Source of the DNA: Schaalia meyeri
GTDB lineage: Bacteria > Actinomycetota > Actinomycetes > Actinomycetales > Actinomycetaceae
Assembly (NCBI RefSeq): GCF_900105015.1
Contig: NZ_FNLK01000014.1
Location: 1 to 32,000, forward strand
DNA length: 32,000 bases
Reading direction: 5' to 3'
Shown here: piece by piece, positions 1 to 32,000 of the stretch
How the letters are laid out: each line of letters opens with the position of its first letter
How positions within the stretch are numbered: the stretch's first letter is position 1
The notes under the pieces: model-generated
What the model saw: only the letters and a program-made list of their open reading frames with translations
Database searches by the model: none
Told to the model about the DNA's origin: nothing
Translations under genes and position numbers: made by a program

Positions 1-1871
1 ACGCCCTGGATCAAATCTCCAAATACACGGGAAGCGACGAGCCCTCACTGACGAAGATGGGCGGGGCCGACTGGGCGAAAGCCAAGGCCCGCGCGAAGAA
101 GGCCGTGGGCGAAGTCGCCAAAGAGCTCATTCGACTGTACGCCGTGCGCCAACAAACCAAGGGGCACGCCTTTGGCCCGGACACGCCCTGGCAACGCGAA
201 CTCGAGGACGCCTTCCCCTACGTCGAAACCCCCGACCAGCTGGTCACCATCGACGAGGTCAAAGCCGACATGGAAAAGCCCGTCCCCATGGACCGCCTGC
301 TCACCGGCGACGTCGGATATGGCAAGACGGAAATCGCCGTGCGCGCAGCGTTCAAAGCCATCCAGGATGGCTACCAGGCCGCCGTCCTCGTCCCCACGAC
401 CCTGCTCGTCACCCAGCACGCTGAAACATTCGCGGAACGCTACGCCGGATTCCCCGTTCGTATCGGGACCCTCTCTCGCTTTTCGACCCGTCAGGAAACC
501 GAGGAGGTGAAAGCGGGGCTGGCCTCGGGCGAGGTCGACCTCGTCATCGGCACGCACTCCCTGCTGACCGGAACCGTCTCCTTTAAGAAACTCGGCCTGG
601 TCATCATCGATGAGGAACAGCGATTCGGCGTCGAGCACAAGGAAACCCTGAAGGCCCTGCGCACCGACGTGGACGTCCTTTCCATGTCGGCCACCCCGAT
701 CCCGCGCACGCTCGAGATGGCCATCTCCGGCATCCGCGAAATGTCCATCCTGCAAACACCGCCCGAGGAACGCCAGCCGGTCCTGACCTTCGTCGGCGCC
801 TACACCGACGCGCAGGTCAGCGCCGCTATCCGGCGCGAGCTGCTGCGCGACGGCCAGGTCTTTTACGTGCACAACCGCGTCGACTCCATCGCCTCAATCG
901 CCGCGGGCATCGGTGAGCTGGTCCCCGAGGCCCGTGTGCGCACCGCCCACGGCAGGATGAATGAGCACCAGCTTGAGGCCGTCATTCAGGACTTTTGGAA
1001 TCACGAGTTCGACGTCCTCGTGTGCACGACCATCGTCGAAACCGGGCTGGACATCTCCAACGCGAATACGCTCATCGTCGACCGTGCCGATACCTATGGC
1101 CTGTCCCAGCTTCACCAGTTGCGCGGGCGCGTCGGGCGAGGCCGCGAGCGAGCCTACGCGTACTTCTTTTACCCTGGCGACAAGGCGCTGACCGAAACCG
1201 CACACGAGCGGCTCAAGACCATCGCGGCAAACACCGAACTGGGAGCTGGACTGGCGGTTGCCCAGCGCGACCTGGAGATCCGTGGCGCAGGCAACCTGTT
1301 GGGAGGCGCCCAGTCCGGGCACGTTGAGGGTGTTGGCTTCGACCTGTACGTGCGAATGGTCTCCGACGCGGTGGCGGCCTACAGGGGCGAGGCGCCCGCC
1401 GAAAAGACCGACGTGCGCATGGACCTCCAGGTTGACGCCCACATCCCCGAGGACTACGTGCAAGGGGAGCGATTGCGTCTGGAGGTCTACGCCAAGATCG
1501 CGGCCATCACCACCCTCGAGCAGGAGGCGGATGTGCGGGAGGAACTGATCGATCGCTATGGCCCCATCCCCGCCCAGGTTGACCTGCTCTTTTCCCTCGC
1601 CCGGCTGCGCGAGGTCGTGCGCCGCGCCGGGATCACCGAGGTGGTCACCCAGGGGAAGTACCTGCGCGTCTCTCCCGTCCAGCTGCGTGATTCCCAGGTC
1701 ATGCGCCTCAAGCGACTGCACCCGGGCACCGTCATCAAGGCGGCTCTCCGCCAGGTGCTGGTGCCCCTCCCGCTCACCTCGCGCGTGGGCGGGAGCCCGC
1801 TCACCGACGGCCCGCTCCTGGAGTGGGTGGAGACGCTGGTGACGAAGATTCTCGTACCTTTTGGCGAGTAG
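1..1871 (+). CDS. mfd: Transcription-repair coupling factor Mfd, C-terminal ~620 aa (5' end outside window)
   Basis: The reading frame is open from the window edge ([21 protein letters not shown]...) into ORF 57..1871. SF2 helicase motifs are present: [39 protein letters not shown]-terminal Mfd-type region follows. Confidence 0.95.
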
Positions 1872-1931
1872 CGCCTGTGGTGGAATACACTGGAGTCATT
1901 GCGTCGCAACACATCTGAGGAAGGAATACTC

Positions 1932-2534
1932 GTGCGCTACACACGTCAGCTGGTTGCCGCCGTCGTTCTCGCGGCCGCAGCACTGGGCATGGGGGCTTGC
2001 TCCGCTCACCCCGGCGCCGCTGTCGTCACCTCCACGGCGTCCTACAGCAACGAAGAGGTCGCCGAGGCGGTCCGGCAGTTGAGTGTCCTGGCGGGCGCAC
2101 AGTCGCAGATCACCGGCGAACAGATCCGTGCCCAGCTCATCAACGAGCCGATCCTGGAGGCCGCGGGCGCGTCGGTGGGAACCGTCGTCACCGACGAACA
2201 GATCGATCAGATCAACGAGCGCGTGGCACAGAGCCAGGGGATCACCCCCCTCACGCTCGGCCCCGCGACGCGCGCGACCGTCAAGTCGATCCTCCTCACT
2301 CAGGCGCTGAATCAGCTGGCTAAGTCGGATCCGTCGGTCGTTGAGCGCCTCAACCAGACCATGACCGAGGCCCGTGAGGCTGCCAACGTGCGCGTCAATC
2401 CGCGCTTCGCGCAGCCCTCGCAAGGGGGCGCGCAGGCGGCCTCGACCCCCCTGTTCGGCGACGCGGTCGCGGGTAACAAACAGGGCGGCCAGGCCCCGCT
2501 GCAGGGAGGAACGACCAGGGGCGGTGCGCACTAA
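1932..2534 (+). CDS. Putative secreted lipoprotein of unknown function
   Basis: GTG at 1932 lies ~7 nt after GAGGAAGGA. The product begins VRYTRQLVAAVVLAAAALGMGAC, a signal peptide with a lipobox-like cysteine. The ORF-track start at 1899 is a possible alternative. Confidence 0.6.
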   Translation: MRYTRQLVAAVVLAAAALGMGACSAHPGAAVVTSTASYSNEEVAEAVRQLSVLAGAQSQITGEQIRAQLINEPILEAAGASVGTVVTDEQIDQINERVAQSQGITPLTLGPATRATVKSILLTQALNQLAKSDPSVVERLNQTMTEAREAANVRVNPRFAQPSQGGAQAASTPLFGDAVAGNKQGGQAPLQGGTTRGGAH

Positions 2535-2566
2535 CTCGTGTGAGCATTCACTCACAGCTTGCGTGA

Positions 2567-3997
<1,431 letters not shown>

Positions 3998-4018
3998 GCA
4001 TCGGCGACTAACGCATCG

Positions 4019-4057
4019 CTCCGCGCGGATCCGTCAGGGTCCGCGCGGAGTCTTTTC
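4019..4057 (+). terminator. Intrinsic terminator downstream of eno
   Basis: An 11-bp perfect stem CTCCGCGCGGA (4019-4029) / TCCGCGCGGAG (4040-4050) with a 10-nt loop is followed by TCTTTTC. Confidence 0.75.
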
Positions 4058-4103
4058 GGCGTGGGGATGAGCCAAACGACCAGACTTAGGGCACGATAGA
4101 GGA

Positions 4104-4829
4104 ATGAATGGCCGTCGCTCTTCCTCCCGCCCTTCACCACGTCGCCGTTCCTCTTCGGAGGCGGCGCGTACGACGCGCGAGATCAACGCGGAGAAGTCGC
4201 GTCAGCGCAGGGCGGCCGCACAGGCTTCGAAGCGCGCGACGGGGGAGGGCTCCTCGGCGCGAGGCTCGCGTGACGCGACGTCGGCTGATCGGAAGAAACG
4301 GGGGGCAAGGCGCGGGGCGCTGCGTGCCGAGAAGCGTGTTGGGGGTGAGAGCGCCTCCGTTTTGTCGATCGGTGGGCTGGACATTTCGACGCGCCTGGTC
4401 GTGGTGCTGACAGTTGCCGCCATCCTCGCCGTCATGCTGGTTCCCAGCGTCTACCAGTGGTGGCAGCAGGAACGCGAACTGGCGCAGATCAAAACACAGG
4501 TTGCCGAGCAGCAGGAAAAGAACGCTCAGATGCAGCGCCAGCTGGACCTGTGGAATGATCCCGACTACATCTCTACGCAGGCGCGCGAGCGCCTCGGATA
4601 CGTGCGGCCCGGTGAGACGCAATACACGGTGGTGGATCCGGGGTCGCAATACCAGGACTCCGCGATGGCGTCCGCGGCGACGCCGACTGGACCGGCGCGC
4701 CCCTGGGTGCAGCAGCTCGCTATCCTAGTGGGGAAGGCGGATCAGCCGCCCAACTCGACGCCCGTCCCGTCGGCTGAGAACAGTCAGTCGGGCCAAGCGA
4801 ACACCACCGGCCAAGAAAGCGGAGAATGA
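4104..4829 (+). CDS. Septum formation initiator family protein (FtsB/DivIC-like)
   Basis: Arg-rich N-terminus, one TM helix (LVVVLTVAAILAVMLVPSVY), then a coiled coil ending in LWNDPDYISTQARERLGYVRPGE. It sits in the conserved eno-ftsB-DUF501-ppx order. The exact start is uncertain. Confidence 0.8.
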   Translation: MNGRRSSSRPSPRRRSSSEAARTTREINAEKSRQRRAAAQASKRATGEGSSARGSRDATSADRKKRGARRGALRAEKRVGGESASVLSIGGLDISTRLVVVLTVAAILAVMLVPSVYQWWQQERELAQIKTQVAEQQEKNAQMQRQLDLWNDPDYISTQARERLGYVRPGETQYTVVDPGSQYQDSAMASAATPTGPARPWVQQLAILVGKADQPPNSTPVPSAENSQSGQANTTGQESGE

Positions 4830-5335
4830 GCCTCTCACACATCACCGACGCCAGTGAAGAGGATCTGGAGGTCCTGCGCGCCCAGCTGGGTCGCGTGCCC
4901 CGAGGAGTCGTCGGTATTGCCGCGCGCTGCGTGTGCGGTCGGCCAACGGTGGTTGCCACCGCGCCGCGCCTGCCCGACGGTACGCCGTTCCCGACGACGT
5001 TTTATTTGACTCACCCGGCCGCCGTCAAGGGCGCGTCGACCCTGGAAGCCGAGCACGTCATGGACAGGTTCAACGAGGAGCTTGCCAACGATGCGGAGCT
5101 GCGTGCCGCCTATGAGGGCGCCCACCAGGCCTACATCAAGGCGCGCCTGACGCTGGGCGACGTCCCTGAGATATCCGGGGTGAGCGCGGGGGGAATGCCC
5201 GCGCGCGTCAAGTGCCTGCACGCGCTGGTCGGCCACTCGTTGGCCGCCGGAATCGGAGTCAACCCCATCGGTGATCGTGTTCTCGCGATGCTGGACGAGC
5301 GTGGCCTGTTCTCGCAGGGTCGCTGCTCCTGCTGA
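4826..5335 (+). CDS. DUF501 domain protein
   Basis: The ATGA start/stop overlaps the upstream gene. The product (CVCGRPTVVATAPRLPDGTPFPTTFYLTHP..., VKCLHALVGH) matches the family found between ftsB-like and ppx genes in actinobacteria. Confidence 0.8.
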   Translation: MSLSHITDASEEDLEVLRAQLGRVPRGVVGIAARCVCGRPTVVATAPRLPDGTPFPTTFYLTHPAAVKGASTLEAEHVMDRFNEELANDAELRAAYEGAHQAYIKARLTLGDVPEISGVSAGGMPARVKCLHALVGHSLAAGIGVNPIGDRVLAMLDERGLFSQGRCSC

Positions 5336-5395
5336 GTGCGCCCACCTGAGCCAGCCCCGGCCTGGTCCGGGACAAAACCCACCAGAAACGAAGCG

Positions 5396-6376
5396 ATGAC
5401 ACGCGTAGCTGCAATTGACTGTGGAACAAATTCGATCCGATTGTTGGTCGCCGACGGCAGCGTCGGCGAGGACGGAGCCGTCCGCCTCAGCGACCTCACC
5501 CGCCAGATGCGCATCGTGCGCCTGGGGCAGGGGGTGGACGCGCACGGGTACCTGGATCCCGCGGCGATCGAGCGTACCGTTGAGGCGACCGTCGAATATC
5601 AGCGGATGATCGAGGCGCTGGGTGCGACCCACACCCGCTTCGTGGCGACTTCCGCGACACGCGACGCCTCGAATAGCGCCGAGTTCGTGCGCCAGATTCG
5701 GGCGGTCATTGGTGTCGAACCCGAGGTGGTGGTCGGGACGGAAGAGGCGTCCCTGTCCTTTAATGGCGCGATTTCTGGGCTGGGCGAGTCCGTTTCCGCC
5801 CCCATGCTGGTCGTCGACATAGGGGGTGGATCGACCGAGCTGGTGCTGGGGTCCGCGCGCGTTGAGCAGGCGGTTTCGATCGACATGGGTGCGGTGCGGG
5901 TGACAGAGAAGTTCTTTAGCGGCATCGATCCGACCGTCGGTGTTGACGCTGCTAAACAGGAACGCGCTGTCACGTGGATTGATGAGCAGCTGGACGCGGC
6001 CGAAAAGTCGGTCGATCTGGCGCGCGTGCGATCCCTCGTGGGGGTCGCCGGAACGGTGACCACGCTGACGGCGCAGGCCCTGGGCTTGGCCTCTTACCAG
6101 CCCGAGCTCATTCACGGCGCCCGACTGAGCGCGGCCCAGATCGACGATGCGGTGCGCTTCATGGTCGACCAGCCCACCTCGGTGAAGGCCTCCCTGGGGT
6201 TCATGCCGCAGGGACGCGAAGACGTGATCGCCGCGGGCGCACTCATCTGGGGTCGCATCGTGCGGCGCGTGCTGGATCGGGCAGCCAGCGTGGGGCATCC
6301 CATCGATCAGGTGGTCACCTCCGAGCACGACATTTTGGACGGTATCGCGCTGGCGATGGTCTCGGACGCAGCTTGA
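5396..6376 (+). CDS. ppx: Ppx/GppA family exopolyphosphatase/phosphatase
   Basis: The product begins MTRVAAIDCGTNSIRLLVAD. It also has VDIGGGSTELV, the ASKHA phosphate-binding motifs of Ppx/GppA. ATG 5396 is chosen over the ORF-track start at 5336. Confidence 0.9.
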   Translation: MTRVAAIDCGTNSIRLLVADGSVGEDGAVRLSDLTRQMRIVRLGQGVDAHGYLDPAAIERTVEATVEYQRMIEALGATHTRFVATSATRDASNSAEFVRQIRAVIGVEPEVVVGTEEASLSFNGAISGLGESVSAPMLVVDIGGGSTELVLGSARVEQAVSIDMGAVRVTEKFFSGIDPTVGVDAAKQERAVTWIDEQLDAAEKSVDLARVRSLVGVAGTVTTLTAQALGLASYQPELIHGARLSAAQIDDAVRFMVDQPTSVKASLGFMPQGREDVIAAGALIWGRIVRRVLDRAASVGHPIDQVVTSEHDILDGIALAMVSDAA

Positions 6377-6416
6377 GCTGCGCGCCCGCCTCCCGTAGGC
6401 TGGATGTGCGCGGTGC

Positions 6417-6490
6417 GCCCCCGTGGCCCAATTGGCAGAGGCAACCGACTTAAAATCGGTGTGTTGTGGGTTCGAGTCCCACCGGGGGTA
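6417..6490 (+). tRNA. tRNA with anticodon UAA (tRNA-Leu-like; class-I shape by hand folding)
   Basis: Cloverleaf: acceptor GCCCCCG/CGGGGGT; D arm GCCC-AATTGGCAG-AGGC; anticodon stem ACCGA/TCGGT with loop CTTAAAA; variable GTGTT; T arm GTGGG-TTCGAGT-CCCAC; discriminator A. No CCA is encoded. Confidence 0.8.
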
Positions 6491-6648
6491 CTGATCCACG
6501 CTCTCATCAACGAGTCCGGGGACGCGTCCGCTTTCGTTGCGCGCCCCGGGTGGATTGTCCTTTCAGCCGCGCGCATAACACTACGTTTCCTACACGGGGT
6601 TGCCTCGTGCGACACTAGAGATAGCACATCACTGATCAAGGAGGAAAA

Positions 6649-7635
6649 ATGGCCAACCCGGTGATGAACTCGATCGTGAAGGACTGGTCGACCCAGTCCA
6701 CGACTCCCGCCGGCTATCCGACGATGCCCGGGTATCAGCCCGCGTCCCAGCAGGCTCAGAATCCTTACGGTGGTGCGGCAAACCCCTACGGGACAGAGCA
6801 GGCAGGATACGCGGGCGCAGATCGCGGACCCGTCTACGGGGTGCCGCAGGGAGCTCCCGCGGGCTATCCCGCACCGGCCGGGTACGACGATTCGATGGCC
6901 TCGTACGAGGCGATGATGAACGCCCCCGCCGCCGACTCCGTGGACCGCGGGATCATGACCTACGACGATGTCGTGGTCAAGTCGCTCATCTGCTTCACCC
7001 TGCTCCTCGTTGGCGCGACCGTCGGTTGGGCAACCGGCACGATTGCGCTGGGCGCGGCCATGCTCATCATGTTCGCCTCGCTCGTGGTGACCCTGGGCCT
7101 CGCCCTCTTTATCCAGTTCTCGAAGAAGGTACGTCCCGGCCTGATCGTCGTCTACTCGCTTCTGGAGGGTTTCGTCCTCGGCGTGGTGTCCTTCGCTTTC
7201 GAGTCGTTGTATCCCGGTATCGTCGTGACCGCGGTCATCGCGACCCTCGTCGTCATCGGCGTGACCCTGCTGGCATTCACCATGGGATTCGTGCGAAACT
7301 CCCCAACCCTGGCCCGCATCGCAGGCATCGGTTCCCTCGCGTTCTTCATCTACTACGCCGTCACCTTCGCGCTGTCGCTGACCGGTGTGGTTAACATGGT
7401 GGCCGTCAACAACACCAAGATCTGGGGTATCCCGTTGGGCGTCATCATCGGCGTGGTCGCGGTGTTCATCGGCGTGGTGTGCCTGGTGCGCGACTTCGAT
7501 GCTGTCAAGGTCGGCGTCTCCTACGGCGTGCCCGCACGCTTCTCCTGGCTGTGCACGTTCGCGATCATGACCGACGTGATCTGGATCTACCTGGAGATCC
7601 TCAAGATCCTGTCCTACTTTATGCGTCGCGACTGA
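6649..7635 (+). CDS. Bax inhibitor-1/YccA family membrane protein with P/Q/G/Y-rich N-terminal tail
   Basis: AAGGAGGA RBS precedes the ATG. A ~95-aa low-complexity N-terminus is followed by about seven hydrophobic helices, and the C-terminus is DVIWIYLEILKILSYF, typical of the BI-1 family. Confidence 0.85.
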   Translation: MANPVMNSIVKDWSTQSTTPAGYPTMPGYQPASQQAQNPYGGAANPYGTEQAGYAGADRGPVYGVPQGAPAGYPAPAGYDDSMASYEAMMNAPAADSVDRGIMTYDDVVVKSLICFTLLLVGATVGWATGTIALGAAMLIMFASLVVTLGLALFIQFSKKVRPGLIVVYSLLEGFVLGVVSFAFESLYPGIVVTAVIATLVVIGVTLLAFTMGFVRNSPTLARIAGIGSLAFFIYYAVTFALSLTGVVNMVAVNNTKIWGIPLGVIIGVVAVFIGVVCLVRDFDAVKVGVSYGVPARFSWLCTFAIMTDVIWIYLEILKILSYFMRRD

Positions 7636-7677
7636 CGCTCTGTGTCACCGTTCACTCACACCGCAAAGGAGAGATCC

Positions 7678-8076
7678 ATGGACAACATCACGGTCACCGG
7701 CGAATTTGGACGCAAGCCCGCCCTCGCTTTCGATGGCACCCCCTCCGATGAGCTTGTCGTTGAGGTTCTGCGTGCGGGCGACGGTCAGGAGGTTGAGGCC
7801 GGCGACACGATCACCTGCCATTACTTGGGCGCTGTGTTCGGGTCAGGCGCCGACTTCGATAACTCCTTTGATCGAGGCGGGGCCCTGTCCTTCCAGATCG
7901 GGGTTGGCATGGTCATCCCCGGATGGGACGAGGGCCTGGTGGGCAAGCGCGTGGGCGACCGCGTCCTGCTGTCCATCCCCGCATCGCTGGGCTACGGCGA
8001 ACGAGGCGTTCCCCAGGCCGGCATTCCCGGCGGTGCGACCCTCGTCTTCGTCACCGACATCCTTGGAGTCTCCTGA
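7678..8076 (+). CDS. FKBP-type peptidyl-prolyl cis-trans isomerase
   Basis: AAGGAGAG RBS precedes ATG 7678. The product contains HYLGAVFGSGADFDNSFDRG...FQIGVGMVIPGWDEGLVGKRVGDRVLLSIP..LGYGERG...IPGGATLVFVTDILGV. Confidence 0.9.
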   Translation: MDNITVTGEFGRKPALAFDGTPSDELVVEVLRAGDGQEVEAGDTITCHYLGAVFGSGADFDNSFDRGGALSFQIGVGMVIPGWDEGLVGKRVGDRVLLSIPASLGYGERGVPQAGIPGGATLVFVTDILGVS

Positions 8077-8095
8077 CACCGGCGGGTGCGACGAT

Positions 8096-8132
8096 GGCTG
8101 GGCGCCGCGCGGTTTCCGCGCGGCGCCCAGCC
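8096..8132. terminator. Bidirectional hairpin terminator between convergent FKBP and msrA genes
   Basis: A 17-bp perfect inverted repeat GGCTGGGCGCCGCGCGG-TTT-CCGCGCGGCGCCCAGCC is followed by ATCTTTCGTCTCATTT. Confidence 0.7.
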
Positions 8133-8242
8133 ATCTTTCGTCTCATTTGAGCAGCAAAGTCGCACCCAGAACGCGAGAGCGGCCACTGCAACGTCAGGGA
8201 TCATAGTCGTGGACTGATTTTTCGCCCCACGCGTTAGGGCTG

Positions 8243-8800
8243 CTACTCGCGCGGCAGCGCCGGGCAGGCAATCCCCGTGCGCGCGTGGCACTCGTAGCCA
8301 CCCGGGTTCTTGAACAGGTACTGCTGGTGATAGTCCTCGGCGTACCAGAAGCGCGCGGCTGCCTCGGGGTCGGGGGCAGGGGAGATGCCCGTTAGGATCG
8401 GCCCGAAACCGCGAGCCGTCAGCGCCTCCTGATAGACGTCGCGCAGGGCGGTGGCGTCGCGCAGCTGGTCGGGCGTGGTCGTCCAGATCTGTGACCTGTA
8501 CTGGTCGCCGATGTCGTTGCCCTGGCCGCCCGCCTGCGTGGGATCGTGGATTTCGAAGAACAGGCGAACCAGGTTCGCGGCGCTGGTGACGGTCGTGTCG
8601 AAGACGACGCGGACCGCCTCGGCGTGCCCCGTGCCGTGGAAACACACCTGCTCGTAGGTCGGGTGGGGCGTATCCCCGCCCATGTATCCCACCGCCGTTG
8701 AGACGACGCCCGGGGTGTTCCACATGGCCTTCTCGACACCCCAAAAGCATCCGGCCGCCAGGAAGATGACCTCCTGGCCGGCCCCCGCCTCGTCCATCAT
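8243..8800 (-). CDS. msrA: Peptide-methionine (S)-S-oxide reductase MsrA
   Basis: The product begins MMDEAGAGQEVIFLAAGCFWGVE, which carries the catalytic GCFWG motif. It also has HAEAVRVVFD and EDYHQQYL. The ORF-track extension to 9526 runs antisense into the neighbouring gene and is rejected. An alternative start lies ~27 codons upstream (MRGMRS...). Confidence 0.9.
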   Translation of the reverse strand: MMDEAGAGQEVIFLAAGCFWGVEKAMWNTPGVVSTAVGYMGGDTPHPTYEQVCFHGTGHAEAVRVVFDTTVTSAANLVRLFFEIHDPTQAGGQGNDIGDQYRSQIWTTTPDQLRDATALRDVYQEALTARGFGPILTGISPAPDPEAAARFWYAEDYHQQYLFKNPGGYECHARTGIACPALPRE

Positions 8801-8975
8801 CGACGAGCCGAGAACTGCGTGCGTAGAATTGCGGACTCCGACATGTGCCAGCGAAAATATGGATCTCATACCCCTCATTTCACCACCGCATGCGCCCTGT
8901 GCGCTCTTCCAGTGCGCGCAGGGCTGAAAACCGTGATCATGCGAGTACTCTTGGGAGGGAAACAAAGGAGGGCCC

Positions 8976-10463
8976 GTGGCCGACACACACGAACAAACGC
9001 GCTGGAAGCTGTCCGACCTCGTGGGGCGGCTCACCGCCGCCCTGCCCGCGAAGAACGCCGAACAGCCGGCAGCGGCGCCCGTCGTCGTGTCCGAGCGCGA
9101 GGAACCCCAGGGCGAAGGGGACGTCGCTGCCGCAGTCCCGCGCACCCTCCGGGTTGCCGCCGCGATATCGTGGCGTACCCTCGTCGTCGTCGGATTGGTC
9201 GGTATCGTCCTATGGGGGATCGCCAGGCTGACGATCGTCATCATGCCCGTAGCGATCGCGTTGACGGTCGCCGTGCTGCTGGAACCCCTGGTGTCGTGGA
9301 TGCGTCGCAAGCTGCATTTCCCGCCCTCGCTGGCCGCCGCGGTGGGCCTGCTTCTCCTATTCTTCGTGGTCGCGGGAACGCTGAGCCAGGCAGCCGCAGA
9401 GCTGATCCAGCAAGTGCCGCTGCTGGCGATGCAGGCAGCAGATGGCTTCCGCGCGCTGCTCGACGCGATTACCCACAACGAGTTCTTGAAAAACGGGCCG
9501 TTCAAGATCGACACCACCGCCCTCAACCACTGGGTCGATCAGCTGCGCACGGAGCTCGTCAACTGGCTCAATACGAATAAGGAAACGCTGGCCACGGGCG
9601 CCCTGAACATCACCACATCGGTGGGCACGCTGGCGACCTCGGGCCTGACTATGCTGTTCTGCCTGTTCTTCTTCCTGAAGGAGGGGCGCTCGATCTGGCT
9701 GTGGTGCGTGCGCCTGCTTCCGGCGCGCACCCGCGTCCTGGTACACGAGAGCGCGATTCGCGGCTGGGCGACTTTCGGCTCCTACGTGCGCACGCAGATC
9801 CAGGTCGCCGCCATTGACGCGATCGGTATCGCTTTGGGTGCGTTCTTCCTGGGTGTTCCACTGGCCATCCCGATTGGCGTCATCACGTTCTTTGCGGCGT
9901 TCGTCCCGATTCTGGGCGCCCTGACCTCCGGCGTGATCGCCGTCCTGGTGGCGGCCGTCAACGGGGGCCTGACCAAGGCGATCATCATGCTTGTCATAAT
10001 CCTGGTCGTCCAGCAGATCGAGTCGAACATCCTGCAGCCGTTCATGATGTCGAACGCGGTGTCCCTGCACCCCGTGGCCGTCATGCTGGTCATCACCGCG
10101 GGTTCCGCTATCGCGGGCATCGCGGGCGCGATCTTTTCGGTTCCGATCGCAGCGTTCATCAATGCGACGATCATGTACCTGCACGGGTACGACCCGATGC
10201 CCGAGCTGGCCACCGCGCAGGACCGGCCGGGCGGGCCGCCGGGAATCCTCGAACGAGAGATTGCCGCCTCCTACGCGGGCAAACCCGACACCCGGCAGTG
10301 CGTTGTGTGCGCGGATGAAACTACGGACGAGCCCGTTGCCTCGGCCTCCGCGGACGATCCCGACAAGCAAGCGGAAGCCGAGTTAGGCGCCTCAGCGGGC
10401 GGTTCCTCAGCGGGCGAGGGGAAATCCGCGGCAGAGGTCCCGGCGTCTCCCACGCGGCCTTGA
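8976..10463 (+). CDS. AI-2E family transporter (PerM-like permease) with long disordered termini
   Basis: AAAGGAGGG RBS precedes GTG 8976. The product has multiple TM helices and VPILGALTSGVIAVLVA...VQQIESNILQPFMMS, typical of the AI-2E/UPF0118 family. Confidence 0.85.
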   Translation: MADTHEQTRWKLSDLVGRLTAALPAKNAEQPAAAPVVVSEREEPQGEGDVAAAVPRTLRVAAAISWRTLVVVGLVGIVLWGIARLTIVIMPVAIALTVAVLLEPLVSWMRRKLHFPPSLAAAVGLLLLFFVVAGTLSQAAAELIQQVPLLAMQAADGFRALLDAITHNEFLKNGPFKIDTTALNHWVDQLRTELVNWLNTNKETLATGALNITTSVGTLATSGLTMLFCLFFFLKEGRSIWLWCVRLLPARTRVLVHESAIRGWATFGSYVRTQIQVAAIDAIGIALGAFFLGVPLAIPIGVITFFAAFVPILGALTSGVIAVLVAAVNGGLTKAIIMLVIILVVQQIESNILQPFMMSNAVSLHPVAVMLVITAGSAIAGIAGAIFSVPIAAFINATIMYLHGYDPMPELATAQDRPGGPPGILEREIAASYAGKPDTRQCVVCADETTDEPVASASADDPDKQAEAELGASAGGSSAGEGKSAAEVPASPTRP

Positions 10464-10479
10464 GCGGCTTGCGGATATA

Positions 10480-10515
10480 GCGTGCGGGTCCCGCCAATTG
10501 GCGGGACCCGCACGC
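10480..10515. terminator. Bidirectional hairpin terminator between convergent transporter and greA genes
   Basis: A perfect 36-bp palindrome GCGTGCGGGTCCCGCC-AATT-GGCGGGACCCGCACGC sits in the 70-bp gap. Confidence 0.7.
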
Positions 10516-10533
10516 GTTGGCGCAGCTTGGTGA

Positions 10534-11013
10534 TCAGCCCTCGAAGGGCGTGGCGTCAAGGATCTCGACGTCGATCATGCGTCCGGTAGGGGCCTCGAAG
10601 GAGAGTTTGTCTCCGGCCTTGTGGCCGATGACGGCGGCGCCCAGGGGAGCCTGCGCGGAGAAGACCTGGATACCCAGGTCGCCGCCCGCATCGCGGGAGC
10701 CGAGCAGGAACTTCTGCTCGCGACCCGCCACCAGGGCGGTGACGACCATGCCGGGTTCGACGATTCCGTCGTCGGCGGGGGTCTGGCCGACCTCGGCGTG
10801 CTCCAGCATCTCCTGGAGGGCCTGGATTCGCGTCTCGTTCATGGACTGTTCGTTACGTGCGGCGTGGTATCCGCCGTTTTCTCGCAGGTCGCCCTCCTGG
10901 CGGGCGGCGTCGATCAGACGCGCGATTTCGACGCGCTTGACTTCGACGCGTTCCTTTAGCTCGTTCGCCAGCAGGTCGTACTGCGCCTGCGTCAGCCACT
11001 GTGTGTCAGCCAT
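10534..11013 (-). CDS. greA: Transcription elongation factor GreA
   Basis: The product begins MADTQWLTQAQYDLLANELK and contains GDLRENGGYHAARNEQ. The C-terminal domain follows, ending ...IDVEILDATPFEG. Confidence 0.95.
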   Translation of the reverse strand: MADTQWLTQAQYDLLANELKERVEVKRVEIARLIDAARQEGDLRENGGYHAARNEQSMNETRIQALQEMLEHAEVGQTPADDGIVEPGMVVTALVAGREQKFLLGSRDAGGDLGIQVFSAQAPLGAAVIGHKAGDKLSFEAPTGRMIDVEILDATPFEG

Positions 11014-11128
11014 GGTTCCTCCAATGACGTGTCAGTAGTCGAGCGCCGACACACGGGTGCCGGCGCGCATGGTGTTGAGTGTAGCAACATTGCGCGCGGC
11101 AACGTCGATAGCGCGGCGCAGGGGTGTC

Positions 11129-11812
11129 TCAGGCGCCAAGCACCGCCAGGTACACGCCGACGCAGTGGCACGCCCACGCGGCGACGGTGAAGGCGTGGAA
11201 TATCTCGTGGAAGCCGAACCAGGTGGGGGAGGGGTCGGGTTTCTTGGCGCCGTAAACGAGGGCGCCGAGCGTGTAGAGGATGCCGCCGGCGATGATCAGC
11301 CAGACCACGACGGGGCCGCCGCCGGACCACAGCTGCGGCAGGTACCAGATGGCGACCCAGCCGAGCGCGACGTAGATGAGGGTTTTGAGCCAGCGCGGCG
11401 CATTGGGCCAAAAGAGGTTGAGAATGATGCCGAAGAGCGCGCCTGCCCACACAACGGAGAGGAGGACGGTGGCGTCTGAGCGGTTCAGCAGGGCGATCGT
11501 CAGCGGGGTGTAGGTGCCGGCGATGAGCAGAAAGATGTTGGAGTGGTCCAACCGGTTCCACATGGTTTCCCAGCGCGGGGCCCAGTAGAAGCGGTGGTAG
11601 GTGGCGGACACGCTAAAGAGCACGAGGGAACAGGCCAGGTAGACGGCGGATCCCCACTTGGTTGCCACGGTGGGTGCCAGGCACACGAGGACAATGGACG
11701 CCGCGAGCGACAGGGGGGTGGCAGCCAGGTGGAGCCACCCGCGCAGCTTAGGTTTGATCTGAACGAGCTGTCCTGTAAACCACTGTTTGGGTTCGAGCGA
11801 TGCGATCTTCAT
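11129..11812 (-). CDS. Hemolysin III / PAQR family channel protein
   Basis: Seven TM helices are present, with motifs RGWLHLAA, DHSNIFLLIAGTYTP and FHEIFHAFTVAAWACH. Confidence 0.9.
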   Translation of the reverse strand: MKIASLEPKQWFTGQLVQIKPKLRGWLHLAATPLSLAASIVLVCLAPTVATKWGSAVYLACSLVLFSVSATYHRFYWAPRWETMWNRLDHSNIFLLIAGTYTPLTIALLNRSDATVLLSVVWAGALFGIILNLFWPNAPRWLKTLIYVALGWVAIWYLPQLWSGGGPVVVWLIIAGGILYTLGALVYGAKKPDPSPTWFGFHEIFHAFTVAAWACHCVGVYLAVLGA

Positions 11813-11991
11813 CCGGTTCTCTCTGTCGATGCTTCCTACGATCCCGTAGGTTACTACGCCGTAGGTTTGAGTGGGCAGCCGATTCTCGCCTTCCGAGAAT
11901 GCTTCTGTTTCCCTGCGACCGGCGGCGCGATACCCTTAACGGGATAAGCGTACGCCGCGCCGGAAGGCGCGACACCATCAGGAGGGACGTC

Positions 11992-12753
11992 ATGGCCCAG
12001 TGGAACATGCTCTACGACATGTACGAGCGTCGCCTCAAAGCGGAGCTATCCGAGGCGTCCGTGCCCGCGCACATCGGCGTCATCCTGGACGGCAATCGAC
12101 GCTGGGCAAAATCCCTGGGGGCGACGGCCTCGCAGGGGCATCGCGCGGGCGCAGGCAAGATCTCCGAGTTCCTGCAGTGGGCCGACGACGCGGGCGTTTC
12201 CATCGTCACTTTGTGGCTCTTGTCCACCGACAATCTCTCGCGCGACGCGGGGGAGTTGGGCGAGCTGCTGCGAATTATCTGCGAGGCCGTGTCTCTCCTG
12301 GCTGACCAGGGGCGCTGGAAGCTGGCGGTCGTCGGCGACCTGTCCCTGCTGCCCCAGCGGGTGGCCGACGACCTGCGTTCCTCCGTTGCCGACACGGCGG
12401 GCACGGTGGGGATGACGGTCAATATCGCGGTCGGCTACGGGGGCAGGCACGAAATCACCGAGGCCGTTCGCTCCATGATGCGCGAGGCGTTAGCCGAGGG
12501 GCGCAGCCTTGCGGAGCTGGCGGATTCCTTCACCGACGCTGACATCGCCGCCCACCTGTACACGAAGGATCAACCCGACCCCGACCTGGTGATCCGCACG
12601 TCGGGGGAGCAGCGCCTCTCCGGCTTCATGCTGTGGCAGTCCGTGCACTCCGAATACTACTTCTGCGAGGTGTACTGGCCCGACTTCCGTCGCGTCGACT
12701 TCCTGCGCGCCCTGCGCTCCTACGCGCAGCGCGAACGCCGCATGGGCAAGTAA
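11992..12753 (+). CDS. uppS: Isoprenyl transferase (cis-prenyl diphosphate synthase, UppS family)
   Basis: GGAGGG at 11981-11986 precedes ATG 11992. The product contains HIGVILDGNRRWA, TLWLLSTDN, DLVIRTSGEQRLSGFMLWQS and EYYFCEVYWPDF. ORF-track start 11800 is an upstream extension. Confidence 0.9.
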   Translation: MAQWNMLYDMYERRLKAELSEASVPAHIGVILDGNRRWAKSLGATASQGHRAGAGKISEFLQWADDAGVSIVTLWLLSTDNLSRDAGELGELLRIICEAVSLLADQGRWKLAVVGDLSLLPQRVADDLRSSVADTAGTVGMTVNIAVGYGGRHEITEAVRSMMREALAEGRSLAELADSFTDADIAAHLYTKDQPDPDLVIRTSGEQRLSGFMLWQSVHSEYYFCEVYWPDFRRVDFLRALRSYAQRERRMGK

Positions 12754-12822
12754 CGCCCGCTCACGCGCGCGAGTGCGAGTGCAAACCCGCAAAGGCGTCG
12801 GCCTCGTCTGCCCGCCTTGGCG

Positions 12823-13758
12823 TCAGGACAGCTCGTGCGCCCAGGGCGGGTTCGCGCCCTTGCGCGACACGGTTACGTCCGACGCGGCGCTCGCCCGGTT
12901 GATGATGACCCGCAGCCGGTCTTCGCTGAGCGTGCGCAGCTTCTCGCGCGAGTGGGCGCCGCGCAGACCCATGCCCCACAGGGCATCGATCATGCCGCCC
13001 ATGAACGAGTCGCCCGCGCCAACCGTGTCGACGACCACCACATCCGCGGGGGTCTTCGTGAAACGCAGGCCCGAGGAGGTGACGACCAGGCAACCATGGT
13101 TGCCGCGGGTGACGACGATGATCGATGGCCCCAGGGAAAGCCACCGCCGGGTGACCTGGTCGATGTCCGCGCCGCCCGTGAGCCATTCGATGTCCTCGTT
13201 AGACACCTTCACGATGTCCGAGAGCGCGACGAAACGCTCAACGGAAGCCAACGCCCGATCGGGGTCGCCCATGATCGACGGGCGCGCGTTCGGGTCGAAG
13301 CAGACGAGCGCGTGGTCGCGACCCCGCTTGATCGCATCCAGGACGGCTGAAGCGCCGGGCTCGATAATCGCGGAAATGGACCCGGCCATCAGGATCTGTG
13401 CGGTGTCGGGGACATCGATCGGGGGAGTGGGCGCCCACTCCAGGTCGAAGGTGTAGGACGCGGCTCCCGCGGCATCCAGGCGGGCCTGCGCGGTTGACGT
13501 GTGCGACGCGCCGCGCGATGCCTCGGTGATCGTCACCCCTGAGTCCGCGAGCTGGAACTCGATGAGCCGTCCGCGCTCATCCGTGCCGATCCACGTCGCC
13601 AACGCCACCGGGCGTCCCAGACGCCCCAGCGCCAGGGCCACGTTAGCGGGGGAGCCACCGGGAATCTCATGCGGGAAATCAGGCTGGTCATGAGTAATCA
13701 CGACGTCAATCAGAGCCTCGCCGATTGCGAGCACGTGGGGTCGGGACAGCAGTGTCAT
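12823..13758 (-). CDS. PfkB-family carbohydrate kinase (fructokinase-like)
   Basis: The product begins VLAIGEALIDVV and contains GGSPANVALALGRLG and the ATP-site motif VVDTVGAGDSFMGGMI. Confidence 0.85.
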   Translation of the reverse strand: MTLLSRPHVLAIGEALIDVVITHDQPDFPHEIPGGSPANVALALGRLGRPVALATWIGTDERGRLIEFQLADSGVTITEASRGASHTSTAQARLDAAGAASYTFDLEWAPTPPIDVPDTAQILMAGSISAIIEPGASAVLDAIKRGRDHALVCFDPNARPSIMGDPDRALASVERFVALSDIVKVSNEDIEWLTGGADIDQVTRRWLSLGPSIIVVTRGNHGCLVVTSSGLRFTKTPADVVVVDTVGAGDSFMGGMIDALWGMGLRGAHSREKLRTLSEDRLRVIINRASAASDVTVSRKGANPPWAHELS

Positions 13759-13804
13759 GGCTTTCTCCTCGCCGATCCGTTGGTGACGGTGTCTGTGGAC
13801 AACA

Positions 13805-14035
13805 CTAGCGCGCGTCAGGGTCCTGCTGCCCGGCCTTTTCCGCCAGACGGGACTGCGCTCCGTCGAGGATCTGTGAGCAGCGCGCCGCCAGGGCTTCGCC
13901 GCGCTCCCACAGGATCAGCGTGTCCTCTAACGGGGCCTGACCTCCCTCAAGGGTCTGGACGATTTGCACCAATTCGTCTCGCGCGGCCTCGTATCCCAGG
14001 GAATAGGGGTCGGGCAGCTGCTCGTTCTCGGTCAT
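13805..14035 (-). CDS. xseB: Exodeoxyribonuclease VII small subunit
   Basis: A 76-aa product with YEAARDELVQIVQTLEGG..PLEDTLILWERGEALAARC lies immediately downstream of xseA. Confidence 0.9.
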   Translation of the reverse strand: MTENEQLPDPYSLGYEAARDELVQIVQTLEGGQAPLEDTLILWERGEALAARCSQILDGAQSRLAEKAGQQDPDAR

Positions 14036-14091
14036 TGTGTTTTTCCTTACGTTGTTTATCCTGTGGGACGAGGCCTGGGCTGGGCTGTGGA

Positions 14092-15411
14092 TCAGGGGCT
14101 GCCCGGCGGTGCGGGGGCGGTCGCGCCCACGACCTGGGCGACCATGCGGCCCGACGCGAGGATCCCCTCGATGAGGTCTCCCTTTTTGACCTGTCCCGAG
14201 GAGGTGATGAGCGCGCCCGACGGTGTTTTCAGGAGCGAGTATCCCCGATCCAGGGTCGCCTGCGGTGACAGCGCGGTCAGCGTCGCGCGAGAGCGGGTCA
14301 GCTCCTGGCGCTCCGATGCGAGTCGGCGTTCGATGGTGGCGCGAAGAGCGCTCACGTGCTGTGCCAACGTGGCGCGGTGCCCGTCGAGGATCGCCTCCGG
14401 CCCTCGCAGGACCGGGCGCGACGCCACGAGCGCCAGGTTTGTTCGCTCCATGGACAGGCGGGCGGCGAGGGCCCCGCGCATGCGGCTTTGCGCCTGCGCC
14501 AACCCGTCGCGCTCGCGGGCGTGGTCCGGGACGATGCGGCGCGCCGCGTCCGTTGGCGTCGAGGCGCGATAGTCGGCGATGAGGTCCAGGAGGGGTGAGT
14601 CTCCTTCGTGACCGATGGCCGACACGATGGGGGTGCGGGCGGCGGCCACGGCGCGCACCAGGCGTTCGTCGGAAAAGGGCAGCAGGTCCTCGACTGCGCC
14701 GCCTCCGCGCGCGATGACGATGACGTCCACGCCGTCGATCGCATCCAGCTCACCCAGGGCCGCACCCACTTCCGCCACGCAGTGGTCGCCCTGGACGGCG
14801 ACCTCGCGGATTTCAAAACGCGCGAGAGGCCAACGCTCCGAGGCGTTGACCACCACGTCCTCCTTCGCCTTGGCGCCTCGACCGCAGATCAGTCCGATTG
14901 TGCGGGGCGCGAAGGGCAGGGGTTTCTTGCGCGCGTCCGCGAAAAGGCCCTCGGCCGCCAGGCGGGCGCGCAGCGCTTCGATTTGTGCCAACAGGTCGCC
15001 CACGCCCTGCAGGTGAATCTCCGCTGCCTGCAGGTTCAGCCGCCCCGAACGCTCCCAGAAGACGGGCTTGACGCGCGTCACCACGCGCGCGCCCTCCGCC
15101 AGGGGAGTGCCTTCCATGATGTTCGCCCACGCCGTCACCGTCATCGACGTATCCGTCTCCAGGTCGCGCAGCGTCAAAAAGTGCATCTTAGCGCCCGGGC
15201 GCACCTTGTATTCGACGACCTGGCCCGTAACCCACAGGGGGCTCATACGGTCCACGTACACCTTGATGTTCTCCGTCAGCCTGCGCAGCGGCCACGGGTT
15301 ATCCCTCGTCGTGTCAGCCGCTTTCGCTGCGGGCGGGCGCGGCGCTAAAGGGCCGCCTGGCGTGGGGGAAGCATGGGGATGGGGCGAAGTCACGGACCCA
15401 GCATGCCACAC
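14092..15411 (-). CDS. xseA: Exodeoxyribonuclease VII large subunit
   Basis: An N-terminal OB-fold region ([10 protein letters not shown]...HFLTLRD) is followed by the catalytic core ([11 protein letters not shown]..., [30 protein letters not shown]) and a coiled-coil tail. The start is uncertain within the Pro-rich N-terminus. Confidence 0.9.
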
Positions 15412-15606
15412 GCTGGGCCAGCCCGCGTCCTCCCAGCACAGGGCGTGGGGAACACGGTCCGGGATTCAAGACGGCCCCGCCCGTGCGGGGAGCGTGATCG
15501 GCTGGTTCCCGCGCGCCCACCGCCCTTGGGGATGCGGGTAGTGCCGAATGAGGAACAGGGCTCGCCCCCGCGCACGCCCACCGCCCCGGGCGATAGGGTT
15601 GGATGC

Positions 15607-16674
15607 ATGAGCGAAAACGTCGACCTGCGCGCCAGCGCCGAAGCCCCCTTGCCCCAATCACATGGCGAGGGAAACGGGCGCATCCTGCTGGCCGCCCCCC
15701 GCGGATACTGCGCCGGGGTGGATCGCGCGGTCGACGTCGTCGAGAAGGCGCTCGAACTGTACGGGGCGCCCGTCTACGTGCGCAAGGAGATCGTCCACAA
15801 CAAGTTCGTCGTCGAATCGTTAACCAAGCGGGGCGCGATCTTCGTGCAGGAAACCGACGAGGTGCCCGAGGGGGCCCGCGTCGTCTTTTCGGCGCACGGC
15901 GTCTCCCCGGCCATTCACGCGTCTGCGGCGACCCGGAACCTGGCGACGATCGACGCGACCTGCCCGCTCGTGACGAAGGTTCACCGCGAGGCAGTGCGAT
16001 TCGCCAAGGATGACTACGACATTATTCTCGTGGGCCACCAGGGGCACGAGGAGGTTGAGGGCACCTTCGGTGAGGCCCCCGAACACATTCAGGTGGTTGG
16101 GGGGCCCGACGAGGTGGATAGCGTCGTCGTGCGCGACCCCTCCCGCGTCGTGTGGATCTCACAGACCACGCTCTCCGTGGACGAAACACGAGAGACCGTG
16201 GACCGGCTGCGCCAGCGATTCCCACAGCTGATCGACCCGCCCTCGGACGATATCTGCTACGCCACACAGAACCGCCAGGGGGCCGTTAAGCACATCGCCC
16301 CACAGGTGGATGTCATGATCGTCGTTGGCAGCGCGAACTCGTCGAACTCTGTGCGCCTCGTCGAGGTGGCCCTTGAGGCCGGTGCGGGCGCCGCGTATCG
16401 CGTCGATAAGGCCGAGGAGTTGGACGCATCCTGGTTCGAGGGCGCCCGCACCGTCGGGCTTACCTCGGGCGCGTCCGTGCCCGAGATCCTCGTGCGCGAC
16501 GTCATCGAATGGTTGCAGGCGCGTGGATTCCCCGCCGTCGAGGTGGCGCGCACCGAAACGGAGTCCACGACCTTTGCGCTGCCTCGCGACCTGCGTGCCG
16601 ACCTGAAGAAGGCCGGCATGGCCCCCACGCGCCCCCATGCGCCCCGCGTGGCCGGGCCAAACCACACGAGGTAG
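15607..16674 (+). CDS. ispH: 4-hydroxy-3-methylbut-2-enyl diphosphate reductase
   Basis: The product begins MSENVDL and contains [37 protein letters not shown] and [13 protein letters not shown] 15607 is chosen over ORF-track start 15373. Confidence 0.95.
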
Positions 16675-16711
16675 GGCAACGCCCGCGGGTCCGCTCCGAT
16701 AGGATGAGGAT

Positions 16712-17812
16712 GTGTCTCTCACTATCGGTATCGCCGGACTGCCCAACGTCGGCAAGTCCACCCTGTTTAACGCCCTGACCCGCGCGAGTGTGCTCGCCGC
16801 GAACTATCCCTTTGCGACCATCGAGCCCAACGTCGGCGTGGTCCCCCTGCCGGACCCGCGCCTGGATAAGCTCGCGGAGATCTTTGGCTCCCAGCGCATC
16901 CTCCCGGCCACCGTGTCCTTCGTGGACATCGCCGGCATCGTGCGCGGCGCCTCCGAGGGCGAGGGCTTGGGCAACCAGTTCCTGGCAAATATCCGCGAGG
17001 CCGACGCGATCTGTCAGGTCACGCGCGCCTTCAACGACCCCGACGTGGTGCACGTGGACGGCAAGGTGGACCCGGCTTCGGACATCGAGACCATCAAGGC
17101 TGAGCTGATCCTGGCCGACATGCAGACCATCGAGAAACAGATCCCGCGCCTGGAGAAGGAGGTGCGCGGTAAGAAAACCGAGCCGGTCGTGCTGGAGACC
17201 GCGCGTGCGGCCATGGAGCTGCTGGAGCGCGGCGAGCTGCTGTCCGGCCCCGAGGGCGCCAAGCTGGACCAGGACGCGCTGCGGTCCTTCCAGCTGATGA
17301 CCTCCAAGCCCTTTATTTTCGTGTTCAACATGGACGCCGCCGAGATGGATGACCAGGAGAAGCAGGACGAGCTGCGCGCCCTGGTGGCCCCCGCCGAGGC
17401 GATCTTCCTGGACGCCCAGTTCGAGGCCGAGCTGGTCGAGCTGGACGAGGCGGACGCCCGCGAGATGCTGGCCGAGTCCGGGCAGGCCGAGTCCGGCCTG
17501 GACAAGCTGGCGCGAGTCGGCTTTGACACGCTGGGCCTGCAGACCTACCTCACCGCCGGCGAGAAGGAGGCGCGCGCCTGGACGATCCACAAGGGCGACA
17601 CCGCCCCCAAGGCCGCCGGCGTCATCCACACGGACTTCGAGAAGGGTTTCATCAAGGCCGAGATCGTCTCCTACGACGACCTGGTCTCCCTGGGCTCCAT
17701 CGCCGAGGCGCGCGCCCACGGCCGGGTCCGCATGGAGGGCAAGGACTACGTCATGCAGGACGGGGACGTGGTGGAGTTCCGGTCGGGGCTCGAGTCCGGG
17801 GGGAAGAAGTGA
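16712..17812 (+). CDS. ychF: Redox-regulated ATPase YchF, with a non-canonical C-terminal tail
   Basis: The product begins MSLTIGIAGLPNVGKSTLFNALT and contains DIAGIVRGASEGEGLGNQFL and a TGS-like C-terminal domain. It ends ...DGDVVEFR-SGLESGGKK instead of the conserved ...FRFNV. Confidence 0.95.
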   Translation: MSLTIGIAGLPNVGKSTLFNALTRASVLAANYPFATIEPNVGVVPLPDPRLDKLAEIFGSQRILPATVSFVDIAGIVRGASEGEGLGNQFLANIREADAICQVTRAFNDPDVVHVDGKVDPASDIETIKAELILADMQTIEKQIPRLEKEVRGKKTEPVVLETARAAMELLERGELLSGPEGAKLDQDALRSFQLMTSKPFIFVFNMDAAEMDDQEKQDELRALVAPAEAIFLDAQFEAELVELDEADAREMLAESGQAESGLDKLARVGFDTLGLQTYLTAGEKEARAWTIHKGDTAPKAAGVIHTDFEKGFIKAEIVSYDDLVSLGSIAEARAHGRVRMEGKDYVMQDGDVVEFRSGLESGGKK

Positions 17813-20439
17813 GCGCGGCTGTGGCAGGGCAGCGTAAGGATGATGTGCATCCCATCCTCAACGAGGATGGGAAGTACATCTGCCTCACCGATGGAACGCT
17901 CTTGCCCTCTACACCGGAAGAAACCGTCCGGCAGGGGTTCATCGCGGTTTTGATAAACGAGTATGGGTATCCAGCCAACCGCATTCGTCGCGAGGTCCCG
18001 ATTTACCATGGCAGCAGCGAGATTAGAGACAGAGCGGGCAAGCCAGTTCGAGCAGACATTGTTGTTTACGCAAGTTCCACGGCTGCCGCTCGACGCGACC
18101 AAGGCCAGATCAAGTTTGTCGTTGAGTGTAAGAAGCCCGATGCTAAGTCTGGATATGAGCAACTCGTAAGCTACATATTCTCGACCAATGCGCCTGGTGG
18201 TGTCTGGACGAACGGTGTTGACGGGGATGAGTCTGACACGAAATTCTATCGAGTTGATAGGGAGCTCGCACAACTCCTTCCCGTTACTGAACTTCCGCGA
18301 GTGGATGAAAAATGGGGGTCGATCAATCGACGAAAGAAAACGGACCTTGAGAAGCCTCATGATGTTCGTCGTCTGTTCCGCCTATGTAACAGTAAGCTCT
18401 ACGGTCGTGGCATGGAGAACTTCGATTACGACATCACCATGGATATGGTGAGGATTCTCCTTGCGAAAATTGAGGATGAGTCAGCTCCTGGTGATTATCC
18501 TGCCTTCTATATCTCACAGGATGAGTATGAAAATCCGGAGGGTCGGGAGGCTGCTGCCCAACGCGTCCGTTCTCTTTTCGAGGCTTTTGCTGAGCGACAT
18601 CGAGAAGTGTTTCCGGAAGGGGAGAGGATTGAGGTCCCCGATTCAGCCATTGTTGAAGCGGTCACGGTTCTCCAACCCTGGTCGCTCGTTGTCGGTTATC
18701 AGGATGCAGATGAATGGGATGTCATGGGTGCTGCCTATGAGCAGTACACTCATCAAAACCTGAAGCGTCAACGCGGGCAGTTCTTCACTAACCGTCTAAT
18801 TGTCTCGGCAATGGTCCAGATGGCTGATCCGCAGGTAGGGGAAAAAGTTCTCGATCCAGCCGGTGGGTCCGGGGGGTTCGTAACTTCGGCTTTTCGGTAT
18901 ATGCGGCAATCGATCCTTGCGACAACTGCTCCGGGTAGTCCGCAGCGTGAACGTCAACTCGATCAGGCGAAGAATGACATTTTTCTATCGGAAATTAGTC
19001 CGAGGCTTGTCAAGCTTGCGAAGACTGCGATGCTGTTGAACGGCGACGGACACGCGGGAATGACAAAGGCGAACTCGCTTGGTCCATACGAGAAGTTGGA
19101 CCCGTGGATTCAGTCGCGCTGCGCTCGGGGTGTCCCGAAGGTGATCCTGTCGAATCCGCCGTTTGCAGGGCAGGGCGAATCGCGTATCGCTGATCCGCAG
19201 ATTCTCGCGGACTACGAGACTGCTTATCGTACGGTGGTATCTAAGGCGACGGGAGAGCTCGTACAGGAGTTGATGCAGCAGCAAAGTCCTGAACTGCTGT
19301 TCTTTGAGCGGTGTCTCGATTGGCTAGCCGAGGGTGGTCGCATGGGTATCGTGTTACCAAAGGCTTTCTTGGATACCGCGCAGGCTCACCGCGCTCGGGA
19401 GATGCTCTTCGAACGGGCGTACCTTGACGGCGTCGTCACCTTACATAAGGATTCCTTTCAGCCAGATACAGGGGTGCGTACCTGTATGGTATTTCTTACC
19501 AAAAAGACGGAGCGGCAGAGGCAGCTTCCAGAGGGTGATTACGATATCTTCATGGCAGTGTCTCAGAAGGTCGGGCAAACGTCGGAGGGGGAGCCGATCT
19601 TTGTGGTAGGCGATGACGGGCGACCTACTGCTGAAATCGACCATGATCTCGACGAGATAGTTCATGACTTCAAAGCGCTGCGGTCTGGCAGTCTAGTTGC
19701 TTCACAGTTCCGCTATGCGGTCAAGCGAAGTGATATCGACAACCGGCTTAATATCAACCCGCAGTTTTACTCACCTCATCTGAACGAGTCGATAGCCACG
19801 GTGCGTCGATTCGACGAACTTGACGGTTGGTCGGTTACCACTCTTGGTCAGCTCGAAAAGGGGATTGCGGTCTTCAAAGGCCCCCGTCTTAAGACCGAGA
19901 ATGTGATTGTTTCAGACTTGTCGTCCGGCACTGATGTTGTTGGCTACTTCACGCCCTCTGCCATGCTTCAGGATAAACGAGATTCGGCAAAGTTGATTGA
20001 TCTTGCGAAGGCGACCAACAAACAGTTGCGCGACTTTGAAATCGTCACTGTTCGCGAGGGGGATTTGCTTCTTACGCGTTCAGGTTCAATCGGTCGACTT
20101 GCTTATGTCTCTAGCGTGATGGAGGGGCAGATCGTTTCGGATGATATGATTCGTGTAAGGGTTCCATCCGAGGAGATTCGGGCGTATGTCGCCGCTTTCT
20201 TGTTGTCTGAGAACGCGATGGCGCAGATGTTGATGAATGAGTATGGATCGGTTCAACAACACCTCGAACCGGGCCATGTGCGAGATCTTCTTATCCCTGT
20301 ACCGCGGAACTGGTTGGATGCGGCTAAGTTAATTGCGAGTGGTAAGGAGTTTATAGAATCGAAGGAAGCTTCGGATCGTGCTATGCAGGCGCTCCGTACC
20401 CGCGGATTCGATCGGGGCATGACTGAGCTGCTCGGGTGA
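17809..20439 (+). CDS. Single-chain Type IIG restriction-modification enzyme (PD-(D/E)xK nuclease + N6-adenine methyltransferase + one HsdS-like target-recognition domain)
   Basis: An HsdR_N-type nuclease motif has D83 (18055-18057) and E106-C-K108 (FVVECKK, 18124-18132). The SAM motif LDPAGGSGGF is at 18850-18879, and motif IV NPPF is at 19153-19164. A TRD-like C-terminus starts near W674 (19828): WSVTTLGQLEKG...LLTRSGSIGRLAYV. The GTG start overlaps the ychF stop as GTGA. G+C is ~52%. Confidence 0.85.
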   Translation: MSAAVAGQRKDDVHPILNEDGKYICLTDGTLLPSTPEETVRQGFIAVLINEYGYPANRIRREVPIYHGSSEIRDRAGKPVRADIVVYASSTAAARRDQGQIKFVVECKKPDAKSGYEQLVSYIFSTNAPGGVWTNGVDGDESDTKFYRVDRELAQLLPVTELPRVDEKWGSINRRKKTDLEKPHDVRRLFRLCNSKLYGRGMENFDYDITMDMVRILLAKIEDESAPGDYPAFYISQDEYENPEGREAAAQRVRSLFEAFAERHREVFPEGERIEVPDSAIVEAVTVLQPWSLVVGYQDADEWDVMGAAYEQYTHQNLKRQRGQFFTNRLIVSAMVQMADPQVGEKVLDPAGGSGGFVTSAFRYMRQSILATTAPGSPQRERQLDQAKNDIFLSEISPRLVKLAKTAMLLNGDGHAGMTKANSLGPYEKLDPWIQSRCARGVPKVILSNPPFAGQGESRIADPQILADYETAYRTVVSKATGELVQELMQQQSPELLFFERCLDWLAEGGRMGIVLPKAFLDTAQAHRAREMLFERAYLDGVVTLHKDSFQPDTGVRTCMVFLTKKTERQRQLPEGDYDIFMAVSQKVGQTSEGEPIFVVGDDGRPTAEIDHDLDEIVHDFKALRSGSLVASQFRYAVKRSDIDNRLNINPQFYSPHLNESIATVRRFDELDGWSVTTLGQLEKGIAVFKGPRLKTENVIVSDLSSGTDVVGYFTPSAMLQDKRDSAKLIDLAKATNKQLRDFEIVTVREGDLLLTRSGSIGRLAYVSSVMEGQIVSDDMIRVRVPSEEIRAYVAAFLLSENAMAQMLMNEYGSVQQHLEPGHVRDLLIPVPRNWLDAAKLIASGKEFIESKEASDRAMQALRTRGFDRGMTELLG

Positions 20440-20592
20440 AAGGGGTGATCGGTCCGCAGTGAACTGCTGGGACCTCGTGGTCCGATTTGCCTGGACTTGT
20501 CGCCCTTCCGAACGTCTGTTGAAGACTGCTCTCTCGGGCCGCTCCTCGAGATTTTCGTGTGTCATCTGCGCGAAGAGTGGATATCCTGGTGA

Positions 20593-20835
20593 GATGAATC
20601 GACAGAAGGTATTATTCCTCGAGGAAAGATATACCGTGGGTGTGCAGGAAGGTCGCTCTTTGTTTCGGCAGTTAAGGCACGCGAACGTTTGACGTGTGAA
20701 ACCCGGGTTACTATTGGCACAGGATTGTGTAAGGAGTATGTGACTGGTGCTAGCATTCGCGAGATTGGGTGTTAGCCCGGGTACTCCATTGCGTGTGTTC
20801 GCAGTCTTCTAAATGGTGCGGGGACGGGGTTTTGA
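20593..20835 (+). pseudogene. Decayed helix-turn-helix gene remnant (recombinase or regulator C-terminus?) with an in-frame TAG
   Basis: One frame reads ...RERLTCETRVTIGTGLCKEYVTGASIREIGC*PGYSIACVRSLLNGAGTGF*. The pattern Y..G.SIREI...G.S...VR.LL..G is HTH-like. The TAG lies at 20773-20775. There is no start codon or RBS. Confidence 0.3.
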
Positions 20836-20894
20836 GAGCCAGGTAAACACTCAGGGAGGGTGAGTTCTTGACTCTCATGTGTAAGATGCCCTCC

Positions 20895-20918
20895 GTCGAA
20901 TTCAGGTTCAACGTCTGA
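20895..20918 (+). pseudogene. ychF: Displaced relic of the native ychF 3' end (codons VEFRFNV-stop)
   Basis: gtc gaa ttc agg ttc aac gtc tga translates to V E F R F N V stop, the conserved YchF C-terminus. Its first 12 nt match ychF 17771-17782 (gtggagttccgg) at 9 of 12 positions. Confidence 0.7.
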
Positions 20919-21062
20919 TCGTTCTTGAACGCGGCGGCGGCCGGGTCGCGCGAGGGCGTGGCCCGGCTTTCCTGTTGGGAGTGTAGCTCGCGAAGCGGAG
21001 TCGCATCACAATGCGAATCAAATGATGGTGCTGGTGATGTTATGCTGGTGGTGGAGGTAAAC

Positions 21063-21257
21063 ATGAGAACGACTGTGACACTCGATGATGACCTGCTCGC
21101 CCGCGCTGAGGAGCTCACTGGGATCAGAGAGCGCTCCGTTTTGATCAGAGACGCGGTTGAGCTCCTCGTCCGTATCGAGAGCGGCCGTCAGTTAGCTGCG
21201 CTCGGCGGTAGTGATCCAGGAGCGGAGGCTGCGCCGCGGAGCCGGGCGCGCGCATGA
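21063..21257 (+). CDS. vapB: Type II antitoxin, VapB family
   Basis: GGAGGT RBS precedes ATG 21063. The 64-aa product begins MRTTVTLDDDLLARAEELTG...RSVLIRDAVELLV. Its stop overlaps the vapC start as ATGA. Confidence 0.8.
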   Translation: MRTTVTLDDDLLARAEELTGIRERSVLIRDAVELLVRIESGRQLAALGGSDPGAEAAPRSRARA

Positions 21258-21625
21258 GAATCCTCGTTGACACGAACGTGTGGATCGACCACCTGCGCAC
21301 AACCGAGCCAGTCCTGGTCGATCTGCTCGAACGTGATCAGGTGTGCGTGCACCAGAGCGTCATCACTGAGCTGGCATTGGGCAACCTGAAAGACCGGTCG
21401 ATCTTCCTGAAGGCGTTAGAACGCTTGATGATAGTGCGTAACGTGGATGATCAGGGGGTGCGCTATTTTATCCAGGAGCGGCGGCTGTGGGGTAGGGGGC
21501 TGAGTGCTGTCGATGCGGCAATTCTGGCGAGCGTTGTTGTAACCCCTGGCATGTCACTGTGGACACGCGACAAGCGCCTGCGTCAGGCCGCGCGCGACGC
21601 GGGTGTGCTCGCGGACCTCGACTAA
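21254..21625 (+). CDS. vapC: PIN-domain ribonuclease toxin VapC
   Basis: The product begins MRILVDTNVWIDHL (first acidic residue) and contains ITELALG, SAVDAAILAS and LWTRDKRL, which supply the PIN acidic quartet. Confidence 0.85.
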   Translation: MRILVDTNVWIDHLRTTEPVLVDLLERDQVCVHQSVITELALGNLKDRSIFLKALERLMIVRNVDDQGVRYFIQERRLWGRGLSAVDAAILASVVVTPGMSLWTRDKRLRQAARDAGVLADLD

Positions 21626-21748
21626 GGGGCGTGGAGGCCGGGTCGTGAGAAGTCGCGCCCCCTCCTTGCCGCTGGTGTTGGGATGGTGGAAGCTTCGAGC
21701 AAGTGCACCCTGGGTGTGTGACTGGTCGCCCGGGTGTAGGGTGTGGCC

Positions 21749-23917
21749 ATGACGACGGATAGCCAGTACTCATGGACCAGCTTTTACATGGAGTTCGCCG
21801 ACAAACTGCTCGCCTTCAAGGACGACAGGCAGGCGTTGATCGCGGCGCTGCAGAAGGTGTACGAGGACATCGGTATGACGCTGCCGACGCTCGATGCCTC
21901 CGGCACGCCGACGGACATCGACCCCTTCACCGTCTTCGGCCTCTTCAACCGAGGCCTCGCCGAGCGCAAACGCCGAGCAATCGCAACGGGCATCGGCACC
22001 GCCCTCGGCGTCAACTCGCCCCTGACGGATGACTTCGCCGGCGTCCCGGTTCTCCTCAACATCAACGCGACCTTCTACGACCAGGCCAGCCGCGACGAAG
22101 CAGACATAGAGCGACTGTGGAACGTCTTCAGTGCCGCGCTGGCATACGCGGACCAGCCGACCGCCCCCGCCCGCGCGGCCTTCGCATCCGCCTACGACAC
22201 GGTCCTGCGCCAGCGCCGCGTCGGTTGGAACATCACGATGGGCCTCTTCTGGATCCGCCCCCTCACCTACCTCAACCTGTGCTCGCGCGACCGCTGGTGC
22301 CTCGCCCTACCCAACACGATGCCCAGCGACATTCGGGCCACCGTCGAATCCCTCCGAGACGCCCCGCCGGCCGCCGATTACCTGCAGCTGCGCGACCGCG
22401 TCCGCTCAGCCATGGACAGCGGCGACTACGAATACAAGACCTTCGCGGACCTTTCCGCGTACGCGTGGCGGGTCTCCGAAGAGGTCAACCAACGGAACAA
22501 ACGGACAGACAAAGAGAAAGAGACAGCAGTGCAGTCCGCCGCCCTCGGTGACGCGGACGTCCAGACCACGCGCTACTGGCTCTACGCGCCCGGCGAGGGC
22601 GCGCGCATGTGGGAGGATTTCTACGAGCGCGGCGTCATGGGCCTGGGCTGGGCCGAGCTGGGCGACTTGAGCGCCTACGCCTCCAAGGAGGACATGCGCC
22701 AGCGCCTGCTCGAGATCCGCACCGACAACACGTCCCAGACCAACTCGGCCCGCGCCGTCTGGCAGTTCGCCAACGAGATTAAACCCGGCGACGTTATCTT
22801 CGTGAAGAAGGGACGCTCCGAGATCCTCGGGCGCGGCGTCGTCACGGGCGACTACGTTTACGACCCGAACGGCGGGCACTACCCGCACATCCGCGAGGTT
22901 CGCTGGACCCACGCGGGACACTGGAGCCTCGACAAGCCCCTCGCCATGAAGACGCTCACCGAGGTCACCGACTACCCGGAGTTCGTGGCCACAGTCGAGG
23001 CATTCTTCGAGGACGCCGAGGAGGAGGCCTCAGGCACCGAGGAACCCGCAGTTTCCTACCCCGAGTACACGAAGGAGGACTTCCTCGACGAGGTCTACAT
23101 GGACGAAGCGCAATACGACGCCCTCGTGGGAGTGCTGCGCGCCAAGAAGAACATTATCTTGCAGGGCGCGCCCGGCGTGGGCAAGACCTACGCCGCCAAG
23201 CGCCTCGCCTACTCGATGATGGGCGTCAAGGATGCCTCGCGCGTCATGATGGTCCAGTTCCACCAGAGCTACTCCTATGAGGACTTCATCGAGGGCTACC
23301 GGCCCTGCACCACAGGCTTCGAGCTGGTCAGGGGCGCCTTCTACTCGTTTTGCAAGAAGGCGTCCGAGGACGAGGATAACGACTATTTCTTCATCATCGA
23401 CGAGATCAACCGCGGCAACCTTTCCACGATCTTCGGTGAGCTCTTCATGCTCATCGAAAGCGATAAGCGGGGGAGCAAGCTGCAGCTCCTCTACTCCCGC
23501 GAGCTGTTCCACGTGCCCTCCAACGTCTTTCTCGTCGGCATGATGAACACCGCCGACCGGAGCCTCGCGATGCTCGACTACGCGCTGCGGCGCCGCTTCG
23601 CCTTCGTTGAGTTGCGCCCGGCCTTCGACTCGGAGAGATTTGCCGAGTACCGCGCCTCGCTGGAGGACCCGCGCTTCGACGTGCTGGTGCGCGCGGTCGC
23701 GCGCCTCAACGAGGCCATCGCCGCCGACGATTCCCTCGGCGAGGGCTTTCGCATCGGTCACAGCTACTTCTGCAACATGGACGCCGACGAGTGCGACCAC
23801 GCGGCGCTCTCCTCGATCGTGGAGTACGAGCTGGTCCCGATGCTCAGGGAATACTGGTTCGACGAGCCCGCCAAGGTCGAGGAGTGGGCGCGGAAGTTGC
23901 GCGGGGCGCTGCGGTGA
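21749..23917 (+). CDS. mcrB: McrB-family AAA+ GTPase with a ~450-aa N-terminal extension (helical domain plus PUA/EVE-like candidate reader domain)
   Basis: Walker A GAPGVGKT is at 23165-23188 and Walker B FFIIDEINR at 23387-23413. The McrB signature MNTADRS has NTAD at 23546-23557, followed by ALRRRF. The start is ATG 21749 or GTG 21743. Confidence 0.85.
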   Translation: MTTDSQYSWTSFYMEFADKLLAFKDDRQALIAALQKVYEDIGMTLPTLDASGTPTDIDPFTVFGLFNRGLAERKRRAIATGIGTALGVNSPLTDDFAGVPVLLNINATFYDQASRDEADIERLWNVFSAALAYADQPTAPARAAFASAYDTVLRQRRVGWNITMGLFWIRPLTYLNLCSRDRWCLALPNTMPSDIRATVESLRDAPPAADYLQLRDRVRSAMDSGDYEYKTFADLSAYAWRVSEEVNQRNKRTDKEKETAVQSAALGDADVQTTRYWLYAPGEGARMWEDFYERGVMGLGWAELGDLSAYASKEDMRQRLLEIRTDNTSQTNSARAVWQFANEIKPGDVIFVKKGRSEILGRGVVTGDYVYDPNGGHYPHIREVRWTHAGHWSLDKPLAMKTLTEVTDYPEFVATVEAFFEDAEEEASGTEEPAVSYPEYTKEDFLDEVYMDEAQYDALVGVLRAKKNIILQGAPGVGKTYAAKRLAYSMMGVKDASRVMMVQFHQSYSYEDFIEGYRPCTTGFELVRGAFYSFCKKASEDEDNDYFFIIDEINRGNLSTIFGELFMLIESDKRGSKLQLLYSRELFHVPSNVFLVGMMNTADRSLAMLDYALRRRFAFVELRPAFDSERFAEYRASLEDPRFDVLVRAVARLNEAIAADDSLGEGFRIGHSYFCNMDADECDHAALSSIVEYELVPMLREYWFDEPAKVEEWARKLRGALR

Positions 23918-24954
23918 TCCGCGTCCGAAACCTCTACCACATGCTCGCCTACGCCTTCTCGGTGCTGACCGAGCAGGGCTACCGCGCCGTGGCCACCGAA
24001 GACTTCGACAACGCCGCAGAGCTGTGCGCCGCCATCCTTGAGCGGGGCGTCTCGCTCCAGCTCAAACGAGGCCTCGGGCAAGAGTACGTGGGCCGCACCG
24101 AGGCCCGATCCTCCCTGCGCGGGAAAGTAGAGGTCACCGAGTCCGTGAAGTCCCAGGCTCTCTTGCGTCGCCAGATGGTGTGTTCCTACGACGAGTTCTC
24201 GGCAGACACGACAATGAACCGCATCATCAAAGCGACGGTCGCCCTGCTCGTGCGCGCGGACATCTCCACGGCCCGCAAGAAGAGCCTGAAGAAGCTGATG
24301 ATCTTCTTCGCCAACGTGGGTGAGATCGACCTGCACACGGTCGACTGGAACATGCGCTTCGACCGCAACAACCGCACGTACCGCATGCTCATGGCGGTAT
24401 GCTGGCTCGTCGTCAAGGGACTGCTGCAAACCCAGAGTGATGGACGCGTACGTATGATGGACTTCTTCGACGAGCAGCGCATGTGCCGCTTGTACGAGAA
24501 GTTCATTCTCGAATACTACCGCAAGGAACACCCTCGCCTCCGCGCCAGCGCATCCTTCATCGACTGGGCGCTGGACGATGGGGCCTCGGACGGCCTGCCC
24601 GCCATGCGCAGCGACGTGACGCTCACGCGGGGCGGCCGGGTGCTGATCATCGATGCAAAGTACTACGAGCGTGCGATGCAACAGAACTTCGACAAGAGGA
24701 CCGTGCATTCGGGGAACCTGTACCAGATCTTCGCCTACGTGAAGAACAAACAAGCCGAGCTGGAGCGCGCGGGGGAGAGCGCCGAGGTCTCGGGCGTGCT
24801 CCTCTACGCCGCCACCGACCAGGAGATTCAACCCGACTTCGCCTACCGCATGAGCGGCAACCGCGTCAGTGCGATGACCCTCGACCTGGACCAGCCCTTC
24901 GCGGCGATCCGCGCCCGGCTCGACGCGATTGTCGAGGAGTATCTTCCGGCATGA
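23914..24954 (+). CDS. mcrC: McrC-family PD-(D/E)xK nuclease subunit
   Basis: GTG 23914 overlaps the mcrB stop as GTGA. The product begins VIRVRNLYHMLAYAF. The nuclease motif comprises D (24613-24615, MRSDVTL) and IIDAKYY, with D-A-K at 24652-24660. Confidence 0.8.
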   Translation: MIRVRNLYHMLAYAFSVLTEQGYRAVATEDFDNAAELCAAILERGVSLQLKRGLGQEYVGRTEARSSLRGKVEVTESVKSQALLRRQMVCSYDEFSADTTMNRIIKATVALLVRADISTARKKSLKKLMIFFANVGEIDLHTVDWNMRFDRNNRTYRMLMAVCWLVVKGLLQTQSDGRVRMMDFFDEQRMCRLYEKFILEYYRKEHPRLRASASFIDWALDDGASDGLPAMRSDVTLTRGGRVLIIDAKYYERAMQQNFDKRTVHSGNLYQIFAYVKNKQAELERAGESAEVSGVLLYAATDQEIQPDFAYRMSGNRVSAMTLDLDQPFAAIRARLDAIVEEYLPA

Positions 24955-25072
24955 GGCCGCCGCTCGGCCGGAGGGGCCTTCTACCGCTGATACCGCTGAG
25001 AAGAGGCGGGGGAGGCGTGCGCAACTTCTGTCGTGTTAACGCCTGGCGTCAATAACGCGCCTCGTCATATCA

Positions 25073-25200
25073 CGTGGGTACGATTCAATCGTTTGGTGAT
25101 CGTCAGACTGAGCGGTTGTTTGCAAGGGAGGCCGCGGCCTCCCTTCGACCCGCGCATCGCGCGCGTTGCACTGCGCGCTGTTCACCGTGCGAGTGAGTGA
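25073..25200 (+). pseudogene. higB: HigB-like (RelE/ParE superfamily, killer-protein type) toxin gene relic, frameshifted and truncated
   Basis: One frame gives VGTIQSFGDRQTERLFARE. The +1 frame continues GRPRPPFDPRIARVALRAVHRASE-stop. Together these resemble the HigB N-terminus (I.SF...TE.LF.G.....F..I.RVALRKL..L). There is no antitoxin gene and no C-terminal half. Confidence 0.45.
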
Positions 25201-25262
25201 GTTTGCGGGGGCTTGGGCGTCGTACGGCGCGAGCCAGCGAATCTGAACGTCGGATGCCGCCT

Positions 25263-26135
25263 CTACGCCACCACCATCGCCACAGTGCCTGCGCATATGA
25301 CGGCCAGGCCGACCAGGTAGCGCCGCGTGAAACGCTCGTGAAACGCCAGCGCCGAAAAACCGACGGTCACCAGGATCGATAGCTTGTCGATGGGAACGAC
25401 GATGGACGCGGGCCCACCCTTCAGCGCGTGATAGTACACCAGCCACGACGCGCAGGTCGCCGCGCCCGACGCGATGATGAAAGCCAGCTCCCGTGTTGGA
25501 ATCAATCGCACCTCGGACGTGCGTCCCTGGGCGGCCACGATGCCCCACGCCATCGCCAGCACCACGAGCGTCCGCACGGCCGTCCCCAATGTCGGATCCA
25601 CTCCGGAAACGCCGACCTTCCCCAGGATGGATGTCAGCGCCGCAAAGAATGCCGAGGCGAGGGCATAGATCAGCCAGCTCCCGCCCTGACGCAGCGCGCG
25701 CGGTAGCCCAGACAGGTCGGTCGGCTCGACCATCAGGAGAGTTCCTGCCGTGATTGCGATGATCCCGAGCATGCCCCACGCGCTCACCGCTTCACCCAAG
25801 AGGACCAGGGCCAGGAGGATAGTCAGGACCGTCGAGAGCTTGTCGATGGGTGCCACCCGGGAAACGTCGCCCCGGGACAGTGCCGCGAAGTAACACAGCC
25901 ACGACGCCCCTGTCGCCAGCCCAGACAGGAGGAGGAAGAGCAGCGAGCGCGCGTCGATAGCGAAAACGTCGGTCGCCGAACCGGCCAGAGCAGCCATGCC
26001 CCACGCCCCTGCGGCCACGACGACCGTGCGCAGGGCCGTCGCCACTGACGAGGCCGTGGTCGCGACCCCGGCCTTTGCCAGGACGGACGTTACCCCCGCG
26101 AAAAGAGCTGATAGACAGGCGAAGAGGATCCACAT
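25263..26135 (-). CDS. EamA/DMT-superfamily transporter
   Basis: The 290-aa product has about ten TM helices in two internally similar halves (e.g. ...RVAPIDKLSTVLTILLALVLLGE... and ...IVVPIDKLSILVTVGFSALAFHE...). Confidence 0.85.
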   Translation of the reverse strand: MWILFACLSALFAGVTSVLAKAGVATTASSVATALRTVVVAAGAWGMAALAGSATDVFAIDARSLLFLLLSGLATGASWLCYFAALSRGDVSRVAPIDKLSTVLTILLALVLLGEAVSAWGMLGIIAITAGTLLMVEPTDLSGLPRALRQGGSWLIYALASAFFAALTSILGKVGVSGVDPTLGTAVRTLVVLAMAWGIVAAQGRTSEVRLIPTRELAFIIASGAATCASWLVYYHALKGGPASIVVPIDKLSILVTVGFSALAFHERFTRRYLVGLAVICAGTVAMVVA

Positions 26136-26284
26136 CCTTCCAGGCTAGATGGGTATCTGGTCCAGGTACATTGCAGTGAGATGAATGTGGGTCACATGCG
26201 GCACCGAACGCCAGCGGATGGACGATAGTTATCGCGTATTTGATGTGAGTCGTCCGCTGACGTTGCGGAATGAAGAGAGACGCG

Positions 26285-26660
26285 ATGACAGACAATGCCG
26301 AAAGCCCCGACGCTGGGGAAGAGCTGGTTGACGACAGCCGAGATATCGCGCTCGATACGAGCGACGAAACGGAACTGACGGAAACTCCCTCGCAGGGAGT
26401 TTCAGAACTCCGCGAGACGATGGCTCAGCAGGACTCTGAGGCTGAAAAGTATGCGATCGAATTCCTCAAGAAAGTTATTCGCATCCGAGGTGTGGAAGCA
26501 ATCGGTCAGCGGGGCGACCCCAGAAGAAACAGACCCGGGGATCCTTCAGGGGGCTCAACAGGCTATCAAGGGGACGACCAAGGTTGTCTCCGATAGCGCG
26601 ATGAGCGCTGCCTCTGGGGCCGCGGACAGTATCAAGGGATTCTTCGGCCGCGGCAAATAG
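26285..26660 (+). pseudogene. Small acidic hypothetical protein, apparently split over two frames
   Basis: Frame 1 (26285-26596) starts MTDNAESPDAGEELVDD...AEKYAIEFLKK and then turns into an R/P/G-rich off-frame-looking tail. Frame 2 is open from 26379 and ends ...GILQGAQQAIKGTTKVVSDSAMSAASGAADSIKGFFGRGK at 26660. Confidence 0.3.
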
Positions 26661-26743
26661 CCGCTCGATGGACGATGCCCGCCGATGGACGAGGCGCGGG
26701 CCGGGGCGGCACACTGTCGGCGGCGGGCTCGGCCCCAGCCTCG

Positions 26744-27985
26744 TCACGTGCGGAGGCGGCAAGCGATACCCAGGCCGCGCAGGTAATCCGTTTCCGAGTC
26801 TATGAGTGTGGAGAGCTCGCTCCACGGGAGCGCATCGCCTCCGTGCCATGCGATCTCGGCGACCACGAGTAGGCGTGGGAGGAGATGGTAGAACAGGGCG
26901 TCTGGCGTGGTGAGGAATTCGCTCCACGCCGCGGCTTGGACGCCGACGAGCCCGCTGCCGGTGAGGGCGCCGGGCAGCTCCTCGAAGATACGCTGCGGGG
27001 TGATGATGCCGTCCATCCCCGTGGGTTCGCTCGAGACCGGACCGGATAATCGGTTGAGGTAGAGGAGGTCCGCGTCGCACTGGACCCAGTGCCGTCCGCT
27101 CGCGCGCGCCTGTCGCGTTCCGACACCTGCTTCGCGCCACGCCATAATGAGGGCATCTGCGGGCAGGTCCGCGCCCTCAATGTCGACGATCTCGTCCCAC
27201 CCGCCGACGGTGCGCCCCCGCTCGGCCAAGACGGAGGTGCAGTGGGAGAGGAAGAGTCGCTGAATGTCTGCGCCGCTGGCCACCCCTTGCGGACGCAGTC
27301 GCTCGATCAGGGAGGGATCGGCCTCCCACTCGTCCCACCGACACTCGTCTCCGCCCACGTGAATCACGGGCGAATCGAAGAGTTCGCACACGCGCGTTAA
27401 GGCCGCCTCTACGAAACGGAAGCTCGACTCTGACGGCCACAGCATGTCGTTGCGCCACTGTCGCGTGCGCGGCAGCTGCCCCGCGAGGCGAGGATTGCCC
27501 AACTGGGGGTACGCGTAGATCGCGGCCCCCATGTGCCCGGGGATATCGACCTCGGGGACGATGCGCACGCCACGCTCGCGCGCGTAGGAGGCGAGGCTCC
27601 GTATCTCCTGATCGCTGTAGAAACCGTGCGTGGAGGATGGTGGCGCGTCGCGCCACGTGGCGCGCCTGCGGGTGGCATCGACGTTGTCGTACCAGTCGTA
27701 GGGCTCGCGCTCGATGGACGCGCCGACCGTGGTGAGCGCAGGATAGCCGGGCACGGGGAAACGCCACCCCGCGTCGTCGGTCAGGTGCCAGTGCAGGGTA
27801 TTGAGACCGTAGCGCGACATGAGCGTGATGATCGTGCGCATGGTGTCGACGCTCCAGAAGGTGCGCGCGGAGTCGATGAGCAGCCCGCGCCACGCGTGTG
27901 CGGGCGCTGCGCTTCGGTCGTGCGGTATGGGCGCCCCGTGCGAAGAAAGGGCTTCGGGATGGGAAGATGAACTGATGATGGCCAC
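26744..27985 (-). CDS. GH20 beta-N-acetylhexosaminidase (catalytic domain only, no signal peptide)
   Basis: GGAGG RBS precedes GTG 27985. The product contains WRGLLIDSARTF, LNTLHWHLTDDAGWR and the catalytic D-E pair in HVGGDEC. Confidence 0.9.
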   Translation of the reverse strand: MAIISSSSHPEALSSHGAPIPHDRSAAPAHAWRGLLIDSARTFWSVDTMRTIITLMSRYGLNTLHWHLTDDAGWRFPVPGYPALTTVGASIEREPYDWYDNVDATRRRATWRDAPPSSTHGFYSDQEIRSLASYARERGVRIVPEVDIPGHMGAAIYAYPQLGNPRLAGQLPRTRQWRNDMLWPSESSFRFVEAALTRVCELFDSPVIHVGGDECRWDEWEADPSLIERLRPQGVASGADIQRLFLSHCTSVLAERGRTVGGWDEIVDIEGADLPADALIMAWREAGVGTRQARASGRHWVQCDADLLYLNRLSGPVSSEPTGMDGIITPQRIFEELPGALTGSGLVGVQAAAWSEFLTTPDALFYHLLPRLLVVAEIAWHGGDALPWSELSTLIDSETDYLRGLGIACRLRT

Positions 27986-28007
27986 GTTGCCTCCGATTCA
28001 GCATAGT

Positions 28008-28032
28008 ATTCTGTTACGTAGAGTAACAGAAT
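28008..28032. promoter_or_regulatory. Candidate operator: perfect 10-bp inverted repeat in the 60-bp divergent intergenic region
   Basis: ATTCTGTTAC-gtaga-GTAACAGAAT lies in the most AT-rich stretch of the locus, between the GH20 gene and the ROK regulator gene. Confidence 0.5.
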
Positions 28033-28045
28033 TTTGTGAGAGGTT

Positions 28046-29194
28046 GTGATGAAGGGAAATAATCGCCGACGCGTCATCGCCGAGCTCGTGGAGCGTGGTC
28101 CCATGCATCGGGCCGAGCTGGCGCGAGCCCTGTCCGTCACCAGGACGACGACCACCAACGTGGTCTCCGATGGGGTCGCCTCGGGTGTGCTCTGCAGTGC
28201 GGAGGGGCTAAAGGCCGACGTTGGGATCGGGGAGGCCCCCGGCTGTCTCCTGTCCGTCATCTTCCAAGCCACCTCGACCCTCGTGCTGCTCACGCGAGCC
28301 GATCGCACGGTTGTGCACTCCTCCCGACACGACCTTGACCCGGCGACTGCGGGCGAGCGGCGAATGGAGGAAGCGCTGGGGCGCGTCACCGCTGTGCTTA
28401 GCGAGCTGCGCGCGAGTGTGTCGGCCGCTTATGTTGCCGTCAATGCGCAGATCGACAGTGCGACGGGCGACGTCATGGCCTCTGCCGCCTCCCGCCTGTG
28501 GGGAGGTACGAATCCAAAGGCCTACTTCGAGAGGGCGCTGGGGTGCATCGTCGTCGTCGATAACGAGGTTCGCACCACCGGTTACGCCCAGTACGAGGCG
28601 GGGGACAGAAAGGTGCAATCCCAGCTGTATATCCACATCGCCTACGGGCTGGGGTGTGCGCAGATCGTCGACGGGGTCAGCGTGCGCGGGGCTCGCGGAG
28701 GCGCAGGCGAAATTGGGCACGTGAGCATCGATCCGCGCGGAAGGCCGTGCGAGTGCGGCTCTCGCGGGTGCCTGATGCAGTATGTTGGCACTCACGTCGT
28801 GGACGAGCGTGCGCGCGTCGTGTGGGGGGCGGATGCGAGCACCGCAACCCTGGTGGAGCGCGCCGGGCAAGGGGATCGGGTCGCCGTCGCGATCGTCCAG
28901 AGCGTCGCGGACGAGCTGAGCGAAGCCCTCGTGTCGGCCCTGCACCTGCTCAACCCTGAGGAAGTGGTGATTGGTGGTATCGTCGCGGGGTTCGACGCGA
29001 TCCTGGCGGGGCCGGTCGAGCGGGCCCTCAAGGCCCGCGCTCTGCCCTTGAGCGTTCGCGGTCTGAGCGTGCGGGCCGCTCTCCCCACGGACATTGCCCG
29101 CGCCGGCCTGGGAGTGCTGCTATCGATGGAGGATGTGCGCGCCTCGCTCATCAATCGGTGCGAACAAATCTGGAATAAGTGTCACGCAAGTTGA
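28046..29194 (+). CDS. ROK-family transcriptional regulator (NagC/Mlc-like)
   Basis: An N-terminal winged-HTH (RRRVIAELVERGPMHRAELARALSVTRTTTTNVV) precedes a ROK domain with the zinc motif GHVSIDPRGRPCECGSRGCL. Confidence 0.9.
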   Translation: MMKGNNRRRVIAELVERGPMHRAELARALSVTRTTTTNVVSDGVASGVLCSAEGLKADVGIGEAPGCLLSVIFQATSTLVLLTRADRTVVHSSRHDLDPATAGERRMEEALGRVTAVLSELRASVSAAYVAVNAQIDSATGDVMASAASRLWGGTNPKAYFERALGCIVVVDNEVRTTGYAQYEAGDRKVQSQLYIHIAYGLGCAQIVDGVSVRGARGGAGEIGHVSIDPRGRPCECGSRGCLMQYVGTHVVDERARVVWGADASTATLVERAGQGDRVAVAIVQSVADELSEALVSALHLLNPEEVVIGGIVAGFDAILAGPVERALKARALPLSVRGLSVRAALPTDIARAGLGVLLSMEDVRASLINRCEQIWNKCHAS

Positions 29195-29265
29195 CACATG
29201 CTTGTGGGTGTGAGACCCTTGTCACCACTACGCAGTGTCGCGTACCCACCCGAGAGGAAAAACTT

Positions 29266-30543
29266 ATGTCTCACTCACTCCTGGCGAAAATGGCAGCGAT
29301 GGGGCTCGCGGGGGCCTGTGCCCTCACCCTAAGCGGTTGCGGCTCCGGCTCGTCGTCGGCCACCGGACAAAACGTGCGCGTCTGGTTCATGGAGGGATCC
29401 ATACCGGACGACGCTGTCAAATACCTCCAAGACACCTTCGCCGCCAACAACCCCGGCAACACGCTCACGGTCGAAATCCAACCCTGGGACGGCATCGTCA
29501 ACAAGCTTCAGACGTCTCTCGCCTCGTCCGCCGAGAGTCCCGACCTGGTGGAGACGGGCAACACCCAGACGGCCCTGTTCGCCTCCGTCGGGGCGTTCGC
29601 TCCTCTCGATGATCAATACGAGTCGCTGGGGGGATCGGCGTTGATCCCCAGTTTCGTGGAGGCCGGCACCTGGGAGGGACACAAGTACGCCCTGCCGCTT
29701 TATGCAGGCGCCCGCGGCGTCTACTACCGTAAGGATATGCTCCAGAAGGCTGGCATCGACGTGCCGACCACCCTCGATGAGCTTGCGCAGGCGGCCATCG
29801 ACATCGGACAGGCGAATCCCGACGGCGTCGACGGCTTCTCCGGAATGTACCTGGCGGCGGTCGACATTCACGGCGTCGAATCCCTCATGTTCGCAGGCGG
29901 CGGCGACTACGCCAAGCAGGAAGGCGGGCGCTGGAGCTCGCTCATCGATAACGAGGCCTCCGTCGCCTCGCTCACGCGAATCCAGAAGATCTTCAAGGAA
30001 GGCACCAACTACGCGCTCGCCGACCAGGCCTCTCAAAAGAGCTTCGAAAAGTTCTTCAACGAGAACAAGGTCGCCTTCATGGTCGGAACCGGAAACATTG
30101 GAGAAAAGATCGACAAATCGCTCTGGGACGCTGACGCGGTCGGCGTGATGCCCATTCCGGGTACGACCAGCGGCTCCGTCGGACAGACGTTCGCGGGAGG
30201 CTCCTCCGTCTCGATGGCGGCCAAGGCGCACAACCCGGAACTGGCCGCCAAGGCACTCGAGCTCATCTATTCGAAGGACTTCCAAGAGTCGGTCGCCAAG
30301 GCCGGATGGACGCCGGGCAACTCCACGTACGCAAGCGCTCAGACGGGAGCTTTCGCGAAGATCGCGCCCACTATCGTCGCCAACTCCAAGCTCACTCCCA
30401 ACACTCCGCAGTGGGGAACCTCCGCGGGCGACAGCGACCTGCGCGACTTCTTCATGGCGATCGCACAGGGGTCCGACGTGCGTGGGACCGCAAGCGACTT
30501 CGCCCAAAAACTCACTGAAGCCTTGAACACCGAGCAACGATGA
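29266..30543 (+). CDS. ABC transporter sugar-binding lipoprotein (solute-binding family 1)
   Basis: GAGAGGA RBS precedes ATG 29266. The product begins MSHSLLAKMAAMGLAGACALTLSGCGSGSS (lipobox), and the rest resembles extracellular solute-binding proteins. Confidence 0.9.
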   Translation: MSHSLLAKMAAMGLAGACALTLSGCGSGSSSATGQNVRVWFMEGSIPDDAVKYLQDTFAANNPGNTLTVEIQPWDGIVNKLQTSLASSAESPDLVETGNTQTALFASVGAFAPLDDQYESLGGSALIPSFVEAGTWEGHKYALPLYAGARGVYYRKDMLQKAGIDVPTTLDELAQAAIDIGQANPDGVDGFSGMYLAAVDIHGVESLMFAGGGDYAKQEGGRWSSLIDNEASVASLTRIQKIFKEGTNYALADQASQKSFEKFFNENKVAFMVGTGNIGEKIDKSLWDADAVGVMPIPGTTSGSVGQTFAGGSSVSMAAKAHNPELAAKALELIYSKDFQESVAKAGWTPGNSTYASAQTGAFAKIAPTIVANSKLTPNTPQWGTSAGDSDLRDFFMAIAQGSDVRGTASDFAQKLTEALNTEQR

Positions 30544-31481
30544 CCACCTCAGTGAAGACGCCTGCGCGCCCGGCGAAAGGATGCCGGGCGCGCAGGCGGG
30601 GCATCCCGTATCTGCTGCTGACCCCGGCAACGGCAGTCGTGCTCGTCGTCCTCGGTTACCCGATGCTGCGCCAATTCATCATGTCATTCCAAAAGTTTGG
30701 CCTGAAGCAGCAGTTCGGCGCCCCACCGGAGTGGGTGGGCCTGGACAATTACACCAGCATCCTCACCGACAGCTACTTTTGGACCGTGACGGCCAAGTCG
30801 TTGCTTTTCTGCCTGTGGACCGCCGGATGGACCATGGCGCTGGCAATCGCCTTCGCCCTCATGATGAAAGCTGCCTCCGCTCCGATTCGCACGCTCATGA
30901 ACGCGGTTCTGGTCATCGTGTGGGCGATGCCCCTGCTTGCGACTCTGACGGTGTGGCAGTGGCTCGTGAATAAGAACTTCGGGTTGCTGAACTACGTGCT
31001 CGCGGTGCTGGGCTTCGAACAGGCTTCACAGACCGCGTGGCTCGCGCAAAGCTACTGGACCTTCTTCCTGATCGCTTCCGCGATCATCGTATGGGCGTCG
31101 ATGCCGCTGGCCACGATCTCCATCTATGCGGCCATGACGCAGATTGACGGCGCCCTCATCGAAGCCGCACAGATCGACGGAGCCTCCTACTGGCAGCGGC
31201 TGCGCTACGTCGTGTTCCCCTCCGTGTCGCCCGTGATCGCTCTGATCGGCGTCCTCCAGGTCATCTGGGACCTGAGGGTGTTCACGCAGATCTATGTGCT
31301 TCAACAGTCGGGTTCTATATCGGATGAAACGAATCTGCTCGGCACATACATCTACAAGGTCGGCATCTCGCAAGGAAACTACGGCGTGGCATCCGCGCTG
31401 GCAACCATCGTCCTCCTCATCACATTGGTAATCACGTCGCGCTACATTCACATGCTCTTCACGAAGGGAGATCGACTATGA
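30540..31481 (+). CDS. Carbohydrate ABC transporter permease (MalF/UgpA-like)
   Basis: The ATGA start/stop overlaps the binding-protein gene. The product has six TM helices and the EAA-loop region IEAAQIDGASYWQRLRYVVFP. Confidence 0.9.
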   Translation: MTTSVKTPARPAKGCRARRRGIPYLLLTPATAVVLVVLGYPMLRQFIMSFQKFGLKQQFGAPPEWVGLDNYTSILTDSYFWTVTAKSLLFCLWTAGWTMALAIAFALMMKAASAPIRTLMNAVLVIVWAMPLLATLTVWQWLVNKNFGLLNYVLAVLGFEQASQTAWLAQSYWTFFLIASAIIVWASMPLATISIYAAMTQIDGALIEAAQIDGASYWQRLRYVVFPSVSPVIALIGVLQVIWDLRVFTQIYVLQQSGSISDETNLLGTYIYKVGISQGNYGVASALATIVLLITLVITSRYIHMLFTKGDRL

Positions 31482-32000
31482 GCGTTATGGGTAGAATCTC
31501 GCCAAAACGCGCCGCGTTGACGAGGCGGCGACCCCTGCGCACGCGCATCGGTGTCGCAGTCGTGAACATCGTCCTCCTCCTGTGCGCCTTGCTGTGGTTG
31601 CTGCCGGTCTATTGGATGGTGAACTCATCGCTTCAGACGGACCGCAACCTGCTTGCCTCGCCTCCGAAACTGTGGCCCGCGCCGGCCACCTTCGAGCATT
31701 TTCACTCGGTGCTCGTTTCCCCCGTCTTTCACCGGGCTCTCGGCATGTCGCTCCTGACCGCGCTCATCACGGTGCTCGCGACGACGACCCTGTCGCTGCT
31801 CGCCGCGCTGGCCCTGACACGTTTCCAATTTCGAGGAAAACGGAGCTTCATCGTCGCGGTCCTCGTCGTCCAGATGATCCCCGCCGAAGCGCTGTTCATC
31901 TCCCAATACCGAATGCTGGACGCGTGGAGCCTTTTGAACTCGGTGGCGGGCCTGTCGTTGCTGTACGTCGGGGGCGTGCTCCCCTTCGTCACGTGGATGA
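31478..32000 (+). CDS. Carbohydrate ABC transporter permease (MalG/UgpE-like), 3' end outside window
   Basis: The ATGA start/stop overlaps the previous permease gene. The product begins MSVMGRISPKRAAL...LLPVYWMVNSSLQTD, and the frame is still open at the window edge. It is absent from the ORF track because it has no stop. Confidence 0.85.
   Translation, partial: MSVMGRISPKRAALTRRRPLRTRIGVAVVNIVLLLCALLWLLPVYWMVNSSLQTDRNLLASPPKLWPAPATFEHFHSVLVSPVFHRALGMSLLTALITVLATTTLSLLAALALTRFQFRGKRSFIVAVLVVQMIPAEALFISQYRMLDAWSLLNSVAGLSLLYVGGVLPFVTWM

Follow-up and report, generated by a model that had tools for sequence, protein, structure and literature searches.

The 3' end of ychF is a spot used by serine-recombinase mobile elements across the Actinobacteria, and the cassette found there in Schaalia meyeri belongs, as a decayed and fairly ordinary example, to a kind of island reported recently at this site. 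Within the 32-kb stretch of DNA analysed (the window), the segment 17783-20894 is probably a recombinase-less remnant, or a trans-dependent member, of actinobacterial islands that large serine recombinases (LSRs) integrate into the last ychF codons. We directly observe a precise insertion, a recurrent replacement tail of YchF, the association of sibling islands with LSRs, and an overlap between the ychF stop and the start of the first cargo gene.

The gene for the redox-regulated ATPase YchF (366 aa, 16712-17812; forward strand, as are all features below) was identified from the ORF list and by Pfam matches to MMR_HSR1 and YchF-GTPase_C, the latter ending at profile position 82 of 84. It is native as far as ...VEFR (17782); from there, as the first-pass annotation had proposed, the sequence and ORF list show ...DGDVVEFR passing into SGLESGGKK-stop (17783-17812), which is element-derived. 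The orphan VEFRFNV-stop claimed for 20895-20918 is likewise present, with the letters GTCGAATTCAGGTTCAACGTCTGA. It is the sole match in the 32 kb to the degenerate pattern GTNGARTTYMGNTTYAAYGTNTRR, which matched in none of 100 shuffles, and 98 native ychF ends gave a profile that also matches it (E = 1.4e-7). The GC-rich hairpin (20939-20968), with 13 base pairs in its stem, 10 of them G-C, is followed by TTTCCTGTT and has a fold z of -3.5; hairpin scan, folding and relatives all identify it as the displaced native ychF terminator, now 3.1 kb from its gene. The imperfect 12-nt direct repeat consists of the left junction core GTGGAGTTCCGG (attL, 17771-17782) and the right junction core GTCGAATTCAGG, identical at 9 of 12 positions; the right core and the displaced native end TTCAACGTCTGA make up attR (20895-20918). 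The reported fall in G+C is from 0.65-0.70 up to 17750 to 0.49-0.56 over 17900-20900, or overall from 0.67 outside to about 0.52 between the junctions. The annotation's view of one discrete foreign insertion thus stands, with boundaries exactly as proposed, and domain and translation searches recover the contents that it named, a Type IIG gene and a decayed HTH region.

Relatives that keep the native tail (L106-L113; YchF 93-94% identical to that of the window) provide the predicted empty site. They align to 17781-17783 and resume at 20894/20895, the two alignments that flank the insertion overlapping by 12-14 nt in the relative, and this join of 17783 to 20894/20895 makes the insertion in the window a precise one. 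The stretch 20895-20918 is collinear with the end of their ychF, and the same terminator hairpin lies directly 3' of the native stop in L106, L108, L111 and L113. In relatives with the alternative tail and other cargo, homology to the window reaches 17812-17815 and begins again only at 20895; because these relatives share the tail and resume there, the cargo-specific segment is exactly 17813-20894. Outside the insertion, the conserved chromosomal flank holds a vapB-vapC toxin-antitoxin pair (21063-21625; Pfam VapB_antitoxin and PIN), collinear in L093, where it follows a different cargo.

An objection might be that the long form is ancestral and that the relatives deleted 3.1 kb between the 12-nt repeats, since a short-direct-repeat deletion would yield an "empty" sequence too. 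We regard this as extremely improbable, as it is already contradicted by several lines of evidence: the G+C of the segment is 15 points below that of the flanks; the FRFNV end, ancestral for YchF in the clade, prevails across Actinobacteria (68 of 80 loci); many unrelated cargos occur at the same position; and across genera enzyme similarity exceeds YchF similarity, the closest homologues of the window's enzyme (81-83% identity) also lying directly after ychF, where YchF is only 71-72% identical.

The first-pass annotation had further supposed that the insertion left the target gene without repair and that its foreign tail was an accident. This part is not supported. The tail [ST]GL[TA]SGGKK ends YchF in 57 of the 120 closest YchF clusters and recurs in eight genera (L001, L003, L005, L009, L011, L013, L041 and L068), in islands whose cargo after ychF differs from case to case. 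An orphan VEFRFNV-stop follows 0.5-9.5 kb downstream in L003, L005, L009, L013 and L068, and was not seen within the stored flank of L001, L011 and L041. Changed tails or extra ychF ends occur in at least 21 of the 80 species-representative loci. Relatives without this cassette do therefore end in ...EFRSGL.SGGKK, which refutes the accident and spares the insertion, since in them other cargo occupies this position. Codon differences among 11 tail variants are synonymous in 190 cases and non-synonymous in 90. Judged from these sequences, the element brings the tail along as a conserved replacement end of YchF. Its 30 nt (17783-17812, the putative P' arm), including the G-rich Shine-Dalgarno-like run GGGGGGAAGAAG, are common to all alternative-tail relatives and at the same time give the first cargo gene its ribosome-binding site and start; of 23 distinct tail contexts, 8 have an overlapping RTGA start that leads into an ORF of 160 codons or more, and in 7 the stop is followed after 9 nt by the start of the LSR gene.

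As had been noted, no recombinase is encoded anywhere in the 32-kb window, nor did we find an LSR gene or LSR fragment there, so the case for recombinase involvement is drawn from sibling loci. LSR genes (Resolvase, Recombinase and Zn_ribbon_recom domains) are present in L003, L011, L013, L081, L082-86 and L092/94, and every locus in which a homologue of the sibling-island LSR turned up has a changed tail or extra sites. A near-identical module, consisting of the tail TGLTSKK-stop, 9 nt and the LSR, recurs in 40 metagenome contigs, where it joins at least 10 different ychF alleles, always at one and the same nucleotide. Tandem or recombinase-less arrangements occur in L013, L082, L137, L028 and L105. 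Furthermore, ychF is named, from genetic context, as an integration site of LSR-encoding pipolins in Actinomycetota in passages of Mateo-Caceres et al. 2024 (PMC11551731). Together, the LSRs of sibling islands and this published site account for the recombinase missing from the window. The islands described in those passages share phylum, target gene, recombinase class and defence cargo with that of the window, which differs in lacking both piPolB and an LSR and in having a single intact gene; the same passages of PMC11551731 make no mention of a replacement tail, a stop-start overlap or recombinase-less cassettes.

A different insertion system, such as an integron-like tyrosine recombinase or another recombinase that acts on palindromic attC-like sites, would make the LSRs mere passengers. 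It would suit the full VEFRFNV-stop arrays that have an upstream arm of about 24 conserved nt and no LSR homologue within 10 kb (L028, L038 and L049), the arm being palindromic in L028, the locus examined. We nevertheless hold it to be very improbable: the islands listed showed no tyrosine recombinase, many independent contexts have the LSR gene beginning 9 nt from the site, and the sites tied to LSRs are the alternative-tail sites, that of the window included.

For LSR integration, attB would be the conserved coding sequence ...GACGTSGTSGAG-TT-CMGSTTCAACGTCTGA, and we infer a crossover at or near the TT of GAGTTC (17777-17778). The 40 tail-LSR modules from metagenomes all have CGC as the R codon, while the sequence up to and including the last base of the F codon differs between copies, largely following the host allele. 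The motif ACGTC lies 9-13 from the centre in the B arm and 10-14 in B', but 15-19 in P' arms. This shift matches the 5-bp outward displacement of the zinc-ribbon-domain motif in attP relative to attB (Rutherford et al. 2013, PMC3783163) and supports LSR half-sites, although as an argument it is post hoc, because the attB ACGTC is forced by the D-V and N-V codons. On the other side, the left (P) arms of right junctions are mixed, some resembling the attP half-site and some the ychF B arm. The right end of the insert in the window (20870-20894, the putative P arm) is not conserved with other cargo islands and in half-site comparison fits poorly with both, and an attP rebuilt from the window has dyad symmetry not above chance (6 of 13 pairs by manual count). 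Neither a circular nor an excised form was seen. Some ychF remnants in other genomes reach considerable length (as many as 30 codons in L027), pointing to homologous recombination as a further process at the ychF site.

Under LSR integration, the P' arm of the element would replace R-FNV-stop by R-[ST]GL[TA]SGGKK-stop, leaving YchF open-ended and just six residues longer, with the original FNV-stop and terminator left at attR (20895-20968). As the same ~30 nt would bring both the Shine-Dalgarno-like sequence and an RTG start overlapping the new stop, the first cargo gene would be transcribed from, and translationally coupled to, ychF. In the window this gene is intact and encodes a single-chain Type IIG/IIC restriction-modification enzyme (876 aa, 17809-20439) with a PD-ExK nuclease, a gamma-class N6-adenine methyltransferase and one Type I S-like target recognition domain. 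The assignment draws on Pfam (HSDR_N_2, N6_Mtase), PADLOC (MTase_II, REase_MTase_IIG, and Specificity_I at residues 715-833) and motifs (D..ECK at residues 81-108, DPAGGSGGF at 349, NPPF at 449); the closest solved structure is RM.BsaXI (8w0p), and one Schaalia meyeri protein is 100% identical. The GTG start codon shares bases with the ychF stop (GTGA), and this overlap together with the Shine-Dalgarno-like run indicates that the enzyme is probably expressed from ychF, co-transcription being predicted solely from the zero intergenic distance. About 90 nt past its stop is a weak terminator-like hairpin (20532-20551, consensus scan only). Six-frame translation and Pfam then reveal an HTH_58 helix-turn-helix pseudogene (20677-20844; PF19575, E = 1.5e-6, 28.5 bits) with in-frame stops at 20773 and 20833.

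On this reading S. meyeri has lost the recombinase together with whatever other genes the element carried, HTH_58 survives only as a pseudogene, and the putative recombinase-binding motif of the tail is mutated, GAGTCC occurring only in the window and ACGTCT in the others of 16 nucleotide variants compared. Given these three changes, the cassette most likely no longer moves and serves simply as a restriction-modification defence gene that is expressed constitutively.

Could it have arrived by homologous allelic exchange, a recombinase having acted only in some earlier host? The donor would be a related Schaalia or Actinomyces strain already carrying ychF, tail, cargo and remnant, and recombination would have run through conserved sequence on either side, ychF to the left and the remnant, terminator and vapBC to the right. 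Consistent with this, four or more different cargos follow one and the same YchF protein (P0006), each set between identical flanks, the flanks across such strains being 80-90% identical; the window has no recombinase; and the long ychF duplications of L027 and L038 testify to homology-driven events at this site. However, exchange leaves the origin of the junctions unexplained and still needs a site-specific event, the enzyme finds its nearest homologues not among Schaalia relatives but in other genera, and no Schaalia donor of the same cargo was found besides S. meyeri itself. We consider this route possible, though not favoured.

Less likely still, the cassette may remain mobile as a non-autonomous element moved in trans by an LSR encoded elsewhere or incoming, in the manner of ccr-less SCC-like cassettes. 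There is a staphylococcal precedent (PMC11470126), and recombinase-less cassettes with exactly conserved boundaries do occur in distant genera: a single-ORF HEPN cassette is common to Microbacterium (L013) and a Schaalia-like contig (L095), with 69% amino-acid identity over the whole stretch between overlapping start and VEFR core. Cargo cassettes, AAA_13 and Gabija among them, sit between ychF and an LSR module, and in L023 versus L042/L051 the same cassettes come in swapped order. Against mobility of the window copy are its GAGTCC tail, the lack of recognisable conservation in its P arm, its pseudogene, and the fact that neither an excised form nor an LSR is known for the S. meyeri genome.

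The integration site of SCC is the 3' end of rlmH (orfX), whose ORF stays intact. In staphylococci, SCC-like cassettes lie downstream of rlmH, and recombinase-less ones are defence-rich, mobilised in trans and found in tandem arrays bounded by repeated att sites (PMC11470126). By analogy we read the window copy as a fossil or trans-dependent cassette, like the ccr-less ones at rlmH. In SCC/SCCmec and the ychF islands alike, LSRs target a housekeeping gene and both tandem and recombinase-less arrangements occur; phylum and target gene differ, as presumably does the recombinase lineage (versus CcrAB/C), ychF cassettes may, unlike SCC, be a single promoterless ORF running from the stop codon of the target gene, and mobilisation in trans, a feature of the staphylococcal cassettes, is a candidate property here. 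Phage serine integrases, including that of phiC31, also use intragenic attB sites, as in groEL1 (Bxb1) and comK (A118). They share with the ychF islands a short imperfect core, an attB in coding sequence and the 5-bp half-site displacement, and sibling LSRs align with annotated phage serine integrases over 97-100% of their length at ~31% identity. Unlike those phages, the ychF islands are not prophages, measure 0.5-10 kb and carry defence or toxin-antitoxin cargo, and their target gene is not inactivated but gets a conserved alternative C-terminus. Integron gene cassettes resemble ychF cassettes in being small, often single-ORF and promoterless, inserted at one site past a resident promoter, and able to form arrays. 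The ychF islands, however, have no IntI tyrosine recombinase and no attI/attC architecture, their linked recombinase being a serine one, and their cassettes take the expression signal from a housekeeping gene and an att site within its coding sequence.

The window matches S. meyeri CP066065.1 exactly. Its ychF (16712-17812), an ORF of 366 aa downstream of ispH (15373-16674), is followed by a restriction-modification ORF of 876 aa (17809-20439), 455 nt without an intact gene (20440-20894), vapB/vapC (21063-21625) and mcrB/mcrC (21743-24954), and then by an EamA transporter gene on the opposite strand. The first-pass annotation had remarked on a switch in the YchF C-terminus, a displaced ychF end, a hairpin behind it and a drop in G+C, and every one of these elements was borne out. 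YchF reads ...DGDVVEFR and then SGLESGGKK-stop (the tail, 17783-17812); an orphan ychF end, GTCGAATTCAGGTTCAACGTCTGA, encodes VEFRFNV-stop at 20895-20918 (the remnant); a G+C-rich hairpin of 13 pairs with a T-run lies 3' of it at 20939-20968; and G+C falls from ~0.67 outside to 0.49-0.56 between the junctions. The orphan VEFRFNV-stop is no chance match. Its degenerate back-translation pattern occurs a single time across the 32 kb and never in 100 shuffles, and a profile built on 98 native ends of ychF recovers it with E = 1.4e-7.

A YchF scan of species-representative genomes yielded 80 loci, and synteny upstream of ychF is conserved among relatives. We found no downstream synteny within 10 kb with the nearest species representatives (L001-L010); the empty site was reached only via YchF protein clusters, on oral metagenome contigs with YchF 93-94% identical. 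Alignment of the window to the native-end contigs (L106-L113) runs up to 17781-17783 and restarts at 20894/5, the two segments sharing 12-14 nt of the relative; the native stop there is directly followed by the same terminator hairpin as the window's. The empty-site join that had been predicted from the window is present in these native-tail relatives, as an uninterrupted attB, and the ychF 3'-end island is a precise insertion. Homology to native-tail relatives ends at 17781, that to relatives with the alternative tail continues through the tail to 17812/13, and in cargo-bearing relatives homology to the window restarts exactly at 20895. Since these relatives carry other cargos, the cargo-specific DNA is 17813-20894, and the shared edges of the islands are the tail (17783-17812) and the remnant. 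Two native-tail YchF alleles (P0093 and P0080) have no stop and read through the terminator region (...FRFNVYSFLNEAAAGSREGVAR...); their extension is the translation of the sequence 3' of the window's remnant.

The first-pass annotation had held that the target gene was left unrepaired, with an accidental tail. We found instead that the tail recurs, as the element's conserved alternative end: of the 120 closest clusters, 57 have a YchF that terminates in EFR-(S/T)GL(T/A)SGGKK or the shorter TGLTSKK, and ~55 have the FRFNV end. The species representatives with an alternative tail belong to Actinomyces, Schaalia, Trueperella, Arcanobacterium, Kocuria, Microbacterium, Nocardia and Galactobacter. 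Five of eight such genomes (L003, L005, L009, L013 and L068) also have an orphan VEFRFNV-stop, 0.5-9.5 kb downstream, which was not found within the flank examined in L001, L011 and L041. We regard the possibility that the 3.1-kb arrangement is ancestral as extremely unlikely. One identical YchF protein (P0006) has at least four different cargos behind its tail on different contigs. The tail occurs in 16 nucleotide variants, and the 11 variants of nine codons show 190 synonymous versus 90 non-synonymous pairwise codon differences (the pairs being non-independent), the synonymous ones including TCN/AGY serine switches; this excess points to a peptide-level constraint in addition to one on the DNA. 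The ychF ORF stays intact, its 366 aa including the conserved replacement tail, and the element does 'repair' ychF, with its own conserved alternative C-terminus. Other replacement tails were seen at the same junction (L025 4619-6080, L027 11051-16905, and proteins P0052, P0078, P0081, P0095 and P0101). An EFR-HS-stop tail is accompanied by duplications of ychF, up to 30 codons long, further downstream, and a FRFSKTS end occurs in five of the 120 closest clusters; these two ends suggest that other element families use the ychF site or that homologous recombination has acted there.

The ORF of 876 aa combines an HSDR_N_2 PD-ExK nuclease domain (residues 36-161), an N6_Mtase domain (304-570) and a Type I S-like target recognition domain (715-833), its D..ECK, DPAGGSGGF and NPPF motifs are intact, and the nearest solved structure is RM.BsaXI. 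It is a single-chain Type IIG/IIC restriction-modification enzyme, apparently intact. The 455-nt stretch behind it contains a decayed HTH_58 gene with two in-frame stops, a Pfam match that is the sole identification of its content, and a terminator-like hairpin (20532-20551); blastn and tblastx found no homologues of the stretch in 113 related loci. A candidate degenerate second att site after the enzyme gene (~20500, ...TTCCGAACGTCTG...), which would split the insert in two, was missed by the 98-core profile and was rejected. No RNA family was found in 16500-22000 with Rfam at E <= 1.

The GTG start of the enzyme gene overlaps the ychF stop (GTGA), with the G-rich run GGGGGGAAGAAG just 5' of it. 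Of the distinct tail contexts, 23 in all, eight have an overlapping RTGA from which an ORF of 160 codons or more begins, and in seven more a large serine recombinase (LSR) gene starts 9 nt downstream. The Shine-Dalgarno-like run and the stop/start overlaps suggest that the tail doubles as a ribosome-binding adaptor. With zero intergenic space and the native terminator displaced to 20939-20968, the simplest reading is that the cargo would be carried in the ychF transcript. An inverted repeat at 17834-17888 (26-nt arms, 81% complementary, 3-nt loop) falls within the initial 80 nt of the enzyme's coding sequence, shortly past the overlapping start, and could affect translation initiation.

We found no recombinase or recombinase fragment in the window: five sibling LSRs and other element proteins, used as tblastn queries, had no hit better than E ~0.3, and the large flanking ORFs, all of which were searched with Pfam, proved to be housekeeping, toxin-antitoxin and McrBC genes only. 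LSRs with Resolvase, Recombinase and zinc-ribbon domains are encoded in sibling islands, that is, other insertions at the ychF site (L003/L009, L011, L013, L081, L082-86, L092/94 and L129); intact genes include L011 9134-10666 and one of 513 aa in L129. Every locus in which homologues of these LSRs were found has a changed tail or additional ychF ends, and the single-site loci yielded none. The LSRs are ~31% identical, over nearly full length, to annotated actinobacteriophage serine integrases. One island (L081 2001-8530) is an element of ~6.5 kb with a D5-type primase-helicase, an LSR of 458 aa adjoining a degenerate right junction, and a cargo ORF of 179 aa beginning at the ychF stop; its make-up resembles that of an integrative element, or a satellite, able to replicate itself. 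In L003, L009 and L082 the LSR gene starts 9 nt past the stop of a TGLTSKK tail, and a metagenome scan for this tail-LSR module found 40 contigs. The near-identical module stands behind at least ten ychF alleles, at one constant nucleotide, or alternatively behind a cargo cassette that itself follows ychF, either an AAA_13 ATPase (2,884 nt) or a Gabija-like pair (L137). Its presence on many ychF alleles is direct evidence of recent, site-specific spread.

In light of these islands, we consider that the insert is probably a recombinase-less, partly decayed member of an LSR-integrated island family that targets the last ychF codons and whose conserved replacement end also drives the cargo. The window copy may have arrived by integration, with later loss of the recombinase. 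Neither the window nor any of the listed sibling islands showed a tyrosine recombinase, and we hold insertion by a recombinase of a different class to be very unlikely. The window copy could also have come by homologous exchange from another strain through conserved flanks, which seems to us possible but doubtful.

In the tail-LSR module the R codon is constantly CGC and the bases through the third position of the F codon are host-variable, from which we infer a crossover at or near the TT of GAGTTC, in a candidate attB at the ychF end that contains ...GGACGGNGACGTSGTSGAGTTCMGSTTCAACGTCTGATCG.... Counting outward from this TT, ACGTC stands at 9-13 in one attB half-site (B) and 10-14 in the other (B'), and at 15-19 in nearly all variants of the P' arm of attP, which is the tail. 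In serine integrases the motif for the zinc-ribbon domain lies 5 bp further out in attP than in attB (PMC3783163). The 5-bp displacement of ACGTC is suggestive of serine-integrase att geometry and no proof of it; in attB, ACGTC is dictated by the D-V and N-V codons. The LSR-bearing L003 has TTACGC at the mirrored place of its P arm. The window's P' arm has GAGTC where relatives have ACGTC, and its P arm has no clear P character; the dyad symmetry of the attP reconstructed from the window (6 of 13 positions complementary) is not above chance. The window tail, alone among the variants, has GAGTCC for ACGTCT (a T-to-E change), which would fit a site freed from selection for recombination. P arms are heterogeneous in many islands and some are copies of the ychF B arm; such copies would regenerate attB and may account for tandem arrays. 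Phage and plasmid collections, searched for the LSR element in its free (attP) state, gave only distant integrases (~30% identity), and pattern scans of IMG/VR gave one contig, which is the integrated tandem form. Two contigs carrying the tail-LSR module without a preceding ychF were rejected as attP circles, L129 having no terminal overlap and L137 being the Gabija-like cassette between two tail sites.

The enzyme cargo travels with the ychF site. Its nearest homologues outside S. meyeri are 81-83% identical and lie directly behind ychF in two lineages (L100-104 and L105) whose YchF is only 71-72% identical to the window's; a third homologue, in Microbacterium arabinogalactanolyticum, lies away from ychF. 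L105 keeps the native FNV-stop, followed by CTCTGGAGGCAAGAAGTG, a leader that matches the end of the tail, and has another EFRFNV-stop-plus-leader site 3' of the enzyme gene. A Schaalia-like contig shares with Microbacterium sp. 1154 a single-ORF HEPN cassette (69% aa identity) that extends in both hosts from the overlapping start to the VEFR core, and such identical boundaries across genera are suggestive of mobilization in trans. That the window copy is itself a cassette still mobilizable in trans sits less easily with its altered P' arm and decayed HTH_58 gene, and we rate it as rather unlikely.

Further cassettes were seen at the site. The Gabija-like pair (an OLD-family ATPase and a UvrD helicase; L137 42-3470) is flanked by two alt-tail sites, as is the AAA_13 ATPase cassette (L082 11060-13944 and L086 3236-7204), both lying between ychF and the LSR module; in L086 an insertion sequence with an rve transposase interrupts the AAA_13 gene. 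Several genomes with a native tail have, downstream of ychF, arrays of complete VEFRFNV-stop copies (L028 11063-14400, L038, L049, L023, L024, L033, L040, L042 and L051). Each array copy has a conserved arm of ~24 nt on its 5' side (GAGGTTGnTCGGCTnCGGAACGTG), and the copies in L028 also have GTTCCGGTTCAACCTC on the 3' side, which gives an imperfect palindrome with the EFR|FNV junction at its centre. The array cassettes carry glyoxalase, TetR plus aldo-keto reductase, and MNT-HEPN genes, and the same two cassettes stand in opposite order in L023 and in L042/L051. No LSR homologue was found within 10 kb of these arrays.

A broader and more tentative proposal, which we put forward as a minority possibility, is that the ychF 3' end of Actinobacteria serves as a cassette platform, where trans-acting serine recombinases insert, stack and shuffle small promoterless cassettes, many of them with a single ORF. 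The site of ~40 nt would then be triple-coded, as recombinase target, as a replacement C-terminus, conserved as peptide, of an essential-class GTPase/ATPase, and as the Shine-Dalgarno and start joining cargo to ychF expression. If true, this would be a serine-recombinase analogue of the integron, with the window's Type IIG gene as one cassette. Unlike integron cassettes, the window and the listed sibling islands have no tyrosine recombinase.

The closest analogue in behavior is SCC/SCCmec, by analogy and not by membership. The SCC site is the 3' end of rlmH, whose ORF is left intact. Like SCC-like cassettes, the window insert lies at the 3' end of a housekeeping gene with the target ORF intact and has att-like junctions; unlike them, it targets ychF rather than rlmH. 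Ccr serine recombinases insert SCC cassettes downstream of rlmH and also mobilize tandem, SCC-like defense cassettes that lack a recombinase (PMC11470126). A 2024 study added ychF to the integration sites of pipolins that encode an LSR in Actinomycetota (PMC11551731), and both the site and the recombinase class are already published. Unlike pipolins, the insert lacks piPolB, holding only the restriction-modification gene and the HTH_58 pseudogene. In the literature searched, the conserved tail, its expression-adaptor role, and the small recombinase-less cassettes and arrays are apparently unreported.

For S. meyeri the gain is modest: the odd C-terminus of YchF is accounted for, and a restriction enzyme is indicated to be wired into a housekeeping operon. 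More generally, an attachment site previously named from gene context only is now placed at nucleotide resolution, and integrating elements carry a conserved alternative protein end that would serve as an expression adaptor for cargo. The ychF site is a convenient marker for finding defense genes in Actinobacteria, among them oral Actinomyces and Schaalia, Microbacterium, Kocuria and Nocardia, and with its cognate serine integrases it is a candidate natural 'landing pad' for genetic tools in poorly tractable bacteria.

The interval from vapC to the EamA gene is a second variable defense slot. McrBC occupies it in the window (21743-24954), RmuC together with a DUF2726 helicase does so in L093, and L106-L108 have McrBC variants plus an additional methylase of Eco57I type. 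A non-coding segment of ~140 nt follows mcrC (window 25036-25176, L092 20204-20343, L106 13888-14028 and L110 5660-5800); it is 74-76% conserved in relatives, where it stands at differing positions, and adjoins extra hairpins resembling the ychF terminator. It could represent a minor repeat or a mobile element of small size.

Follow-up and report, generated by a model that had tools for sequence, protein, structure and literature searches.

An McrBC restriction system of Schaalia meyeri whose McrB has two predicted N-terminal modules, DUF8425 and the EVE/YTH-like DUF8426

The window analyzed here, a stretch of 32,000 nucleotides from Schaalia meyeri (RefSeq contig NZ_FNLK01000014.1, positions 1 to 32,000), contains a locus that, judged from its sequence, is an intact two-gene McrBC restriction system with complete GTPase and nuclease motifs. 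We consider it likely that its McrB carries two N-terminal modules, a modified-base reader, DUF8426, and, with less confidence, a second recognition module, DUF8425. McrBC is one of the commonest Type IV restriction systems, and the N-terminal heads of these systems determine which phage DNA modifications can be attacked. To our knowledge, the characterized head types are few: the SRA-like MrcB_N, YTH, one EVE-like domain, and B3. The features of the locus are listed in Table 1.

Table 1. Coordinates of the mcrBC locus and its predicted features (positions in the window; residues are those of McrB).
Feature	Start	End	Strand	Description
mcrB	21749	23917	+	722 aa, ATG start (ORF analysis); GTPase subunit with DUF8425, DUF8426, AAA+ motor and lid in order
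Domain 1, DUF8425	21749	22546	+	residues 1-266, all-alpha
Domain 2, DUF8426	22571	23032	+	residues ~275-428, EVE/YTH-like PUA-superfamily barrel, presumed modified-base reader
Acidic flexible linker EDAEEEASGTEEPAVSY	23033	23083	+	residues 429-445, pI 4.05
N-linker, AAA+ GTPase and lid	23084	23914	+	residues 446-722, near E. coli McrB
mcrC	23914	24954	+	346 aa, GTG start, PD-(D/E)xK nuclease partner
Palindrome AAGGGAGGCCGCGGCCTCCCTT	25124	25145		22 nt, perfect, GC-rich, between the convergent mcrC and EamA genes

The assignment to McrBC, originally made from motifs, agrees with the matches in Pfam, NCBIfam, and the PDB. McrB has GAPGVGKT (Walker A) at residue 473, DEINR (Walker B) at 551, MNTADRS at 599, and RRRF at 614. 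It matches AAA_5 in Pfam (1.9e-20) and, in the PDB sequence search, the E. coli McrB structures 7vsr and 6ut6 across residues 405-719 (5e-87). McrC matches PF10117 (McrBC) over residues 6-283 (1.3e-33) and, over residues 1-343, the NCBIfam model of the E. coli McrC equivalog, NF007277, with 400 bits for a cut-off of 338; its nuclease residues D234 and D247-A-K249 are all found. The predicted coupling of the two genes was seen as a GTGA overlap of 4 nt (23914-23917) between the stop of mcrB and the start of mcrC, and the identical overlap is annotated at homologous loci. An alternative start of mcrB is the GTG at 21743. The locus has the hallmarks of canonical two-gene McrBC, i.e., an McrB AAA+ signature, an adjacent co-directional McrC, and a fused N-terminal recognition region. 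It resembles EcoKMcrBC (6ut6, 7vsr, 6hz4) in the two-gene operon, in the GTPase and N-linker, in the McrB motifs GxxGxGKT, DEINR, MNTADRS, and RRRF, and in the D...D-A-K of McrC. The GTPase is closer to that of E. coli than to that of Thermococcus gammatolerans (~1e-40). On the model of the E. coli system, McrB would form hexameric GTPase rings, which McrC would enter to boost GTP hydrolysis and provide the nuclease, and DNA would be cleaved following translocation from recognized sites. We infer the GTP dependence of the S. meyeri enzyme.

The likeness to E. coli McrB does not extend to the head of the protein. The NCBIfam McrB match covers residues 435-719 only, and the EcoKMcrB equivalog, NF008457, reaches 297 bits for a cut-off of 637, with only its profile positions 162-457 aligned. 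As anticipated from an N-terminus unlike that of E. coli, McrB has no match to the 5mC-binding domain MrcB_N/DUF3578 in Pfam or NCBIfam. Because the full-length match to NF008457 fails and MrcB_N is missing, the label "5-methylcytosine-specific" is not justified for this protein. The MrcB_N/DUF3578 domain of EcoKMcrBC (~160 aa) is replaced here by ~445 aa of DUF8425 and DUF8426, and since an EcoKMcrBC-type head is absent, a specificity for 5mC or 5hmC cannot be assumed. These N-terminal 445 residues would set the target, standing in for the 5mC-binding head of E. coli.

Residues 1-450 have no significant match in our local copy of Pfam, in NCBIfam, or in the PDB sequence search, and the same holds for residues 1-270 and 271-450 taken separately. 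Profile searches of the PDB with the family alignments A1 and A2 gave nothing either. A newer release of Pfam catalogues the two domains as DUF8425 (PF28527) and DUF8426 (PF28530). The exact S. meyeri protein has no database record. In the precomputed Pfam annotations, every homologue with 62-95% identity across the N-terminal 450 aa has both PF28527 and PF28530, to which the full-length ones add PF07728 and PF28529. Membership of the S. meyeri McrB in the first two families, assigned via these homologues, is near certain. The AlphaFold2 (AF2) models place the domain boundaries close to those of the original prediction, and pLDDT drops to 65-69 in the linker that follows domain 2. The two modules would be connected via flexible charged linkers.

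The AF2 model of the second domain (pLDDT 90.4) has the order beta-alpha-beta-alpha-alpha-beta-beta-beta-beta followed by a C-terminal helix (elements E6-9, H18-24, E26-29, H43-53, H61-73, E79-84, E88-95, E110-123, and E133-135). In the PDB, Foldseek matched it to the EVE proteins 1wmm, 2hd9, 2p5d, and 1zce and to many YTH domains (E 5e-5 to 1e-3, probability 1.00, with modest TM scores of 0.34-0.55). Nearly all of the 50 best matches are EVE or YTH domains, and none of those listed is an ASCH, SRA, or classical PUA structure. For residues ~285-430, a PUA-superfamily barrel of EVE/ASCH type had been proposed: the barrel and its EVE side, now together with YTH, are borne out, and the ASCH part is not. 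The model thus supports placing domain 2 in the PUA superfamily, on the EVE/YTH side and not with ASCH.

At the level of sequence this relationship is faint. The S. meyeri McrB reaches Pfam PUA at E 0.13, has no match to Pfam EVE (PF01878), and misses the thresholds of EVE, PUA, and YTH. Among 78 family members searched against Pfam, PUA appeared faintly in 8 and EVE in 3, at best with 0.0017. Alignment by hhalign of the DUF8426 profile to one canonical EVE sequence (from P0136) was weak, spanning 26 columns with a probability of 8%. DUF8426 is, on these profile comparisons, a family separate from Pfam EVE, PUA, and YTH. Its motifs YWL (at the start), GD..f, and G.g.V follow one another as they do in the EVE proteins 2ar1 and 2gbs. 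Two of its aromatic residues, W277 and W386, never vary, and four others, W288, W338, F340, and Y369, are conserved at 92% or more. The barrel most likely would take up a modified base that has been flipped out, in a pocket for which these six residues are the putative lining; the base flipping, and DNA rather than RNA as the target, are what we infer.

Several known systems use comparable readers. The McrB of T. gammatolerans has a YTH-like N-domain and that of Staphylothermus marinus a PUA/EVE-like one (PMC7641849, PMC12707154), and among EVE fusions EVE-McrB was reported to be the most frequent (PMC7641849). In these proteins, as here, a PUA-superfamily reader substitutes for the E. coli head, whereas domain 2 belongs to the separate family DUF8426 and fails the EVE and PUA models. 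VcaM4I (EVE-HNH, 6yex), which reportedly restricts 5hmC/5mC (PMC7897488, PMC12707154), similarly joins an EVE-type barrel as modification sensor to a nuclease module. However, it has another effector and no detectable sequence homology with domain 2, and 6yex is absent among the 50 Foldseek matches listed. Closer relatives by sequence are PADLOC PDC-S02 (8e-18), a Proteus plasmid protein in which DUF8426 is fused to Mrr_cat (2.7e-25), and a Vibrio plasmid protein in which it is fused to HNH (1.9e-15). These proteins, the single-protein candidates of COG4127/PDC-S02 (N-domain and Mrr_cat) and the related reader-HNH proteins, have a DUF8426-type N-terminal domain in common with the S. meyeri McrB, but they lack DUF8425 and have a fused Mrr or HNH nuclease instead of a GTPase motor and McrC. 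The N-domain of COG4127 was structurally unassigned as of 2005 (PMC1189080). Fusion of DUF8426 to various restriction nucleases is a pattern typical of Type IV reader modules.

It is improbable, in our view, that the ligand of the EVE/YTH-like domain is modified RNA or a free modified nucleotide instead of phage DNA. RNA binders are indeed common among EVE and YTH domains, and most of the YTH matches in Foldseek are m6A-RNA readers. RNA targeting has been proposed for the CoCoNuT relatives of McrBC (PMC11090510), and a PUA-Cal-HAD defence system reportedly binds m6-dAMP (bioRxiv 10.64898/2026.01.15.699771). Yet the motor and nuclease group with the DNA enzyme EcoKMcrBC and not with CoCoNuT, the system has no coiled coils, cold-shock, or HEPN domains, and the YTH domain of T. 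gammatolerans McrB reportedly binds 6mA DNA (PMC7641849).

The first domain is of a different nature. The predicted helical character of residues ~1-265 was recovered in an AF2 model that is all-alpha and of high quality (pLDDT 95.9, pTM 0.92), with 11 helices, the last of which (232-266) is a long, charged connector. Foldseek, which had returned EVE and YTH domains for domain 2, found no structural relative of domain 1, with best E-values of 1.3 in the PDB and 0.79 in BFVD. The AlkD-like HEAT glycosylases and the sulfur-binding domain of ScoMcrA, both considered as candidates, were absent from these lists. In addition, 64 DUF8425 sequences searched one by one against Pfam (E up to 1) gave isolated single matches and no consistent family. 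Among these 64 diverse sequences P59 and W124 are invariant, and the conserved polar residues are few (D58, N67, R68, and R75). In the S. meyeri protein and its Actinomycetaceae relatives, a conserved acidic residue at 178 and an aromatic one at 184 are both replaced by Cys. The helical domain was not detected in the McrB of E. coli or in that of T. gammatolerans (6ut5).

What DUF8425 does is best approached from the company it keeps. It occurs almost only on McrB, at times as the sole N-terminal domain, and its copies may stand in tandem, two or three in a row. About half of the loci pair it with Mrr_N, a winged helix that binds DNA. In one McrB from Roseomonas, the residues ahead of DUF8426 (1-484) instead contain the known 5mC reader MrcB_N, at 272-453. 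P0195, which joins DUF8425 to the C-terminal half of McrC, was considered as a direct reader-nuclease fusion and rejected: its tail closely resembles the McrC tail of the window, and it is therefore probably a deletion chimera. From this domain-architecture logic, DUF8425 most likely would recognize DNA or a target as a second module in its own right, and for any role of this domain our confidence stays somewhat short of even. The fullest version of this reading, that DUF8425 is a structurally new all-alpha nucleic-acid reader of a DNA feature other than that of DUF8426, which would make these enzymes a dual-reader class of McrBC, is put forward tentatively, as rather unlikely in its entirety. 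The target of DUF8425 would then be another base modification, a backbone modification, a sequence, or a shape, and the enzyme would need or accept two different marks.

We give about the same modest chance to DUF8425 being an McrB-specific regulatory, assembly, or sensor domain, with DUF8426 as the sole specificity module. It might, for instance, autoinhibit the motor pending a target, tether hexamers, or sense a phage protein or a small molecule. Its near restriction to McrB-like ATPases, when DUF8426 is also found on Mrr and HNH nucleases, fits such a role, as does the lack of resemblance to known DNA-binding folds in the Foldseek searches of the PDB and BFVD. The four conserved polar residues would suit a small-ligand site as well as DNA. 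The acidity of the domain points the same way: DUF8425 and DUF8426 are both acidic, with a family median pI of ~5.3, and neither therefore resembles a generic binder of the DNA backbone. Neither the pI nor the net charge of the two domains told a DNA-binding role from other ones. Against a purely regulatory domain stand three McrB proteins with an adjacent McrC in which DUF8425 is the only N-terminal domain (L071, L072, and L081; that of L072, of 547 aa, consists of DUF8425 and the GTPase), and which have no DNA-targeting module unless DUF8425 provides one. Moreover, to occur in tandem copies and to be exchanged with Mrr_N and with domains of EVE type is how specificity modules behave.

The genes next to mcrBC raise the question of a LlaJI/LlaI-like enzyme. 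An N6-adenine methyltransferase fusion is encoded in the same orientation ~1.3 kb upstream (17809-20439), and methyltransferase-associated branches of McrBC have been reported (PMC11090510), so that the system could cut unmodified sequence-specific sites from which this enzyme shields the host. Like our locus, LlaJI, LlaI, and BsuMI have an NTPase resembling McrB and a nuclease resembling McrC. They have three genes, with a separate B3-type DNA binder, R1, and they are site-specific on unmodified DNA, depend on cognate methyltransferases, and show no specificity for GTP (bioRxiv 10.64898/2026.08.31.748284; PMC12707154). In contrast, the readers here are part of the motor protein itself, the MNTADRS loop has its canonical form, and the locus has neither a third gene such as R1 nor a B3 domain. 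The methyltransferase is not conserved alongside McrBC in related loci: an ApeA-HEPN gene occupies its slot in Schaalia HMT-877, and HEPN, SLATT, and SMODS genes do so in an Actinomyces sp. The GC content of its region also differs (0.52-0.54 vs 0.63-0.67). The protein, with a PD-(D/E)xK-type HSDR_N_2 domain of its own and a domain for target recognition, has the appearance of a self-contained R-M-S fusion. A LlaJI-like mode of action is consequently very improbable, even more so than the reading of RNA.

The region from 20400 to 25400 offers few further signals. A consensus scan found no promoters in it, and terminators at no more than chance level. The palindrome downstream of mcrC, which the terminator scan did not report because it has no T-run, is a possible bidirectional terminator. 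An ychF 3' remnant, which lies downstream of McrC in L004 as a sign of an island boundary, does not occur in the window.

The S. meyeri locus is in these respects an ordinary, typical member of a widespread and already catalogued class of McrBC. The two domains are not rare: the searches gave 5,692 clusters at 50% identity, and at least 561 species genomes from many phyla. In the GTDB scan, run with an alignment of 9 sequences, 64 of the 80 best loci have the order DUF8425-DUF8426-GTPase, usually followed by McrC. Domain 1 and the McrB GTPase lie in one ORF in 72 of the 80, and McrC comes next in 63 of these 72. The species that carry this head number in the hundreds and come from the gut, the mouth, and the environment; among them are Actinomyces, Bifidobacterium, Collinsella, Lachnospiraceae, Akkermansia, and Methanocorpusculum. 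The McrBC of Deinococcus radiodurans MP1 has a DUF8425-like match in the McrB region, and our literature search found no specificity for it. The same search found no papers on DUF8425, DUF8426, or PF28527-30, and no binding, cleavage, or phage assay of an McrB with either domain.

Genes of the DUF8425-DUF8426 type automatically receive the annotation "5-methylcytosine-specific", a label that the evidence gathered here does not support. Once known, the ligands of DUF8425 and DUF8426 would shed light on phage host range and on the barriers to transformation in microbiomes, and the two domains could yield a new reagent for the binding of modified bases.

The original prediction placed an McrBC pair at 21749-24954, coupled by a GTGA overlap, and both reading frames were found there with all the motifs it had quoted. 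These include GAPGVGKT (residue 473), DEINR (551), MNTADRS (599) and RRRF (614) in McrB, and the nuclease residues D234 and D247-A-K249 in McrC. An alternative in-frame GTG lies at 21743, two codons 5' of the mcrB ATG, and close homologues begin with MTTDSQYSW, which fits the ATG start. The GTG of mcrC overlaps the end of mcrB by 4 nt, and the identical overlap occurs in gene calls at homologous loci. McrB matches Pfam AAA_5 (1.9e-20), and its residues 405-719 match E. coli McrB in the PDB (7vsr, 6ut6; 5e-87). McrC matches PF10117 (1.3e-33) and the NCBIfam equivalog for E. coli McrC (400 bits, above the cut-off of 338). The score of McrB against the NCBIfam McrB model (297 bits) is below the cut-off of 637 and covers profile positions 162-457 only. 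The McrB GTPase and the McrC nuclease are intact and very close to the enzymes of E. coli K-12.

The N-terminal halves of McrB had no match in NCBIfam, in PDB sequences, or in a copy of Pfam without the DUF8425 and DUF8426 models, the sole trace being PUA at E 0.13; family profiles of both domains had no match in the PDB. A whole-database search shows that the region is very common, with 4,001 scored matches in 90% clusters and, at 50% identity, 5,692 clusters at E<=0.001 and 880 at <=1e-30 among 1.84 billion representatives. The nearest relatives come from oral Actinomycetaceae (Schaalia sp. HMT-877, Actinomyces, Pauljensenia) and carry the precomputed Pfam domains PF28527, PF28530 and PF28529, which gene tables name DUF8425, DUF8426 and McrB_lid. 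Homologues truncated at the C-terminus lose PF28529 alone, and PF28527 and PF28530 are both retained in N-terminal fragments, which makes DUF8425 the first domain (residues 1-266) and DUF8426 the second (residues ~275-428). Pfam curators catalogued both without an assigned function, and our literature search found no paper mentioning either. The region consists of two folded modules, with linkers that are flexible and acidic or charged.

The second module had been proposed to be a PUA-superfamily barrel, and structure prediction agrees. An AlphaFold2 model built from 78 sequences (28-89% identity to the window protein; W277 and W386 invariant) reached pLDDT 90.4 and pTM 0.79. In Foldseek it had 38 PDB matches at E<=0.001. 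Nearly all of the best 50 matches listed are EVE proteins, such as PH1033 (1wmm, 2hd9), MJECL36 (2p5d) and Atu2648 (1zce), or YTH domains (YTHDF1, YTHDF2, YTHDF3, YTHDC2, MRB1, Mmi1); the probabilities lie at 0.99-1.00 and the TM-scores at 0.34-0.55. ASCH, SRA and classical PUA structures are absent from these 50. The modelled topology, beta-alpha-beta-alpha-alpha-beta-beta-beta-beta plus a C-terminal helix, agrees with the EVE element order described by Bell et al. (PMC7641849), and the motifs RYWLYAPGE, KPGDVIFVKKG and EILGRGVVTG follow the order of YWLxKSEP, GDxxxFYHSN and IVGxAEV in the EVE structures 2ar1 and 2gbs. The tie at the sequence level is faint: 8 of the 78 members touch PUA and 3 touch EVE (best 0.0017), and a comparison of the family profile with a single sequence was not significant.

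DUF8426 is also joined to other effectors. It is followed by Mrr_cat in a Proteus plasmid protein of 330 aa (2.7e-25), a form equivalent to COG4127, with an N-domain called unassigned in a 2005 paper (PMC1189080), and by HNH in a Vibrio plasmid protein of 265 aa (1.9e-15). It matches the N-terminal half of the PADLOC candidate system PDC-S02 (8e-18), and in a Roseomonas McrB it stands after an E. coli-type MrcB_N domain. One sensor family combined with many nucleases is the pattern expected for a Type IV modification reader. Because of the Foldseek matches, the topology, the motif order and these nuclease fusions, we regard the PUA-superfamily assignment of DUF8426, a presumed reader, as right, the predicted fold being, more precisely, EVE/YTH-like. 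In Klebsiella plasmid McrBs the domain lies inside the AAA+ domain: on a Klebsiella grimontii plasmid (locus L091, 2981-5137), the barrel is inserted at residues 325-490 of an McrB-like ATPase, between the Walker A region and the remainder of the AAA+ domain, and a McrC family gene comes after it. The identical protein is found on many Klebsiella, E. coli and Raoultella plasmids, and the type is widespread on conjugative enterobacterial plasmids.

The first module had been described as helical, and all 11 elements of its predicted model are indeed helices (pLDDT 95.9, pTM 0.92), the last of which, residues 232-266, forms a long charged connector. An alignment of 64 sequences (27-97% identity to the window protein) has P59 and W124 invariant and conserved blocks that include DIDPFTVFGLFNKG, IPVLxN..ATFY, DIDxLWxLFEAA and LTMGLFWIRP..F.NLDSxNR. 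Foldseek found no relative of the model in the PDB (best E 1.3, TM <0.2) or in BFVD (best E 0.79). The predicted domain therefore appears to be without a relative among solved or viral predicted structures, and we do not claim a new fold. Two residues encoded in the 22280-22300 region depart from the family: residue 178 is Cys (acidic in 91% of the family, NLDS; Ser in Actinomyces relatives) and residue 184 is Cys (NLCSRDRWC; aromatic in 81%). These changes could reflect an altered ligand preference in the clade, or the residues could be non-essential.

To describe the architectures, we mapped the three modules on the 150 best representatives by local phmmer. The order DUF8425-DUF8426-GTPase accounts for 71, and a further 29 have DUF8425-DUF8426, mostly on cut contigs. 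DUF8425 is present in two or three copies in 9 (with the GTPase in all but one) and directly precedes the GTPase, matched as one or two segments, in 11; DUF8426 occurs in two or four tandem copies ahead of the GTPase in 4, as DUF8426-GTPase in 5, and inserted in the GTPase, as in L091, in 5. A pattern scan of GTDB, with one genome per species, confirmed the N-terminal architecture in at least 561 genomes. The best 80 loci come from Actinomycetota, Bacillota, Akkermansia, Spirochaetia, Succinimonas, Muribaculaceae, Chloroflexota and the archaeon Methanocorpusculum. The three-part order of the window is found in 64 of them, 33 measuring less than 790 aa (for the most part 720-790, as in the window protein) and 31 at least 790 aa, such as L018 (828 aa), which has an Mrr_N winged helix between DUF8425 and DUF8426. 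Six of the 80 have DUF8425-GTPase only, among them L072 (547 aa, McrC next). McrC is next in 63 of the 72 loci having the GTPase in the same ORF.

The DUF8425 matches on plasmids all lie within McrB-like ATPases, except in Deinococcus radiodurans MP1, where the match adjoins one; the domain is therefore essentially specific to McrB. In that strain (locus L092) a DUF8425-like match at 4001-4474 starts ~275 bp upstream of an annotated "McrB family protein" CDS (4277-6886); a start annotated too far downstream or a disrupted 5' part could explain this. On domain architecture alone, we favour a target-recognition role for DUF8425, since it can be the sole N-terminal domain, occurs in tandem copies and is combined with DNA-binding modules, and since a known 5mC reader takes its place ahead of DUF8426 in the Roseomonas McrB. 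That it is a new type of nucleic-acid reader, which would make this McrBC a dual-reader enzyme, is a tentative proposal, and a regulatory function for the domain is a possible, if somewhat doubtful, alternative. It is improbable that the system targets RNA or a free nucleotide.

Features of the ychF-EamA defence island in the window
Feature	Coordinates	Strand	Length	Remarks
ychF	16712-17812			island starts directly after
Methyltransferase fusion	17809-20439	+	876 aa	HSDR_N_2, N6_Mtase and target-recognition domain
Gap before VapB	20440-21062		~600 bp	no convincing gene; overlapping spurious ORFs
Hairpin	20532-20551			terminator-like
VapB	21063-21257		64 aa	RHH antitoxin; with VapC, directly upstream of McrBC
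VapC	21254-21625			PIN toxin
mcrB	21749-23917	+	722 aa	ATG to TGA
mcrC	23914-24954	+	346 aa	GTG start; co-directional with mcrB
Palindrome	25124-25145		22 nt	perfect, GC-rich
EamA transporter gene	25263-26135	minus		convergent; island lies before it

This variable island comprises the methyltransferase fusion, VapB/VapC and McrBC. The fusion combines a PD-(D/E)xK-type HSDR_N_2 domain (D...ECK), a gamma-class N6-adenine methyltransferase (NPPF) and one HsdS-like target-recognition domain, and has the appearance of a fused R-M-S enzyme, either Type IIG or Type I-like; among PADLOC models it matches MTase_II, MTase_I and mad2 best. It was probably acquired recently, as its GC content is 0.52-0.54 against ~0.65 around it. 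The gap that follows it could mark where two island segments of separate acquisition meet. VapB probably starts at the ATG at 21063, which has GGAGG in front of it and gives a product as long as in homologues. VapB/VapC also lie ahead of McrBC in Schaalia HMT-877 and near it in Pauljensenia, and a Roseomonas plasmid McrBC has an unrelated Phd/VapC pair ahead of it, which may indicate recurrent linkage of toxin-antitoxin pairs with McrBC or mere defence-island clustering. The palindrome (AAGGGAGGCCGCGGCCTCCCTT), in the 308-bp gap between mcrC and the EamA gene, could be a bidirectional terminator that lacks a T-run.

The region directly downstream of ychF (17812-25263) is a defence hot spot in Actinomycetaceae: across loci L001-L006, depending on the strain, the same McrBC is preceded by the methyltransferase fusion, by ApeA-HEPN, or by HEPN/SLATT/SMODS (CBASS-like) genes. 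In Schaalia HMT-877 an ApeA-HEPN gene is followed in this slot by VapBC and McrBC; an Actinomyces sp. has HEPN, SLATT and SMODS genes there, along with an HTH gene and McrBC. In one of these loci (L004), a YchF C-terminal fragment of 31 aa persists behind McrC, suggesting that the island inserted into the 3' end of ychF; the window shows no comparable remnant downstream of McrC. Since the McrB-McrC pair is the only constant part of these slots, the methyltransferase is an independent neighbour rather than a partner. This argues against a mechanism like that of LlaJI, which is blocked by modification. A site-specific enzyme from which a methyltransferase protects the host is very unlikely. Coexistence in the strain weakly suggests that the McrBC readers spare the 6mA pattern of the neighbouring methyltransferase.

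By analogy with work on E. coli and T. gammatolerans McrBC (PMC7680126, PMC6344862), McrB would form hexameric rings, and McrC-stimulated GTP hydrolysis would be followed by translocation and cleavage. Judging from its predicted fold and fusion pattern, DUF8426 would capture a flipped modified base, and DUF8425 may, given the architecture, act as a second recognition module. McrB heads are known to vary, EVE-McrB being reported as the commonest EVE fusion (PMC7641849), and characterised examples include YTH and EVE versions (PMC12707154). Pfam catalogues the architecture described here, hundreds of species have it, and the Schaalia meyeri locus joins a class of McrB that is already known.
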